Below are positions 1 to 64,000 of a DNA stretch of 64,000 bases, in pieces. Below the pieces are notes generated by a model. The model searched no databases, had not been told where the DNA came from, and saw only the letters and a list, made by a program, of their open reading frames with translations. The stretch comes from a bacterium. GTDB lineage: Bacteria > Zhuqueibacterota > Zhuqueibacteria > Residuimicrobiales > Krinioviventaceae. The position numbers were made by a program, and so were the translations under genes. The stretch is taken from positions 2,240,001-2,304,000 of the forward strand of contig OY843751.1 in the NCBI GenBank assembly GCA_963693055.1. Reading direction: 5' to 3'. Every line of letters begins with the position of its first letter. Position 1 is the first letter of the stretch.

Positions 1-168
1 CGCAATGAAAGAGGGCGGGACTTGGAAGAGCAGCTATTGTTGAAAATCATTACTTTATCAGCAAATGGTGTATCTGCTTTCTTGTATCAATCGGGCTTCC
101 CCAATGCGCGCATTGACGATCCGTCCGAGCAATCAATACTTGATGTGATCAGGGAATCGTTACGATAA
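1..168 (+). CDS. 3' end of an unidentified CDS (partial)
   Basis: Frame 1 is open from the window edge to TAA at 166-168 (RNERGRDLEEQLLLKII...DVIRESLR*); family not recognised. Confidence 0.3.
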   Translation, partial: RNERGRDLEEQLLLKIITLSANGVSAFLYQSGFPNARIDDPSEQSILDVIRESLR

Positions 169-256
169 ATTAATGCGTTGTTTTTGAAAAAATGTTTGAT
201 ATTAAAAAAAAACAACGATTATTTTGTTCACTTTTTTAAATAAAAGAGGTCATAAC

Positions 257-382
257 ATGGGTGACAAAGGTAAAAAAGATCATGAAAAGAAACAAAAACA
301 AAAGTTGCTTCAGGAAAAGGCCAAGACTAAAAAGAAACAAGAAATGGACCAAGAGGCAATTCAATGGAAAGACAAAAAATAG
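257..382 (+). CDS. small Lys/Gln-rich basic protein (41 aa)
   Basis: Manual translation MGDKGKKDHEKKQKQKLLQEKAKTKKKQEMDQEAIQWKDKK; AGAGGT RBS upstream of ATG 257; below the ORF-track cutoff. Confidence 0.6.
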   Translation: MGDKGKKDHEKKQKQKLLQEKAKTKKKQEMDQEAIQWKDKK

Positions 383-466
383 TGTTCGTGTTTAGAGAAA
401 ACTGGTAATAATCTCTTTTTGGAATAAGATTTAATTTATTGATCAAATCCAACTTTTTTTTTAGAA

Positions 467-823
467 ATGTATCAGATTTCGAACAAATCAGCAAGGATAG
501 AGGTAATTATGCAGAGCGATGGAAATATTATATTTGTTGGTATGAAAATTAATGAAAGACTTCAAGAACATCTTGATGCCAGCAAGCCTTCTATGAAATC
601 ATTCTATGAGACTAATAATCCAGAATTTCTTCAGATCATGAATATTGACCATGATGATTACATTGGTAAAGTTATTAAAAGTGGTTCCTCTATTGAGATT
701 TTTAGCAACATACTTTTGAATGTGAAATCTATGCTTAAAATGATATGCCCCAGATTCATCTTTGCTGATAACACTTTTACGATTTTGGCACTTAACACAA
801 TGCCGTCTAGAACTTTTTACTAA
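467..823 (+). CDS. hypothetical protein (start probably ATG 509)
   Basis: ORF track; GAGGT RBS before ATG 509. Confidence 0.6.
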   Translation: MYQISNKSARIEVIMQSDGNIIFVGMKINERLQEHLDASKPSMKSFYETNNPEFLQIMNIDHDDYIGKVIKSGSSIEIFSNILLNVKSMLKMICPRFIFADNTFTILALNTMPSRTFY

Positions 824-894
824 TAAGTATTGGATTGTATAGCGATTATTAATCCAAAAAAGTTGTGAACATTTTAATCAAAAAGGAAATTACT

Positions 895-1176
895 ATGAAT
901 ATTTATGTAGGTAATCTGTCATCTGACGTAACCGAAGATGATTTAAGAGAACCATTTGAAGCTTTTGGCAAGATTGATTCCGTTACCCTTGTCAAGGACA
1001 AATACAGTGGTGATTCAAAAGGCTTTGGATTTGTAGAGATGTCTTCTAAAAATGAAGCACATTCTGCTATCGATGGCTTAAATGGCAAGAACTTGAAAGG
1101 TAAAAGTATCACAGTTAATGAAGCTCGGCCTCGACCAGATAAAAATAAACGACATGGAGGAGGAAGACGTTTTTGA
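895..1176 (+). CDS. RRM/RNP-1 RNA-binding protein
   Basis: RNP2 'NIYVGNL', RNP1 'KGFGFVEM', 'ITVNEARPR' and Gly/Arg tail; AAGGA RBS before ATG 895. Confidence 0.95.
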   Translation: MNIYVGNLSSDVTEDDLREPFEAFGKIDSVTLVKDKYSGDSKGFGFVEMSSKNEAHSAIDGLNGKNLKGKSITVNEARPRPDKNKRHGGGRRF

Positions 1177-1425
1177 AAAAACGATTCTATGAATAAACAT
1201 TAAATATTATATCCCGAGCGCTTTACAGTTTTATCAAACCCAATTACTCACAGTCTACCTCTCAATTAGATAAATTTATATGACTATTAATGAGATTAAT
1301 TGTCCGGTTTAAAATTTTGTGAGTATAGACCTGATTAACTGATTGTAAAAAACAAGTTAGTGGGCTAACGTTTTCATAGGACATAATTCGCTAACAAGCA
1401 AATAAAGAGAAAGAAGATCAACAAT

Positions 1426-1623
1426 ATGTCGAATTCAGAAAACATCAGAGGCGGAACACGTTCTCCTGGTGGGCGGGTGAGAGATTTTTTTTACTGGTTG
1501 AGTGGACTTTGGTCGCCTAAATATACTCCCACAAGATCACGATATGGAGACAAAAAGAGGAAATTAATGTACCGGAATTCAGATTCTAGAGCTCAGTCAC
1601 AAGAAAAAGATAAGAGTAAATGA
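1426..1623 (+). CDS. small basic hypothetical protein
   Basis: 65-aa ORF with purine-rich upstream region; no recognised family. Confidence 0.4.
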   Translation: MSNSENIRGGTRSPGGRVRDFFYWLSGLWSPKYTPTRSRYGDKKRKLMYRNSDSRAQSQEKDKSK

Positions 1624-1802
1624 AGGATATAACCTTCTGCGTTTTTAATGCTTTATTAGCAACATTACTAATAAAAAAAATCAATTTACAGGATTGTTGT
1701 TGTAAATACTTGCCGGGAGTGTTTTTAACTTGCAGAAAAGAACAATTACCGGAAATAACAACTTTTTTCTGTTGAAAGAAATATTAAATCAGGGAGAATA
1801 GC

Positions 1803-2693
1803 ATGATCTTTATTATAGCAGTACTTGTTTCCATTACAGCCTTTTTTATATGGCGACATGCCAGGCAGATGGTAAAGCAGAAAAATGTAGCATATCAGAC
1901 TGTAAAAAACGGAAGCCTTTTGGCTTTAGTGATATTTGGGGTTTTTGCAATGATTCAATGTTTTACACAGGTCCCGGCAGGGCACGTTGGAGTTGTTGAT
2001 TTTTTTGGTATTGTGTCAGAAAGAACGCTTCCTTCTGGTATCAACTTGGTGAATCCATTTGCACGTGTAATCAAATTTTCCATTCAGACCAAAGAACACA
2101 AGGAAACCATGGAAGTGCTCTCGCGTGAAGGGCTAACTATTGGTTTAGAGATAAGCGCACTTTACCGGCTAAATCCAGACTCTTCGGCACGCGTTTACAA
2201 GACTGTTGCCGGAGGCGACTATGAAACCATTATTCTAATCCCGCAATTTCGTTCCATCAGCCGCGCCGTTACGGCAAGTTTTCAGGCTAGCGCCCTCTAT
2301 TCAACCGAACGTGACCAGCTTGGCATGGCCATTCAGGAAGAGCTTGCCAAAGTTGTTTCGCCGCGCGGTGTCATTATAGAGACAACTCCATTGCGTAATG
2401 TAGCGCTGCCGGTTCAGCTAACCGAAGCGATTGAGCAAAAACAAAAAGCCGATCAGGAGAGCCAGCGGATGGAATTTATACTGACGAAAGAGAAACAGGA
2501 AGCTGACAGAAAACGGATAGAAGCAAAGGGTATTGCCGATTTTCAGACTATTGTGGCAGCAGGTATCAGCGAGCAATTGCTGCGTTGGAAGGGAATAGAA
2601 GCCACGGAAAAACTCGCAAGCTCTCAAAACACCAAAGTGATCATTGTCGGCGCTGGGAAAGACGGATTGCCGATAATCTTGGATACAAATTAG
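1803..2693 (+). CDS. SPFH/prohibitin (band 7) membrane protein
   Basis: N-terminal TM segments, 'VPAGHVGV', 'EVLSREGL', coiled coil 'AIEQKQKADQE...EAKGIADFQ'. Confidence 0.9.
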   Translation: MIFIIAVLVSITAFFIWRHARQMVKQKNVAYQTVKNGSLLALVIFGVFAMIQCFTQVPAGHVGVVDFFGIVSERTLPSGINLVNPFARVIKFSIQTKEHKETMEVLSREGLTIGLEISALYRLNPDSSARVYKTVAGGDYETIILIPQFRSISRAVTASFQASALYSTERDQLGMAIQEELAKVVSPRGVIIETTPLRNVALPVQLTEAIEQKQKADQESQRMEFILTKEKQEADRKRIEAKGIADFQTIVAAGISEQLLRWKGIEATEKLASSQNTKVIIVGAGKDGLPIILDTN

Positions 2694-2808
2694 GATGTCT
2701 CTATTGATTCGATTTATTGAATCCCAACATATTGTTTTTTCTTGGTGAACGGAGTTATGTTATTGTTTATCAAACATTTTTCACAAAAAAAAGTTAATTG
2801 AACAATAT

Positions 2809-3054
2809 ATGAAAAAAACAAAGTTTCAAAACAATAAAGAGTCCAATACTTATAAAAAACTCGCGTTGCCATTTCAACGTCGTCTTTATCGAACAGCGCT
2901 TATTTTGACAAAAAGTTCAAATTTGGCAGAAACGCTGGTTGTCGAGACTAATATTAAAGCCAGAAAACTATATCATCAACAAAAATTAGATAAAAATTTT
3001 AACATTGGCGTCTTGTTATTTCAGTTTTTATTAAAAAATTTCAAGTCAGATTAG
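2809..3054 (+). pseudogene. degenerate ECF sigma-70 region-2-like fragment
   Basis: 'LALPFQRRLYRTALILTKSSNLAETLVVETNIKA' resembles ECF region 2 (LYRxALRLTxNxxDAEDLVQETxLKA); only 81 aa, no region 4. Confidence 0.5.
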
Positions 3055-3183
3055 GAAAAATTAGGATTGATATGATATTTTGTACTTTATTATTTGCCTT
3101 TATAAGTATAATGATCATTCAATACTTGCAATACAATCCATTTTTGAAACACACAAATTTTACAACTAATATAACAAAGTAAA

Positions 3184-3660
3184 ATGGAGACTTTAATGTA
3201 TGTTGAGAAGAATAGAGTGGTCACACTTTATTATACACTGAGTTTGGATTCAGGGGAAATAATAGATTCAACGCCCCTACAAAAACCGTTGCATATTCTT
3301 GTTGGGTATCATCACATTCTTCCAGGATTGGAAAATGCAATAATTGGAATGAAAAGTGGTGATAAAAAAAGTGGTACAATTGAACCCAAAGATGCATATG
3401 GACTTGTTGATGAAAAACTTTTTAAAGAATATCCGCGAGATCTTTTCCCCGTGAACATTACTTTACAAAATGGCCAAAGATTAAACAAACTAATGAAAAA
3501 TGGTCAGCAGATTAAAGTGGTTGTAAAATCATTTAATGCAACTAGAGTCGTTCTCGATTCAAATCATCCTCTTGCCGGGCAAGAATTGAAATTTAAAACC
3601 AAGATTGTAAATATCAGGAAAGCTACTCTTGAAGAACTGAAATCTGGAATACAAAATTGA
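3184..3660 (+). CDS. slyD: FKBP-type peptidyl-prolyl isomerase, SlyD-like
   Basis: 'VVTLYYTL...GEIIDST', 'ILPGLENAIIG', 'DAYG', 'VLDSNHPLAGQELKF...IRKATLEE'; lacks the His-rich tail. Confidence 0.9.
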   Translation: METLMYVEKNRVVTLYYTLSLDSGEIIDSTPLQKPLHILVGYHHILPGLENAIIGMKSGDKKSGTIEPKDAYGLVDEKLFKEYPRDLFPVNITLQNGQRLNKLMKNGQQIKVVVKSFNATRVVLDSNHPLAGQELKFKTKIVNIRKATLEELKSGIQN

Positions 3661-3812
3661 TGGATTAAAGATATGTGTTTACTTTTTCTTGAAAATAGAT
3701 AGTCTGGATTGAAAAGAACAGTAACATTATTTTTACTGGTGAATTTGCTACTTTTTTAATTTTTAGCTTAACAAAAGTAAACCAGATGTTTATCAAATTT
3801 ATAATGATATAA

Positions 3813-5513
3813 TTGAAAGGCTTGTGTATGAAAAATTTATTGGAAAAAGGAACCCGGTGCCTCATAATACAGTCTGAATTTTCAGAATATAGTTACTGGA
3901 ATTACACTGATATATGTAAGCTTTTGGGAGCAAAATATCCTGCCGCGCCCCTGGGCTTGATGACTGTAGCTGCTTTGTTACCACAGCAGTGGAAATTCAA
4001 GTTGATTGATAAAAATGTTGAACCTTTACTGGATGAGCACTTTGAGTGGGCAGATATTGTTTGTATTGGAGGTATGCTTCCTCAGCAAAAAAGTATGATA
4101 TCTATCATTAATAAAGCACATCAATATGGTCTTCCCGTTGTTATCGGCGGACCGGACCCAACGTTGCAACCCCAAATGTATCAATCAGCAGATTACCTTG
4201 TACTTGGTGAAGGCGAGGTCACCATTCCCATGTTCATACAAGATTTGGAAAAAGGCAGTAAGAGAGGTGAATACAGGTCAGATGAGAGAGCAGATATGAC
4301 CCGAGCTGTGGTCCCAAGGTTCGATTTAATTCGTTTCAAAGATTATATCCAGGTGGGGATACAGTATTCCCGCGGTTGTCCCTTTAATTGTGAATTTTGT
4401 GATATTATAGAACTCAATGGCCGGAAATCGCGGACCAAAACCGAAGCGCAGGTCATAAAAGAACTCCAAAAGCTTTATGATCTTGGCTATCGGGGGCATA
4501 TTGACTTTGTGGATGATAATTTTATTGGTAACAAATATAATGTTAGAAAAGTACTGCCCGTAATTAAGGAGTGGTCTATTGAACACCATTATCCCTTTTA
4601 TTTTTCAACAGAAGCTTCATTAAATTTGGCCGATGATGAGGAGCTTTTACAAATGATGCAAGATGTGGATTTCAGGTTTGTATTTATTGGCATTGAGACG
4701 CCGGATAATGCAATATTAAAACAGACAAACAAGACCGCAAATATCAACATTTCCATTGATAAGGCGATAAGCAAGATTTACGCTTATGGCATGATTGTCA
4801 ATGCAGGTTTTATCATTGGTTTTGATAATGAAACCGATCAAACCGCTGAAAACATGATCAGCTGTATTCAGGATTCAGGGATATGCATGGCAATGCTGGG
4901 AACGTTGTATGCACTTCCAAATACGCAATTATCCCGGCGTTTGCAAAGTGAGGGTCGATTGATAGAAGAGGGATCTGAACTTAGGAAGGACATGTCCTTA
5001 ATAGATCAAATGACCAGCGGCTTAAACTTTATCACTTTAAGACCCAGGATTGATGTTTTGAAAGACTATGTCCAGGTTATTAAATATATCTATGAGCCAA
5101 AACGCTATTATGAGAGAGCCATCCATATGGGCCTTCAGTTGAAACCAGATTATAAATACAGACCGACTTTGAGAAAAAAATTCAAGTTAGCAAAAGCATT
5201 CCTAAAACTTGGTATAAAAGCAGGATTTAATAACATAACAGGATGGCACTATTGGAGGATGCTTACCACAATTGCATTTAAAAATCCAAAAGCACTTGAA
5301 GCGATGGTAAATTTAGCGGCCATGTATATACATTTTCAAAAGATGTCAAAATTTATTATTGACCTTACAACCATAGATATCCAAAAATTAGAGCATGGTG
5401 AAAAAGAGGTCTCAATTCAATTCTTGTTTCAAAACGAAAAATTTATACAGATCCACTCCTTACAAAAAGAGATTGTGGCAAACAGAGCTGCACCGCTTGT
5501 CACTTTTAAATAG
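3813..5513 (+). CDS. B12-binding-domain radical SAM protein (DUF4070-type C-terminus)
   Basis: 'PLGLMTVAALLP', 'VIGGPDPT', CxxxCxxC in 'RGCPFNCEFCDI'. Confidence 0.9.
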   Translation: MKGLCMKNLLEKGTRCLIIQSEFSEYSYWNYTDICKLLGAKYPAAPLGLMTVAALLPQQWKFKLIDKNVEPLLDEHFEWADIVCIGGMLPQQKSMISIINKAHQYGLPVVIGGPDPTLQPQMYQSADYLVLGEGEVTIPMFIQDLEKGSKRGEYRSDERADMTRAVVPRFDLIRFKDYIQVGIQYSRGCPFNCEFCDIIELNGRKSRTKTEAQVIKELQKLYDLGYRGHIDFVDDNFIGNKYNVRKVLPVIKEWSIEHHYPFYFSTEASLNLADDEELLQMMQDVDFRFVFIGIETPDNAILKQTNKTANINISIDKAISKIYAYGMIVNAGFIIGFDNETDQTAENMISCIQDSGICMAMLGTLYALPNTQLSRRLQSEGRLIEEGSELRKDMSLIDQMTSGLNFITLRPRIDVLKDYVQVIKYIYEPKRYYERAIHMGLQLKPDYKYRPTLRKKFKLAKAFLKLGIKAGFNNITGWHYWRMLTTIAFKNPKALEAMVNLAAMYIHFQKMSKFIIDLTTIDIQKLEHGEKEVSIQFLFQNEKFIQIHSLQKEIVANRAAPLVTFK

Positions 5514-5515
5514 AT

Positions 5516-7867
5516 TTGTTTAAATCAAACCATTTTCTTTCTTGGTTAAAAAAAAACACAAAGAGAACCACTATGATAGATGAATTTAAAGGTCCCATAA
5601 TAAAACGCATTGCTTTTATTGGTAACTATTTGCCCCGCCAATGTGGAATTGCCACATTTACTACTGATTTGTGTGAAGCCATTGCTGCCGAATACAGCGA
5701 TACAACATGCATTGCATTACCCGTAAATGACAAAGAAACCGGATACGTTTATCCACCCCGTGTACGTTTTGAATTGACAGAAAAGGACATCGACTCGTAT
5801 CGCCGTGCCGCTGACTTTATAAACATCAATAATGTTGACCTCACATGTCTTCAATTCGAATATGGTATCTTTGGTGGACGAGCTGGCAGTCACATCCTGG
5901 CGCTCTTGCGCGAGCTGTGCATGCCTGTTGTCACAACTTTGCACACGATTTTACGCGATCCCAGTCCTGAACAACGTCGTGTTTTGGAAAAAGTCGCAGC
6001 GCTATCCGATCGGTTGGTTGTTATGAGTGAACGGGGTGTAGAATTTTTAAAAAAAGTCTATAAAGTGTCACCAAATAAGATAGATTTTATTCCTCACGGA
6101 ATTCCTGACGTGCCTTTTGTCGACCCGAGCTTTCACAAAGATCTGTTTGGTGTTGAGGGCAAAACCGTTTTACTGAGCTTTGGCCTGCTCTCTGCGAATA
6201 AAGGCATCGAGACTGTTATTTCGGCACTTCCTGCCATTGTCGCCCGTTATCCTGACTTGGTATACATCATCCTTGGCGCCACTCACCCACATGTCATTCA
6301 ACACGAAGGTGAAGCTTATCGTTTATCCCTACAATTGCTGACTCAGGAGAAAGGTGTGGAGAACCATGTTGTTTTCTACAACCAGTTTGTCAGTTTAGAT
6401 GAACTTGTGCAGTTCATTGGGGCGGCAGATATTTACATTACACCTTATCTCAATGCAGCGCAGATCACCTCTGGTACACTGGCCTATACTCTGGGTGCAG
6501 GTAAAGCCATTATTTCGACACCGTATTGGTATGCAGAAGAAATACTGGCCAAAGGAAGAGGGGTTTTGGTTCCTTTTCAGGATCCGAACGCAATGGCCAG
6601 TCAGGTGATTAACCTTTTAGATAACGAATCCCAGCGCCACGCCATGCGAAAGCGAGCCTATGTATTTGGACGTGATATGATTTGGCCGCAAGTGGCACGA
6701 CGTTATATGGAAAGCTTTGAACGCGCAAGCGCCGATCGCAGGCATTTCATTTCGGCCGGTTTAGTGATCAAACCGCTCAAACAACGTTCAAGTGTCTTGC
6801 CGTCAATCAAACTCGATCACCTGCATCATATGACGGACGATACCGGTGTGTTACAACACGCTTCTTTTATAATACCCAACTATTACGAGGGATACAGCAT
6901 TGACGATAATGCCCGTGCTCTAATAGTGAGCACCTTTCTTGCAGAATTGGAACCGGGTAACAGAGAAGCCTTGGACCTGGCTTCTTGTTATCTCGCATTT
7001 ATCGGCTATGCATTCAATACTGAAACCGGCCGTTTTCGTAACTTTATGAATTATCAGCGAAACTGGCTAGAGAAAAGTGGTTCGGAGGACAGTCATGGCC
7101 GCACATTGTGGGCGTTGGGAACTGTTTTGGGCCGTTCCAGCAACCCGGCCCTGCAAAGCATGACCGGCAGTCTGTTTGAACAAGCCTTGCCATCTATTCT
7201 CAACACAACCAGCCCACGGGCCTGGGCCTTTACCCTCATTGGTATACACGAATATCTGCGACGTTTTGATGGCGATCGCCAGGCCAGTCAAATTCGCGAT
7301 AATTTAGCTGAACGTTTACTAAAGTTGTATCATAGTAATCGATTTGATGATTGGCTCTGGTTTGAAGCAGGATTAACGTATTGTAACGCTGTACTGTCAC
7401 AGGCCATGCTGATGTGCGGTCAATGGATCCCGAACAAGGCTATGACTGAGGCCGGACTGGAATCGCTCGGTTGGCTGGCTGAAATACAAAGAGCAGAAAC
7501 AATGGGTGGGCATTTTGTACCTATCGGCTCTAACGGATTTTTCGAACGTGGGGGTGAACAGTCTAGATTTGATCAACAACCGGTAGAGGCCCAAACTATG
7601 GCTTCCGCCTGTCTTGAAGCTTTCCGCAACACAGGTGACGAACGCTGGCTTAAAGAAGCACGGCGTGCCTTTGATTGGTTTTTGGGGCGTAATGACTTGA
7701 ACCTGCCTGTTTATGATCCAACAACAGGGGGATGCCGGGACGGCCTACATCCTGACCGCCCAAATGAAAATCAAGGTGCCGAGTCAACACTTGCGTTTCT
7801 ACAGACTTTGTTAGAGTTGCGCCTGTCTGAGAATTTTTCACTATCAATGGAGACACAAACAAAATGA
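5516..7867 (+). CDS. GT4 glycosyltransferase fused to a C-terminal six-hairpin glycosidase-like domain (start probably 5573)
   Basis: 'YLPRQCGIATFT', 'FGLLSANKGIE', 'QITSGTLAY'; C-terminal 'DDTGVLQHA...YSIDDNARAL...NENQGAESTL'. Confidence 0.9.
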   Translation: MFKSNHFLSWLKKNTKRTTMIDEFKGPIIKRIAFIGNYLPRQCGIATFTTDLCEAIAAEYSDTTCIALPVNDKETGYVYPPRVRFELTEKDIDSYRRAADFININNVDLTCLQFEYGIFGGRAGSHILALLRELCMPVVTTLHTILRDPSPEQRRVLEKVAALSDRLVVMSERGVEFLKKVYKVSPNKIDFIPHGIPDVPFVDPSFHKDLFGVEGKTVLLSFGLLSANKGIETVISALPAIVARYPDLVYIILGATHPHVIQHEGEAYRLSLQLLTQEKGVENHVVFYNQFVSLDELVQFIGAADIYITPYLNAAQITSGTLAYTLGAGKAIISTPYWYAEEILAKGRGVLVPFQDPNAMASQVINLLDNESQRHAMRKRAYVFGRDMIWPQVARRYMESFERASADRRHFISAGLVIKPLKQRSSVLPSIKLDHLHHMTDDTGVLQHASFIIPNYYEGYSIDDNARALIVSTFLAELEPGNREALDLASCYLAFIGYAFNTETGRFRNFMNYQRNWLEKSGSEDSHGRTLWALGTVLGRSSNPALQSMTGSLFEQALPSILNTTSPRAWAFTLIGIHEYLRRFDGDRQASQIRDNLAERLLKLYHSNRFDDWLWFEAGLTYCNAVLSQAMLMCGQWIPNKAMTEAGLESLGWLAEIQRAETMGGHFVPIGSNGFFERGGEQSRFDQQPVEAQTMASACLEAFRNTGDERWLKEARRAFDWFLGRNDLNLPVYDPTTGGCRDGLHPDRPNENQGAESTLAFLQTLLELRLSENFSLSMETQTK

Positions 7868-8805
7868 ATCTAAAATATTCCGAACTTTTTCACCGTTACC
7901 AGTTGAATCCTATTTTGACTGCTGCCGATTGGCCTTATCCGGTTCATACGGTATTTAATCCTGCTGCAACACTGTTACCCAATGGTATGACTTTGCTTTT
8001 GTGTCGGGTTGAGGATCGCCGCGGGCATTCCCATTTATGTGCTGCGCGTTCCGTCAATGGAATGAATGATTGGCAGATTGATCCCCAACCCACTTTCCTG
8101 CCCGATCCTGAAAACTATCCGGAAGAATTGTGGGGTGTTGAAGATCCACGTATAACCTTTGTTAGCGAACTAAACAAGTATGCTGTCGTTTATACTGCCT
8201 ACACACGCGATGGTCCTGGTGTCTCTCTGGCCCTGACAGAAGATTTTCACCATTTTGAGCGCTATGGTTTGATTATGCAGCCGGAAGACAAAGATGCTGT
8301 ACTTTTACCGCATCGCATTGATGGGAATTGGGCATTGATACATCGCCCGGTTAGTTCGCCAGGCGCACATATGTGGATGTCCTTTTCAGCCGATCTAAGA
8401 CATTGGGGCAGCCACAAGCTGATACTGGAAGCGCGGCGTGGTGGGTGGTGGGATGCAAATAAAATTGGTCTTTCACCTCCCCCTATAAAAACTTTAAAAG
8501 GCTGGCTGGTGATCTACCATGGAGTGCGACAAAATGCAGCAGGTGCCATTTATCGGCTTGGTTTGGCCTTGTTTGATTTACATGCACCGCATATTTGCCT
8601 TAAACGTTGTAACGAATGGATTTTTGGTCCTGATGAACCTTTTGAGCAACGTGGCGATGTAGACAACGTTGTCTTTCCCTGCGGCTACACTATCGCTTCC
8701 GATGGAGACACAATCCAATTGTATTACGGCGCGGCAGATACGTGCATTGCTCTCGCCACAGCTAGTATAAATTCCCTGTTAGAGTGGTTGGATCAACAAA
8801 ATTGA
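7864..8805 (+). CDS. GH130-family glycosidase/phosphorylase
   Basis: 'VFNPAA', 'GVEDPRIT', 'DKDAVLLP', 'WLVIYHGV', 'GDVDNVVFPCG', 'YYGAADT'; overlaps the GT4 stop codon. Confidence 0.9.
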   Translation: MNLKYSELFHRYQLNPILTAADWPYPVHTVFNPAATLLPNGMTLLLCRVEDRRGHSHLCAARSVNGMNDWQIDPQPTFLPDPENYPEELWGVEDPRITFVSELNKYAVVYTAYTRDGPGVSLALTEDFHHFERYGLIMQPEDKDAVLLPHRIDGNWALIHRPVSSPGAHMWMSFSADLRHWGSHKLILEARRGGWWDANKIGLSPPPIKTLKGWLVIYHGVRQNAAGAIYRLGLALFDLHAPHICLKRCNEWIFGPDEPFEQRGDVDNVVFPCGYTIASDGDTIQLYYGAADTCIALATASINSLLEWLDQQN

Positions 8806-8917
8806 TATAGGACTTTTCTATTTTACACGATCTGGTTGGTAATTACCGAATCAAGGAATCTTTTTATCCTTACAAAACCCAATAAATAGTAACCATGGCT
8901 GTGATGTGTGGCTTTAA

Positions 8918-8993
8918 TACCGTTTTGCCGGATTGGAGGTCAAAGACGTCCAGGAGCTTTTCGGCCATTCTGACATAGATACAACAATCGTAG
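8918..8993 (+). pseudogene. remnant of a tyrosine recombinase C-terminus (box II)
   Basis: Manual translation YRFAGLEVKDVQELFGHSDIDTTIV, similar to Xer/IntI 'VQELLGHSDxxTTxIY'; in-frame stop at 8915; cut by the IS at 8994. Confidence 0.6.
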
Positions 8994-9077
8994 TGTTTCC
9001 GTATAAAGTTTAAGAATAAAATATTTTTAGTTTAGTGCATGGATTATTATCTTGTAAAAGAAAGGAGCATAAAATCC

Positions 9078-9365
9078 ATGCCAAAACAAAAGTATACATC
9101 AGAGTTCAAGGTCCGCACAGTGTTAGAAGGTCTCAAGTCACCAGACGGGATTGCCGCCTATTGTCGCCAAAAAGGGATTAGTGAGGTTCAATTTTATGGT
9201 TGGCAGAGACAGATGATCGAGAATGCGGATTCGGTATTCCACAAGATGTCCAAAGCTCAGGAACGCAAGGTTTCGCAAATGGAAGCAGATCTGAAACGCA
9301 AGGATGAAATCATAGCGGTGGTTACTGAAGAAGCGTTAGAGCTCAAAAAAAAACTGCGCAAATAA
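9078..9365 (+). CDS. IS3 transposase OrfA (HTH)
   Basis: 'KYTSEFKVRTVLEGL...IAAYCRQKGISEVQFYGW'; AAGGAG RBS; ends 'ELKKK' on A9 (9345-9353). Confidence 0.9.
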   Translation: MPKQKYTSEFKVRTVLEGLKSPDGIAAYCRQKGISEVQFYGWQRQMIENADSVFHKMSKAQERKVSQMEADLKRKDEIIAVVTEEALELKKKLRK

Positions 9366-9528
9366 AGCGTTACCGCCATCTGGATATTGCAACGCGAATG
9401 GATCTGTTAGGGATGCTGGAGCGCTATGCCAATACGGATGGAGTAAAGAATCAATATGCCGGAAATGGGGCCTCAGCCTCAATTCATTTTACTCATTCAA
9501 TCCGGCTCCAAAAGGAAAAGCAGGTTCG

Positions 9529-10350
9529 TTGAAAATCCAGATAAACAAGATCACTGACGAAGAAAAGACCAAAGTCATATCTTATGCTCTTTCCCATACG
9601 GACCTGAACCATAGAGAAATGGCGTATCGCATGATTGATGAGAATATTGTTTTTATGAGTTCATCGAGCGTGTATCGCATCCTTAGAGAAAACAATCTGT
9701 TAGTACGTCGCCAGCCGAGACCAAAGCGAGATTATTGGAATGCTCATACTATGTTAACAGGCCCCGATAAAGTCTGGCAAACCGATCTGATGGTGGTCCG
9801 GTATAAAAATCGGGATTATTATCTATTGTCTTACATGGATGTGTTTTCACGATGTATTGTATATTACAAACTTTGCAGCAGCATGACAGGTGACACAGTT
9901 AAGGAGGCAACCCTGGAAGCATTTGCGGTAACAAATAAAAAGCCGGAGGTTATCCAATCCGATAATGGCAGCTGTTATATTAGCAGTGAGTACAAAAAGT
10001 GCTTTGCCAACTGCCCAATGGAACACCGTTTTATACATCCACACTGTCCGAACGAAAATGCCGAAATCGAACGATATCACCGGACACTGCGGGAAATGAT
10101 AGATCCGTACGATGCCAGAGATTTTAATCAACTGTGCGAACTTGTCAAAGAACAGATAGAATATTATAATCATAAACGCTATCATTCCGGTATAGGATTT
10201 GTACCGCCCTGGCTGAAATATACTGGTAAGGCGGATTCACTGATCAAGTCCAGAAAACAAAAGTTACAAATAGCCAAACAGAAACGTATGAAACAAAACT
10301 GGACAAATTATCAAAGTGCAATTCAAACAATCAAACAAAAAGCAGCATAA
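9529..10350 (+). CDS. IS3 transposase OrfB (rve/DDE core); the frame is open upstream to about 9340
   Basis: 'VWQTD', 'DVFSR', 'IQSDNGSCY', 'NAEIERYHRTL', 'YNHKRYHSGIG'. Confidence 0.9.
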   Translation: MKIQINKITDEEKTKVISYALSHTDLNHREMAYRMIDENIVFMSSSSVYRILRENNLLVRRQPRPKRDYWNAHTMLTGPDKVWQTDLMVVRYKNRDYYLLSYMDVFSRCIVYYKLCSSMTGDTVKEATLEAFAVTNKKPEVIQSDNGSCYISSEYKKCFANCPMEHRFIHPHCPNENAEIERYHRTLREMIDPYDARDFNQLCELVKEQIEYYNHKRYHSGIGFVPPWLKYTGKADSLIKSRKQKLQIAKQKRMKQNWTNYQSAIQTIKQKAA

Positions 10351-10453
10351 TGTACTAAACTAAAATTTTTCCATTTTTAATCATTATGTGTGAAACAATT
10401 AGAAAGTACTCTATTATGTGATAATTACCCTTTATTTTGTAGTAATATACAAA

Positions 10454-10522
10454 TGTTAATACTGTTAAAAACATTATTTAACAGTTATTATCTGGATATT
10501 TGCTTTATTTATTAATACTATA
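10454..10522. promoter_or_regulatory. conserved 69-bp operator/promoter element, copy 1 (upstream of TBDR1)
   Basis: 55/69 ungapped identity (manual count) to 33542-33610; contains TGTTAA-n3-TGTTAA-n9-TTAACA. Confidence 0.75.
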
Positions 10523-10648
10523 CTAAAGATTAATAATTGTTATGAATTATTTTGATCTTGTTATTTTGTTATATATGTAGAAAAAGATAACTGATTTTGA
10601 TGTAACATATTTTTATCCATTTTTATCTTCCAGAATTATCAGAATTTT

Positions 10649-13561
10649 ATGCGATTGGAGGTTATAACAATGCGATGGTTGCAATATCTTTTCATTACTT
10701 TAGGGGTACAATTAACACTCACCTTATCTGTCTATTCTGCAGTTATTCAAGGTAAAATTACAGACAAGTCTACGGGAGATCCTTTACCTGGGGCTAATGT
10801 ACTCATTCAAGGTACTGCAATTGGTGCTGCTACGAATTTAGACGGAAAGTATTACATCTCCAAGGTTCCACCTGGTAATTATACCCTGAACGTTACTTTT
10901 ATCGGATATAAATCAAGCTCAAGTAATGTGATTGTAAATGCCAACAAACCTGCTGTCGTAGATTTTACTCTGGTTTACGATGTGGTTGAAGGAGAAACAG
11001 TAACAATTACTGCACAGGCTGAAGGGCAAATAGCTGCTATTAATCAACAATTGCGGTCTAATACAATAAAAAATGTTGTTTCTTCTGAAAGAATATTGGA
11101 ATTACCTGATGCGAATGCTGCTGAATCTGTAGGAAGGTTACCCGGTATTTCTATCAAACGTAGTGGTGGTGAAGGTAATCAAATTGTAATACGTGGATTA
11201 TCACCTACTTATAATACCATTACCGTTGGAGGTGAAAAAGTACCGGCAACGGATCTGGATACCCGTAGCGTTGATTTGAACATGATCTCACCGGAAATAT
11301 TAGATGGAATTGAAGTCACAAAGGCGCTTACACCCGATATGGATGCAGATGCTTTTGGTGGTGTTGTTAATTTCAAACTTGCTGAAGCACCATCGGGTTT
11401 CCGATCAAATATGCGATTCCAACAAGGATACAACCAACAACGTGATGAACTGGGTCAATATAAAGGCAGTGTTACTTTGAGTAATCGTTATATAAGTGAT
11501 AAATTGGGTATAATGGTTACAGGAAATGTGGAAAGAGCACAACGTGGTTCGGATCAATATGAAGCCAGTTATGGAATTGTACGTGAAAAACGTGAAGGTG
11601 AAGAATATGCTCCAGTATCCGTAGGGCAGGTTAACCTAATATATGTAGATGAAATTCGTGAACGTCTGGGTTTCAGCCTTCTTTCTGATTACAAGCTAAA
11701 GTATGGAAAAATTATGTTTTCAAATTTCTTTAGCCGGTTAAATCGAGATGAATTTAATTTACAAAATTCTTACAATGATGGCAGCAATTGGCATGAATAT
11801 AGATCTACCGATCGTCAACGTCAAATAGATATTATGACCAATTCATTTTCGGGTGAACACAGTTTGTATTTTGGTATGATCGATTGGCGTCTTTCACGTA
11901 CTGCTTCTATGACTCGGCACCCTTATGACAGCAGATTTCGTTTTCAAGAAAAAAGTGCTTTTGATCAATCCATGTTGCCACAATATGCAACTGCTGATCA
12001 GTTGATAGCAGCAGCAGTTAATGATCTGGACAAAACATTCTTGTATCAGGGCAATTATTATGAAGAAAAAGCATTTGAACGTGATTATAATGCCCAGTTT
12101 AATGTTGAAATTCCCTATATGATTATAAATAATATTGCAGGAAAGTTGAAATTCGGAGCAAAGTATACCAGCAAGAGTAAAATTCGAGATCGTTTACATG
12201 CAAACAAACGATTAGATTCCAGCAGTGAAGCTTTTGAGCGTCATCATTCTAAATATGGAGACCCGGATTTTGAATTTCAGAGAATTGCTGGAACACATTT
12301 TCCATCAATTTATAATTATGTTGATCCTGATTTTGATGCAGGCAACTTTTTAAGTGGAGATTATGATTTCCCCATTGGCTTGGACCGTAAAGAACTGGAC
12401 TATTTTCTAAGTTCGTACCTGATAGATTCAACTTATGTTTTTTCATCACTGGCTGATATGGATGATTACGAAACTTCTGAAAATGTTGGTGCTGGATATA
12501 TAATGACCGAGATTAATTTGGGAAGATCATTAATGTTTATGCCAGGTGTACGGTATGAGCATACATTTAATGATATGACCGGACGAAAAGGAAGTATAGC
12601 AGAAGAGTTTTACGAACCTGATCTTAATGATCCTTTTGTTTCTGATACAACTGCGACAAACAAGTATGGTCGATGGTTTCCAATGATTCATCTCAGGTAT
12701 AAACCGTCAAGTTGGTTTGATATTCGGGTTGCATATACTCGAACTTTATCTCGTCCTCGATTGTCATGGATGCTTCCCAAACGTAAAATTCATGGCTCCG
12801 CGCAAACGGTAGAGTTTGGTCGTCCGGATTTATTACCCCAGATTGCTACAAATTATGATATCTTTTTGTCATTTTACAGTAACAGAATTGGATTGTTTAC
12901 TTTGGGTGGGTTTTCTAAAGATATTGATGATCTGATATTTGAGAGGGAAGGGCATAAAATTCTCGATCCTGAAGCTGAAGGATTTACAAGTGACCTTAAA
13001 GGCCTCTGGCTCGACCGTCCTGAGAATAATCCATACAAGACTAAAATTCGTGGGCTAGAGATGGAATGGCAAACCAATCTTAATTGGCTGCCCAAGCCTT
13101 TTAATGGGTTTGTTATTAATGTAAATTATTCACATATTTGGTCAGAAACGCGTTTTCCACGTTCTTATGTGGTTTCGGACAAAATTCCTGTCTTTCCTTT
13201 TGTGGTTACAACGGTTGTTGATACATTTCGTGTAGGTGATATGCCAGATCAGCCGGATGATATTGCAAATATTGCACTTGGTTATGATAATGGTCCTTTG
13301 TCAGCCAGGTTGTCCATGTTGTACCAGGGTAAGACTTTATCATCTGTTGGTGAACGGGAAGAGTTGGATGGATTTACCGCTGATTTATTAAGATGGGATT
13401 TATCCGTCAAATATCGTTTCAATCGACAAATTGGGCTTTTTGTTAATTTAACAAATATTAGTAATGAAGCGGATGAATCTTTCATGTTAAACCAAAAGTA
13501 TCTGACTTTGAGAGAATATTATGGTTGGACTGTTGATCTCGGTATTGCTTATTCATTATAA
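10649..13561 (+). CDS. TonB-dependent receptor 1 (carboxypeptidase-regulatory-like N-domain, plug, barrel); start probably 10670
   Basis: Signal peptide, 'GDPLPGANV', plug 'ELPDANAAESVGRLPG', 'IEVTKALTPDMDADA', C-terminal beta-strand. Confidence 0.95.
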   Translation: MRLEVITMRWLQYLFITLGVQLTLTLSVYSAVIQGKITDKSTGDPLPGANVLIQGTAIGAATNLDGKYYISKVPPGNYTLNVTFIGYKSSSSNVIVNANKPAVVDFTLVYDVVEGETVTITAQAEGQIAAINQQLRSNTIKNVVSSERILELPDANAAESVGRLPGISIKRSGGEGNQIVIRGLSPTYNTITVGGEKVPATDLDTRSVDLNMISPEILDGIEVTKALTPDMDADAFGGVVNFKLAEAPSGFRSNMRFQQGYNQQRDELGQYKGSVTLSNRYISDKLGIMVTGNVERAQRGSDQYEASYGIVREKREGEEYAPVSVGQVNLIYVDEIRERLGFSLLSDYKLKYGKIMFSNFFSRLNRDEFNLQNSYNDGSNWHEYRSTDRQRQIDIMTNSFSGEHSLYFGMIDWRLSRTASMTRHPYDSRFRFQEKSAFDQSMLPQYATADQLIAAAVNDLDKTFLYQGNYYEEKAFERDYNAQFNVEIPYMIINNIAGKLKFGAKYTSKSKIRDRLHANKRLDSSSEAFERHHSKYGDPDFEFQRIAGTHFPSIYNYVDPDFDAGNFLSGDYDFPIGLDRKELDYFLSSYLIDSTYVFSSLADMDDYETSENVGAGYIMTEINLGRSLMFMPGVRYEHTFNDMTGRKGSIAEEFYEPDLNDPFVSDTTATNKYGRWFPMIHLRYKPSSWFDIRVAYTRTLSRPRLSWMLPKRKIHGSAQTVEFGRPDLLPQIATNYDIFLSFYSNRIGLFTLGGFSKDIDDLIFEREGHKILDPEAEGFTSDLKGLWLDRPENNPYKTKIRGLEMEWQTNLNWLPKPFNGFVINVNYSHIWSETRFPRSYVVSDKIPVFPFVVTTVVDTFRVGDMPDQPDDIANIALGYDNGPLSARLSMLYQGKTLSSVGEREELDGFTADLLRWDLSVKYRFNRQIGLFVNLTNISNEADESFMLNQKYLTLREYYGWTVDLGIAYSL

Positions 13562-13644
13562 ATAATTTGTATTGTTGTCCAGCTAGTGAATTTGAATATG
13601 ATTATAATTAGATTTATCTAGTTAATTCATTTTAAAACTTTGAC

Positions 13645-13655
13645 AAGGAGGTGAT
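13645..13655 (+). promoter_or_regulatory. stand-alone perfect Shine-Dalgarno sequence (AAGGAGGTGAT)
   Basis: 11-nt match to the canonical anti-SD about 60 nt upstream of ATG 13717, which has its own GGAGG RBS. Confidence 0.4.
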
Positions 13656-13716
13656 TGAGTACAATAATTTTTATTAATTCAATTAATTCGTTAAAACTTA
13701 TCATCGGAGGTTTTGT

Positions 13717-15363
13717 ATGAAAGTTCTATTTACAATTTTGTTATCAACAACTTTTTGTTGTTTATTGGTTATGCCAGCAGTAGCCCAAGATTACTTGGAT
13801 GTTGAACCGGGTTATGAAACATTGAACCTTGCCATTGAAGGTGATACAACTGCCGCAGGTGAGCCGGTAAGCCAGAATAGGGTTTATCGACTGCAACGTG
13901 GCGGATATTATCTTTTGAATGGTTCTATACAAAACTCGAAAGACATGCCACTGGTAATTGTAGCCGCGGAAGGCGATGGCGCATTACCCATAATTATTCC
14001 TGCAACAGATGAAACCGGTGCTTCTTCCAGAGCATTTGCTTTGCCCGCTGATTGTACGTTGAGGAATTTATATGTTTCCGGAATTGATAACCTGGGAAAT
14101 CAGGCATCAAAGAACATGTTCCGTTTGGAAAAAACAGGTGGCCGTTATATTGTTGATGGCTGTTTTTTTGATCACGATGCACAAGCCTTTGTAAGGATGA
14201 ATGCTGATGACCAAAAATTATACATCTATGACTCTATCTTTCGTAATTCAATACTCCTTGCAGGTCCTGGAAATGGTCGTTTTATAGATACACGTGGTAA
14301 TACTGTCGATACCATGATGGTTCAAAACTCTACTTTTTACATGTGTTCAAGCAGCATGGTAAGAGATGGTGGCGGAATTATTCAAAATGTATTGTTTGAC
14401 CATGTTACAGTATACCAGGGAAATGGTAATTTTGCATTTAATAAAGTATTGAATGGACATTTCAATGACTGTCTTATTATTGATGCACGTTGGGAAGGTG
14501 ATGTTGAGCCTACTGATCCTGCTGCAGCATTAGCTGATAGTCTGGAAACAGATATCATATCAATTGATTCTTTGAATGCACCTGACCTGATGTCTGAAGG
14601 TGAACGTGCTTTTCAGCTCAAGAATAATATCTATGGCTGGACACCAGAAGTCACTGAATTTATTGCCGGCATAGATTCATTGCAAAAGGCTGTTTTGTTT
14701 AATGCACGTGCCCAACGTTACTTTGATGTGTTTGATGGTTTTGTAGACGAAAATAATGTTGAAGATACTGTTGTTTTTAGTGATGCTCCAGCTCCTGCCA
14801 ATGTTATTACTTTTGCTCAATATCGTATTGATACTGGTTTCAGTGATGAGAATAATCCTGATCCACGAGCAGATCGTAATGGTTTGGCTGCTTTGTCTGA
14901 AGATCCAGAAAGCATTGGACCGGCTCCGGATGAATATGATTTTGACTACAATACCGATGCTCAAGCTTATACGCATGCAGCAGGTGGATTCCCTGTTGGT
15001 GACTTGAACTGGTTCCCTGATAAAAAAGCAGAATGGGAAACCTGGGTAACAACAGATATTACTGAAAATAATGCTACTCCGTCAACTTTTAGCATGAAAC
15101 AAAATTACCCCAATCCATTTAATCCTACAACTACTATTGATTTTGCGTTAAACAAATCTTCTCAAGTTGAATTAATAGTTTATAATGCATTGGGACAAAA
15201 AATAAGAACATTAATGGATGGTAAAATTCAGGCTGCAGGCACCCATAGTATAAATTGGGATGGTCGCAATGATAATGGTACCAAGGTTGCCAGTGGTATT
15301 TATATGTATCAGATCAAAGCTGGTAATCAGGTCGAAACTAAAAAGATGGTTTTAATGAAATAA
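13717..15363 (+). CDS. secreted acidic protein with beta-helix-like core and C-terminal T9SS-type A/FlgD-Ig sorting domain
   Basis: Signal peptide; 'QNYPNPFNPTTTIDF...WDGRNDNG..VASGIYMY...KKMVLMK'. Confidence 0.85.
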   Translation: MKVLFTILLSTTFCCLLVMPAVAQDYLDVEPGYETLNLAIEGDTTAAGEPVSQNRVYRLQRGGYYLLNGSIQNSKDMPLVIVAAEGDGALPIIIPATDETGASSRAFALPADCTLRNLYVSGIDNLGNQASKNMFRLEKTGGRYIVDGCFFDHDAQAFVRMNADDQKLYIYDSIFRNSILLAGPGNGRFIDTRGNTVDTMMVQNSTFYMCSSSMVRDGGGIIQNVLFDHVTVYQGNGNFAFNKVLNGHFNDCLIIDARWEGDVEPTDPAAALADSLETDIISIDSLNAPDLMSEGERAFQLKNNIYGWTPEVTEFIAGIDSLQKAVLFNARAQRYFDVFDGFVDENNVEDTVVFSDAPAPANVITFAQYRIDTGFSDENNPDPRADRNGLAALSEDPESIGPAPDEYDFDYNTDAQAYTHAAGGFPVGDLNWFPDKKAEWETWVTTDITENNATPSTFSMKQNYPNPFNPTTTIDFALNKSSQVELIVYNALGQKIRTLMDGKIQAAGTHSINWDGRNDNGTKVASGIYMYQIKAGNQVETKKMVLMK

Positions 15364-15419
15364 TTCAGTTTGCCGGTTTGATTGATTAATTTTAAAAACC
15401 GGATTGGATATTCTTTCAG

Positions 15420-15457
15420 GTTGCAGCAGGTTCAATGCTACACCTGCTGCAACTTTT
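15420..15457 (+). terminator. rho-independent terminator or processing hairpin
   Basis: 12-bp perfect stem GTTGCAGCAGGT/ACCTGCTGCAAC followed by TTTT. Confidence 0.7.
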
Positions 15458-15497
15458 GATAATAATAATTCCTGAATTTTCATGAAAGGACCTGAAC

Positions 15498-16298
15498 ATG
15501 AAACATATTCTTATGTTTTTGCTCGTGTTTATTTTCACATCTGTTGGGAGTTTGATTGCCCAGGAGAATAATGATATATCTTTACATTTGTATGGTACAT
15601 TTTCACTTCCTACTGGTGATTATGGTAAAGATATTACTGACAATTCAATTCCCACTCGTCGTTTCGGATTCAGTATTGGTGATAAAATCGGGTTGGCAAC
15701 AACAGGTTTTGGCGCAGGTGCTGAATTGACATCCGCTGTGTGGTTTAAAGGATTACAATGGATGTTTAGTGTTAATTATATTCTCAATCCTGCAGAAAAT
15801 TCAGCTCTGGAATCTGTTTATAATGACATGCTTTCAGATACATCAAAAAGTGTATCCGTAGATTTAGAACTGGGGCAATGGATCAATGTCCCGATATTTA
15901 GTGGATTTCAGTACAACTATGATCTTTCTTCCGATTTTAGGGTTTATGGAATATTGCAGGGCGGTATGAATTTTTCTAGACGTCCTTCTCAAAAAGCTGT
16001 TGTACAAATTGTTCCAAGTGAAGGCAGCACAGTAGTTGCACGTTCTGATCTTGTTGCAGAAGATACCAGTTATGAATTTGCACGTGATTTTGGATTCGGT
16101 ACAGGTTTGGGTATTGTTTTTAAACAGCGTATTAATCTTGGTGTAAGATATTTCAATCTCAACCAACCCAAGTATGAAGGTACCCGCCAATTATCTGAAA
16201 AAGTTTTCCCGGAAATATATGCCAGAGAAAATTACATCCTCGGTGAAGAACGCTCTATTTCCATGTTACTGGTTACACTTGGTATAGTATTATTCTAA
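15498..16298 (+). CDS. outer-membrane beta-barrel protein
   Basis: Signal peptide, amphipathic beta-strands, C-terminal Phe. Confidence 0.65.
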   Translation: MKHILMFLLVFIFTSVGSLIAQENNDISLHLYGTFSLPTGDYGKDITDNSIPTRRFGFSIGDKIGLATTGFGAGAELTSAVWFKGLQWMFSVNYILNPAENSALESVYNDMLSDTSKSVSVDLELGQWINVPIFSGFQYNYDLSSDFRVYGILQGGMNFSRRPSQKAVVQIVPSEGSTVVARSDLVAEDTSYEFARDFGFGTGLGIVFKQRINLGVRYFNLNQPKYEGTRQLSEKVFPEIYARENYILGEERSISMLLVTLGIVLF

Positions 16299-16308
16299 AG
16301 ATGCCCAT

Positions 16309-17355
16309 ATGAAAAAGAACTTGATTGTATCTATCCCTGTTTATTTGCTCTTTACAATGATTTTTTTTCATTCTTGTGAGCAAACAAGTATAAAAAAACC
16401 GATCAGATCAATATCCAAAATTGTATTTTTGTCTAATCGGGATTCTGCACCAAGGCAATTTGATGTTTTTACAATGAATCTTGATGGCAGCAAACAAATC
16501 AATTTAACGCGTGATTTAAATACTATTCAAACAAATTCAAAACCTTTATTTTCTCCTGATCAGAATAAAGTGGCTTTTACAGCATTTGAAAAAACAGGTC
16601 CGGTTTTAAAATTGTATGATTTACAAGATAGTACTTTGGTTACGCTTTGTCTCTTGACACATGATGCACCTCATGCTGAATTTTCTCCTGATGGCAAATC
16701 CATTGTCTTTGTTCAAAAAGTAGCTGACCGTCGGCAAATTTATTTGATTAACACTGATGGATCCGATGAAAAGAATATTTCAAACAATTCTTTTGATGAA
16801 TATAATCCATCTTTTTCCAGTAATGGAAAACACGTTGTTTTTGTATCAGATCGACATAATTCCTATATGTTACGTATTATTGATCTTGAAACTTTCAAGA
16901 TAGATGATATAAATTTAGATTGCGGTAAACCTGCTAATCCGAAATTTTCTCAAGACAATTCAATGATTGTATTTTCAGCTGAGCAAAAAGGTGTGTCAGA
17001 TATATATATTATGAAATCTAATGGAACGCGATTACAAAACCTGACCCTTGGTCGATACCGCAATACTTTTCCACAATTTACACCAGATGGTTCAACTATT
17101 GTGTTTTTATCAAATGAGCGAGGCATGAAATATCAGGATATTTGCACAATAGATGTTAAAGGAAAATTGTTTACAAATCTTACTCGTGATTTAAATTACA
17201 TTAATCAGCATTTTATTATTACACCAGGTGGCCGGTTTATTATTTTTGATTCTGTCAAGTTTAATGATTGTGAAATTTTTCAAGTTGAAATTAAATCAGG
17301 TGAATTGGTCAATCTTTCTAATCATCCCAAATGGGACCAGTCACCAAATATTTAA
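16309..17355 (+). CDS. TolB-like beta-propeller (PD40 repeats) lipoprotein
   Basis: Lipobox-like 'FHSC'; repeats 'FSPDQNKVAF', 'FSPDGKSIVF', 'FTPDGSTIVF'. Confidence 0.85.
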   Translation: MKKNLIVSIPVYLLFTMIFFHSCEQTSIKKPIRSISKIVFLSNRDSAPRQFDVFTMNLDGSKQINLTRDLNTIQTNSKPLFSPDQNKVAFTAFEKTGPVLKLYDLQDSTLVTLCLLTHDAPHAEFSPDGKSIVFVQKVADRRQIYLINTDGSDEKNISNNSFDEYNPSFSSNGKHVVFVSDRHNSYMLRIIDLETFKIDDINLDCGKPANPKFSQDNSMIVFSAEQKGVSDIYIMKSNGTRLQNLTLGRYRNTFPQFTPDGSTIVFLSNERGMKYQDICTIDVKGKLFTNLTRDLNYINQHFIITPGGRFIIFDSVKFNDCEIFQVEIKSGELVNLSNHPKWDQSPNI

Positions 17356-17453
17356 AATAAAATTTAGAAACAAAGAGTTGGCTTTGTTGAATTATTTCAC
17401 CAAAAGGTGAAATAAAGTGTGAATGATATTGATAGATTTACACTTTTCAGTAA

Positions 17454-20360
17454 ATGGAGGTCCAAATGAGATCTTGGCATATACTTTTAATGCTGGCAGT
17501 TTTGTTGTCTTATAATTTTGAGGCTTTTGGAGCAACTGGTCAAATTCAAGGAAAAATATCAGACCAGGTTACGGGAGATCCTCTACCAGGTGCTAACATT
17601 ATCCTGGAAGGAACAGCTATAGGTGCCGCTACAGATTCCAAAGGTGAATATAGAATAACTAAAATTCCACCAGGAAGTTTTAATCTCAAAGTCACCTTTA
17701 TTGGTTATAAAACGGCTACCTCTTTTGTTCAGGTAACTGCGGGAAGATCTACTACTGTGAATTTAGATCTTGTTTATGATGTAGTAGAAGGTGAAACTGT
17801 TACTATTACTGCTCAGGCAGAAGGTCAAATTGCAGCTATTAACCAGCAATTACGGTCCAATACAATCAAAAATGTTGTTTCTGCAGAGCGCATCATGGAG
17901 TTGCCGGATGCGAATGCAGCTGAATCTGTAGGAAGATTACCCGGGGTTTCAATAAAAAGAAGTGGTGGAGAGGGGAATAGAGTGGTAATCCGTGGATTGT
18001 CTCCAACTTATAATAACATTACAATTGGTGGTGAAAAAGTACCTGCGACTGATCTTGATGATAGAAGTGTTGATTTGAATATGATTTCTCCTGAAATACT
18101 TGGAGGTATTGAGGTAACCAAAGCCCTTACCCCGGATATGGATGCTGATGCATTTGGCGGTACAGTAAATTTTAAACTTGCAGATGCTCCATCAGGATTT
18201 CAAAGTAAATTCAGATTTCAGGAAGGTTATAATCAACACCGCGATCAATTTGGATTATACAAGGCGAGTTTAACTCTCAGTAATCGTTACCTTGAAGAAA
18301 AATTTGGAATTATGATTACGGGTAACATGGAAAAAGCGCAAAGAGGATCTGATCAGTTTAATGCTAGCTATTCAATTGTTCGTGAAAAACGCGAAGGTGA
18401 AGAATTTGCACCTGTTACAGTTGGAAGTGTGAATTTGGAATATTCTGATGAAATACGTGAAAGAATGGGATTTAGTGTTTTATCTGATTATCGTTTAAAG
18501 AATGGTAAAATATTATTTTCAAATTTCTTTAGTCGTCTTGATCGTGATGAATATATTACCAGCAGCGATTATTCAGTGGAAAGCAATGCTCATGATTATA
18601 ATTTCTCTGACTTGCAGCGCCAGATTGATGTAATGACCAACTCTCTATCCGGTGAACATAGTCTTTATTTTGGTACGGTTGATTGGAAGTTCTCTAGAAC
18701 CTCATCTTCAACACGTCACCCATTTAACAATGAAATTGGAATGAAAGAGTTGAGTGCGTTTGATCAATCTCTTTTATCACAGTTTAATACTGCAGATGAT
18801 TTAATTGCATCTGCTGTTAATAATTTGGATAATACTTTTCTCTATACAGGTCACTTTAGACAGGAAAAATCCTGGGAACGGGATTATAATACTCAGATAA
18901 ATCTTGAAATTCCCTACACATTAACGAATAGAATGGCTGGTTATATTAAAATGGGATTCAAGTATACAGATAAAGAAAAGAATCGTGACCGTTTTCATAT
19001 GAATCATAGATTAGACGACTGGCATGATGCGTATATTCGTTATCATACCCAATCTGGTGATCCCAATTTTGAATTCCAAAAAATTGCAGGTACTGGGTAT
19101 GCATCTATCCGGAATTATATTGACGAATCAGTTGATATAAGTAATTTTTTGGATGGACAATATGATTTGGGGGTAGCCCTTGATCGGGATGAACTTAATA
19201 ATTTATTTAACCAATATTTATTAGATTCTCTCTATATTTATTCTTCACTTGAAGAATTAGATGATTATGAAACAAACGAAGAGACAGCAGCTGGCTATAT
19301 CATGAGTGAAATTAATTTTGGACGATTTTTCATGCTGTTGCCAGGTGTTCGTTATGAAAAGACCTCTAACGATATGACAGGGCGCATTGGTAGTGTACCT
19401 TCAGATCATATTGAACCGGAACTTGACAGTCCTTATGTTGCAGATACTTCAGCGACTGCATCCTATAGTAACTGGTTTCCAATGATTCATGCACGGGTAA
19501 GGCCCACTAATTGGTTTGATATTAGATTGGCTTATACGGAATCAATATCAAAACCTCGACTTGACTGGATGCTACCAAAGAAAAAAGTTAGAGGAAACAG
19601 ACAATCTGTCGAGTATGGTAGTCCACATTTGAGACCGCAATTAGCAACCAACTATGATGTGTTTTTATCCTTTTATGGAAACCGCCTAGGTTTATTAACT
19701 CTGGGTGGATTTTATAAAGAAATTAAAGATTTGATATTTAAACGTAATGGACACAAAATACTGGATGCTGAAGGTGAAGGATATCCACAAAATTTGCAGG
19801 GATTTTGGCTAGACCAACCCGAAAATAATCCGTTTACAACAGAAGTCAAGGGATTTGAAATTGAATGGCAAACCAATTTCAACTGGCTACCTAAACCATT
19901 TGACGGATTTGTTATAAATGCAAATTATACGCATTTGAATTCAGATACCCGGTTTCCGCGTTCATTTGTAGTTTCTGAAAAAATACCGGTTTTTCCTTTT
20001 GTAAAAACCACTGCTATTGATACATTTCGTGTAGGTAACATGCCTGACCAGGCTGATGATATAGCAAACCTTGCCATTGGTTATGACAAGGGGCCGTTTT
20101 CTGCAAGATTGTCTATGCTGTACCAGGGTAAGACTTTAACATCTGTTGGCGAAAGACCCGAGCAGGATGGCTATACGGCAGATTTGCTTCGATGGGACAT
20201 GTCTGTTAAATACAGAGTGAACCGTCAAATTGGTCTCTTTTTAAATTTTGCCAATATAACCAATGAACCTGATGAATCGTTTATGCTTGATCAAAAATAT
20301 TTAACAGCACGTGAGTTTTATGGCTGGACCCTTGATTTGGGAGTAGGATACGAATTCTAA
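17454..20360 (+). CDS. TonB-dependent receptor 2 (paralog of TBDR1)
   Basis: Same architecture; long identical blocks with TBDR1; ends in Phe. Confidence 0.95.
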   Translation: MEVQMRSWHILLMLAVLLSYNFEAFGATGQIQGKISDQVTGDPLPGANIILEGTAIGAATDSKGEYRITKIPPGSFNLKVTFIGYKTATSFVQVTAGRSTTVNLDLVYDVVEGETVTITAQAEGQIAAINQQLRSNTIKNVVSAERIMELPDANAAESVGRLPGVSIKRSGGEGNRVVIRGLSPTYNNITIGGEKVPATDLDDRSVDLNMISPEILGGIEVTKALTPDMDADAFGGTVNFKLADAPSGFQSKFRFQEGYNQHRDQFGLYKASLTLSNRYLEEKFGIMITGNMEKAQRGSDQFNASYSIVREKREGEEFAPVTVGSVNLEYSDEIRERMGFSVLSDYRLKNGKILFSNFFSRLDRDEYITSSDYSVESNAHDYNFSDLQRQIDVMTNSLSGEHSLYFGTVDWKFSRTSSSTRHPFNNEIGMKELSAFDQSLLSQFNTADDLIASAVNNLDNTFLYTGHFRQEKSWERDYNTQINLEIPYTLTNRMAGYIKMGFKYTDKEKNRDRFHMNHRLDDWHDAYIRYHTQSGDPNFEFQKIAGTGYASIRNYIDESVDISNFLDGQYDLGVALDRDELNNLFNQYLLDSLYIYSSLEELDDYETNEETAAGYIMSEINFGRFFMLLPGVRYEKTSNDMTGRIGSVPSDHIEPELDSPYVADTSATASYSNWFPMIHARVRPTNWFDIRLAYTESISKPRLDWMLPKKKVRGNRQSVEYGSPHLRPQLATNYDVFLSFYGNRLGLLTLGGFYKEIKDLIFKRNGHKILDAEGEGYPQNLQGFWLDQPENNPFTTEVKGFEIEWQTNFNWLPKPFDGFVINANYTHLNSDTRFPRSFVVSEKIPVFPFVKTTAIDTFRVGNMPDQADDIANLAIGYDKGPFSARLSMLYQGKTLTSVGERPEQDGYTADLLRWDMSVKYRVNRQIGLFLNFANITNEPDESFMLDQKYLTAREFYGWTLDLGVGYEF

Positions 20361-20367
20361 TTATTAC

Positions 20368-20415
20368 ACAGCAATTCAGGATATATTTAATTTTCCTGAG
20401 TTGCTGTTAAGTTTT
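20368..20415 (+). terminator. rho-independent terminator
   Basis: Stem ACAGCAATTCAGGA/TCCTGAGTTGCTGT followed by a T-rich tract. Confidence 0.7.
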
Positions 20416-20849
20416 ATTTAGGATCGGAGATTTGGTTTTTTAGTTCCTGAATTGATTTGTTATAGTCTGTAATAAAATAGATTTGGTTTTTTTTGTTATC
20501 CGAGATTATAGAATGCTTTCTTTAAAACATCATATCCAGTTGAAAATGCTTTTCAATGAATCTGTAGCAGGTTTTGATGCATTAAGCATCGGTATTTTAA
20601 TTTTATTTTCAATTCTCAAAATAATTCATACATCTTGCCACAAAACATTATTTACTCTTATAAATGTCTCAAAGTATTCTATAACATATCATTAATAAAT
20701 GATTAACGTTTGATCAACAGTCTTTTATTCTTAAAAATTCAAATTTAATATTCTGGACAATACATCTTTTTTTAGTTTTTTTAAGTGTTTTTGATTTGCA
20801 ATACCATATCGTCAGCATTCATGAAATGTAATAATAGCTTTTTTAAGCA

Positions 20850-23393
20850 TTGTTAGATTCGAAAATAAGGATTCTAAATGAAGAGAGTTTTGAATTGAAA
20901 AATATTAACAGTATAAAGATCTATCTCTTTCTGTTTTTGATTGTTTCTTTGCATACCCGTGTTTTTTCTCTGGATCATCCATATATGATTGTGCAGGAAC
21001 AAGATTTTTCATCTTTACACGAAAAGGCAGAAATTTGGCCCTGGTCTGTTATGAAAACCAAGGCAATTTCCACTGCAAAAAGTATGAATTACAATTCTAC
21101 CTGGACACTGGATAAAAAGTGTTCAAGAATACATGAAATGGCCAGTGCTATTTCCCTGGCTTTTATATTAGATCAGGAATCCAGGTCAGTTTATATAAAC
21201 AAAGTTGAAACTCAAATAGCTCTGGGGATCCATTCTATTCGGCTTTTAAAAGGTACAGATGCTGATCATGCTTATAATGTTGCTCCGGCACATGCAGCCT
21301 TTATGGTTTATCTTTTACTGGATATCATGTATAATGATCTGTCTGTTGATGTCAGGCAAGCTATTGAAGATGATTGTGATTATATAGCATCTAATCATGT
21401 TCATTCATGGTTTGCCAGTGAATATTCAATAAAAGGTATGTTAGAATTGTATCATAATGGCAATACTAATGCATTTAAAGCCTGGAAAGATTTATACAAA
21501 AATCATATTCTGGATCTAACAAGCTCAGAGGGTGTCTATTCTGCCGGCCCTGGTTACACCAAGAGTCGTCTTTTTATGGACAACCGTATGCAAAAGAAAA
21601 TATTTATGGATATTTGTGAATATCAGGGATATACAGAGTTTTACAACAATCCCAAATTGCAGTTGCTGTACGAATGGGTTATGGGCTATATAGTAACTCC
21701 TTTTAACCGATCCTATACCTTTGGAGATACTCCACCAACAAAAGATTTGGATTACTGGACTGTTGCTGCTATGCGAGTCGAAAAGTTTTCAGAGTTGGCC
21801 GCAGGCTATGCGGCATGGAGATTAGGCCCCTTAAAAGACGATGATATTATTGGCGGGTTATTACATTTTTTGATTTATAAATCTATATCGGTTCAGCCCA
21901 TTAAACCCCAAAGCCGAATCTTTCATAACGGTGGAACATGGTTTCTGGAAGATTCGGAATCTAAAAAATCACTTGCGGCTGCCTTGTGGAATATCAATAC
22001 GGTTAAAGATAGTCACAGACATTTTGATATTAATGCAGTACATATTGCCGGGTACGGTGCACATATCCTTCGTAATTCCGGGTATGATGGTTCCGGGGCA
22101 CCTGATCCTGTTACCTGGGATTGGATTAAATATACTGCCGAGTCTTCAAATACCTTGATGATGAATAATCAGAATCATGCTATGGTTCATGGTTCAGGTA
22201 TTGATGAGGGCCTGATTGGTGGCAGCTTTGAATATGCGTGTGGTAATTCAGGTTCTGCTTTGCCTTTGGGAATCCATAAAAGAAATATGATATTTGTTAG
22301 ACCTGAAAACGATAATGTTAATGGATATTTTATTTTTTTAGACCAATTACGTACCATCTTTCAATGGGATGCAACTGCTCTTGTTAACATTGCCTGGCAC
22401 CCCAATTCTTTTCATTCACCAAGTGTTTCAGAAAATGGTTGTGAGTTTTGCTGGCAAATTGACGGATGTGACTATGGGGGGGATGGAGTAGGTGTTTCAA
22501 TTCATACTGTTACTCCTGCAATTAATTATGAGATTAGAGATGGCTATTTGGCATCATATAACGAATGTAGCCGTTTTATTGGTAAATATCTTTATAATAC
22601 CTATCAGTGCAGTAGTGGCCTTGCCAGTATAATGACAATTATTTATCCATTTGACGCAGATCATACAGTTGCACAAATGAAAGCGCTCAAGATAACAGGA
22701 GGTGATGGTTATGAAATTACCCATAATGATTCTGTTGTTGACTATGCCCTGGTATCGCAGGATTCTAGTGTCAGCTATGAAAGCGTTTCGTTTACCGGAA
22801 CAGGTGTTGTATGGCGTGAGTATAATGGTGCCTTGTCTAACCTGTTAGCGATCAAGAGCACAGAATTTATTGATAATGATTCTAAAATTGGTTTCAAAAG
22901 CAAAGCTGAAATATCCATTCAATTGGATGATAATGCAGGAGAATTGATTACAAAAGGTGGAGAGATAACTTTTTTTAAGCATGGAATAGAACAAATTAAA
23001 ATTGATGGAGCCATATTACCTGTATTAGCATCCGGTGACAATTGGATGACAGTTTCTGTTGATTCAGGACAGCATGATATTGTTTTTAAAACTGTCTCAA
23101 CCCATGTTGATGACGCAACAATTATGATGAATCATTCCAATGTGCTGTTGCAAAACTATCCCAATCCGTTTAACAACTCTACGGTGATTAGTTTCAGTAT
23201 CGATTCTGTTGAAAATGTTGAATTATCAATCTATAATATTAAAGGTCAGTTGGTTGATCAATTGATGAATGAGCCAAGGTCCGCCGGGAGCTATCGTGTA
23301 AACTGGGATGCCCAAGGTTTGTCGCGAGGTATTTATTTTGTGCGGATCAGGACTGGTGAATTTAAACAGGTAAAGAAAATTATTCTTCAATAA
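20850..23393 (+). CDS. heparinase II/III-like polysaccharide lyase with T9SS-type sorting domain
   Basis: 'TFGDT', 'DSHRHFDINAVHI', 'SSNTLM' typical of heparinase II/III-like folds; CTD 'LQNYPNPFN...KKIILQ'. Confidence 0.7.
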   Translation: MLDSKIRILNEESFELKNINSIKIYLFLFLIVSLHTRVFSLDHPYMIVQEQDFSSLHEKAEIWPWSVMKTKAISTAKSMNYNSTWTLDKKCSRIHEMASAISLAFILDQESRSVYINKVETQIALGIHSIRLLKGTDADHAYNVAPAHAAFMVYLLLDIMYNDLSVDVRQAIEDDCDYIASNHVHSWFASEYSIKGMLELYHNGNTNAFKAWKDLYKNHILDLTSSEGVYSAGPGYTKSRLFMDNRMQKKIFMDICEYQGYTEFYNNPKLQLLYEWVMGYIVTPFNRSYTFGDTPPTKDLDYWTVAAMRVEKFSELAAGYAAWRLGPLKDDDIIGGLLHFLIYKSISVQPIKPQSRIFHNGGTWFLEDSESKKSLAAALWNINTVKDSHRHFDINAVHIAGYGAHILRNSGYDGSGAPDPVTWDWIKYTAESSNTLMMNNQNHAMVHGSGIDEGLIGGSFEYACGNSGSALPLGIHKRNMIFVRPENDNVNGYFIFLDQLRTIFQWDATALVNIAWHPNSFHSPSVSENGCEFCWQIDGCDYGGDGVGVSIHTVTPAINYEIRDGYLASYNECSRFIGKYLYNTYQCSSGLASIMTIIYPFDADHTVAQMKALKITGGDGYEITHNDSVVDYALVSQDSSVSYESVSFTGTGVVWREYNGALSNLLAIKSTEFIDNDSKIGFKSKAEISIQLDDNAGELITKGGEITFFKHGIEQIKIDGAILPVLASGDNWMTVSVDSGQHDIVFKTVSTHVDDATIMMNHSNVLLQNYPNPFNNSTVISFSIDSVENVELSIYNIKGQLVDQLMNEPRSAGSYRVNWDAQGLSRGIYFVRIRTGEFKQVKKIILQ

Positions 23394-23403
23394 CGCGGTT
23401 GTT

Positions 23404-24852
23404 ATGTGGACACTGAAATTTGAGTTGAATATGAAAGCTGGTTTAAAATATAAATTATATATACATATATTTTTTGGGGTTTTAATCATGCTGTGTATTC
23501 CACAGGATGGTTGTACGGAGACAATTCAAACCATTTATATTTCACAACAAGACGGAACGGATATTGATAATATTGGTAATGACAAAAACAAACCCATTCG
23601 TACATTGGCAAGGGCCAGAATTATTGCATTATCGAATTGGAGAAATGTGGATGGTTTTGAGATACTTTTTAAGGGGGGCGAACAATTTGACGAGTTTATA
23701 CCCATTACAAATCAGGTTCTAAAAGATTATGATCCATTACGCAATTCGTTTGCATTTGTCTGGGATATTGACAGGTCTTTGAAAATTTCTACTTTTGGAT
23801 CTCAAGAAAAAGCCATCATGTATTCAGACAAATATACGCATGAAGGAGGCCCGCAGACAGCAATAGCTGTTACAACTCCCAGTAGCCGGAATGTTATTGT
23901 TGAAAATATTCATTTCAAACATTGGCAGGTTTGCGCTTTTTTTGCGTACAAGACCCGTAACATTCAATTTTTGAACAATATTGTTGAAGAAATTGGAACC
24001 CTTTATTTCCCTGATGAAAAAACACCGGGGATTTATGGAGCGGGTGCCATATATCCCAAAAACTCTTCCAATGTATTCATTAAAGGAAACTATATTCTCA
24101 ATATTCATAATCAGTTTGATATGCTCGACAAGATGCATGTTTTTTATTTAACCCGGTTGAACAATTCTGAGATATGTGATAATATTATAATAAACGCAAG
24201 CGGACCACCGTTAAAGTTTCGTCGTTCTCAGACCAATAATGTTTATGTGCATGATAATGAATTTTACTATACCGGACCCTCACAATCCTTAAATCAGGTT
24301 CAGGAAGGCTGGGTGAGGTATAGCGGAGATGCTGATGATGGCTGCCCCTATGCAATAGTCATAGAACACAATTTGTTTTATTATCCATATTGTTGGGAAG
24401 GCACGCAAGCTTGTGATAATGCTTTGGCTGTAAAATACAGTATAAGCAATACAAGCGTTTGTGGTACGGAGGCTTGCGAGGATGATGAAAAGGTAAAGTG
24501 GATTGATAACGACTATCGTTATGAATGGGAATCCTATACTGTACCAGATATACCTACCCGTGTTGAAAATACAATAGCCAGTGATGTCGGAACATTTGAA
24601 TTGTTTGAAAACTATCCCAATCCATTTAATCCGGTAACAGAGATTTGTTTCCGAATACCAACCCGTAATCAAACCCGGTTAAACATATACAATGAATTAG
24701 GTGAAATTGTACGTAATCTTGTTGACAAAAGTTTAGAACCCGGATATCATCATTTCACTTTTAATGCCAGTGAATTACCATCCGGAATTTATTTTTACAG
24801 ACTTGAAAGTGGAGAATTGAACAAAACAAACAAGATGGTACTGATAAAATAA
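23404..24852 (+). CDS. right-handed beta-helix (pectin-lyase-like) protein with T9SS-type sorting domain
   Basis: Asn-ladder repeats 'NVIVENIHF', 'NIQFLNNIV', 'NVFIKGNYI', 'NVYVHDNEF'; CTD 'ENYPNPFNP...KMVLIK'. Confidence 0.75.
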   Translation: MWTLKFELNMKAGLKYKLYIHIFFGVLIMLCIPQDGCTETIQTIYISQQDGTDIDNIGNDKNKPIRTLARARIIALSNWRNVDGFEILFKGGEQFDEFIPITNQVLKDYDPLRNSFAFVWDIDRSLKISTFGSQEKAIMYSDKYTHEGGPQTAIAVTTPSSRNVIVENIHFKHWQVCAFFAYKTRNIQFLNNIVEEIGTLYFPDEKTPGIYGAGAIYPKNSSNVFIKGNYILNIHNQFDMLDKMHVFYLTRLNNSEICDNIIINASGPPLKFRRSQTNNVYVHDNEFYYTGPSQSLNQVQEGWVRYSGDADDGCPYAIVIEHNLFYYPYCWEGTQACDNALAVKYSISNTSVCGTEACEDDEKVKWIDNDYRYEWESYTVPDIPTRVENTIASDVGTFELFENYPNPFNPVTEICFRIPTRNQTRLNIYNELGEIVRNLVDKSLEPGYHHFTFNASELPSGIYFYRLESGELNKTNKMVLIK

Positions 24853-24872
24853 GGAAAATTTTCCGGTAGGTT

Positions 24873-24901
24873 TTGGAAAAAAGGCGGTTATTTCATATAG
24901 T
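24873..24901 (+). promoter_or_regulatory. sigma70-like promoter at the left end of the element
   Basis: TTGGAA-17 nt-TATAGT directly inside the left TIR, upstream of ATG 24958. Confidence 0.45.
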
Positions 24902-24957
24902 ATTTACTAGAAGTAACCGGAAGTCAAACAAAGATTTTAAAACTTACCGGAGGACAA

Positions 24958-25785
24958 ATGTACAATACTCGTAGTAGTTTGTATGACAGGATATTAGAAA
25001 AAACACCCGAGCAAGTATTCATCAATTCTTTACGAAAAGAATTTGAATTATCACCGGCAGAAAGTAAAGGGATATTGGATTTAGCCAAGCAGTGTTTATT
25101 TGGCGAGGTTCCCCAGACAGTTGGTAAAATAAAATATATCTGCGCATCCACCAAGGCAAAACATGGCAAGCCCCTGGGTGAGCAGGAATTGAAAGAAGTA
25201 GAGTTAACACTGGATGCCGGTGTAGAAGATTTAAATGTATTAAAAGAAAGCGGTCCCAAGGCACTGCGCCAGTTAAAGGTCTTACGATTGACCGAAGAAG
25301 CCTGGGATCAGGAAGGTTCTTTGACACAAGAGGATTTGGCCCGGATCCTCCAGGTTACGAGTCGCACTGTACGCCAGGATATAAAGTCTTTGCAGACTGA
25401 TGGCAACTTTATTCACACGCGCGGAACAGACCATGACATCGGTCGGAGCTTGTCACACAAAAGCCACATTATTGAACTGTATTTGCAGGGAGACACATAC
25501 GATGCAATTATTCGTAAAAGTCGTCATAGCGCGTTTTCAATAAAACGATATGTGTGCAGCTTTGGCAGGCTGTTGTTATTACTGAATCATGGTATGCAGG
25601 ATATCAAAGAGATCAGTCGGTTATTAGGCCAAAGTGAGCGTTTGACCCGTGAGTACCTGGATATTTTTGAGCATCATAAACAGGGTGACAAATGGCCGCC
25701 GATCTATGTAGAGTTATTGGAGCAATTAAAGGTGTTATACCCCTCGAAAAAAAAACAAACCAAGGAGGGGACCGATGAAGACTAA
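24958..25785 (+). CDS. DUF1670-domain protein A
   Basis: 'EAWDQEGSLTQEDLARILQVTSRTVRQDI...TRGTDHDIGRSLSHK...IIELYLQG...RHSAFSIKRY' matches the DUF1670 pattern as recalled; GGAGGA RBS. Confidence 0.85.
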   Translation: MYNTRSSLYDRILEKTPEQVFINSLRKEFELSPAESKGILDLAKQCLFGEVPQTVGKIKYICASTKAKHGKPLGEQELKEVELTLDAGVEDLNVLKESGPKALRQLKVLRLTEEAWDQEGSLTQEDLARILQVTSRTVRQDIKSLQTDGNFIHTRGTDHDIGRSLSHKSHIIELYLQGDTYDAIIRKSRHSAFSIKRYVCSFGRLLLLLNHGMQDIKEISRLLGQSERLTREYLDIFEHHKQGDKWPPIYVELLEQLKVLYPSKKKQTKEGTDED

Positions 25786-26590
25786 GCCTTTAAATCGTTA
25801 TGAATCAATAGCTAAGCGTAGCTTTCAAAATGCGATTATTCGATTACTGGAAGAAAATTATAAAATGCTGGGAAGCCACAAAGTCATCCGGATGATTGCA
25901 GAAGATATTGTCGCATTGCAAAATGAATTTTATCCAGAGCTGGAAAAGAAAAGTTTTGGTCAGATTATCTGGCGGACAACCAAAGCGACAAACCGAAAGC
26001 CAAGCTATGGCACAAAAGCGGAAGATTATGAGGTTCAGACAGTTGTGCTACCGTTGGTAACAGATGCGGATATTGACAATCGTATCAAAAGCCATTATTC
26101 TTATCCCCCAAAAGATGGCAGTGCTAATTATGAAAAACAAACAGAACGGGATATTAAAGTAATGGCGCGGTTATGCAAGAGTGCGGCAGAACAGGGCGGC
26201 TGGTTGACAGGTGCAGAACTCAGTGTATTGTTGAATCGCTCATTAAACACTATTGGTCGGTATATGACAATTTATCATGAAACGCATGATGATATATTGC
26301 CGACTAAAGGAATGATGCTGGATCAGGGCAGTAAGCCGACGCATAAAGCCGCAATTATAGATTTGTACGAGCAGGGATATCCCGAACCGGATATCGCCCG
26401 GATTACAAATCACACAATTGAATCAACGAGTCGGTATTTAAAGAGTTACAAGAACGTAAAATCATTATTGGAAAAAGGTTTTAATTTAATGGAAATGGTA
26501 AGAATAACCGGATTAGGACGGAGTACAATATTACAATACCGTGATCTGGTTTATCATTATCATTCAGATTTAATACAAAAGAAAACTTGA
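25775..26590 (+). CDS. DUF1670-domain protein B (paralog of A)
   Basis: 'AAEQGGWLTGAELSVLLNRS...PTKGMMLDQGSKPTHK..IIDLYEQG...NHTIESTSRY'; AAGGAGGGG RBS; overlaps the end of A. Confidence 0.85.
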   Translation: MKTKPLNRYESIAKRSFQNAIIRLLEENYKMLGSHKVIRMIAEDIVALQNEFYPELEKKSFGQIIWRTTKATNRKPSYGTKAEDYEVQTVVLPLVTDADIDNRIKSHYSYPPKDGSANYEKQTERDIKVMARLCKSAAEQGGWLTGAELSVLLNRSLNTIGRYMTIYHETHDDILPTKGMMLDQGSKPTHKAAIIDLYEQGYPEPDIARITNHTIESTSRYLKSYKNVKSLLEKGFNLMEMVRITGLGRSTILQYRDLVYHYHSDLIQKKT

Positions 26591-26614
26591 AAATTTGAAA
26601 AGGAATTAATAGGT

Positions 26615-26711
26615 TAGGTTGTCATTGTTTTTCAGCTAACTCCAGTCGCCCTACGAGCTCCTTTCGTTAGCTGAAAAAATGAATAAATGTTCTAATCTTA
26701 AAAACAACCTA
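26615..26711 (+). other. structured non-coding segment at the element's right end
   Basis: 13-bp perfect stem TTTTTCAGCTAAC (26628-40)/GTTAGCTGAAAAA (26666-78), enclosed by TAGGTTGT (26615-22)/ACAACCTA (26704-11). Confidence 0.6.
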
Positions 26712-26759
26712 CCGGAAATATTTCCTAAACGTAAGTAGGAAAACTATTAATTAAAGGAT

Positions 26760-28325
26760 ATGGATATGTTTTGGTTAAAAAAAATATTTAAAACTTTTTT
26801 ATGTCTTATTATAATCTCTACAGTTTTACCTGCGGCAGAGGTTAATTTCAATGTGTTGGATTATGGTGCAGTGCCTGATGGAAAAACATTGTGCACAACC
26901 GAGATTCAAAAAACCATTGATGCCTGTAATGAAGCCGGGGGAGGTTATGTTGTTTTTCCAAAAGGTGAGTTTTTAACCGGTACAATTGAGCTAAAAAATA
27001 ATGTATTTATGCAAATCCATCCTGCTGCAACATTGTTGGGTAGTAAGAACATTGCTGATTATGATCCCGGTTTTTTGATATATGCTGAAGGAATTTCTCA
27101 TGCGGGGATACTTGGTAATGGTACGATTAATGGACAAGGAGATTCTTTCTGGAAAGGCAAAGAACGTCCATTTAACAGACCCGGACGAACTATAAAGTTT
27201 TTAGATTGCAGGGATATTGTTTTTAAAGATTTTCATTTGATCAATTCTGCAAGCTGGTGTATTGATGTTGAAGGTTGCGATCGAGTCACTTTAACAGGGC
27301 TTTCAATTATTAATGATCGTGATGCTCCCAATACAGATGGTATTGATCCTGTTTCTTCATCAAATGTGTTTATTTCAGATTGCTATATTGATACAGGTGA
27401 TGACTGTATCTGCCCCAAATCCAATGATATTAACAAACCCTGTGAAAATCTGGTTGTTACGAATTGTGTGCTCATTAGTGATGATTCCGCAATAAAATGT
27501 GGAACCCGATCTAATGGAGCAATACGAAATTGCACATTTAGTAATATTGTCATTCGTAATGCCAAATACGGCATTGGATTTTATATGAAAGATGGTGGCA
27601 GCTATGAGGATATCCAGTTTTCTAATATATCTATTGAAACAATCATCCCTGCTGATTTGGAAAATTCAAAATGTACAAACAGTTTTGCAATTTTTATGGA
27701 TATTGAGAGCAGAGATGAACAAACCCCATTAGGTACAATTCGTAATATCATGTTTAATGATATTAACATACTTTCCTATGATGGGAATTGTCTGTTTGCC
27801 GGCATGCCGGAACAGAATATTAAAGATTTAACCTTGAGCAATGTACGGATGAAAGTGTTGAGACGCACTGATTTGACAAAAAGGAGAAAACCCAGAGGTA
27901 CCCGCACCTTGAAAAATATTGCTGTTAATGATCGTGCAGGAATTCAATCGTATTTTACTTTTGTAAACATTGATGGATTAACTATAAATAATCTGTTTAT
28001 TGATGACGAATCTGTTACAAATACTGTTAAAAGTTATTTCCTCTGGGGACAAAATATCAAGAATGTTACACTTGAAGGATTTCAAAATCGTCAGTCAGTT
28101 AGCAATGAAAATTTTCCATTGGTTCTATTTGAAAACATTTCGAATCTTTTTGTTAGTCGCTGTCAACCGGTTTCGGCAACAACACCATTTTTATCACTCC
28201 AGGATGCTCAATCTTCCGATATAACTTTGTTGAATAATAATTTTTCAAGAGTTTGTAAACCCGTTTCAGTGGGGCCGAACGTTGATTCAAAACAGGTTTA
28301 TATGGATAATAATCGATTGCAATAA
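26760..28325 (+). CDS. GH28 glycoside hydrolase (polygalacturonase-like)
   Basis: 'FNVLDYGAVPDG', 'APNTDGID', 'TGDDCICPKS'. Confidence 0.9.
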   Translation: MDMFWLKKIFKTFLCLIIISTVLPAAEVNFNVLDYGAVPDGKTLCTTEIQKTIDACNEAGGGYVVFPKGEFLTGTIELKNNVFMQIHPAATLLGSKNIADYDPGFLIYAEGISHAGILGNGTINGQGDSFWKGKERPFNRPGRTIKFLDCRDIVFKDFHLINSASWCIDVEGCDRVTLTGLSIINDRDAPNTDGIDPVSSSNVFISDCYIDTGDDCICPKSNDINKPCENLVVTNCVLISDDSAIKCGTRSNGAIRNCTFSNIVIRNAKYGIGFYMKDGGSYEDIQFSNISIETIIPADLENSKCTNSFAIFMDIESRDEQTPLGTIRNIMFNDINILSYDGNCLFAGMPEQNIKDLTLSNVRMKVLRRTDLTKRRKPRGTRTLKNIAVNDRAGIQSYFTFVNIDGLTINNLFIDDESVTNTVKSYFLWGQNIKNVTLEGFQNRQSVSNENFPLVLFENISNLFVSRCQPVSATTPFLSLQDAQSSDITLLNNNFSRVCKPVSVGPNVDSKQVYMDNNRLQ

Positions 28326-28342
28326 ATAGGAAATTTAAGAGT

Positions 28343-30892
28343 ATGAAGAATTTATTTAAAATTATCTTTCTTTTATTAATATTTAATGCTCTTGGATATT
28401 CAATAATGTTGAATAAAACATATTACTGTTTTGATGCAGGAGGAGATAATTCTAAAATAATTGATGGGGCAATTCAACTTGACGTTACGGATTCTTTTTC
28501 GGATGATATCGGATATGGTTGGACTGTATCCCCAAACAAGTCATTTGAAAGAGAAAAATTATCTAACAGTCGTGATGCATTTGATATTGATGGTGTTATT
28601 GCCAAAAACATTGGATTCAAATCCAACTTGCCCAATGGACGCTGGTGGATTTCACTTTTTATGGAATCCGGATTGGAAGATTCCGCAACAACAAAGATTA
28701 TACTAAATGGAGATTTGCAAAATCCGGAATGGCAAAGTTTTAGACCGAATGCAGAAGGTAGAATTAATTGGGCGGATGATTACCGTGTTTTTCACACCCC
28801 GGTCCATGTCGAAAATCAGGAACTGTTGTTGGAAGTGTTGGGTGTACAGGATTCGGTCAGGATTATTGGGATCAAGTTATATCGGGATCCTCAACCCGTT
28901 TCTGAAACAGATAAACGATTTTTAACTCAAATAAAGGCTGTTGGAAAATTTGCTAGTGCAATTCCATTGGATAGTCTCAATGCGGGACTACCGGAATTAA
29001 TAGATAAATTAAAACAGGTAATTGATAAAGATCCAGAGAATGCATTTTTCAATTACTGGTATGATCAGTTATCCTTGTTGTATAAAGCTGAAAATTATAT
29101 AAAGATGATGGGGTGGGAGTGGGAAACAGATAGAACCGGATTAAATATTTTTGACAGATATACAGCAGCAGTAATGCTTCTTGATGGTTTGTTGAACCAG
29201 CCAGACCCGGAAAATAATCCATTATATGAGCGGGCACTCTGGCAGCGTAGCCGGGTGTTGTTTTGGCTGGATATGGAACGCCATGGCAAATATGAACGAC
29301 AAACTGCACTCAGGGATTTATCTATTTTATTTATCAAGTATCCTGATAATAAATTGCTAGCCATGTACAACGGGAACAAGATAGAAACCGATATCTGTCA
29401 TTTAAAAACAAGCCCCAATGCACCCAAATGGTCTGTTGCACAGCTACAGGTACTATGTCATTTAAGGTCTATTGTGCATTGGTGGGTTATGGAAAGACAG
29501 GCAGATAATGGCGAGTTTGGTGGTAAATTGGGAGACGATGTTGAATTACTGCGTGCATTTCCACCTCTGGTATTGTCTGGTGATACTTTGGCATTCAAAG
29601 GTTGGCAAAAGCTGGCAGACCGGGTTTGGAACAGTGAGCAGATATTCAAGGGATATGCACGTATTGCCAGTGATGTTGAACACGCATCTGAACTGGTTTC
29701 TGATGTAGCGCCTGAAATGGTAATGTATACTGATGATCCGGAATATGCAAAAAGACTTGAATGGTCTGCGAATTATTTCAGGGATTTATGGACTGGGAAA
29801 ACCAAATCCGGATTGCGTTATTTCAAGTCATCCTGGTTCAGTTCAACATCAGTTAGAACTGATCCGCCTCGGGACCGTGATGTTGAAATGAATTCACGAG
29901 CTGTTAAAGCTGTTCGATATTTGGCATGGAAATCCAGAGATCCAATAGTTATTGAAACGCTTCATGAATGGTCTTTAGCCTGGGTAAAAGCCGCGCTGAG
30001 AACGGATAAAGGAAAGCCGGCGGGTATAATTCCCGCATCAATTCGATTTGTGGACGAATCAATAAATGGTGATGGCCCCAATTGGTACAATGCAGATATG
30101 TATTGGGATTATTATAACTGGAGTCATAATGCCGGTTCAATGATTCTTGACCAATTGTTATTTACATATACCTTGACACATGATGAAAAACTTTTAGAAC
30201 CTTTGATAAAAACATTGACGTTGATTCAAAACTCAAATGCATCAAGCTCAGAGTTGATTGATGTTGAGCCAGGTTCTGAAATGTGGACTGTAAAAATATT
30301 AATTTCAAAATCCGGTTTTTGGAATGTAGTAGAGCAATGGAGACTGTATACCGGTGATCAGCGTTTTGATGATTTAATACTCAAATATGGTACACCTTAT
30401 ATTCGGTACCGCTTAGCAGGAGATGAATCATATCTTGTAGATGGGCTTGAAAATAATTTAGAGAAAATTAAATATAATTTTCCACTTTTGACCCGTGAAG
30501 TATTACATACAGACCGGGTATATCTTAGGGGCGGTTCTGCCAATTTGGGCACTTTTCATTTAAATGCAATGCTTACTGGTAGTGGATTACAAACGTCTCC
30601 ATATAATGCAATTAGCTGGGAAAATACAAATCCCATGTTTACTGCTTTGATAAAAGATTCCGGAGAAAATAAACTGAGTGTAGATGTTTTTAATCATTCT
30701 AAAAATAAAACAAATGTAACCCTTCGGCTTTGGCAATTTAAACCCGGAAAATATAATGTGTATTCTGTTATAGATGGCAACAAACATGATGAATCTATTA
30801 TGAACTTGAAAAAAACAGGTGATCGTATTTTACTTGAATTACCGGGCGAAAAGTTGATTAATTATGTTTTTTATTCTGTTGATCCAAAATAA
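28343..30892 (+). CDS. large secreted hypothetical protein (beta-sandwich N-domain plus helical-barrel-like region)
   Basis: Signal peptide; 'FDAG...GYGW' CBM-like start; 'RQADNGEFGG..GDDVE' motif; Trp-rich. Confidence 0.7.
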   Translation: MKNLFKIIFLLLIFNALGYSIMLNKTYYCFDAGGDNSKIIDGAIQLDVTDSFSDDIGYGWTVSPNKSFEREKLSNSRDAFDIDGVIAKNIGFKSNLPNGRWWISLFMESGLEDSATTKIILNGDLQNPEWQSFRPNAEGRINWADDYRVFHTPVHVENQELLLEVLGVQDSVRIIGIKLYRDPQPVSETDKRFLTQIKAVGKFASAIPLDSLNAGLPELIDKLKQVIDKDPENAFFNYWYDQLSLLYKAENYIKMMGWEWETDRTGLNIFDRYTAAVMLLDGLLNQPDPENNPLYERALWQRSRVLFWLDMERHGKYERQTALRDLSILFIKYPDNKLLAMYNGNKIETDICHLKTSPNAPKWSVAQLQVLCHLRSIVHWWVMERQADNGEFGGKLGDDVELLRAFPPLVLSGDTLAFKGWQKLADRVWNSEQIFKGYARIASDVEHASELVSDVAPEMVMYTDDPEYAKRLEWSANYFRDLWTGKTKSGLRYFKSSWFSSTSVRTDPPRDRDVEMNSRAVKAVRYLAWKSRDPIVIETLHEWSLAWVKAALRTDKGKPAGIIPASIRFVDESINGDGPNWYNADMYWDYYNWSHNAGSMILDQLLFTYTLTHDEKLLEPLIKTLTLIQNSNASSSELIDVEPGSEMWTVKILISKSGFWNVVEQWRLYTGDQRFDDLILKYGTPYIRYRLAGDESYLVDGLENNLEKIKYNFPLLTREVLHTDRVYLRGGSANLGTFHLNAMLTGSGLQTSPYNAISWENTNPMFTALIKDSGENKLSVDVFNHSKNKTNVTLRLWQFKPGKYNVYSVIDGNKHDESIMNLKKTGDRILLELPGEKLINYVFYSVDPK

Positions 30893-30902
30893 TTTATGAA
30901 AG

Positions 30903-32051
30903 GTGTGTATAATGCGAAATATAATAGTTTTGTTATTCCTGGTTATAACTGTAATGTCTGCGGCTCAGACTGATGCTGTAATTGAATGGAAAAAAAGGCC
31001 TGATCTTGTTACAGAGCGGATTGTATGGCAGATAACCAGCCATGATTCTGCAAGTGAAGCTGTTTATTTTGAGCAACAACCCTTTACCTCTGATGATAGA
31101 TATCTGGTTTTCAAGTCTAAGAGAACAGGTGACTGGTTAATTTATCGTGCGGATCTGCAAACCGGTGAAATCATGCTGGTATCGAAAGAAATAAATCCGG
31201 GTACAATTTCCATTGGTCCGGATGGACAACATGTATGGTATACAAGTGATAACAAATTGTTTAAAACAGATGTTGCCACACTGGAAGAAAAAATAGCATT
31301 TGATTTTAAAGACAGCTTTAAAGATCAGCATATAAGCTTTTCAGGGTCTCTCAGTGCAGATGGCGTTTATACGCTTGTCCGAACATCTAATGAAACATCA
31401 CGATCAATATATCGTGTAAGTCTGGAAACGGGCAAGGTAGAGCATGCATTGACAGTGAATAAATCAGAGGGTACATTTTCTCATCCTCTTATCAATCCCA
31501 TGTACCCGCATTTAATCAGCTATGTGCCGGGACCAGACACGCAAAATGATATGACACTGCCCATGGAAAAAAGGGCCAGAACCTGGATCATCAATATGAA
31601 AACCGGGGAGAACAAGCAATTTCTGACCATGCCTTATGGATTTAGAGCAACTCACGAGAAATGGTCTGCAGATGGTGAATTGTTTACATTTTTTAGAAAA
31701 ACCGTACCAGGGTGGACTCCTGTAAGTATATGTTCAATTAATAAAGATGGATCAAATTTTCAGGTATATTATTCTCATAACAATATCAGGCTTGGTCATG
31801 GTTTATCATCCGATGATGGGAAATGGTTTGTCTCAGATGGCCAGGATCCCCATTATAATCCTATTATTTTGATAAATATGGAGACAGGACTCGCAACAAC
31901 ACTTTGCTGGCCCAATTCAAGTATATATGGCGGATTAGGTACAACCGGCCATGTTCATCCATCTATAAGTAAAAGTGGGCGTTTTGTTTGTTACAGCTCT
32001 GACCTTAGCGGTGTTCCGCAGGTTTATGTTGTGCCAACAGGGATTGAATGA
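30903..32051 (+). CDS. oligogalacturonate-lyase (PL22)/TolB-like beta-propeller protein
   Basis: 'VWQIT...VYFEQQPFTSD', 'THEKW', 'HVHPSISKSG.FVCYSSD.SG.PQVY'. Confidence 0.75.
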   Translation: MCIMRNIIVLLFLVITVMSAAQTDAVIEWKKRPDLVTERIVWQITSHDSASEAVYFEQQPFTSDDRYLVFKSKRTGDWLIYRADLQTGEIMLVSKEINPGTISIGPDGQHVWYTSDNKLFKTDVATLEEKIAFDFKDSFKDQHISFSGSLSADGVYTLVRTSNETSRSIYRVSLETGKVEHALTVNKSEGTFSHPLINPMYPHLISYVPGPDTQNDMTLPMEKRARTWIINMKTGENKQFLTMPYGFRATHEKWSADGELFTFFRKTVPGWTPVSICSINKDGSNFQVYYSHNNIRLGHGLSSDDGKWFVSDGQDPHYNPIILINMETGLATTLCWPNSSIYGGLGTTGHVHPSISKSGRFVCYSSDLSGVPQVYVVPTGIE

Positions 32052-32172
32052 TTTTTTTTTTAGTATTGATTACAAGCAGTTAGAATCTACCCAGCATAAT
32101 AAAAATAATATACAAGATTGGTGAGTATGTTCTAACTGCTATTTTTTTGAATTGATACGTGCTGAAATTATA

Positions 32173-33447
32173 TCAATCATGAAGTTTTACCAAGTCGATA
32201 TTTGGAGAGATGGGGAATGATGCTATCAGTTTGGTGCTGAAACCAATTCGGCTTATTGTGTTTACTTCCAAAGCCAGTTCATAATATTCAGGAATTACCC
32301 CATGTTTTTCTCTCAATTGCGCTTCAAGTTGTTTTAGAGATTCTTTTTCAGTTAATGCATTAACTGCTTCGTAAACGCCTGCCAAATCAGTACAAGTTAT
32401 AATCATGATACTGTTTTTTTTGTTCGGCCCGGGTAATTTGCTAACCATAACATAATCTTTTCGGGGGCCTGAACCTTGTATACCTTTGGGAGAAAAAGTT
32501 TGAACTGAATCAGGAGAATGATTTACAATGAGCTGATGCGGAAAGACTTTATATTGAATATGAAGCTTGGATAATAATGGATTTAGTATACCCAGTGTTT
32601 TGGTTATGCCAATGAAAATAATGTTATAGTTTTGTAAATCAGATCCATTCAACTCTGATGCAAGCTTCATTTCAAAATTGTCATTATAAAAGTCAAGAAT
32701 GGGATATAACGAACGAAACGACCACAAGATTTCTTTTTCAATGATTGCAGGTTTATAAGGCTTGAACGAAACAAGTGATGTATCTGCCTCTATCATTGTT
32801 GAATAATTATTCAAATCATCAATAGAATTGATTCTACTGAATCTCATGATTTTCATTCCAACGAGTTCATGAATATTGTTTGGGTTGTTATTGCTTTCAA
32901 TAAAAAAGAATTGGTCACCTACTACAAATAATACAGGTTGATCATTTGTAATTGAATTATTCCAAATTGGACTTTTATGAATATATGACAACTCTCTTGA
33001 ATGTCTTGGATTTGTGTAATTGTAGTAAATCCATTGCAGCAATAACAGTATACTAGGTATAATAATTAAAATATATTTTAATTTTTTAATATTGAAAAAA
33101 AATGAACCGGATTTTTTCTTAACATTATTTGTGATGAATTTTAAATTGTATCCACCTTTGGGTATCTCTATTTTAATTTCATCATCTTTGCCTTCAGACA
33201 GATAATAGGTGTAAAGTTTTTTTCTGAGGTTGTGGGTGTGAACTCTAACAATAGAGTCTTCAGCAGGATTAAAGTAAGAGTTTTTTGAAAAGACTTCATT
33301 CGCTATTGTTGTTTCATTTAGCGGTTCTTTATTAAAAGTGTTTTTGAATAAATATAAAAGTAGCTTTTTTTCAGTTTTACATGATTCAAATTCTTTACTA
33401 TTTAGAATCTTTTCAATTTGTTTTGAATATATCTGCATGTTGTTCAT
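32173..33447 (-). CDS. membrane-anchored winged-helix transcriptional regulator (N-terminal DNA-binding domain, one TM, extracytoplasmic domain)
   Basis: 'E..IA.EVF.K...FNPAEDSIVRVH..NLRKKL..YY..EG...IEIPKGGY' followed by TM 'ILIIIPSILLLLQWIYY'. Confidence 0.75.
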   Translation of the reverse strand: MNNMQIYSKQIEKILNSKEFESCKTEKKLLLYLFKNTFNKEPLNETTIANEVFSKNSYFNPAEDSIVRVHTHNLRKKLYTYYLSEGKDDEIKIEIPKGGYNLKFITNNVKKKSGSFFFNIKKLKYILIIIPSILLLLQWIYYNYTNPRHSRELSYIHKSPIWNNSITNDQPVLFVVGDQFFFIESNNNPNNIHELVGMKIMRFSRINSIDDLNNYSTMIEADTSLVSFKPYKPAIIEKEILWSFRSLYPILDFYNDNFEMKLASELNGSDLQNYNIIFIGITKTLGILNPLLSKLHIQYKVFPHQLIVNHSPDSVQTFSPKGIQGSGPRKDYVMVSKLPGPNKKNSIMIITCTDLAGVYEAVNALTEKESLKQLEAQLREKHGVIPEYYELALEVNTISRIGFSTKLIASFPISPNIDLVKLHD

Positions 33448-33541
33448 AGTCTTTTTAATTCATGTATTAATTAGTTTTTACAGATGTAATCAACAAGAAC
33501 GTTTTTAAAGTAATAGTATAATATTTAAAATGCAATAGTAT

Positions 33542-33610
33542 TGTTAAGCATGTTAAAAACAAAAATTAACAGTTATTATCTGGCAATTTGGGATAAATAT
33601 TAATACCATA
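33542..33610. promoter_or_regulatory. conserved 69-bp operator/promoter element, copy 2 (between the regulator and the SSS operon)
   Basis: 55/69 identity to 10454-10522, including an 18-bp identical core TTAACAGTTATTATCTGG. Confidence 0.75.
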
Positions 33611-33952
33611 AAAAAACATTTCTTATCAATATCTTTACTGTTTAATGGGTTTTGATATTTTATATAACATTATAAAGCTTTAAAAACATACACTTGATGC
33701 AAAGATTTTTTAGCATAATTGTTTTGTAAAAATTGTTAATTAAATTGAAAAAAATATTGTGTTTAAATATTTATGATGACTTTTTAAATCAAATATCTGC
33801 TGCTTTTCATTATTTTGATATGTTATATGATAAATTATATTTTTCACCATGGCTCTCTAATGCCTCACCAAAGGAACTACGGTTTGCGATATAATCCATA
33901 GCAATTAATAAGGATACATTATTAATTAAAACAATACAGGTCAAAGGAAGAT

Positions 33953-35722
33953 ATGAAGCTCGGAGTTTGGGATTATATAATACTTGTAGCATACTTGATG
34001 ATTGCCCTTGTTTTGGTAGGTCTTTATTTTAAACGTGCAAGCAAAGGGGTAGAAGAGTATTTTGCAGCCGGGCGTTCTTTGCCTTGGTGGCTTTTGGGCA
34101 CATCTATGGTTGCCACTACCTTTAGTACCGATACGCCAAATCTTGTTGCAAATCTGGTTCGTGAAAATGGCGTGTCTGGTAATTGGGTGTGGTGGTCTTT
34201 TCTGGTTACCGGAATGCTGACCGTGTTTTTTTATGCACGACTATGGCGACGCTCTGGGGTACTTACCGATCTCGAGTTTTATGAATTGCGTTATTCCGGT
34301 AAATCCGCAACCATTGTTAGAGGTTTTAGAGCTTTATATCTGGGTTTCTTTTTTAATACTGTTATTATGGCTACGGTAACATTGTCTGCTGTCAAGATTG
34401 CCAACATTCTTTTTGGTTGGTCAAGAATTGAGACGGTTATTATTTGTTCATTGGGGTCTGTTGCTTTTTCTGTTACATCCGGTTTATGGGGAGTCGTTGT
34501 GACAGATTTGCTTTTGTTTATAATGGCAATGGTCGGCTCCATATCTGCAGCCTGGTTTTCTTTGCAGCATCCCAGTGTTGGTGGATTGCATGGTTTGGTG
34601 GATAAAATTGATCCTCAAACATTGAGCTTGCTACCGGATTTTAGCCATATGGAATCAGCTCTTGCTATTTTTATAATTCCATTGGCAGTTCAATGGTGGT
34701 CTGTTTGGTATCCCGGTGCAGAACCCGGTGGCGGCAGTTATATTGCACAAAGAATGCTGGCGGCAAAAAATGAACGTCACTCTATGGGTGCAACACTCTG
34801 GTTCAATATTGCGCATTATGGCCTGAGACCCTGGCCCTGGATTATTGTGGGGTTGTGCTCGATTTTGGTTTATCCCACTCTTGGTGATATTCAGCAGGTT
34901 TTTCCCCATGTCAGTCCCAATCTTGTGGGGCATGATATTGCCTACCCGGCAATGCTGGTGTTTTTGCCGGAAGGTTTTAGAGGGGTTATGGTGGCTTCGT
35001 TAATTGCTGCATACTTGTCTACTATGGATACTAGTTTAAATTGGGGGGCTTCTTATTTAGTACATGATTTTTATAGACGTTTTTTTAAACCTCAAGCCAG
35101 TCAACATCATTATGTTATGATTTCCCGATTTAGTACTTTGTTATTGATGGTTTTTGCTGCACTAATTGTGTTTGTACTGGATACCGCCAAAGACAGCTTT
35201 GATTTATTATTATCTATTGGGGCAGGTACAGGTTTGATTTACCTGCTGCGCTGGTTCTGGTGGCGTATCAACGCGTGGAGTGAAATTGCTGCAATGATCA
35301 GCTCATTCATTATTGCATTTGCTCTGTTTTTTGCAAAACATGCAGGATTAGAATTGTCAACATACTCAACTTTGATCATTAGTGTTGCAGCAACTACATT
35401 TATATGGATGCTGGTAACTTTATTAACAAAACCGGATGACATTAATGTGCTGGAAAAGTTTTATAAACTTGTTAGACCTGCGGGAAATGGATGGAAACCA
35501 ATACAAAATCGTCTTCGACTTGGTCCTTCTGATGACAGTGTTACGCTGAGTATTTTGGGATGGATTCTGGGTTGTGTTTTTGTTTATTCAGCCCTGTTTA
35601 TGATGGGATACATTCTCTATGGACAATATATTTTAGCCATTATTTGTCTGGTACCTTTTCTTGTTAGTACAATTGGTTTGTATAAAATTTTAATTCGTAT
35701 GTTTAGTACCCAAAATTATTAA
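33953..35722 (+). CDS. sodium:solute symporter (SSS family)
   Basis: 'EYFAAGRSLPWWLLGTSMVATTFSTDTP', 'YIAQRMLAAKNE', 'AAYLSTMDT'; many TM helices. Confidence 0.92.
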   Translation: MKLGVWDYIILVAYLMIALVLVGLYFKRASKGVEEYFAAGRSLPWWLLGTSMVATTFSTDTPNLVANLVRENGVSGNWVWWSFLVTGMLTVFFYARLWRRSGVLTDLEFYELRYSGKSATIVRGFRALYLGFFFNTVIMATVTLSAVKIANILFGWSRIETVIICSLGSVAFSVTSGLWGVVVTDLLLFIMAMVGSISAAWFSLQHPSVGGLHGLVDKIDPQTLSLLPDFSHMESALAIFIIPLAVQWWSVWYPGAEPGGGSYIAQRMLAAKNERHSMGATLWFNIAHYGLRPWPWIIVGLCSILVYPTLGDIQQVFPHVSPNLVGHDIAYPAMLVFLPEGFRGVMVASLIAAYLSTMDTSLNWGASYLVHDFYRRFFKPQASQHHYVMISRFSTLLLMVFAALIVFVLDTAKDSFDLLLSIGAGTGLIYLLRWFWWRINAWSEIAAMISSFIIAFALFFAKHAGLELSTYSTLIISVAATTFIWMLVTLLTKPDDINVLEKFYKLVRPAGNGWKPIQNRLRLGPSDDSVTLSILGWILGCVFVYSALFMMGYILYGQYILAIICLVPFLVSTIGLYKILIRMFSTQNY

Positions 35723-35740
35723 TATAGGCTCAGGTGTATT

Positions 35741-36799
35741 TTGAATTCCAAAAAACGAATACTTGATGCAATAGAGCATAAAACTACAGACAGGATTCCA
35801 ATAACCTTTGATGCTGAAATAGAAGTTTATGATGCTCTTTACAAACATCTTTTAATTTCCAATAAAGAGCAATTGTTTGATCGCTTGAATGTGGATACAT
35901 GGATGGTATTGCCAAAGAATTTCATTTATCCGGATGCTGAGCTTGGCAATGAATACAAAACTTCGATTTGGGGATACAAAACCCAATATAAAAACTATTC
36001 AGGTGGGGCTTATGACGAGTTGTATTACAGTCCACTTGCTGGCAAAAATGAAATTGATGATATAAAAAATCATACCTGGCCGAACGAGAGTACCCAGCAA
36101 TATGACCATTACCCAGCAGAGATAGCCGCTCACAAGGATCGTGCAATAATGGGTGTGTTTACATGGGGAGCCTATTTTATTGCTACACATGTGCGAGGTA
36201 TGCAGGATCTAATGATGGATTTTGCCCTGAGAAGAGAATACATTCTATACCTTTTTGATACCATTGCAGATATCAGCTACAATTACCTCGAAACCATGTT
36301 GAGCACATATGGAGATGGTGTGGACATTGTCTATATGGCGGATGATTACTGTTCCCAGCAGGGCCCTTTTTTTAGTCCTGATGATTTTAAAACATTTGTT
36401 GTACCTTATCTTAAAAGGTATGTTTCGCTGGTACATAAATATAACAAGAAATTTCTGCTGCATGTGTGCGGTGCTGTGAGACCCTTGCTGCCTATGATTA
36501 TTGATTGTGGTGTGGATATGCTTGAGCCTATCCAGACGCGTGCCGCGGGTATGGAACCGGAAGTATTAAAAAGAGATTTTGGCAAAGATATTACGTTTTA
36601 CGGTGGTATGGATCTGCAACAAACTCTGCGCCTGGGCTCTGTCGATGATGTGAAAAATGAAGCAAAACATCTCATTGAAATTTTGGGCAAAGACGGCGGC
36701 TACGTATTTGGCCCCGGACATACCTATATTCAAATTGATGCGCCACTTGAAAATATTATGGCCATGTATGATACGGCATTGCAATTTTATCCATATTAA
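35741..36799 (+). CDS. uroporphyrinogen-decarboxylase-like (URO-D/MtaA-CmuA superfamily) protein
   Basis: 'MNSKKRILDAIEHKTTDRIP', 'DDYCSQQG', 'LHVCG', 'FYGGMDLQ', 'GGYVFGPGH', 'PLENI.AM'. Confidence 0.85.
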   Translation: MNSKKRILDAIEHKTTDRIPITFDAEIEVYDALYKHLLISNKEQLFDRLNVDTWMVLPKNFIYPDAELGNEYKTSIWGYKTQYKNYSGGAYDELYYSPLAGKNEIDDIKNHTWPNESTQQYDHYPAEIAAHKDRAIMGVFTWGAYFIATHVRGMQDLMMDFALRREYILYLFDTIADISYNYLETMLSTYGDGVDIVYMADDYCSQQGPFFSPDDFKTFVVPYLKRYVSLVHKYNKKFLLHVCGAVRPLLPMIIDCGVDMLEPIQTRAAGMEPEVLKRDFGKDITFYGGMDLQQTLRLGSVDDVKNEAKHLIEILGKDGGYVFGPGHTYIQIDAPLENIMAMYDTALQFYPY

Positions 36800-36811
36800 A
36801 GTGAGGGTGTT

Positions 36812-37591
36812 ATGGCAAAAATTTATTATGTAGGAGATTGGGCGGTTATGACAGGGCCGGTTTTCGCTGAAACTCCATTTAACTATGCTTATAAAGGTCT
36901 GGATATATTCAATTACGGCAAGTGGTTAAAAGAGGGGCTGGAAAAAGGCGGCAAGCATGAGGTTACATCGGTTCCTACCTGGGAGTTTTACAAGTTGGCT
37001 CCGGGCGAATATGAAAAAATTCTGGATGAATATGATGTTATCATTTTTAGTGATGTGGAAGCTAAAAATTTTCAACTTGCTCCTGCATTTTTTGACCGTA
37101 AAAAATTTGGTACACAGGTTTTAACTTTTCCAGACCGCATTCGTTTGACTATTGATGCGGTTAAAAATGGTAAAAGTATCATGTTCCTTGGTGGATGGTT
37201 ATCTTTTACAGGTGAAATGGGCAAAGGAGGATGGAACCGCACTCGTTTAAAAGAAATGCTGCCTGTACAATGTCTGGATTATGAAGATCTGGTAGAGAGT
37301 ACTGAAGGATTTACTGCAATATTGTCAGCATCAGGGTTGCTATCATTGGGAACTATCGATATTGATTCGTTTCCACCCATACTTGGTTACAATAAAACCT
37401 TGCCTATTGATGAGGGTGATGTATTGTTGACCGTAAAAGAGACAGGTGATCCTTTGGTGGCGTATCGGGAATTTGGCAAGGGTAAGGTGCTTGCATATAT
37501 GTCTGATCCCGCTCCACATTGGGGCTGTAATTTCGTCTTTTGGGAACATTATGCAAGGTTTTGGACTGTATGTATTGAACTTGTGATGTGA
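36812..37591 (+). CDS. DUF1355 / GATase1-like protein
   Basis: 'YDVIIFSDV', 'MFLGGWLSFTG', 'LPV', 'ILGYN', 'GKGKVLAYMSDPAPHWG'. Confidence 0.8.
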   Translation: MAKIYYVGDWAVMTGPVFAETPFNYAYKGLDIFNYGKWLKEGLEKGGKHEVTSVPTWEFYKLAPGEYEKILDEYDVIIFSDVEAKNFQLAPAFFDRKKFGTQVLTFPDRIRLTIDAVKNGKSIMFLGGWLSFTGEMGKGGWNRTRLKEMLPVQCLDYEDLVESTEGFTAILSASGLLSLGTIDIDSFPPILGYNKTLPIDEGDVLLTVKETGDPLVAYREFGKGKVLAYMSDPAPHWGCNFVFWEHYARFWTVCIELVM

Positions 37592-37637
37592 GATTTTAAT
37601 AGATCACTGTGTAATTAATTAAACAGGAATTGCTTAC

Positions 37638-38882
37638 ATGATGAAAACTGTTTTTAAAAAGATCGGGTTATTCTTTGCTTCAATAGCGCCAGGTATTTTT
37701 CTGCTGGGTTACAATATAGGAACCGGTAGTGTGACCACAGCTGCCTCTACAGGTGCTTTATATGGAATGATGTTTGTTTGGCCGTTTTTATTGTCTTGTA
37801 TTTTTACCTATGTGCTGATATTGGCGTTTGGTAGGTATACGGTAGTGACGGGCAAGACTGCATTGTTCAGCTTTCGTGAATATTTTGGAACTCCAATTTC
37901 AGTTTTTGTGTTGATTGCAGTTGTGTTTAGTGAATGGGTAGCATTTATGGGGGTAATGGGGGTTGTTACCGAGGTAGTTAAGGAATGGTCGCGACCGCTC
38001 ACTCCTTCTGGAAACGGTATCAGTATGGTTTGGACGACATTGGTATTTGGTGGATTAATATATTTTCTGTTCTGGAAAGGTAAACATCGTTTCTTTGAGA
38101 AAATCTTGCTGGTTTTTGTAACATTGATGGGGATTAGTTTTATTGCGACTATGTTTATGGTCATCCCGGATCCCATACAGGTTATTAAGGGTCTTGTACC
38201 TCGCATTCCACACGAGTCCAATGCTGCGTTACTTGTGGCAGGGATGGTGGGCACGACTATGGGTGGAGTATTATATCTGGTGCGTTCCATCCTGGTACAG
38301 GAAAAAGGCTGGCAGATTAGTGATCTCAAAATAGAAAAACGAGACGCTTTTATTAGCGCCACACTCATGTTTGTTCTCAGTGCAGCAATAATGGCCTGTG
38401 CAGCTGGTACCCTTTATCCGCTCGGTTTAAAAGTGGATAATGCTATTGATATGGTCAAGCTGCTGGAACCGCTGGCAGGGCGTTTTGCCATATCCATTTT
38501 TGTGGCTGGAATTGTGAGTGCCGGGTTATCTTCATTATTTCCCCATATCTTGCTTGCACCCTGGTTTCTTGCCGATATTACCGGCCAGCCTCGCGATATG
38601 ACTTTGACCCAAAATCGCCTCATAGCACTTTTTACTGTCAGCCTGGGCTTTGTAGTACCTGTCTTTGGCGGTAGACCGGTTATGGTGATGATCATTTCGC
38701 AGGCTTTTGCTGCAATTGTTACTCCCGTGATAATTATATTAATGTTAATATTGTTGAATCGTTCATCTTTAATGGGTGAGTATAAAATAAAACCATTTTT
38801 GAATATAGTCCTAATTGTAATATTTATATTCACTGTTTTTATGGCGATAACCGGCATAGTCGGTATTCGTGGATTGTTTTGA
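37638..38882 (+). CDS. Nramp-related transporter (lacks the DPGN motif)
   Basis: 'APGIFLLGYNIGTGSVTT', 'AGMVGTT', about 11 TM helices. Confidence 0.8.
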   Translation: MMKTVFKKIGLFFASIAPGIFLLGYNIGTGSVTTAASTGALYGMMFVWPFLLSCIFTYVLILAFGRYTVVTGKTALFSFREYFGTPISVFVLIAVVFSEWVAFMGVMGVVTEVVKEWSRPLTPSGNGISMVWTTLVFGGLIYFLFWKGKHRFFEKILLVFVTLMGISFIATMFMVIPDPIQVIKGLVPRIPHESNAALLVAGMVGTTMGGVLYLVRSILVQEKGWQISDLKIEKRDAFISATLMFVLSAAIMACAAGTLYPLGLKVDNAIDMVKLLEPLAGRFAISIFVAGIVSAGLSSLFPHILLAPWFLADITGQPRDMTLTQNRLIALFTVSLGFVVPVFGGRPVMVMIISQAFAAIVTPVIIILMLILLNRSSLMGEYKIKPFLNIVLIVIFIFTVFMAITGIVGIRGLF

Positions 38883-38903
38883 TAAATAAGGAGAGTTGTT
38901 ATT

Positions 38904-39809
38904 ATGTTTTCATCATCAATTGTTTGCTGTTATTTACATCCCATAACCAAATACGGTTATCCTCCCAAAGCTGAAAATACAGTAAACTATTTGCAGGAAA
39001 TGCATGATATGGGTTTTCGTTCAGTAGAGCTTGAGGGCATCCGCGAAAATCATTTAATGGGTGTTTATAAAAATCGTGATATTATATTGAAAAAGATTGA
39101 CGAGCTGAACTTGAATATCCCTTATTTCTGTATCGTGTTGCCGGGTTTGTCATCTCCGATTGAAAAAGAACGTATGCGAAATCTAGAGTTGTTTGAAACG
39201 GGATGCGAGATTGCTCAATTTTTTGGAACAAAGGGAGTGTTGGATAATGCACCTTTACCGCCATATCAATTCCCCGCAGATATTCCGGTTGTTAGGCATT
39301 ATGGACAAGAGGCCCTGTCACAGGCATTTTTGCCCAAAAATTTAAAATGGGACCATTACTGGAAAGATTTGGTCTTGACATACAGAGAAGCCTGTGATAT
39401 AGCAGCGAAATATGAACAGACTTTTCAAATGCATCCGTGCTTGGGTGTGCTATCGTCCAATACAGACGGTTTTTTGAATTTTCATTCTGCAGTTCAACGT
39501 GATAATCTACGATTCAATTTAGATACAGCAAACCAATTCATGCAGCATGATAATTTGATTTTATCTGTCTACCGGACCATTGAATTTGTTGATTATATTC
39601 ATATTTCTGATAACCGGGGAACAAAAGTTGAGCATCTTGTTCCCGGTGATGGCAATATTCCCTGGGATACTTTTTTTGAAGTTTTGGACCGTTGCAATTT
39701 TAAAGGCCACCTTGGCATTGATGTAGGTGGTGATGAATCGGGAGTCAAAGATATTGATGCCGCATTTATTCAAACTGCAAAATGGTTGGAGAAAAAATGG
39801 AAAAAGTAA
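38904..39809 (+). CDS. sugar-phosphate isomerase/epimerase (xylose-isomerase-like TIM barrel)
   Basis: 'GFRSVEL', 'NLRFNLDTAN', 'YIHISDN...HLVPGDGNIPW'. Confidence 0.85.
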   Translation: MFSSSIVCCYLHPITKYGYPPKAENTVNYLQEMHDMGFRSVELEGIRENHLMGVYKNRDIILKKIDELNLNIPYFCIVLPGLSSPIEKERMRNLELFETGCEIAQFFGTKGVLDNAPLPPYQFPADIPVVRHYGQEALSQAFLPKNLKWDHYWKDLVLTYREACDIAAKYEQTFQMHPCLGVLSSNTDGFLNFHSAVQRDNLRFNLDTANQFMQHDNLILSVYRTIEFVDYIHISDNRGTKVEHLVPGDGNIPWDTFFEVLDRCNFKGHLGIDVGGDESGVKDIDAAFIQTAKWLEKKWKK

Positions 39810-41449
39810 AATCATTAAAGGATTGTACTTTTAAATGGGTGTTGACCTTGATTTTTATCACCCTTTTTACCTCAAATTTTAAAGTGATTAACGCTGCTGA
39901 GCTATCCCAGTGTGATATTTACAATGTCCGGGATTATGGTGCAAAAGGTGATTCTGTCACATTAGATACAAAATCTATTCAAGCCGCCATTGATGATTGT
40001 TCAAAACAGGGAGGTGGTACCGTCTTACTTTCTGCAGGGACTTACCTGAGTGGCACATTGCATCTAAAAAGTAATATCACGCTACATATTCAGAGTGGGG
40101 CAGTGCTGCTGGGGAGTACCCGGATAGATGATTACTCTTTAAATTCCCCCGAGTTGGCATCCTATAACGATAGCTTTTTGAAACAGAGCCTTATTTACGG
40201 TGAAAATCTTGATCATGTCAGCATTGAAGGAGACGGGATTATTGACGGGCAGGGAGGTGCATTCAAGGTAACTACCAAAGTAAAACCTGATCGTTACAAA
40301 AACAGACCCTATATTCTTCGTTTGATTTGCTGCCGAAATGTTAGGGTTGAAAACATAACCCTGCAAAATTCTGCCATGTGGATGCAGCACTATCTTGCTT
40401 GTGAAAATCTGAGTATACGCGGAATCAAAGTTTATAATCATTGTAACCAAAATAACGACATGATGGATATTGATGGTTGTAAAAATGTTGTGATTTCAGA
40501 TTGTATTGGTGATACTGATGATGATGGATTAACATTAAAAAGCACTTCCGGGCGAATTACAGAAAATGTGACCATTACCAACTGTATTTTAAGCAGTCAT
40601 TGCAATGCGTTAAAATGTGGTACCGAATCGCATGGGGGATTCAAAAATATCGTTATTTCCAACATACTTGTCAAACCCTCAAAAGACGATATGGCTATCT
40701 TTGGTGATCCGAAAGGTATTGGGGGAATAGTGCTGGCGGTTGTTGATGGTGGACTATTGGATAATGTGAATATTAGTAATGTACGAGTTGAAGGTGTGCG
40801 TGTACCTTTGTTTTTACGGCTGGGCAATCGAGCCAGGACGGTTGTGCCGGGTGATGAACCGCCGGGTGTGGGAACCTATAAGAATGTGAAAATATCCCAT
40901 GTTACTGCTACCGGCGCGGACAGTGTTGGGTGTTCTATCACCGGTCTTCCGGGACATCCGGTCAGGAATGTAGAATTGAGTGATATCACCATCTCTTTTC
41001 ACGGTGGTGTTGCTGCACCGCAACGACTTGCGGATGTGCCAGAGAATGAAACATTTTATCCTGAGAGCACCATGTTCGGTACTCTGCCTGCATATGGATT
41101 TTATCTTCGTCATGCAGAGAATATTAGTCTCAGTGATATTGATCTGTCATATCAACAGCCAGATGAACGACCGGCTTTGCTGGCAGATGATGTAAATGAA
41201 CTGGAAATTGATAAATTGAAAGCAACGGGTAGTGAAAATGCGGAATCTTTGATTTCGTTAATCAATACGTCAAATGTTTATTTAACTGGTTCCCGGGTCA
41301 AAAACAGAGCAGGTGTATTTGTACGTGTCAGCGGAAAACATACCGGTCCTGTATATATGTATAATAACAAGATGAGTAATACAAGAATACCCTTAATGAT
41401 AAATGATAATGTTCCTGGAGATGTTGTACAATGTCTAGATTCATATTAA
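39782..41449 (+). CDS. GH28 glycoside hydrolase
   Basis: 'YNVRDYGAKGD', 'NNDMMDIDGC', 'DTDDDGLTLKS', 'LKCGTES.GGF'. Confidence 0.9.
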   Translation: MVGEKMEKVKSLKDCTFKWVLTLIFITLFTSNFKVINAAELSQCDIYNVRDYGAKGDSVTLDTKSIQAAIDDCSKQGGGTVLLSAGTYLSGTLHLKSNITLHIQSGAVLLGSTRIDDYSLNSPELASYNDSFLKQSLIYGENLDHVSIEGDGIIDGQGGAFKVTTKVKPDRYKNRPYILRLICCRNVRVENITLQNSAMWMQHYLACENLSIRGIKVYNHCNQNNDMMDIDGCKNVVISDCIGDTDDDGLTLKSTSGRITENVTITNCILSSHCNALKCGTESHGGFKNIVISNILVKPSKDDMAIFGDPKGIGGIVLAVVDGGLLDNVNISNVRVEGVRVPLFLRLGNRARTVVPGDEPPGVGTYKNVKISHVTATGADSVGCSITGLPGHPVRNVELSDITISFHGGVAAPQRLADVPENETFYPESTMFGTLPAYGFYLRHAENISLSDIDLSYQQPDERPALLADDVNELEIDKLKATGSENAESLISLINTSNVYLTGSRVKNRAGVFVRVSGKHTGPVYMYNNKMSNTRIPLMINDNVPGDVVQCLDSY

Positions 41450-43995
41450 TACAATTATTTTTGTCTGTTGTTTGTGTCAATGTTGCATTGTCAGCAAAAA
41501 CACAATTAAATGTTGTACCCTGTCCACAAGTGGTTGAATTTCAAACCGGCAGTTGTAGATTGAGTGGAACACCGGTAACGATTAAATTGGGAACGAAAAA
41601 TAGTTTAGAGCTAGTGTTTGAAGCTGAACAAGCGTTACAATTATTTCCCATACACCATACTACCGACAAAAAAGAATTAACCCTTTGGCTGGGATTGTTT
41701 GGAGAACACAAGCAATTTAATGAGATTTGCAAGAAATATGGTATTTCACGAGATGAACGTATTGGCAGTGAAGGATACATTCTACTCTTACAAAAGGATT
41801 TAATTGTCATTGCAGCAAATTCCTCAGCAGGAATTTTTTATGGTGTCCAGACCCTTAAACAGATATTGATGGATACAAAAAAGGATAATGAACTGCCTTG
41901 TGTCAAAATTATTGATTGGCCGCAGTATCGTTTTCGTGGAATGATGGATGATATAAGCCGCGGTCCTGTGCCAACGCTGGCATTCATGAAAAATCAGATC
42001 CGGCGTTGTGCAGAAATGAAAATTAACATGCTCATGTATTATATCGAACATGTTGTAGAGACTAAAAGCCATGGCGATTTTGCCCCGGACGAAGCATCTA
42101 TCACTATACCGCAATGGAAAATGTTGTCTGATTACGCGAAAAAATATCATATTGATCTTGTTGGCAGTTTCCAATCCCTTAGTCATGGTGAAAATATCCT
42201 CAAACACCCCAATTACAAGCATCTGGCAGTTACTTTTCGTATGTTTAATCCCTTACTGCCCGAGACCTATGATTTTTTTAAAAACGTCTATTCCGAGATG
42301 ATTCCGGCATTTAACTCTGATTTTTTTGCCATCAATTGTGATGAATCATGGGACATTGGTGTAGGCGTAACCAAAGAAACTGTGGACAGGATTGGTCTTG
42401 AGCAATTTTTTGTTGATCATGTGATTAAGCTGGACAATATTGTAAAGCCCTTTAATAAACGGTCTATAGTATGGGCGGATATTCCGCTAGAACATCCCCA
42501 GATTTTGGACATGCTTCCTAAGGATATTATTCTTGGCGCCTGGGAGTATTCACCCCTTGAATCTTATGAATCTTATTTAAAACCCTTGTACGATAAAGGA
42601 TTTGATATTATAGTAACTCCCGGAGTTTTAAATTCTACCCGTTTAATGCCAGATCTGATCATGGCCCACGATAACATAAAATCATTTATTGAAGCAGGTG
42701 TTGATTATGATGCAATGGCCACACTTGTAACCGTCTGGGATGACGGGGGAATGGCCCTGTTTTCACGAGACTGGTATGGAGTTGCCTATTCTGCTGAAAA
42801 ATCATGGAATATTCATGGTGAAGAGAATAATCCATTTGATGTTCGATTCAATAAAACCATTTACGGCATGTCTAACACAGCATTGACGGATGCCATTAAA
42901 ATTATTGAAAAGCTTGTATATCTTCCACCCACCCAGGAACTGAACGAGAATGTGTTGTGGCAAAAAATCGTTCCAGATTCGGGACATACATTGTTTTTAC
43001 GTACTGATTACTGGGACGAGATTTCCTATATCTGTGATCAAACAGACCAGGCGCTCGAGTTGGCTGATGCCAATCGTTTTGCTGTTGATCTGGATTATTT
43101 TGATTTCTCAATCGATCAGTATCGTTATCTGGCACAGGCTCGGGCAAGAATGCTGCAAGCGGCACGTGAATATAATAAAGCATACCAGGTTGAGGAACAG
43201 GATACCTTTCAAGCTCGGGAACACTTGCTGGTTGCCAAAGATTGTATTAACAAGAATATTGCACAACTATCAGCAATAAAAGCTGAATACCAGCGACTAT
43301 GGTTGATTGAAAACAAAGTTTGGTGGCTGGACAAGGTACTGAACAAATACCAATCTGTCTTGGATGCATATCAGGATGTGCAGACACATCTTGTTAAAGC
43401 GCTTGCAAGACTGGATGTGAACGCGTCTCTGCTTCCGCCGGCAGATTGCCGTTTGGACATTGTAGAATCCAATGGCGATTATTTCCAAGAGTGGATGATT
43501 AGCGGTCCCTTTGCTAACGAAAATGGTGCAAAAGGTACGGATTTTGATTTTTTGACTGAAACTGGTGGAATTAAAAGTACAAAACCTATTGCAGGCCAAA
43601 CTTTTCCTGCTCCTGACGGGCAGCCTTATCGGTGGAGTAAATACCATTCTCCCGAGTTTGGAGTGATTGATGTTACCCAAAAAATTGGCTATGCTGAAAA
43701 TGCTGTGGCCTATGCAAATTGTCGCATTTATGCCGATGCTGACCAAACGGTAACAGCATCTTTTGCCTCTGATGATGGAGTGGATGTTTTTTTGAATGGA
43801 GAAAATATTTATTCAAAGCGAGGTGAACGAAAATTTACGCCTGATCAGGATAGTGTTAAATTACATTTGAATAAAGGCACCAATTATGTAATTCTAAAAT
43901 TGTTTCAGGGTACTGATGATTGGAGATTTTCGTTTCAACTTTTGAACGAGAATGTTAAACATCATAAATACAAATATACATTGCTCAATAATTAG
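41431..43995 (+). CDS. GH20-like hexosaminidase with C-terminal PA14-like beta-sandwich
   Basis: GH20b 'EGYIL...GIFYGVQTL', 'DWPQYRFRGMMDDISRG', catalytic 'NCDES'; C-terminal 'SDDGVDVFLNG'. Confidence 0.85.
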   Translation: MSRFILIQLFLSVVCVNVALSAKTQLNVVPCPQVVEFQTGSCRLSGTPVTIKLGTKNSLELVFEAEQALQLFPIHHTTDKKELTLWLGLFGEHKQFNEICKKYGISRDERIGSEGYILLLQKDLIVIAANSSAGIFYGVQTLKQILMDTKKDNELPCVKIIDWPQYRFRGMMDDISRGPVPTLAFMKNQIRRCAEMKINMLMYYIEHVVETKSHGDFAPDEASITIPQWKMLSDYAKKYHIDLVGSFQSLSHGENILKHPNYKHLAVTFRMFNPLLPETYDFFKNVYSEMIPAFNSDFFAINCDESWDIGVGVTKETVDRIGLEQFFVDHVIKLDNIVKPFNKRSIVWADIPLEHPQILDMLPKDIILGAWEYSPLESYESYLKPLYDKGFDIIVTPGVLNSTRLMPDLIMAHDNIKSFIEAGVDYDAMATLVTVWDDGGMALFSRDWYGVAYSAEKSWNIHGEENNPFDVRFNKTIYGMSNTALTDAIKIIEKLVYLPPTQELNENVLWQKIVPDSGHTLFLRTDYWDEISYICDQTDQALELADANRFAVDLDYFDFSIDQYRYLAQARARMLQAAREYNKAYQVEEQDTFQAREHLLVAKDCINKNIAQLSAIKAEYQRLWLIENKVWWLDKVLNKYQSVLDAYQDVQTHLVKALARLDVNASLLPPADCRLDIVESNGDYFQEWMISGPFANENGAKGTDFDFLTETGGIKSTKPIAGQTFPAPDGQPYRWSKYHSPEFGVIDVTQKIGYAENAVAYANCRIYADADQTVTASFASDDGVDVFLNGENIYSKRGERKFTPDQDSVKLHLNKGTNYVILKLFQGTDDWRFSFQLLNENVKHHKYKYTLLNN

Positions 43996-45250
43996 GAGAG
44001 AGATTATGAAGACTATAAACCGTGTTACAGCATTGCTATTATTTGTTTTAGTTATTACTGCTTTTGCCGAAAAGGGTGATGGTGAGAAAAAACAGGAAAT
44101 TATTTCTGCTATTCATGATGGTGCAAATTATGCCTGTGATGTATTACTTGATGAATCTGGTAAATCACGTTGTGATTATAATTTATTACAGGGCAAATGG
44201 TTTGTTTATGAGGCACCGTGGCATACAGGACAAATTATATACGGTTTATTACGGGCGCATGATGTAACCGGGACCCAAAAGTATTTAAATAATGCTAAAC
44301 GTGCTGGTGACTGGTGGGTAGGCTTGGAAATTAAAGACCATCCTGTATTGAAAGGAATGGTTAATTCCATACATGGTGATTATATTGAAGATCAAATAGT
44401 CTTTGCAACTACATCCGATGGAACAGCAGGCCTGTTTTATTTATATGATAAAACAGGTGATGAAAAGTATGCCAGGGTACCTACTCAGGCGGGCCAATGG
44501 ATGCTTGAGCACATGTATGTCCCTTCTCATGGTGTTTTTTATGATGTTGTTGATGCCAAGACAGGCCAGGTTCTTAAGGAGAACAGTCCGTTTTGGGAGG
44601 GAAAAGAAGATCAAAAGTTGTATGATGTTTCTCGTCCCAATAATGAGGGGTCTCTTTTTAAAGATATGTATGAATATTCTAAAGACGAGAAATATAATAA
44701 AGTATTTATTGAGCTGTGCGAGAGCCTGGTAGAAAAGCAGGGCCCGGAAGGATTATGGATGGATTTTATGCCGAATGATAAAGAATCCGGTTCTTTTCAT
44801 CCTCGTTTTAATCTCTGGTATGCGGAATCACTGCTTGAAGGTTATGAATTGACTGGTGATAAACGATATCTGGAAGCCGCTTTAAAGACAGGCAGGCTTT
44901 ACTCAAAATTTCAACAACCTGATGGAACAATTTATTATAAAAATTACCTCAGTGGCAAATCAAATCGTAATTCCATTTCAGGCTCAACAGTTGCTTTTGC
45001 GGGGATTGTATGGCTGCGTTTATTAGAGTACGGTGTTGGTGAAGAGTTTAAAGAAAATATAGAAAAATCTTTAGAATGGACTCTGAAAAATCGTTTTTCC
45101 ACTGATCATCCGGATAAAAATCTGGCAGGTAGTTTTTTTGAAATTCGTACACGTCGTAAAGATGGATTGTGGATTACTTTGCGTGATATTGCAACAAGCT
45201 TTTCGCTTCGTTTTTTAGCAGATTATTATGATTACTATTATGCAAAATAG
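43952..45250 (+). CDS. secreted six-hairpin (alpha/alpha)6 glycosidase-like protein (start probably about 44006)
   Basis: Repeats 'DVTGTQKYLNNAKRAGDW', 'ELTGDKRYLEAALK'; signal peptide. Confidence 0.7.
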   Translation: MLNIINTNIHCSIIRREIMKTINRVTALLLFVLVITAFAEKGDGEKKQEIISAIHDGANYACDVLLDESGKSRCDYNLLQGKWFVYEAPWHTGQIIYGLLRAHDVTGTQKYLNNAKRAGDWWVGLEIKDHPVLKGMVNSIHGDYIEDQIVFATTSDGTAGLFYLYDKTGDEKYARVPTQAGQWMLEHMYVPSHGVFYDVVDAKTGQVLKENSPFWEGKEDQKLYDVSRPNNEGSLFKDMYEYSKDEKYNKVFIELCESLVEKQGPEGLWMDFMPNDKESGSFHPRFNLWYAESLLEGYELTGDKRYLEAALKTGRLYSKFQQPDGTIYYKNYLSGKSNRNSISGSTVAFAGIVWLRLLEYGVGEEFKENIEKSLEWTLKNRFSTDHPDKNLAGSFFEIRTRRKDGLWITLRDIATSFSLRFLADYYDYYYAK

Positions 45251-45298
45251 ATAATGATAAAGTATTATCTGGAATTATTGATAAACAAAGTCATGTCG

Positions 45299-45330
45299 AA
45301 AATCCTCTGATTTCCATCAGGGGATTTTTT
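45299..45330 (+). terminator. rho-independent terminator
   Basis: AAAATCCTCTGA/TCAGGGGATTTT stem followed by a T-run. Confidence 0.7.
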
Positions 45331-45462
45331 ATTTCATTCAAGTTTTGTCCAATTTATATTAATATTTATTATTATCCAGCTTGAATGCCGGGGGGATTAT
45401 CATTATATTCCATTAATCAAGAATTATTTTCAGTAGTATTGTAGTGAATTGAGGACAGAATT

Positions 45463-47889
45463 ATGAAATTTAAATTTCCAGTTACCATGGTGATTTTATT
45501 TTCCATTCAATTTTGTTTTGCTTCTTCTAGAATGGTTACGGAACTGAATACAGCCAGGTTTTACAAAGGTCAGGCTGAATCAGCGTTCAATTCTTATTTT
45601 GATGATTCTGACTGGCGGGTTGTCAAGCTTCCTCATGATTGGGGAATTGAAGGACCGGTAATTCCTGATGGTGATGGAAATACTGCCAAATTGCCTTGGA
45701 AAGGAGAGGCATGGTATCGCATTCCTTTGCAAATTCCTCACGACTATGAGGGAAAGCAAATATACCTTTTGTGTGACGGTATTATGGCATTTCCCCAAAT
45801 ATATGTCAATGGTATGCTGGCCGGCAAGTGGGATTACGGGTACAGTTCGTTTTATGTAGATATAACAAAGTTTTTGCAATACAATAAATCAAACAGTCTG
45901 GCAATACATGTAGATACTCGCAATCACGACAGTCGGTGGTATCCCGGAGCGGGTATCTATCGAAAAATTCAAATGATTGCTGTTGATCCTGTACATGTTG
46001 ACATATGGGGTGTGCATATTTCAACTCCAATCATCAAGCCACATTATACAGATGTTCGAATTGCTGCGACTATTAAAAATGATACAAATTCTGAAAAGAA
46101 TATTACTGTAAAACATACAATTTATGATGTAAATCAAAACATAATTGCGTCAATAGATACCGTTAAACGTATTAAAGCAAATTCCAATATCTTGTCAGAA
46201 GTAACATTGACCATAACCGATCCTGTTCGGTGGGATATTTCAAATCCTCATCTCTATAAAGTGATCACTGTAATAAGAGATGGTGAGCAGATTGTAGATA
46301 CGGTTTCCAATACTTTTGGTGTTCGGACAATGCGTTTTACTGCCGACAATGGATTCTATTTAAATGATAATCGAGTTCAGTTCAAAGGAGTGAATTTGCA
46401 TCATGGTCATGGTCCTTTAGGTACTGTGTTTAACAAACGGGCCATGCAGAGACAGCTCGAAATTATGAAAGAAATGGGATGCAATGCCATAAGAACGAGC
46501 CATAATATTCCTGCTCCCGAGTTGTTGGACCTGTGTGATGAAATGGGCCTGCTGGTCTTTGACGAGATCTTTGACAAGTATGATGACAAAGCAGATATTA
46601 TGGATACTACGAATTTTGATCATTTTGCGCATCGCAATATCCGTAATTTTGTTGTCAGGGATCGTAACCATCCTTCTATTTTCATCTGGAGTGTGGGGAA
46701 CGAGATTGGTGATGTACAAACCAATTATGATAACGGCTTTTTAAAATTGCAAACCATGCTCAGTTATGTTAAAAAATATGACAATAGCCGACCAACGACA
46801 TTGGTCTGTGATCAACTGGATAATGCCAAAACGCGTCATTTTGATTACTATGATATTCACAGTTGGAATTACGGCAGGCGTTGGAGGCTGGCCCGTCAGC
46901 TTGAATCAAACAAGGCTGTGATTATTAGTGAATCCGCATCTACCGTGAGCACACGTGGCTTTTACGAATTACCCTTGCCCGTTGATCGTACGGCATTTAC
47001 CAATTCGCTTCAAATCAGCTCGTATGATCTGTATGCTCCACGTTGGGCAGAGGTGGCAGATGATGATTTCATGTGGCAGCAAGATGAACCCTATATTGCC
47101 GGTGAGTTTGTGTGGACGGGATTTGACTATCTGGGTGAGCCTACACCGTATCGGAACGTATGGGTTAAACAGCAGGGAATGACTGATGAGGATGCTTCTC
47201 GGAGTTCTTATTTTGGAATTGTAGATTTGTGCGGAATTCCAAAAGATCGTTATTATTTGTACAAGAGTTACTGGAAACCGGATGAAACCACTATACATAT
47301 TCTTCCACATTGGAACTGGCCTGACCGCATTGGTAAAACGGTCCCTGTTTTTGTGTATACCAATGGTGATTGTGCTGAACTGTTTTTAAACGGTAAATCA
47401 TTGGGCAAACAGTATAAAAATCCAAAATCCGGGAATTCCATAGAACGGTTCCGGCTCATGTGGAACGATGTGATTTATCAACCTGGCGAATTAAAAGCAG
47501 TGGCCTATAAAGCGGGACAACCGATTGGCGAAAACACAGTTGTAACAACAGGAGAACCTTATCGTTTGCGTTTAACTCCTGATTGCAAGGTTATTCATGC
47601 GGATGGAAAAGATTTGTCATATGTTTTGATAGAAGCATTGGATAAAGATGGGATTTGTCACCCCCTGGCAAATAATCAGATCAAGATTGAGGTCAGTGGT
47701 AATGGGAAAAATGTAGGCGTTGGCAATGGTGATCCACAATGTATGAGCGAGTTCAAGAGTGATACGATTGATCTTTTTTTCGGTAAGGCCATGCTCATTG
47801 TTCAATCTGAATTGGATGCAGGCAAGATTACTGTTAAAGCATCTGCTGACGGATTAAAAGACGCTGATGTACAAATTGAAACCGAATAG
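45463..47889 (+). CDS. GH2 beta-galactosidase-like hydrolase
   Basis: 'LPHDWGIEG', 'SRWYPGAGIYR', 'NAIRTSHN', 'WSVGNE', 'FVWTGFDYLGEPTPY'. Confidence 0.92.
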   Translation: MKFKFPVTMVILFSIQFCFASSRMVTELNTARFYKGQAESAFNSYFDDSDWRVVKLPHDWGIEGPVIPDGDGNTAKLPWKGEAWYRIPLQIPHDYEGKQIYLLCDGIMAFPQIYVNGMLAGKWDYGYSSFYVDITKFLQYNKSNSLAIHVDTRNHDSRWYPGAGIYRKIQMIAVDPVHVDIWGVHISTPIIKPHYTDVRIAATIKNDTNSEKNITVKHTIYDVNQNIIASIDTVKRIKANSNILSEVTLTITDPVRWDISNPHLYKVITVIRDGEQIVDTVSNTFGVRTMRFTADNGFYLNDNRVQFKGVNLHHGHGPLGTVFNKRAMQRQLEIMKEMGCNAIRTSHNIPAPELLDLCDEMGLLVFDEIFDKYDDKADIMDTTNFDHFAHRNIRNFVVRDRNHPSIFIWSVGNEIGDVQTNYDNGFLKLQTMLSYVKKYDNSRPTTLVCDQLDNAKTRHFDYYDIHSWNYGRRWRLARQLESNKAVIISESASTVSTRGFYELPLPVDRTAFTNSLQISSYDLYAPRWAEVADDDFMWQQDEPYIAGEFVWTGFDYLGEPTPYRNVWVKQQGMTDEDASRSSYFGIVDLCGIPKDRYYLYKSYWKPDETTIHILPHWNWPDRIGKTVPVFVYTNGDCAELFLNGKSLGKQYKNPKSGNSIERFRLMWNDVIYQPGELKAVAYKAGQPIGENTVVTTGEPYRLRLTPDCKVIHADGKDLSYVLIEALDKDGICHPLANNQIKIEVSGNGKNVGVGNGDPQCMSEFKSDTIDLFFGKAMLIVQSELDAGKITVKASADGLKDADVQIETE

Positions 47890-48012
47890 GTGTTATATTT
47901 GAGCTGATATTTTTATTCATTTATTGAGCCATTTCTTTTGAAAATTTTATGAATTTTTGCAAATATTTTGTATTTTTAAAGCAGTCAAAAAAATATTGAA
48001 TCGAGGACATAA

Positions 48013-48714
48013 ATGAGTAAATATTTAGATTTGAAACGTCGAGTTTATGAATGTAATATGGAGCTTCCACGTCATGGCGTTGTTATCTATACCTTTGGGA
48101 ATGTAAGTGCAATTGACCGTGATGCAGGTGTTATGGCAATAAAACCCAGCGGCGTCAGTTACGACAAAATGCAGCCCGCGGACATGGTTATTGTGGACTT
48201 GGATGGCAAAATAGTAGAAGGCGATTTACGTCCTTCATCAGATACAAAAACACATCTGGTTTTGTATAACAGTTTCCCCGAGATTGGCGGTATTTCTCAT
48301 ACACATTCTACTTTTGCAGTAGCATGGGCGCAGGCAGCCAAAGGGATTCCGGTATTGGGTACTACCCATGCAGACCATCTGCACCTTGAAGTCCCGTGTA
48401 CAGATTTTATGACTCCTGAAATGATCAAAGGGGATTATGAAATTGAAACCGGTAACCAAATTTTTAAACGGTTTGCTCATCTTAATTATCGGGAAGTAGA
48501 AATGGTACTGGTCGCTGGCCACGGTCCCTTTACCTGGGGCAAAACCCCGGAAAAAGCGGTTTATAATAGTGTTGTACTCGAAGAAATGGCCAAAATGGCC
48601 TTGTTGACCTATCAAATCAATCCATCAACACCGCTATTGAATGAAGCACTGATCGAAAAACATTATACCCGTAAACATGGTCCAAATGCCTATTACGGTC
48701 AGGAAGAAAAATAA
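48013..48714 (+). CDS. araD: L-ribulose-5-phosphate 4-epimerase
   Basis: 'FGNVSAIDR', 'IKPSGV', 'PSSDT.TH', 'HTHS', 'GTTHAD', 'KHGPNAYYGQ'. Confidence 0.95.
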   Translation: MSKYLDLKRRVYECNMELPRHGVVIYTFGNVSAIDRDAGVMAIKPSGVSYDKMQPADMVIVDLDGKIVEGDLRPSSDTKTHLVLYNSFPEIGGISHTHSTFAVAWAQAAKGIPVLGTTHADHLHLEVPCTDFMTPEMIKGDYEIETGNQIFKRFAHLNYREVEMVLVAGHGPFTWGKTPEKAVYNSVVLEEMAKMALLTYQINPSTPLLNEALIEKHYTRKHGPNAYYGQEEK

Positions 48715-48738
48715 ATTTAATATACAGGAGTAGTAACA

Positions 48739-50238
48739 ATGGACCTCAAACAATTTGATATATGGTTTGTAACAGGCAGTCAGGCCTTGTACGGACCCGA
48801 AACTTTGCAGCAGGTTGCAGAACATTCGCAAGAGATCACTACTTTTTTTAATAAAGCTTTAGAGATTCCGGTTAATATTGTTTTCAAACCGGTAATGAAA
48901 TCTACTGACGAGATTACCAACCTATGTATCGATGCAAATGCAGACCGTAAATGTATTGGTGTTATTACCTGGTGCCATACTTTTTCTCCATCCAAAATGT
49001 GGATCAATGGATTGAAAATTTTGAACAAACCCATCCTGCATTTGCATACCCAGTATAATCGTGATTTGCCCTGGAACGAGATTGATATGGATTTTATGAA
49101 CCTCAATCAATCGGCCCATGGTGACAGAGAGCATGGATTTATCATGACCCGCTTGCGTATAGAGCGCAAAGTTGTTGTGGGGCATTGGCAGGAAAAAGAA
49201 GTCAGTGAAAAGATTGGAATCTGGTCACGTGCTGCTGCAGCGTGGCATGAAATGCAGAATCTCAAGGTTGCCCGTTTTGGTGATAATATGCGTCAAGTTG
49301 CGGTAACAGAAGGCGACAAGGTAGAAGCGCAAATCAAGTTGGGTGTTTCTGTAAACAGTTATGGTGTTGGTGATATTGTCAAAGTGATTAATGATTTTAC
49401 TGATGCGGAAATTGACAAGCTGGTACAGGAATATGAAGACACTTATGAAATTGCCGCTGAAGGACGCAAGGGTGGCGCGTATCATAATAATGTTCGTTAT
49501 CAGGCACGTATTGAATTGGGATTAAAGGCATTCCTTTCAGAAGGTGGATTTGGTGCATATACGGATACCTTTGAAGATCTGCATGGTTTGGAACAGTTAC
49601 CGGGATTGGCTACTCAGCGGTTAATGGATGCCGGTTATGGATTCGGTGCAGAAGGCGACTGGAAACACTCTGCACTGGTACGTGCTTTAAAGGTGATGGG
49701 CACCGGATTAAAGGGTGGAAGTTCTTTTATGGAAGATTATACTTATCATCTCGATCCATCCGGTTCCAAAGTTCTGGGTGCGCATATGCTTGAAGTTTGT
49801 CCTTCTATTGCAGTAGGAAAGCCGTCATTGGAAGTACATCCATTGGGCATTGGTGGTAAAGATGCACCGGCAAGACTGGTTTTTGGAACACCGGCAGGAC
49901 CCGCTGTGAATGTTACGCTGGTAGATATGGGGAACAGGTTTAGAATTATTACCAATCCGGTGGATTGTGTAGAACCAACACCTCTACCCAAGTTACCGGT
50001 CGCGCGTTGTCTCTGGACACCCCAACCCGATTTGAAAACCAGTGCAGCATGCTGGATTTATTCGGGTGGCGCGCATCATACCGCGTTTAGCCAGGCAATA
50101 ACCGCAGAGTATATTGAAGATTTTGCCGAAATGGCAGGTATTGAATATATATTAATCGACAAAAATACAACTGTATCCGAATTGAAAAAAGAACTTCGCT
50201 GGAACGAGATTTATTATCATATGGCAAAAGGATTATAG
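48739..50238 (+). CDS. araA: L-arabinose isomerase
   Basis: 'WFVTGSQ.LYG', 'HTFSP.KMWI', '[16 protein letters not shown]', 'GFGAEGDWK', 'GGAHHT'. Confidence 0.97.
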
Positions 50239-50246
50239 ATCATTTT

Positions 50247-50275
50247 CAAGGGCCTGGTTATGAATCAGGCCCTTG
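50247..50275. terminator. hairpin between convergent araA and GNAT genes
   Basis: CAAGGGCCTG/CAGGCCCTTG 10-bp stem. Confidence 0.55.
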
Positions 50276-51140
50276 CTGTTATGGGGTGCTTAAACGGGGT
50301 TGTCATATTGAATGAATCAGCTTTTATCATCAATTTATCACTGCATTGTATTGCCTCTGTTATATATTGAATGTCGAGCTTGTCTGGTGTGAAATGGAAT
50401 TCAACTTTATTAATTTTGGGCCCGGATATATAGTTTAAAATTTGTTCAAATTTGACGGATTGGCTTGATATAATATCATACAGATGTACAACATGTTTTT
50501 GTTTTTCAAAAACCAGAATCATATCCTCATCAGGGCAATAATGAAAATTATTGTTTAACATATTATAGGTATACCAGGAAACAATATGCTCAGCATTGTT
50601 TACACCAAATGTTAATGATAGGGGAGTCCTTTTTATGAGCAGTTGATTGGCAAGTTTGCGGTTATCTGCTTTGCTAAAATCCAGTTTCCGGATTTGTGAT
50701 TTATGCGACTCTATCGGGTCAATGTCAGCCCAAAATGAGGACTGTGGTAATTCTTTGAATCCAAAACGTTCATAGAATGTTGTCAACTCGGATTCACAAA
50801 ACAGATAGAAAAAATTGGCAAGATCAGCATAGTCATGAATAATCCGGTTTATTAAATCAGTCACCAGGCCTTTGCCCCGATGATCAGGATGTGTCATTAC
50901 CGTACCGATTTGTATTGCTTTAACCTGTGATCCTTGAATGATCAGGTCCATCAGGTTTAGCGATGCATTGGATAGTATTTTATTATCCCAATACGCATAA
51001 CAGATATATCTGTCATTCCAGTGCCTGCCCTGGAACCAATTTTCAAAATCTATATCAAAGGTCTCTACTGCCAGTCGATTAAAAGCAAGACGTTGTTTGT
51101 CATTAGACTGGTAATTTTTTATAAATTCTGGTGATTGCAT
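50265..51140 (-). CDS. GNAT-family acetyltransferase
   Basis: 'QIGTVMTHPDHRGKGL', 'FYERFGF'. Confidence 0.9.
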   Translation of the reverse strand: MQSPEFIKNYQSNDKQRLAFNRLAVETFDIDFENWFQGRHWNDRYICYAYWDNKILSNASLNLMDLIIQGSQVKAIQIGTVMTHPDHRGKGLVTDLINRIIHDYADLANFFYLFCESELTTFYERFGFKELPQSSFWADIDPIESHKSQIRKLDFSKADNRKLANQLLIKRTPLSLTFGVNNAEHIVSWYTYNMLNNNFHYCPDEDMILVFEKQKHVVHLYDIISSQSVKFEQILNYISGPKINKVEFHFTPDKLDIQYITEAIQCSDKLMIKADSFNMTTPFKHPITARA

Positions 51141-51145
51141 TAGAA

Positions 51146-51850
51146 TTATTTAAATTGATAAATGACTTGTAAACTTGACTGATAGGCTTTGTTTTTACCA
51201 AAAATATCAAGGTAATCATATTCAAAATGGTATGCGTAACTGATATCTGGTGCATATTCGAATTGTAAACCTAATGAGAGGTTGTTAGCAATGGGGTATT
51301 GCAGGCTCAACCCGGCAGTTGCTCCAAATACAGCAGATTTTATATCATGTTCATATATATATACGTAAAAATAATCACCGCTATATTTTTGTTCCTCAGA
51401 TGAAAAAGTATCCGGAGTATATTTGTACTTTTGAAAATAATCCAGTCTTGCGCCTGCCATGAAATTTATTTTCAATTTGTTTATTTTCAATACCGTAACT
51501 TTTAAATAAACAGGAAAAGATATATAATCAAGAAGGATTTCATCTTGTGCGGTTTTTAATATTTCGGGACCTGATTCGCCCGTAACAAAAAATTCATCCT
51601 TGTAACCCTTTTGTACATAATTTGCACCAAAACCTATCGCTAACCGGGGATGAATATGAGATATTTCAACAAATATTCCGGCTGTTGAACCATTTTTCCA
51701 GATCATATCTCCTTTATAGTTTGCCAATTCATGATTTTGGTATTGATTGGAATATACCCAACCCAATGAACCACCAACATTCACCGAAGAAAAACACCGA
51801 GAGACTGAAAAAACAATCAATAGAGATACAAAAATAATATTTTTTTTCAT
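51146..51850 (-). CDS. outer-membrane beta-barrel (porin-family) protein
   Basis: Signal peptide, 'NYVQKG', 'LDYISFPVYLK', C-terminal 'YQFK'. Confidence 0.75.
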   Translation of the reverse strand: MKKNIIFVSLLIVFSVSRCFSSVNVGGSLGWVYSNQYQNHELANYKGDMIWKNGSTAGIFVEISHIHPRLAIGFGANYVQKGYKDEFFVTGESGPEILKTAQDEILLDYISFPVYLKVTVLKINKLKINFMAGARLDYFQKYKYTPDTFSSEEQKYSGDYFYVYIYEHDIKSAVFGATAGLSLQYPIANNLSLGLQFEYAPDISYAYHFEYDYLDIFGKNKAYQSSLQVIYQFK

Positions 51851-51930
51851 CCCGATCCTTGTTTTGAAATATTAATTTGAATTTATTGAATTCAAGATAG
51901 TAAATTTTAATATAACCTGCCAGAAGAAAT

Positions 51931-51963
51931 ATCAAGACCGCCAAACAAGTCAGCGGCCTTGAT
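51931..51963 (-). terminator. hairpin after the ABC permease
   Basis: ATCAAGACCGC/GCGGCCTTGAT stem; T-rich downstream on the minus strand. Confidence 0.4.
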
Positions 51964-51982
51964 GGGGGAGTTGTGTGTGAAT

Positions 51983-53449
51983 TTATCTTACATCATAACG
52001 ATTAAAAGCAATAAAAGCCCCGCTTATACATAATGATGTGTATAATAGCAGAACCATAATCTGCTTTAATGCCGGGAAAAGAATTACTGACAACCTTGAT
52101 TTTTCAGGATTATATTCCGGTACTCCGCTAATGTCCAGACTGGTGTTTCGGCCCATTTCCAGTTTGAATCCCGCTTCAGAATCTATGGTAACACGCAATC
52201 CGGATATACCGGTTTCTGATTTTTCTTTTTCATCTAAATACTGATTTAGTATGTTTTTATAGTCCTGCATGTTTTGTTCTGTACGTGATTTGAGATGTAT
52301 ATCTGTCTCTGCAATGTTGAGCATTAATAGTTCAAATGCTGCTGCCGGAGATAGTTGAGCCAGCAAAAATGCCAATCGTTCCTGTTCTTTTTTTTGATTA
52401 TAATATAGATTATATTGCGCAGTAGAATAATCATTGATCTCTTTTTGATAATTTTTGCGTAGAGCATCTTCCTGTTCAACCCATTCCCACATATGGTCAT
52501 CCTGATATATTTCACGTTCAGATCGGTCCATATTGATCATTTCAAGATTACGAGCGTTCCACATTTGTTCGAGCTCTTTTGTAAAGCTGTCCCAGCGTTG
52601 TTTCGAATAACCTTCTGTTTGAGCATCAATTTCTGCAACAGATGGTACTGGTTTTATCTTGCCTGCAGCCATTACACCTATACCGGGTACAATTAATACC
52701 AAAGTTATCCAAATGATTAACAAGAGTAAAAATGAAGTTGAAGATTTTTGAGTAATAGAGGAAACAAACAAGCCCATTGAAATAAAGAATATAAAATAAA
52801 TCATGGTACTCAGTATCATGATAACAATTAAAAGCCATCTGGTCCCATTTAGTTGAATGTTGAATGCTGAAATCAGCAATAAACTGATCAAGATAGACAA
52901 AATTACGGGCAATAACAGGCCGCTACAGATTCCTGAAAATTTTGCTGCAATATATATTTTTCTGGGAACAGCGTTTGCAAAAGTCAATCGTAAGGTACCA
53001 TTCTCTTTTTCACCGCTGATTGCGTCAAAAGAGAATAGTATGGCGAAAAGAGACAAAACAATGAGTACAAATCCTTTAAAATCCAGGTGTCTGAATACGG
53101 CAAAAATCGGTTCATCGGAATATGTACTATGTTCAAGTTTGATTTGAGTTGTACGATCAATGGAACTGTACCTGCCAATATCATTGGTGATTCCGGTTGT
53201 AAATATTTTTAAAGGGTCGGGTTTTCGGTATAGTGTGCGCTTGAAATGAGACCAGGAGCTCAAGCTGTTCATTTCTTCCATTGATAATTGTTCCCCTGCA
53301 TTAAAAGTTTGTAATGCAGATTGGTAATCCAGTATTCCAAGATATATTGCCAGCATTAATAATACGATTGTTATTAAAAAGGTGAAAATAAATTTGGGTC
53401 CTGTTACGATTGCTTTAAATTCTTTGATAAATATTGTTTTAAACATCAT
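51983..53449 (-). CDS. ABC-2 type permease with large extracytoplasmic loop
   Basis: 'FDAISGEKENGTLRLTFANAVPR', ends 'FNRYDVR'. Confidence 0.88.
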   Translation of the reverse strand: MMFKTIFIKEFKAIVTGPKFIFTFLITIVLLMLAIYLGILDYQSALQTFNAGEQLSMEEMNSLSSWSHFKRTLYRKPDPLKIFTTGITNDIGRYSSIDRTTQIKLEHSTYSDEPIFAVFRHLDFKGFVLIVLSLFAILFSFDAISGEKENGTLRLTFANAVPRKIYIAAKFSGICSGLLLPVILSILISLLLISAFNIQLNGTRWLLIVIMILSTMIYFIFFISMGLFVSSITQKSSTSFLLLLIIWITLVLIVPGIGVMAAGKIKPVPSVAEIDAQTEGYSKQRWDSFTKELEQMWNARNLEMINMDRSEREIYQDDHMWEWVEQEDALRKNYQKEINDYSTAQYNLYYNQKKEQERLAFLLAQLSPAAAFELLMLNIAETDIHLKSRTEQNMQDYKNILNQYLDEKEKSETGISGLRVTIDSEAGFKLEMGRNTSLDISGVPEYNPEKSRLSVILFPALKQIMVLLLYTSLCISGAFIAFNRYDVR

Positions 53450-53461
53450 GTCCTCAGTAGT

Positions 53462-54877
53462 TTATCTGACGTCGTACTTTAAAAATGCAATCAAGGCACC
53501 GGTAAAACAGAGTGCATTGAGTACCAATAGTATAGACAGGTTTACAATATAGTATTTAATTTTTTTACTAATGGAAATCGGTTTATATACAAACCCGGGC
53601 AGTTCATTAATATCAATGGGTGGGGGCTGGTTTTCTCCATCATCATTGATTTTCATCATAACAGTTCCCTGGTCAAGCAATATCCCTGTTTTTTCTTTCA
53701 TGAACTGTTGATATACTGTTTGATATCCCTGAACATTTTTGATAAAATTTTCATCCAGATCTATTGATGTACCTGAAATAGTTGAACTCGCTAAACCGAA
53801 TAGAGCTGCCGGAGAAATTTTAGCTATACCCAGAGCTACCTTTTTTTGAATGCTTTTTTTATTTTGCCTGTCTTCGTTCAATCTACCTGCAAAATCCATC
53901 ATTTTTTCATTTCTTTTATCTCCAAGATCTTGCATGAATTCCTGAAACTCCTGAATCATCTTTTCAGGATCTCTGGTGTTTATGGGGTTAAATTGAGCCA
54001 TTTTTTTGCGATCTTCCTGCAGCAATTGAGACCTCAGTCTGCTCTTTTGATAATCCAGGTAATCTATAGAGGGTACATTAACAGCTTTACCGGCAACGAG
54101 AACTGAAGCATTAGGTATGACAAACACAAACAGTAACCATAATATGAGCATGGATAAAAAAGATAGAGAGGGCTTGGGTATTACTATGGATGAAAGAAAT
54201 GATAACAATTGGAAAAAATTGAAATACACCAATCCGGCCAGTATAACCAGTAAGAGTTGTATCCATTCGGATAAAGAAAGTTCAATACCCATAAAAATTA
54301 GTATCAGACAACCTAGTAATAATGGAAGCATTAATGGCAATGCAATTGCAAGAAAGGAACCGGTAATTTTGCCAATAATGTATTTATCTTTGGGTACAGG
54401 ATTTGAAAAGGTCAACCTTAAAGTGCCTTGTTGTTTTTCTCCATTAACAGCATCATAGGTAAATAATATGGCAAATATGGATAAAATAATCTGGAAAATA
54501 TATGTAAGATCCAAAAATCTGAATACAGCGAATAAAGGATCATTACTATAACGACTGTCTGAGGATGTCAATTCACCCTGGCTATAAATCTCAGATGTAC
54601 GCCCAATGTCGTTTGATACCCCGGTTATTATGGATTCAAGAGGAGAGGGCGGTAAAAAAACATGGTGACCTGTTACCTGCAGCCAGTCAGTTAAACCGCT
54701 AAACTGTCTCAGGTTTTCAGCTTTTGCAGCATTATATTTATCCAGATTTATTTCATAGTTGGCTGCCCCTATATAAAAGGAAACAAGAATCAATATTGAG
54801 CAAACTGCAAATGTCCATACGAATTTTCGTGTTTGTAAATGCTCCAACAGTTCTTTATAAATAATTGTTTTAATCAT
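53462..54877 (-). CDS. ABC-2 type permease (paralog)
   Basis: 'YDAVNGEKQQGTLRLTFSNPVP', ends 'FLKYDVR'. Confidence 0.88.
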   Translation of the reverse strand: MIKTIIYKELLEHLQTRKFVWTFAVCSILILVSFYIGAANYEINLDKYNAAKAENLRQFSGLTDWLQVTGHHVFLPPSPLESIITGVSNDIGRTSEIYSQGELTSSDSRYSNDPLFAVFRFLDLTYIFQIILSIFAILFTYDAVNGEKQQGTLRLTFSNPVPKDKYIIGKITGSFLAIALPLMLPLLLGCLILIFMGIELSLSEWIQLLLVILAGLVYFNFFQLLSFLSSIVIPKPSLSFLSMLILWLLFVFVIPNASVLVAGKAVNVPSIDYLDYQKSRLRSQLLQEDRKKMAQFNPINTRDPEKMIQEFQEFMQDLGDKRNEKMMDFAGRLNEDRQNKKSIQKKVALGIAKISPAALFGLASSTISGTSIDLDENFIKNVQGYQTVYQQFMKEKTGILLDQGTVMMKINDDGENQPPPIDINELPGFVYKPISISKKIKYYIVNLSILLVLNALCFTGALIAFLKYDVR

Positions 54878-55630
54878 CTAATTCTCCCGTACCTGCTTGT
54901 TCTCTGAAAGAATGTATTGTAAATAGAGCTGCTCAAGGTCCTGTTGTTGAAGTCCTTTTTTTGATTGTTCCATTACAATTTTACCCTTGCTCATGATACC
55001 AACCATGTCTGCCATTTGTTTAGCTCTGAAAATATCATGTGTGGAAATCAGGATCGCTTTGCCTTCATCTTTTAATTCCAATAACAGGTCGGTAAAATCA
55101 TGACCTGCTTTGGGATCCAGTCCGGATGTGGGTTCGTCCAATACAATAGCCGGTGCGTTTTTAAGAATGGCGATAGCAATTCCACATTTTTGACGCATAC
55201 CCTTGGAATAGTCCCCCAGTTTACGATTGTGGCTGAATTTTTCCAAACCAACCCTTTCCAACGCTTCATGGTAATCTGATTTGGTATAGTAATTATGTCC
55301 TCCGAGTTTTGAAAAATATTCCAGGTTTTGTATTGCACTGAAATTGGGATACAACATGACATTTTCTGAAACATATGCCAGTTTTTCTCTGGCCTGTAAT
55401 GGATTTACATGAGTTTCTATTCCATCTACAAGCGCTCTACCATTTGTTGGTTCAATAAAATTTAAAAATATATTTATTGTTGTTGATTTTCCTGCACCGT
55501 TTGCTCCCAGCATGGCATAAATTTGTCCTGGATATATTTTAAATGATACCTGATCAAGCGCAAGCACATCTTGATCATAGGATTTTGTTAATGAATCTGC
55601 TTCCAAAAGAGGGGTGTTTATATTTTCCAT
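54878..55630 (-). CDS. ABC transporter ATP-binding protein
   Basis: Walker A 'GANGAGKST', signature 'YSKGMRQ', Walker B 'IVLDEPTSGLD', H-loop 'STHD'. Confidence 0.95.
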   Translation of the reverse strand: MENINTPLLEADSLTKSYDQDVLALDQVSFKIYPGQIYAMLGANGAGKSTTINIFLNFIEPTNGRALVDGIETHVNPLQAREKLAYVSENVMLYPNFSAIQNLEYFSKLGGHNYYTKSDYHEALERVGLEKFSHNRKLGDYSKGMRQKCGIAIAILKNAPAIVLDEPTSGLDPKAGHDFTDLLLELKDEGKAILISTHDIFRAKQMADMVGIMSKGKIVMEQSKKGLQQQDLEQLYLQYILSENKQVREN

Positions 55631-55645
55631 AGTTTACCTCATTAT

Positions 55646-57136
55646 TTATCTTCGTGAAAGGCGAATACCATAATAGATAATAACCGAGATGATTATCAGT
55701 ATAAACAGGATGATGATTAAAGAACCTGCTGTATTTGATTTCGCTTCTACCTGTACAATAACGGTTTTCTCTTCGCCATATACAGGACGGTTGTCAGATA
55801 AGGACGTGGATTTAATCCTGAATTCATAACGTCCTGTACTAATGTCCTGCGGTGGCGTTAGAGTGATTAGTGTCTGTTTTTCTTTACCAATTTCCAGAGA
55901 TGGCGTCAATTCTGGGTCTATATGTTTTTCCCATTTCATGGGTGTATCAGCTTCAACTTTGATATTATCAAGACGACGTGAACCTTCATTGATCAGTTCT
56001 ATATTAAATGAAACCTGTTCGTTGGGACGAATGGAGAAATAGAGCATGGGCGCACGCACCAGGAGCTTACCCACCCCGCGGGGTACCAGTTCTAAACGAA
56101 CATAGCCAATGTTCAGTGTATCCAGTTCTTTATCACTCCAGATTTTTTCAGAATTATTAAATTCACTAATCAGGTTACGAGGTACTGCAAGCACATAAAA
56201 GGGGATTGCCTGATCAATAGCAATTTCATCTGATGGACGGTCAGGCATAAAGACCTGTAATGCTGCTTGCCGGGTATTTGTACTTTCGGTAAATTTGAAC
56301 TGGCTTAATCTAGCCTGGCTTGCAGGATCCATGAAATAATGGTTAATCTGTTTTGGCAGATTTACTACCAAAAGTTTAAACGTATTGTTAACCGCACTGA
56401 ACAATTCCAGGGTCAGATCGAGAGATGCTGACTCGCCAAGTTCAACTTCTTGAGAGAATTGCTCTGATTGAACAATGACCTTGTTTTCGGATTCATCTTT
56501 TTGTAAAAAGATTTTAGGACTTCGCTGGCTCCCGTTACTGTACAAGAGGTTTACAGTAACCGCATCTACATCCTGAAGTAAGCCAAAGTCCAGTGTAATG
56601 GGTTTACCGTAAAAAAGTTGTTCAATTTTAGCTTCATAAGGTTGACTGATGATGGCATTGTCGTCATTCAAGAGTGAAACATAAACGTCATGTACCGTTT
56701 CCGGTTGCAGTGCATTATAAAGATCATCATCAATATTTAGCAGTTTTTTAAACTCGGCTGTACCTCCAGATGTATTTGCCAATGTGATTTTGACTCGTTT
56801 TTGTCCGGTTTTGGATTGATACTTTACTGCATTTTTTACACCTACATACTGATTTTCAAACAGGACGGCCAACAGGGATTGCTGATAATTAACTTCAGCA
56901 TCTGTCATCATGTTTCTTGCATTGTCCATTTCCTGTTGCGATGTAAGCCCATTGTCAAACATGTCTTTGATTCTCTCGAACCGTTTTTTTGACATGTCAT
57001 ATGCTTCCTTGGCCCGTTTTAATCCTAACAGCGTATATTGATCATCCCGTTGATTAAAATATGTTCCGGTTTGACTGAACGCGAGCGAGTACAGGATAAA
57101 GACGATTGAAAAGTATTTTAATAGCTGATTCTGCAT
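55646..57136 (-). CDS. membrane-anchored NEW3/Ig-like domain protein with N-terminal helical hairpin
   Basis: Signal peptide; 'AYDMSKKRFERIKDMFDNGLTSQQEMDNA' resembles HlyD/TolC hairpins; 'NEGSRRLDNI...P..W...LEIG...LTPP.DIS.G.Y'; C-terminal TM. Confidence 0.7.
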   Translation of the reverse strand: MQNQLLKYFSIVFILYSLAFSQTGTYFNQRDDQYTLLGLKRAKEAYDMSKKRFERIKDMFDNGLTSQQEMDNARNMMTDAEVNYQQSLLAVLFENQYVGVKNAVKYQSKTGQKRVKITLANTSGGTAEFKKLLNIDDDLYNALQPETVHDVYVSLLNDDNAIISQPYEAKIEQLFYGKPITLDFGLLQDVDAVTVNLLYSNGSQRSPKIFLQKDESENKVIVQSEQFSQEVELGESASLDLTLELFSAVNNTFKLLVVNLPKQINHYFMDPASQARLSQFKFTESTNTRQAALQVFMPDRPSDEIAIDQAIPFYVLAVPRNLISEFNNSEKIWSDKELDTLNIGYVRLELVPRGVGKLLVRAPMLYFSIRPNEQVSFNIELINEGSRRLDNIKVEADTPMKWEKHIDPELTPSLEIGKEKQTLITLTPPQDISTGRYEFRIKSTSLSDNRPVYGEEKTVIVQVEAKSNTAGSLIIILFILIIISVIIYYGIRLSRR

Positions 57137-57147
57137 TGAACATCTCG

Positions 57148-57909
57148 TTATTTTTTGATAATGATATTGTCTTTGATTTCCGGTTTAATAAAAGTGACCT
57201 TAACAGTTTTATCTTTATTTTTAAATAATAAAGTGGTTTTCTCTCCAATTTTTATTTTAGAATAGAGTGCGTCAAAATCCATCTTGTTGTTAACAGGATT
57301 ATCATTAATGGACAGCAATTGACTGCCGGGTTCTATCTTTGTTTTACCAAGAATAGTATGCGCATGTGGCAGAACATCAAATACTGTCAGGGTATTGTTG
57401 TTTTCTTCCAATACCAGTCCTTCTCCTGCAAGGATAATGAGATTTTCTGCACCCTTGAGTACAACTTGTTCATCATCGCTCATATCATCATCAGGCATTT
57501 TATCTTGAATTATCATCACGCGTTTTCCATCCTGGGCCTCTAAATCCATTTTTTTGAATGCAATCATGAGCATTTGTCCATCTCGTTGTATTCCCATTTT
57601 TACATCTGATCCCGGATCCAGTGAATCATAAAGTTTATTAACATCATATGCACTTTTTACTCTTTTTTTGTTTACCATCAATATTGTATCAGCCTCTTGA
57701 AGTTCGATTTCACGATATGCTTCAGGGCGGGTTTCTTCCGGTAATAGATTTGCAATTTTGACAATGTTGTTCTCACCTGATAGCACCATCCCTAATTCTG
57801 ATATTATAAAAATATCATCACCGCTAATTTCAATCTTTTTCATATGTACCTGAGCAAATGCGGTAGTAAATAGCAACAGAATAAACAGAGATTCAATTGT
57901 TCTTTTCAT
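57148..57909 (-). CDS. periplasmic tandem PDZ-like domain protein
   Basis: Signal peptide; two PDZ-like units ('LQEADTILMVN', 'IEPGSQLLSIND'). Confidence 0.7.
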   Translation of the reverse strand: MKRTIESLFILLLFTTAFAQVHMKKIEISGDDIFIISELGMVLSGENNIVKIANLLPEETRPEAYREIELQEADTILMVNKKRVKSAYDVNKLYDSLDPGSDVKMGIQRDGQMLMIAFKKMDLEAQDGKRVMIIQDKMPDDDMSDDEQVVLKGAENLIILAGEGLVLEENNNTLTVFDVLPHAHTILGKTKIEPGSQLLSINDNPVNNKMDFDALYSKIKIGEKTTLLFKNKDKTVKVTFIKPEIKDNIIIKK

Positions 57910-57970
57910 TTTTTCTCCAATCTTTTCTTATATTTTGTACGCTAAATATAAGTAATTGTTTTTATTGACT

Positions 57971-58010
57971 ATAGTTAAATAGTGTTATAAAGTGTTAAAA
58001 AGTGTTAAAA
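57971..58010. promoter_or_regulatory. four tandem 10-bp repeats, probable OmpR/PhoB-type operator
   Basis: ATAGTTAAAT AGTGTTATAA AGTGTTAAAA AGTGTTAAAA between divergent operons. Confidence 0.7.
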
Positions 58011-58048
58011 TTCGTGTTTTTTTGATCAATTTGTGTTATGTTTAACTC

Positions 58049-59689
58049 ATGAATAATAAGCATATACAAATTGGGATCTTTGCTCTCATCATACTGTCTT
58101 TTATTGGATTGGCTGGATTACAGCTTTATTTGTACAATCATAATAAAGATCTGGAAAAGCAGTCTTTTGATAACATTGTGGAAAATACACTCGGTCAAAT
58201 TGTAAAAAAGATAGAAGCTTTGGATATAGCTGGTAATATAATTCAAATGACACATAACGATTCAACATATCACAAAATTATCCAAATCGATTCCTGTGAT
58301 ACCATGATTACCCGCATTCAACAGATGAATGGTGTGGTAGATACAACAGTAAAGATGCACATTGTATCCGCATACGATTCAATTGATACCCTTGTTGATC
58401 CCCAGGGAGGGAATGCTGCAAGTGCATTTGTTTATAAATTTGAAAAATCCATTTTAGACAGCACAATGATTCTAGACCATGACAGTATGAACGTAATGAT
58501 AAAAATTGCGTCGGATGGGAATGATAGCCATATCAATGCGAATGTGGATCTGACTGATCGCAAGTTAATGATTGAAAAAGTTGTGAATGATTTGACTCTT
58601 TTAAGATCCAAACCAGTTATGCAAAGAATACAACCTGCTGTTCTGGATTCAATAATAACAATTACGTTGACTCAAAATGCGCTTGATCTCAATTATTCAT
58701 TCGCCATATTAGATACCCGAATCGATTCTCTGTTATATACCAGTCCTGGTTATCAATCCAATTATATAACCCGTGCATATAAAAAACAGCTTTTCCCCAA
58801 TGATCTGTTACCTGTTCCTGTGCAGTTGTGTGTGTATTTCCCAACCCAGGGTTCTTTTTTATTCAAGCGTTCTGGCACATGGATACTATTAACATTGTTT
58901 TTTATTCTTGTACTTGTATCCAGTTTTGTTTATTTGTCTGGTCTACTATTGAGGCAGAAACAATTTTTTAATCATATTGTTAATTTTATAAACAATATGA
59001 CTCACGAGTTTAAAACTCCCGTCTCAACGCTGTCATTGGTTGGAGAAGCGCTAAAAAGCCCGGATATTATTGGTAATCATGAAAAATTATTGCGCTACAG
59101 TCAGGTTATTGATGATGAAACAATACGCATGCGAAACCAGGTTGAAAAAATATTGCAAATGGCAGCTTTGGAAAGTGGTCAGGTTGAGTTAAGTAATGAG
59201 AGTGTATCTGTTCATCTATTATTGATAAAGTTGATGAAAAGGTACCAATTCTTGCAGGAGAAAGGCAAGCTGACTTGTCAAATTAAACTAGATGCAATTC
59301 GTGAAATTGTACTTGCAGATCCTGTTCATTTAATGAATGTTTTTGATAATCTGGTAGATAATGCCATCAAATACAATCTCAATACTCCCAATATTCTTGT
59401 TACCACACAAAATGATCAAAGTAGAATTGTTATAATATTTCAGGACAATGGAATTGGAATTTCTGCTCAAGATCAAAAGTTGATTTTTAATACCTATTAC
59501 CGTGTACCAACTGGCAACGTACATGATGTTAAGGGATTTGGATTGGGATTGAGTTATGTAAAGCGTATTGTAGAATTGCTACACGGTGAGATAGATGTCA
59601 AGAGTCAGATAGGCAAAGGCTCTCTTTTTCAAATCTTTTTGCCATTACAGTCAGATAAAATACCGGAAAGATATGACAAAAAAGATTAA
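58049..59689 (+). CDS. sensor histidine kinase
   Basis: Two TM helices; H-box 'NNMTHEFKTP', 'NLVDNAIKY', 'DNGIGI', 'GFGLGL'. Confidence 0.95.
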   Translation: MNNKHIQIGIFALIILSFIGLAGLQLYLYNHNKDLEKQSFDNIVENTLGQIVKKIEALDIAGNIIQMTHNDSTYHKIIQIDSCDTMITRIQQMNGVVDTTVKMHIVSAYDSIDTLVDPQGGNAASAFVYKFEKSILDSTMILDHDSMNVMIKIASDGNDSHINANVDLTDRKLMIEKVVNDLTLLRSKPVMQRIQPAVLDSIITITLTQNALDLNYSFAILDTRIDSLLYTSPGYQSNYITRAYKKQLFPNDLLPVPVQLCVYFPTQGSFLFKRSGTWILLTLFFILVLVSSFVYLSGLLLRQKQFFNHIVNFINNMTHEFKTPVSTLSLVGEALKSPDIIGNHEKLLRYSQVIDDETIRMRNQVEKILQMAALESGQVELSNESVSVHLLLIKLMKRYQFLQEKGKLTCQIKLDAIREIVLADPVHLMNVFDNLVDNAIKYNLNTPNILVTTQNDQSRIVIIFQDNGIGISAQDQKLIFNTYYRVPTGNVHDVKGFGLGLSYVKRIVELLHGEIDVKSQIGKGSLFQIFLPLQSDKIPERYDKKD

Positions 59690-60380
59690 AATACTAATTG
59701 TTGAAGATGATCCCAATTTAGGCTTTATATTGCAGGAATCTCTTGAAGCTCAAGGATATGAAATAATACGTTGTGAAAATGGCGCACAAGCGCATGAAGC
59801 TTTTTTCAAGAATACATTTGATCTCTGTCTGGTTGATATTATGCTCCCCAAAATGGATGGATTTAGTTTGGCAAAAGAGATCCGTAATGTTGACAGTAAA
59901 GTCCCAATTATTTTTCTGACTGCAAAATCACTCAAAGAAGACAAAATCGAAGGATTTAAAATTGGTGCAGATGATTATGTTACCAAACCTTTTAGTATGG
60001 AAGAACTACAATTACGGATATCAGCCGTATTACGACGAACGCAAAATATGAGTGACGATTCCAAAGAAACCATTTTCACAATTGGTAAATATACATTTTA
60101 CTATTCTGAACAGATATTGAAATACCGCAGAAAATCTCTCAAACTTACTTTAAAAGAGTCCGAACTTTTATATTTATTATGCAAACATCGCGATAAATAT
60201 CTGGCTCGTGAACTTGCTTTGCAATATATCTGGAATGATGAAAGTTATTTTTCGGGGCGCAGTATGGATGTTTATATTACCAAACTGCGAAAATATCTAC
60301 AGGAAGATGATCGCATTGAAATCCGAAATCTGCATGGTAAAGGATTCAGGCTGATTGTTCCTGATAGCACAACACATTGA
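59673..60380 (+). CDS. OmpR-family response regulator
   Basis: 'ILIVEDD', 'DIMLPKMDG', 'GADDYVTKPF', wHTH 'RSMDVYITKLRK'. Confidence 0.95.
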   Translation: MTKKIKILIVEDDPNLGFILQESLEAQGYEIIRCENGAQAHEAFFKNTFDLCLVDIMLPKMDGFSLAKEIRNVDSKVPIIFLTAKSLKEDKIEGFKIGADDYVTKPFSMEELQLRISAVLRRTQNMSDDSKETIFTIGKYTFYYSEQILKYRRKSLKLTLKESELLYLLCKHRDKYLARELALQYIWNDESYFSGRSMDVYITKLRKYLQEDDRIEIRNLHGKGFRLIVPDSTTH

Positions 60381-60419
60381 TCAAACTCTGAAAAAAGTTT
60401 CAAAAATTTCATACTCTCC

Positions 60420-61763
60420 TTGCAAATTGACTCAAAATTTATTAACATATTTTCAACTCATTTTTCAAAAAAATATCAGGGAAATGTAATGAATATTGAT
60501 CCGCATGAATTTGAATTAATCATCAAAAAACTTTATACAAACCCCAGCGATCAGCTGCTACAATACAAGAGATATAACAAGCTTGTAATGGAATATCACG
60601 AAACTTTTACTGAAACGGATATTCATATTTTCAGCACACCGGGCCGGACAGAAGTGGGAGGAAACCATACCGATCATAATAATGGGCGGGTTCTGGCAGC
60701 ATCGGTAAATCTCGATTCTATAGCTGTTGCTGCGTCAAATAATAGTTCAACCGTTACCTTGCATTCAAAAGGTTATGAAAAGCCCTTTATTGTTGATCTG
60801 GCTTCTCTTGATAAAGTGGAAAACGAGTCTGGGACCACCCAGTCTTTGATTCGTGGAATTGCTGCCCGAATACATCAGCTCGGATTTGATATTGGCGGAT
60901 TTAATGCATGCATAACCAGTGATGTGTTACCCGGTTCAGGATTAAGCTCTTCTGCATCTATTGAAGTATTGATTAGCAGCATCTTTAATGCACTTTTTAA
61001 TAATGATGAAATTGCTGCAGATGTTTTGGCGAAAATTGGCCAATGGGCTGAAAATAATTATTTTGACAAACCCTGTGGTTTAATGGACCAGACAGCCTGT
61101 GCGGTTGGAGGTTTTGTTACCATTGACTTTCAAAATCCACAAAAACCTGTTATTGAAAAAGTTGATTTTGATTTCAGCGCCCAAAGCTACAGTTTAATTG
61201 TTGTAGATACAGGTGGTAGTCATGCTGATCTTACAGACGATTACGCAGCAGTACCAGCAGAAATGAAAGCCGCGGCCCGTGAGTTGGGTGTGGGATGCTG
61301 TCGTGAAACAAATCTTGAAACTTTGATCAATAATATTGCAAATATGCGTAACACAGTTGGAGACAGGGCCATTTTACGTGCTTTTCATTTTTTGCAAGAA
61401 AATGAGCGAGTTGTTCATCAGGTGCATGCATTAAAGAATGGTGAATTTCAGAAATTTCTGTCTTTGATTCGTGAATCTGGTAATTCTTCATATAAATGGC
61501 TGCAGAATATTTATACATCCAAATCTCCTGAGCAAGGTGTTGCATTAGCACTTGCATTGACTGAATATTTTATTGGTACGATAGGAGAAGGTGCAAGCCG
61601 AGTTCATGGCGGAGGATTCTCCGGCACTATTCAGGCTTTTTTGCCAAATAATGCTGTTGATAAATATATAAAGCTTATATCTAGTGTATTTGGGCATAAC
61701 AGTGTTTATCCTTTGTCTATACGTCCGTATGGAACAGTGCATTTGGATAATTTTGTTGAATAA
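60420..61763 (+). CDS. galK: galactokinase-family (GHMP) sugar kinase (start possibly 60489)
   Basis: 'PGRTEVGGNHTDHN', 'PGSGLSSSA', 'CGLMDQ', 'RVHGGGFSG'. Confidence 0.88.
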   Translation: MQIDSKFINIFSTHFSKKYQGNVMNIDPHEFELIIKKLYTNPSDQLLQYKRYNKLVMEYHETFTETDIHIFSTPGRTEVGGNHTDHNNGRVLAASVNLDSIAVAASNNSSTVTLHSKGYEKPFIVDLASLDKVENESGTTQSLIRGIAARIHQLGFDIGGFNACITSDVLPGSGLSSSASIEVLISSIFNALFNNDEIAADVLAKIGQWAENNYFDKPCGLMDQTACAVGGFVTIDFQNPQKPVIEKVDFDFSAQSYSLIVVDTGGSHADLTDDYAAVPAEMKAAARELGVGCCRETNLETLINNIANMRNTVGDRAILRAFHFLQENERVVHQVHALKNGEFQKFLSLIRESGNSSYKWLQNIYTSKSPEQGVALALALTEYFIGTIGEGASRVHGGGFSGTIQAFLPNNAVDKYIKLISSVFGHNSVYPLSIRPYGTVHLDNFVE

Positions 61764-61781
61764 TACAAAGGAAATGTAGGG

Positions 61782-63236
61782 CTGAAACGACGTCAATTTT
61801 TAAAAATATTGGGTACTGCAGCTGCAGTAGGGCTTGCTGGCTGCTCGTACAAAAAGCAAAAACCCAATTTTGTTTTCATTCTTGTGGATGATTTGGGTTA
61901 TAATGATATTGGCGCCTATAATCCTGATACATTTTATGAAACACCAAATATTAACAAGCTTGCACAAAATGGTGTACGTTTTACAGATGGGTATGCTGCC
62001 AATCCGGTGTGCAGTCCTACCCGTTACAGTATTATGACAGGTAAATACCCTAGCAGAGTAGATGCTACAAACTGGTTTTCGGGCAAGCGTTCGGGCAAAT
62101 TTATGGGCGCACCCCTGAACGACAAAATGCCCCTTGAAGAAGTAACCATTGCCGAATCGTTAAAAGAACATGGATACAAAACAACATTTATCGGTAAATG
62201 GCACTTGGGAGAGAGCAAGGAACTTTGGCCGCAGGCGCAGGGATTTGATAAAAATATTGGAGGTTGGAAAAAAGGGTCTCCATCAAGCTATTTTTCTCCT
62301 TATAACAATCCCGTATTACCTGATGGGCCTGATGGCGAATATCTGACAGAACGTTTAACCAATGAAGCCTTAAATGTACTGGAGCATGCCGGTGACGATC
62401 CATTTTTTCTTTACCTGGCTTTTTACACGGTGCATATTCCTTTACAGGCAATACAGCATTTAATAGTCAAGTATGAGAAAAAAGCAGAATCCATCACAGG
62501 CCCTGAATTCGCAGAAGAAGAACAAATATGGCCAACAGAAGATAAACGTAAAGTGCGTATCTTACAAAAAAAACCGGTTTATGCCGCAATGGTTGAATAT
62601 ATGGATACCAGTGTGGGCCGGGTAGTAGACAAGCTTGCGGATTTGGGTTTGCATAAGAACACTGTTGTATGTTTCATGTCAGATAATGGCGGTCTGTCAA
62701 CTGCCGAAGGTTTACCAACTTCTAACCTGCCATTACGTGCCGGTAAAGGATGGCTGTATGAAGGGGGAATCCGTGAACCTTTTATAATCAATTGGCCCGA
62801 TGCAAAAAGAAATTCTCATGTGTGTAATTATCCTGTGATCAGTACTGATTTTTATCCTACAATCCTTGATATTGCGGGTATACCTTTATGCCCCGATCAG
62901 CATATGGATGGTTTGAGCCTGGTACCGTTACTGAATGGAGAGAAATCACTTGATCGCCAGAGTTTGTATTGGCATTATCCCCATTATAGTAATCAGGGAG
63001 GAATGCCGGGAGGGGCAATACGTGAAGGAAAGTACAAACTCATTGAAAGTCTGGAAGACGGTGGTGTCAAATTATTCGATTTGGATCTTGATATAGGAGA
63101 ACAAAATAATTTGGCTGAATCAATGCCGGATTTGGTCAAAGAAATGAGCGATCGTTTGCACAAGTGGTACAAAACTGTAGACGCCAAGTTTTTACAAGCA
63201 AAGCCCGGCGGCCCTCAACCCTGGCGACCAGAATAA
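61782..63236 (+). CDS. Tat-exported lipoprotein arylsulfatase (formylglycine-dependent); CTG start inferred
   Basis: 'KPNFVFILVDDLG', 'CSPTR', 'GKWHLG'; in-frame extension gives MKRRQFLKILGTAAAVGLAGC. Confidence 0.88.
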   Translation: MKRRQFLKILGTAAAVGLAGCSYKKQKPNFVFILVDDLGYNDIGAYNPDTFYETPNINKLAQNGVRFTDGYAANPVCSPTRYSIMTGKYPSRVDATNWFSGKRSGKFMGAPLNDKMPLEEVTIAESLKEHGYKTTFIGKWHLGESKELWPQAQGFDKNIGGWKKGSPSSYFSPYNNPVLPDGPDGEYLTERLTNEALNVLEHAGDDPFFLYLAFYTVHIPLQAIQHLIVKYEKKAESITGPEFAEEEQIWPTEDKRKVRILQKKPVYAAMVEYMDTSVGRVVDKLADLGLHKNTVVCFMSDNGGLSTAEGLPTSNLPLRAGKGWLYEGGIREPFIINWPDAKRNSHVCNYPVISTDFYPTILDIAGIPLCPDQHMDGLSLVPLLNGEKSLDRQSLYWHYPHYSNQGGMPGGAIREGKYKLIESLEDGGVKLFDLDLDIGEQNNLAESMPDLVKEMSDRLHKWYKTVDAKFLQAKPGGPQPWRPE

Positions 63237-63361
63237 AATAGTTATTTGTAATATCAAAAATCCTTTTAAATTAAGAAACTATTCATACAATACCGGAATC
63301 CTGATATTCATGTTTCTGTTGTAAATTATTATTATATAAATAAATTTTCAAGGAGAAGAAA

Positions 63362-64000
63362 ATGATAAATGTAACACTAGGCAAAACCGAATATTTTAAA
63401 GGTATAGATAAAATCCAGTATGAAGGCCCGGATTCTGATAATCCGTTGGCATTTAAATATTATGACGAAAACAAAATAGTTGCAGGTAAGACCATGAGTG
63501 AGCATTTCCGCTTTGCTATTGCTTATTGGCATACCTTCTGCGGAACAGGCGAAGATCCTTTTGGTCCTGGTCCCCAACCATTGCCCTGGCTAGAGGGTAG
63601 TGATGACATGACAATCGCGAAAAATAAACTCGATGCTGCTTTCGAATTTATAACCAAATTGGGTGCACCTTTTTATTGTTTTCATGATCGTGATCTGGCT
63701 CCCGAAGGAAGTAATGTTGCAGAATCTGAAAAGAATCTGAAGGAACTGGTTCGTCTTGCCAAAGCTAAACAGCAGGAATCTGGTGTGAAATTGTTATGGG
63801 GAACCGCAAATGTGTTTAGTAACCCCCGTTATATGAACGGCGCTGCAACTAATCCTGATTTCCATGTTGTTACTCATGTGGCAGCACAGGTTAAAGCTGC
63901 TATGGAAGCGACTGTTGAACTTGGTGGTGATAATTATGTGTTCTGGGGCGGACGTGAAGGATATTTTACATTGCTCAATACTATGATGAAAAGAGAAGTA
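63362..64000 (+). CDS. xylA: xylose isomerase (class II), truncated by the window end
   Basis: Manual translation [22 protein letters not shown]...AYWHTFC...FYCFHDRD...LLWGTAN...[11 protein letters not shown]...FWGGREGY; AGGAG RBS; not in the ORF track because it has no stop in the window. Confidence 0.95.

Follow-up and report, generated by a model that had tools for sequence, protein, structure and literature searches.

The window analysed here, a stretch of 64,000 nucleotides from a complete bacterial genome, contains two overlapping DUF1670 genes that lie between inverted repeats directly behind the stop codon of a beta-helix gene. This arrangement raises the question of whether the unit is a mobile element and, if so, which protein moves it. 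As delimited in this study, the locus comprises the following features.

23404..24852, + strand: target gene, encoding a beta-helix protein with a Por/type IX secretion C-terminal domain; its protein end is unaltered by the insertion
24847..24848, + strand: left 2-nt core AA, bases one and two of the host gene's final Lys codon
24849..26732, + strand: whole element, 1884 nt; its span is identical among seven copies, and the site is empty in genome G085
24849..24852, + strand: left spacer, 4 nt, which gives the Lys codon its third base and a new TAA stop
24853..24872, + strand: left sub-terminal inverted repeat; its first 12 nt form a palindromic box, a predicted A/B binding site
24873..24901, + strand: predicted sigma70-like promoter (-35, 17 nt, -10) pointing toward the ORFs, 9/12 consensus match
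24958..25785, + strand: ORF A, DUF1670, 275 aa, with conserved R110, R155, D160, H167, K168, H190, R197 and Y198
25747..25755, + strand: A9 run, predicted slippage site for an A-B fusion
25775..26590, + strand: ORF B, DUF1670, 271 aa, with conserved R132, D183, H190, K191, H213, R220 and Y221
26628..26678, no strand assigned: hairpin in the 3' non-coding region, missing in several relatives
26706..26725, + strand: right sub-terminal inverted repeat; its last 12 nt (26714-26725) form the palindromic box
26726..26732, + strand: right spacer, 7 nt including a TAA, the same in 7/7 copies
26733..26734, + strand: right 2-nt core AA; the target's original G-TAG comes next
26760..28325, + strand: downstream host GH28 gene, which adjoins the target gene in G085

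Within the complete genome, the element was found in seven copies with different flanks, as the preliminary description had anticipated, although these copies do not represent independent events. Six of them differ mutually by only 0-5 changes, and one is diverged, at 92.6%; relative to the latter, synonymous changes exceeded non-synonymous ones in A+B (29:10 and 46:16 codons). Empty orthologous sites were present in a sister species for six of the seven copies. The existence of an empty site had thus been predicted correctly, but the predicted sequence wrongly kept 7 right-end bases that are absent in G085. For a copy carried by G085, the orthologous flank was not found in the genome studied. 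A second DUF1670 family in the same genome has six identical copies, two empty sites of which were seen, so that the two families together account for 13 full copies. In addition, contigs break precisely at the cores. The element therefore has the hallmarks of an insertion sequence (IS), namely a discrete unit, several copies, unrelated flanks and empty sites; it is virtually certain to be a genuine mobile element, and it is recently active. Searches of viral contigs, plasmids and phages, each a weak search with one pattern or one archaeal query, gave no match.

The limits initially drawn at 24853 and 26725 proved too narrow, since the seven genomic copies have 4 further common bases on the left and 7 on the right; consistently, the repeat's Logan unitigs extend from 24847 to 26734. 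The TAA noted outside each end is present (24850-24852 and 26726-26728) but is not a duplication, because the right TAA belongs to the 7 extra bases common to all copies and is thus element sequence. A TAA duplication and a 5-nt AAATA core were both ruled out: the third base is not the same at the two junctions here, and the right flanks vary immediately after AA in Bacillota relatives and in one copy of the second family. The inverted arms reported earlier were confirmed (24852-24872 and 26706-26726, 21 nt, 90% complementary). The cores lie 4 nt and 7 nt beyond the 12-bp palindromic boxes; the inverted repeats are sub-terminal and asymmetric around the 2-nt core, and the ends, of about 24 nt, have no terminal bases in common. 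Hexamers resembling the predicted promoter were present in relatives, as judged by eye.

As described previously, the left TAA is the stop codon of the beta-helix gene and the GH28 gene comes next; the beta-helix gene ends in a Por secretion tail. In G085, the sequence of the empty site is Lys(AAG)-TAG, whereas AAA TAA stands at the filled left junction. All seven copies lie inside the last Lys codon of genes encoding type IX secretion tails, with a new stop supplied by the element, and 5/6 copies of the second family are likewise inserted in the last Lys codon with a new stop. The earlier expectation that host genes stay intact was therefore borne out, the protein end being the same and the stop being rebuilt. 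On the other hand, stop codons as such are not the target; in this genome the element inserts at the 3' end of one gene class, whereas other lineages show other targets, namely AT-rich sites and hairpin loops. The choice of core is restricted: it was AA at 17/17 insertions and remnants in the genome, although the final codon begins with AA in only 161/245 tail genes, and in G126 a CG core was found at 3/3 right ends, with CG among motif matches at 7/20. The targets of the seven copies agree only at every third base, without any contiguous shared run. A 12.7-bit DNA matrix built from other genomes placed 15/17 insertion flanks within the top 465 of 44,777 sites. Neither CCGG nor TTT upstream in the target was enriched relative to other tail genes.

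The sole cargo of the element is A and B, which were confirmed to be overlapping paralogues (31% identity over 139 aa) and members of DUF1670 (PF07900, E-values of 6.6e-47 and 4.9e-48; 160 and 164 bits against a curated cut-off of 25). Existing annotations label both as HTH regulators. In a tree of 57 pairs from bacteria and archaea, the sequences split into an A clade and a B clade. D160, H167 and Y198 (A numbering) were invariant across the 114 proteins, and R110, K168 and H190 were kept in at least 55/57 on the A and B sides each, so that the near-invariant residues common to A and B are R, D, H-K, H and Y, with the motif H-K...H-x7-Y. These residues are located on HTH modules and could be DNA contacts. 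Two- and three-domain fusions of DUF1670 are known as well, and natural A-B fusions exist; the longer forms combine DUF1670 with HTH domains only, as examined by searches one of which was weak. An A6+ run was found in 43/57 pairs versus 20/512 background windows, and this conserved run would likely yield an AB fusion by slippage.

We found no known transposase in A or B by profile, fold or motif searches, in agreement with the preliminary description. Predicted models of both proteins consist of HTH/wHTH modules only, and Foldseek returned no match at E<=0.001. The best VIA Z scores were 6.3 and 6.6; among the matches listed there were only HTH/wHTH folds, with no tyrosine-recombinase catalytic fold and no DDE or RNase H fold. 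A winged-helix likeness to Topo VI-A (Z 6.6, rmsd 2.3, 62 aligned) was rejected, as ordinary regulators score equally and the matching segment of B lacks a conserved Tyr. PF00589 did not match A or B, and hhalign assigned a probability under 1% when profiles were compared with those of 23 tyrosine recombinases. The DDE families of Pfam and NCBIfam had no match on the window's proteins, and in one archaeal B only the HTH of NF033545 was matched (15 bits versus a cut-off of 100). Likewise, no IS110-type DEDD domain from Pfam/NCBIfam matched A or B, and PF01548 (IS110 transposase) had no match in the whole complete genome, element included. The HUH H-hydrophobic-H motif occurred anywhere in only 2/57 A and 10/57 B, the serine-recombinase motif in 0/114 proteins, and no resolvase catalytic domain matched A or B. 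PDB sequence, ESM Atlas, NCBIfam and PHROGs searches gave HTH-level matches only.

The same kind of ends was found at other DUF1670 pairs, as had been expected. Box pairs were present at 21/40 loci versus 2/2000 shuffles and absent at 19/40. At 17/21 box-pair loci, the 4/7 or 7/4 register placed an identical dinucleotide at either side; these registers were derived from the copies and their empty sites, and equally high scores occur in other cells of the register table (e.g., 11/21), probably due to fixed element bases. The box/7/core/4/box arrangement thus recurs in bacteria and archaea with AA, CG, AG, TA, AT or CT as cores, archaeal ends having the same dinucleotide pattern; at L010 and G199 the cores do not match. 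The dinucleotide is constant per genome and differs among near relatives (AA, CG, AG). The 3' non-coding region ranges from about 60 to 280 nt among relatives, some having only about 60-90 nt, and three loci, L014, L020 and L262, lack the 3' hairpin yet still insert at tail genes.

A search of reads for a circle junction had been suggested. No such joint was present in 8 runs, all of them contigs, which drop rare forms, and neither a free circle nor a tandem junction was found in the complete genome. At L254, an exact right end-AA-left end junction occurs, inverted, inside a 48-nt mini-element. Seven metagenome pattern matches for joined ends were obtained, none adjoining a DUF1670 gene; three are one mini-element and four lack the right-end box.

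We propose that A and B, or an AB fusion made by slippage, would occupy each 12-bp box in the form of a pseudo-symmetric pair, and that the ends would be joined into a circle as box-7 nt-core-4 nt-box. The circle would then be inserted via strand exchange at the two-base core common to donor and target. The protein may read the target as a degenerate DNA motif of an A-tract, a T at every third base and the core, which type IX-tail gene ends would fit. In the active site, the H-K...H-x7-Y module, together with R and D, would form a phosphotyrosine intermediate. That DUF1670 is the catalytic enzyme of the element seems highly probable to us, and core recombination, not a staggered cut with fill-in, is the probable reaction; the chances that the tyrosine is the nucleophile are about even. 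We lean slightly toward the joint claim that the element's own A+B enzyme acts by recombination at the 2-nt core. With the same slight preference, we favour the view that DUF1670 represents a novel class of enzymes that break and join DNA. Such an enzyme would be built entirely of HTH modules, either as a heterodimer or as one chain produced by slippage, and would have a His-Lys/His/Tyr active site and a fold unrelated to DDE, DEDD, HUH, serine and tyrosine recombinases. It would drive compact, site-selective ISs in bacteria and archaea with a swappable 2-nt core, and in this genome it would recognise the DNA coding for a secretion signal, leaving the host protein unchanged.

From sequence, a 2-nt crossover core cannot be told apart from a 2-nt duplication. 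A/B might instead be a transposase of a new, nuclease-like type that perhaps binds metal via D160, H167 and H190, and whose 2-nt staggered cut would be filled in to give a 2-bp duplication. Such an enzyme would account for the same dinucleotide flanking both ends, for D, H and H being conserved as strongly as Y, and for the lack of circles in the genome, the 8 contig-only runs and the metagenome patterns. However, the ends are asymmetric about the repeat without common terminal bases, the matches listed include neither a DDE nor an RNase H fold, and the dinucleotide is fixed per genome but varies among relatives, which a donor-carried core fits better than a protein-fixed preference; we therefore consider the nuclease unlikely. 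Somewhat less likely still is that A and B merely bind or synapse DNA while host XerC/D, XerA or a topoisomerase cuts and joins. The HTH and wHTH folds, with no catalytic fold found, and the six PF00589 proteins encoded in the genome would suit this division of labour, but the end geometry and the invariant polar residues are constant from this phylum to methanogens, so that one partner would be needed across both domains. The element ends are also, we assume, unlike dif.

Targeting by an RNA guide from the non-coding end, as in IS110/IS1111, appears very improbable. The asymmetric sub-terminal repeats and dinucleotide core do resemble those of IS1111 and IS621 (PMC11187229, PMC11208160), and there is a hairpin in the 3' end. 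Against a guide, that region varies in length and is hairpin-less at the three tail-gene loci mentioned above, Rfam gave no match for the hairpin, the seven targets of one element have no contiguous common run, and the plain DNA matrix places 15/17 flanks near the top. Finally, the reading of the unit as two immobile regulators or as a product of misassembly would agree with the HTH-regulator annotations but has next to no chance of being correct, given the multiple copies, the contig breaks exactly at the cores and, above all, the precise empty sites, which refute it.

A and B thus likely form an undescribed recombinase, and the family is likely set apart from known ISs, as judged by the profile, fold and motif searches above. 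Our literature search found no paper naming DUF1670, with the proviso that IS catalogues in supplements could list the family under another name, and topic searches on such elements yielded nothing relevant. New DNA-moving chemistries are rare. If A+B is the enzyme, the known kinds of transposases and recombinases would grow to six, and a Pfam domain of unknown function that occurs in both prokaryotic domains would gain a function. With just two 270-aa proteins and ends of about 24 nt, the system is compact and may be of use for insertion at gene ends. Its way of life amounts to that of a harmless parasite, for which about 240 paralogous gene ends are safe landing sites. Annotation of ISs by transposase profile overlooks DUF1670 elements despite their 13 full copies in this genome.

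Among known systems, IS3 and IS1 have two overlapping ORFs and an A-rich slip site that yields a fusion, with a DDE domain as ORF B. The DUF1670 element shares the overlapping pair, the A-rich slip site and a predicted fusion, but in place of the DDE domain its second ORF encodes a paralogue of the first. Elements of the IS607 type, moved by a serine recombinase, use a dinucleotide core and are not expected to make a true duplication; a dinucleotide core is found here too, whereas the serine-recombinase motif and TnpB are absent and inverted boxes are present. IS630/Tc1-mariner elements duplicate a TA dinucleotide by filling in a 2-nt stagger, and their terminal repeats are flush with the duplication. 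A dinucleotide at both ends and HTH DNA-binding modules are common to both groups; unlike in IS630/Tc1-mariner, no DDE domain was detected in our element, its repeats are recessed by 4 and 7 nt, its core is AA, and the dinucleotide varies among lineages.

RIT, Tn554, SE and GInt, as portrayed in PMC3414803 and PMC10214605, are similar in being small, with two or three overlapping paralogous genes and target specificity; compared with these, DUF1670 lacks a PF00589 match, a fold match and a 6-bp footprint. In tyrosine recombinases the R-to-Y distance is 30 residues (PMC3414803), and K168 and Y198 are likewise 30 residues apart, the His...Tyr module lying about 30 after the basic residue. RHRY, as given there, is however absent, H-K replacing H-x-x-R and being followed by H-x7-Y. 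For IS1111/IS110, PMC11187229 and PMC11208160 describe a single transposase, whereas here there are two paralogous HTH proteins without a detected DEDD/RuvC domain, no conserved long non-coding region and a degenerate target. The same papers describe asymmetric sub-terminal inverted repeats offset by 7 and 3 bp, which the DUF1670 element parallels with offsets of 7 and 4 plus a 2-nt core, and both share a short core and site- and orientation-specific insertion.

We compared all copies of the DUF1670 element in the complete 6.5-Mb genome that contains the window. The element is mobile, as the preliminary description had proposed: seven full copies lie in differing flanks, six of them at 99.7-100% identity and one at 92.6%. 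Empty sites were also found: the sister species G085, of the same genus, is empty at the orthologous site for six of the seven copies; the seventh has no orthologous flank in G085. The first-reported positions of both inverted arms, both TAA triplets and the pair of overlapping ORFs (A, 24958-25785; B, 25775-26590) were confirmed. The upstream gene codes for a beta-helix protein that carries a type IX (Por) secretion tail, the GH28 gene lies downstream, and the products of both ORFs match PF07900 and are mutually paralogous. On the other hand, the ends placed at 24853 and 26725 were wrong, because 4 further bases on the left and 7 on the right are common to all seven copies, giving an element of 1884 nt (24849-26732). 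The proposed TAA duplication must likewise be corrected to AA. Where the empty site in G085 has Lys(AAG)-TAG, the filled site has AAA-TAA at its left junction and keeps G-TAG at its right one, indicating that AA is the sole repeat, that the new stop comes from the element, and that the TAA on the right is part of the element. Assembly unitigs of the repeated element span 24847-26734, core to core, in runs that are possibly from the source sample. A 12-bp palindromic box starts each arm, so that the order expected across joined ends is box / 7 nt / core / 4 nt / box.

The 5' leader contains two short ACCGGA repeats (24910-24923 and 24943-24953) that look like the inner arm sequence and are kept in relatives; they are possible autoregulatory or accessory sites. 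A small hairpin module at 26636-26670 recurs in the 3' region of the distant relatives L016, L017, L119 and L146 and assembled from metagenome runs as a high-depth contig of its own; it is perhaps an independent repeat. In L119 and L146, a third internal box lies directly 3' of the gene B stop.

All seven copies terminate a tail gene, that is, a gene ending in the Por C-terminal domain. The left end was present at 11 of 240 tail domains ending at a stop (7 whole copies, 4 remnants), and tail genes make up 152 of the 703 ORFs with a Lys-stop ending and 152 of 23,135 Lys-stop hexamers. The incomplete ends on the chromosome (G000:C1) are as follows:
1730447, 3844075, 5684749 and 5975648, orphan left ends at tail-gene stops
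333449, orphan right end joined to a truncated tail gene across a shared ACCGGA-like stretch

The targets have in common an A-tract with T every third base. A matrix built from 27 flanks of other genomes (12.7 bits) put 15 of 17 flanks of this genome within the top 465 of 44,777 sites; by our reading, the two misses are a stacked copy and an off-target copy of the second family described below. Tail-gene ends account for only 134 of the 500 best-ranked sites, so that selection or finer recognition must supplement the matrix signal. Other lineages use AT-rich sites (Bacillota) or hairpin loops with a CT core (loci L015 and L018). Targeting directed by a guide RNA is unlikely, because the 3' region is variable and in some relatives short, the targets hold no common contiguous run, and Rfam searches were blank. 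This complete genome has no IS110 helper.

By tblastn, a second DUF1670-pair family (~33% identity) was found in six identical 1850-nt copies, with two empty sites seen. Their approximate positions (start + 1850 nt) on G000:C1, all outside the window, are as follows:
56384-58235, copy 1
509734-511583, copy 2
1346330-1348179, copy 3
2354413-2356262, copy 4
3997444-3999293, copy 5
6088448-6090297, copy 6

With respect to its short and long ends, this family has its genes the other way round, and the long spacer is 8 nt. It uses the same tail-gene target class, with a rebuilt TAG stop: five of the six copies are at tail-gene sites, in opposite gene orientation, including one that is stacked on a copy of family 1, and the remaining copy occupies an unrelated AA. 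Such elements stack because a usable core remains after each insertion. Elements of different DUF1670 families are also stacked at single sites in L040 (1146-4880) and in L016, past the right end.

PF07900 occurs in 33 of 167 genomes of the host phylum and 9 of 65 genomes of an archaeal order, and close relatives carry the label KSB1. A motif scan of species genomes gave at least 120 matches, with many bacterial phyla and methanogens among the matches listed, of which 113 of 118 loci were confirmed by profile. Comparable ends at other DUF1670 pairs, expected from the preliminary description, were recovered as box pairs by an automatic finder at 21 of 40 pair loci, versus 2 of 2000 shuffles. 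Dinucleotides match in the 4/7 or 7/4 register at 17 of these 21; L146 and L002 match from the true end, L010 is mismatched and L004 yielded no clear call. Since other register cells score equally high, the evidence for the register is the copies and the empty sites, not the finder table. Archaeal elements have the bacterial box/core layout, with mismatched cores in G199.

Observed cores are AA, CG, AG, TA, AT and CT, and the core is uniform per genome: AA at 17 of 17 sites here, though AA is on offer at 161 of 245 tail genes, and CG at 3 of 3 in G126, though CG is on offer at 7 of 20 motif matches. This constancy favours a core carried by the donor, with the reservation that the copies are not independent. 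A 2-bp duplication with lineage preference is a less favoured alternative for the matching dinucleotides.

Of 20 regions drawn from 44 right-end matches, nine, from eight genomes, are 23-nt single-box scars, one with unmatched cores. The possible traces of end-to-end events are as follows:
L260, L268-L272, L275, L276 and L279, 23-nt scars with a single box, at the ends of tail genes
L254:2494-2545 (also L256 and L257), 48-nt mini-element flanked by two convergent tail genes

The scars were probably left by deletion between two palindromic boxes. The mini-element, present on three metagenome contigs, contains an inverted junction that reads exactly right end-AA-left end and has no DUF1670 gene within 2.5 kb in L254. 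Scars and mini-element may indirectly record end-to-end events; no free circle was seen in the genome or in contigs of eight sequencing runs.

Proteins A and B form separate clades (57 pairs). D160, H167 and Y198 (protein A numbering) are invariant in both, R110, Q118, K168 and H190 are near-invariant, and neither HUH nor serine motifs show conservation in these pairs. Confident structure models (pLDDT 83 and 81) predict a small N-terminal part made of helices and a beta-hairpin, one winged helix and two more HTH units, with no clear match in the structure libraries searched, a result that speaks against a tyrosine-recombinase fold. hhalign against 23 tyrosine recombinases was not significant (probability <1%), although the best local alignment of B places H-K...H...Y over their H-x-x-R-H...H...Y. 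In 43 of 57 pairs, a run of six to nine A residues (A6-A9) is located no more than 75 nt from A's stop, compared with 20 of 512 background windows, although conserved Lys-Lys codons and the gene overlap could account for part of this signal. Of these 43 pairs, 42 have B's frame open at the run and 20 have the third frame open. Given this enrichment, the open frame and the occurrence of natural two- or three-domain DUF1670 fusions, an AB fusion made by slippage is likely. Three- or four-domain arrangements (L076, L086, L090, L102, L109, L129; P0136, P0141, P0144, P0156), some with a degenerate first domain, had no detectable box pair.

From these sequence features, we infer that A and B are the element's own recombinase. 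They would bind the boxes and join the ends, with a circle as intermediate, and strand exchange would take place at the 2-nt core, probably via a tyrosine; a heterodimer would suit the asymmetric 7/4 spacing.

The DUF1670 element is real and, as far as could be checked, undescribed: no mention of DUF1670 or of a matching element appeared among the papers listed, from a literature set with few subscription journals. The comparison also took in general features of IS630, IS607, IS3 and dif. In end geometry, the nearest likeness is to IS1111, as characterized in PMC11187229 and PMC11208160, but the element fails the protein test that defines IS1111. In gene layout, it fails the defining protein test of RIT/Tn554/SE elements and yet resembles these most closely, by the features described in PMC3414803 and PMC10214605.

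Follow-up and report, generated by a model that had tools for sequence, protein, structure and literature searches.

At the locus analysed here, a gene whose product carries a T9SS type A sorting domain (23404..24852; TIGR04183, E 1.8e-9) runs directly into an insertion element of 1884 bp (24849..26732), which now completes the last codon and the stop of that gene. Coordinates refer to the window, the whole 64,000-nucleotide stretch of bacterial DNA that was analysed, and all genes and other stranded features described here lie on its forward (+) strand. The element sits between two copies of a 2-bp core, AA. The gene-side copy (24847..24848) supplies bases one and two of the final Lys codon, and the far-side copy (26733..26734) is followed by the displaced original gene end (26735..26738), consisting of the third base of the Lys codon and a TAG stop, which matches the empty allele of another genome, G001. 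The first four bases of the element, ATAA (24849..24852), provide the third base of the last codon and a replacement stop, and are constant in 7/7 copies. They are followed by the left 19-bp sub-terminal inverted repeat (24853..24871), in which a 12-bp imperfect palindrome (24853-24864) is the likely binding site, and by a sigma-70-like promoter candidate for orfA (24873..24901) that matches the consensus at only 9 of 12 positions. Two more partial copies of the inner-repeat motif (24910-24955), just upstream of the orfA start, are possibly autoregulation sites.

Two genes are present in the element, and its open reading frames reveal no others. The first, orfA (24958..25785), encodes the DUF1670 protein A of 275 aa, with N-terminal helices, a beta-hairpin and three helix-turn-helix (HTH) units, and the second, orfB (25775..26590), encodes its paralogue, the DUF1670 protein B of 271 aa. 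Both contain a candidate catalytic cluster, made up of R155, D160, H167, K168, H190, R197 and Y198 in the linker and second HTH of A (25420..25551), and of K178, D183, H190, K191, H213, R220 and Y221 in B (26306..26437). A run of nine A (25747..25755), where both frames are open, is a candidate slippage site at which an A-B fusion may be produced. Downstream, the 3' non-coding part contains a hairpin (26629..26678; z -3.76 for 26591-26734, no Rfam match), the right 19-bp sub-terminal inverted repeat (26707..26725) with a 12-bp palindrome at 26714-26725, and a 7-bp outer spacer (26726..26732), part of the element, that is constant in 7/7 copies and in G001, G003, G013 and G024. At E<=0.1, the proteins of the element match none of the transposase models in NCBIfam.

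This is a two-gene DUF1670 insertion sequence, and near-identical copies together with an empty site demonstrate its mobility. The complete genome that holds the window (G000) contains seven copies, the window copy included, with ends that are constant in all of them; five copies differ from the window copy by 3-5 differences each and one by 138. In a read assembly (run X1) a collapsed repeat unitig corresponds to 24847-26734, at about 6-7x the depth of its flanks. The empty site was found in G001, which belongs to the same genus, and there the gene end reads ATC AAG TAG. In all seven copies there are four fixed bases beyond the left 19-bp repeat and seven beyond the right one, and then AA on each side, so the repeats are sub-terminal. 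The first-pass annotation had proposed that the joined ends form a near-palindrome around TAA, with TAA as a crossover core rather than a target duplication. The 19-bp repeats are real, but the joined form has 13 nt between them, not 3, and TAA is missing from the insertion point in the G001 empty allele; it is therefore neither duplicated nor the core, and belongs to the four bases of the element. On these grounds TAA as a target duplication is rejected as well. What survives of the proposal is the preference for a core, as the flanks fit short-core exchange better than a duplication, with a core other than TAA.

The same layout, with different 12-bp palindromes, is found in other subfamilies. 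All 47 left ends that could be sorted from 80 listed metagenomic loci (of at least 128) begin with ATAA or ATAG. The 3' hairpin is missing in a relative (G013), and the 3' part is very short in G311 and G418. A sister DUF1670 family, with about 33% protein identity to the window element, is present in six copies in the same complete genome (G000:C1 about 56,380-58,235 and five more places, ~1850 bp); it has the same target type, with its genes oppositely oriented relative to the gene-side end. Remnants occur as well. One decayed copy (L273, in G288:C33) has a direct repeat of ~35 bp at its flanks, unlike all other copies; a solo far-side end lacks any remaining element (G000:C1 333,437); and many solo gene-side ends, with no element attached, are seen at sorting-domain gene ends (G000:C1 1,730,449; 3,844,073; 5,684,747; 5,975,650; L189, L192, L193, L207-L214). 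The latter usually retain most of the 12-bp palindrome, for which precise deletion, selection or search bias are possible causes. In total, the DUF1670 element is present in 27/133 genomes of its phylum, and the family also occurs in archaea.

What does the element recognise as its target? It inserts within the last codon of T9SS-sorting-domain genes, bringing a new stop. All seven copies of the window element lie at such gene ends, as do four of the six sister copies directly and one after a stacked insertion, the sixth being off target. From the 47 metagenomic left ends (again 80 listed of at least 128 loci), 75 nt of flank were available for 35, and 30 of these were non-redundant; the sorting-domain pattern is present in 27 of the 30 flanks and in one more by eye, and the remaining two follow the far end of another element. 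Across the 27 target sites, most of the information sits in codon positions 1-2; one block spans -65 to -55, a weak one is at the site, and third codon positions are mostly of low information, except in codons fixed by the amino acid. The local 6-base pattern occurs at 34,668 sites in the genome, compared with 124 at T9SS-sorting-domain gene ends of AA type, which indicates that upstream sequence matters for targeting. Open frames ending in a T9SS-type sorting motif number at least 187 in the whole genome, many of them in tandem clusters. As each insertion rebuilds its target, elements can stack. Head-to-tail stacks at one gene end are found at G000:C1 507,850-511,590, at L275, in G003 (L016) and at L059, L070, L086 and L112. 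A few insertions lie away from sorting-domain gene ends, with the AA core still kept (G000:C1 6,088,448; L281; L200).

Both ends could be read by eye in 37 elements, a count that leaves out the unresolved subfamily ends of G011, G034, G103, G105, G130, G178 and G211. AA is found on both sides in 31 of them and another shared pair in three (CG, AG and AG); the three mismatched pairs (CA/AA, CG/AG and AA/TG) stem from draft genomes that contain several copies, and chimeric joins may account for them. Among 301 genomes of another phylum, the gene-side core is AA at 15/15 ends of one repeat variant and CG or AG at 10/11 ends of two others (Fisher 2e-6, from data points that are not independent and with six ends of further variants omitted). 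The far-side core in these genomes is AA in 14/14 and AG in 4/4, and for three of these four AG genomes a gene-side end is listed, which is CG or AG in each case. Hand counts of K/R-type gene ends give xG in 17/120 for five hosts of the xG lineage and in 12/33 for a host of the AA lineage (G420), so the composition of host gene ends does not explain the lineage-specific cores. Every one of the 15 occupied ends in the genome of the window is AA, compared with 124 of the 172 eligible ones (P ~0.007), and a scan of GTDB for complete non-AA elements gave six loci, one of which is complete. These sequence comparisons suggest that the core follows the lineage of the element and that exchange goes via a joined-end intermediate; they favour a core that is carried by the element and has to match the target at its second base. 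A lineage-specific preference of the proteins combined with a 2-bp duplication could be an alternative source of the cores. The joined-end form itself was seen neither in the assembled contigs of runs X1-X4, which drop rare forms, nor in the genome, nor in the 80 metagenomic loci listed out of at least 128. A 2-bp core is atypical of tyrosine chemistry.

Both proteins are clear members of PF07900 (DUF1670; A, E 6.6e-47 and 160 bits; B, E 4.9e-48 and 164 bits; gathering cut-off 25), and their fold is predicted to be a series of helix-turn-helix repeats of the sigma-4/LuxR type. The AlphaFold models (mean pLDDT 84.2 for A and 83.5 for B; pTM 0.62 and 0.56) place N-terminal helices, a beta-hairpin and three stacked HTH units in each protein, with helices 167-176, 181-188 and 192-210 in the second HTH of A. 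Each model has two strands of at least three residues, and an RNase H sheet is absent. The top fold matches are HTH proteins (Z 6.6 for A and 6.3 for B), and for B the first of these, 1d3y (rank 1, Z 6.3, rmsd 2.6, 62 residues aligned), is tied with ordinary regulators. At the level of profiles, the motif segment matches sigma-4 and LuxR domains from the window's genome with probabilities of 92.6% and 81.4%, and the third and first HTH of its own protein with 95.6% and 86%; three of four isolated segments match HTH families at E 0.005-0.2. In a Pfam scan of 139 members, the first 25 of 96 matching families are DUF1670 and HTH-type. PDB sequence searches matched only repeat or HTH proteins, the top clusters listed by the ESM Atlas are all DUF1670, with otherwise weak HTH-like clusters scoring <=0.82, and plasmid, phage and viral collections gave no convincing relative.

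The first-pass annotation had drawn attention to a shared motif in the two proteins, with the spacing of box II of tyrosine recombinases. The motif peptides are present as described, with G-to-H spacing of 12 and H-to-Y spacing of 8 (R155, H167, K168, G178, H190, R197 and Y198 in A; K178, H190, K191, G201, H213, R220 and Y221 in B), and so is the shared basic residue upstream, R155 in A and K178 in B, 12 residues before the first His. A DUF1670 profile run against 1.84 billion representatives matched 2875 of them at E<=0.001, and the analysis covered the best 150; these contain 186 domains, 170 of which span the core and were aligned, 119 of them from single-domain proteins (50% identity clusters). 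In the 119 single-domain representatives from these best 150 of 2875 matches, H167, H190 and Y198 are each present in 118, which bears out conservation of the H-x7-Y pattern across DUF1670, followed by K168 in 116, R or K at 155 in 115, D160 in 105 and R197 in 103. Among close relatives, a strict version of the motif is found in 116/119 A-like and 108/120 B-like proteins. In these alignments, the His/His/Tyr motif is conserved far beyond chance.

The likeness to box II itself did not hold. Against a profile of 28 XerC/D/integrase proteins from the genomes examined (hhalign), whole A and B score a probability of <2%, with box II not paired with the motif, and the motif window scores 0.5% against box II-III (E 0.13). 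At 4.7%, the match of box II to the third HTH, where the His residues are missing, exceeds that to the motif itself, so the likeness is generic. Neither protein matches PF00589, and the HxxR motif is absent: in the best 150 of 2875 matches, the slot of the box II His holds G, T, S, A or K, and that of the Arg holds His in 118/119. The G-to-H spacing of 12 is that of XerC/D from the genomes examined, whereas H-to-Y is 8, not 9, and R155 and H167 are only 12 residues apart. A check by AlphaFold and fold search had been suggested alongside the claim; it recovered tandem HTH units and HTH matches for A and B, and no Xer/Cre/Int fold among the matches listed. Tyrosine recombinase, topoisomerase IB and protelomerase folds are absent from the listed Foldseek PDB matches (no match at E<=0.001), VIA wide matches (none at Z>=8) and Foldseek viral matches (none at E<=0.001), absences that are weak evidence, the N-terminal 95 residues being barely covered. 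Membership of the tyrosine recombinases is rejected on sequence grounds, by the profile probabilities and the missing HxxR. The annotation had also allowed that the motif might simply be an HTH, which is correct for the fold, to judge from the sigma-4/LuxR profiles and the models. The motif is real and important; the family assignment and the core position in that first reading are wrong. Its idea that two paralogues use phosphotyrosine chemistry survives as a hypothesis of similar working on another fold.

Is the motif then more than a plain HTH? Its His residues occupy slots that hold Arg or a hydrophobic residue in ordinary HTHs. H190 lies in the turn slot, where the LuxR and sigma-4 proteins of the window's genome have a hydrophobic residue, and the equivalent slot in the third HTH is variable, with the most common residue at 32% (119 representatives, best 150 of 2875 matches). 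In the same best 150 of 2875 matches, 14 of 20 N-terminal fusion domains are degenerate: H167 is changed to R in 13/14, H190 to L, I, V or M in 13/14, and Y198 is lost in 12/14, while R110 and Q118 are each kept in 14/14 and slot 233 remains aromatic in 14/14. The degenerate domains form one clade in the tree, which indicates a single loss event. The second fusion domains, again from the best 150 of 2875, keep D160, H167, H190 and Y198 in 31/31, with R155 in 24/31 and K168 in 11/31, so each of these two is dispensable in some. Y233, which occupies the Y198 slot in the third HTH without any His, is conserved in 114/119 (best 150 of 2875), and a Tyr in that slot can therefore be structural or a plain phosphate contact. 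By register, Y198 aligns with the His of the LuxR 'TVKxH' helix, which we take to be His190 of NarL. In NarL, His190 is described as contacting the DNA backbone (PMC10853779). From the alignment, a backbone-binding pocket with an extra His and Lys is a plausible origin for an active site, and catalysis by the His/His/Tyr cluster is plausible.

A and B are, to judge from the tree, an ancient and always paired couple. In a quick tree of 71 rows (midpoint drawing, no bootstrap, SH-aLRT 98 for the A/B branch), 22/22 B proteins fall on one side of the branch, as do, from A-B fusions, the second domains and, from four-domain fusions, the last domains; every one of 22 elements pairs a single A with a single B. 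The idea of a XerC/D-like heteropair holds in so far as the pair is concerned; the homology to XerC/D fails in the profiles. In-frame A-B fusions have 532-546 aa, and proteins of 930-952 aa have four domains, two of them intact; in four such single chains (P0243-P0246) the DUF1670-like units are degenerate, intact, truncated and intact, in this order. A run of at least six A within a stretch open in both frames is present in 21/22 elements, a count made with no shuffle control.

The reading that we prefer is that A and B, which probably work together as the recombinase of the element, transpose it through a phosphotyrosine on an HTH scaffold, with the near-invariant Tyr of the second HTH as the predicted transient covalent link to DNA, a reading that the sequences leave evenly balanced. 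Slightly more tentatively, DUF1670 may be an unrecognised class of transposase or recombinase in which an HTH converged on tyrosine-recombinase chemistry, with the A/B pair joining the ends over a heritable 2-bp core and reading a coding motif by its non-wobble bases, all without a guide RNA or any domain of the DDE, HUH, serine or integrase kind. We know of no HTH-only transposase. In such a mechanism, A and B, separate or fused by slippage, would bind the 12-bp palindromes near both ends and join the ends over the 2-bp core, giving a circle. The complex would then read ~65 bp of sorting-domain coding sequence by its non-wobble bases, and strand exchange would take place at the core, with a match to the target required at the second core base; Y198 and Y221 would act as nucleophiles, with His, Lys, Arg and Asp as helpers. 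The four imported bases would finally rebuild the gene end and the target, which would make stacking possible.

An unlikely, though serious, alternative is that A and B are catalytic with the cluster as a metal site or a His-based centre (D160, H167, H190), acting by hydrolysis or another nucleophile, and that the Tyr is structural. The second fusion domains described above would fit this, as D160, H167, H190 and Y198 are invariant there while R155 and K168 vary (best 150 of 2875 matches), and so would Y233, conserved in the parallel slot without any His. However, 12 of the 14 degenerate domains have lost Y198 along with the His residues and yet keep an aromatic residue at slot 233, D160 is replaced in 14/119 single-domain proteins (both in the best 150 of 2875), and a H-hydrophobic-H motif and an RNase H sheet are absent.

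Less probable still is that A and B only bind DNA, at the ends and the target, and leave the strand exchange to a host enzyme that they recruit, for instance XerC/D or a topoisomerase. Every structural or profile match of the two proteins is to a DNA-binding HTH, and XerC/D-like genes are present in 13/13 genomes searched, both of which would fit. Yet the ends of the element vary between subfamilies while the protein cluster is constant, the DUF1670 family is also found in archaea, and an invariant His in a normally hydrophobic slot would, we infer, be unnecessary for ordinary binding. The ends also lack the arm present in the genome's dif-like site, and we reject them as dif-like. That site, at G000:C1 about 2,806,100, lies within ~40 bp of the cumulative GC-skew maximum, and is the one at the maximum among 23 matches to a loose pattern.

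That an RNA encoded by the element guides targeting as in IS110/IS1111, making DUF1670 an RNA-guided recombinase, seems improbable. The sub-terminal repeats, the 2-bp core with a stricter second base and the stable 3' hairpin would agree with what PMC11208158 describes; on the other hand, the third codon positions of the 27 targets carry mostly low information, except in codons fixed by the amino acid, subfamilies whose non-coding parts are unrelated share one target type, and some complete elements have no hairpin and a very short 3' part, with no Rfam match. Finally, we regard it as very improbable that A and B are true, highly diverged tyrosine recombinases in a XerC/D-like heteropair: the G-to-H spacing of 12, the invariant final Tyr and the two paralogues point that way, and against them stand the box II-III probability set beside those of the protein's own third HTH and of sigma-4, the better match of the third HTH to box II, the missing HxxR, both deviating spacings and a target without inverted arms.

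To our knowledge, the known transposase chemistries (DDE, HUH, serine, tyrosine and DEDD) each have their own catalytic domain, and here a recently active and widespread element is without any known transposase catalytic domain. Either a plain HTH has turned into a DNA-breaking enzyme, or a host enzyme is borrowed in an undescribed manner. The analysis singles out H167, H190 and Y198 with their equivalents in B, and defines where the element really ends, along with its 2-bp core. As a tool, too, there could be interest in a compact system whose insertions fall precisely at a stop codon without damage to the gene. In the literature within reach, that is, outside subscription journals, ISfinder and supplements, we found no paper with 'DUF1670' or 'PF07900' and none on this element.

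How does the element compare with known systems? DDE insertion sequences (IS5, IS630, IS3) are rejected as relatives, given that no DDE model is matched, the repeats are sub-terminal and TAA is absent from the empty site. HUH (Y1/Y2) transposases are rejected too: the His-hydrophobic-His motif is absent, and the only invariant His residues are 23 apart (best 150 of 2875 matches). Tn7, directed to attTn7 by TnsD, likewise reads a conserved coding gene end and inserts without harm to the gene. Tn7 relies on a DDE transposase, has a single site per genome and duplicates 5 bp, whereas the present element has more than 100 potential sites (124 AA-type ends), inserts inside the last codon and repairs it with its own bases. 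In the 5Y-CAP domain of topoisomerase VI-A and Spo11, the catalytic Tyr lies on an HTH-type domain. This is a precedent for a Tyr on such a domain, and 1d3y is the first-ranked match of B; in contrast, that match covers the first HTH (119-180) and not the conserved Tyr, and a TOPRIM domain is absent from the element's proteins.

The tyrosine recombinases (XerC/XerD, Cre, lambda Int; PF00589) share with the element two paralogous subunits, the order of Arg/Lys, His, His and final Tyr, the G-x11-H spacing and probably a conservative exchange. Tyrosine recombinases use a 6-8-bp overlap between two inverted arms; the element differs in its 2-bp core, its 13-nt asymmetric spacer (4 + 7 nt from core to repeat) and its armless target, and its proteins lack profile homology and HxxR, the motif lying on a sigma-4/LuxR-type HTH. 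IS110/IS1111 (IS621) elements resemble it in a core dinucleotide on both sides, sub-terminal repeats, specific targets and the lack of an ordinary duplication, and are described as needing a match at the second base of the core (PMC11208158). They have a single recombinase, which combines a DEDD RuvC domain with a catalytic Ser, and use a bridge RNA (PMC11208158). The present element, unlike these, has two HTH-only proteins in which the best Ser column reaches 96/119 (best 150 of 2875 matches), with no RNase H sheet and no Pfam or NCBIfam match to a DEDD RuvC domain, and shows no sign of a guide RNA (no Rfam match, wobble positions largely free). Tn554 and the integrative elements that circularize with a strand bias (SE) have in common with it two cooperating recombinase genes, imperfect end repeats and target specificity, and are akin in that one-sided bases are carried from the donor site (PMC10214605). 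They are described as using RHRY tyrosine recombinases with a 6-bp footprint (PMC10214605), whereas the present element carries over at most 2 bp and has no RHRY recombinase. The element would be like a tyrosine recombinase in its chemistry and like IS110 in the layout of its junctions, and would belong to neither family.
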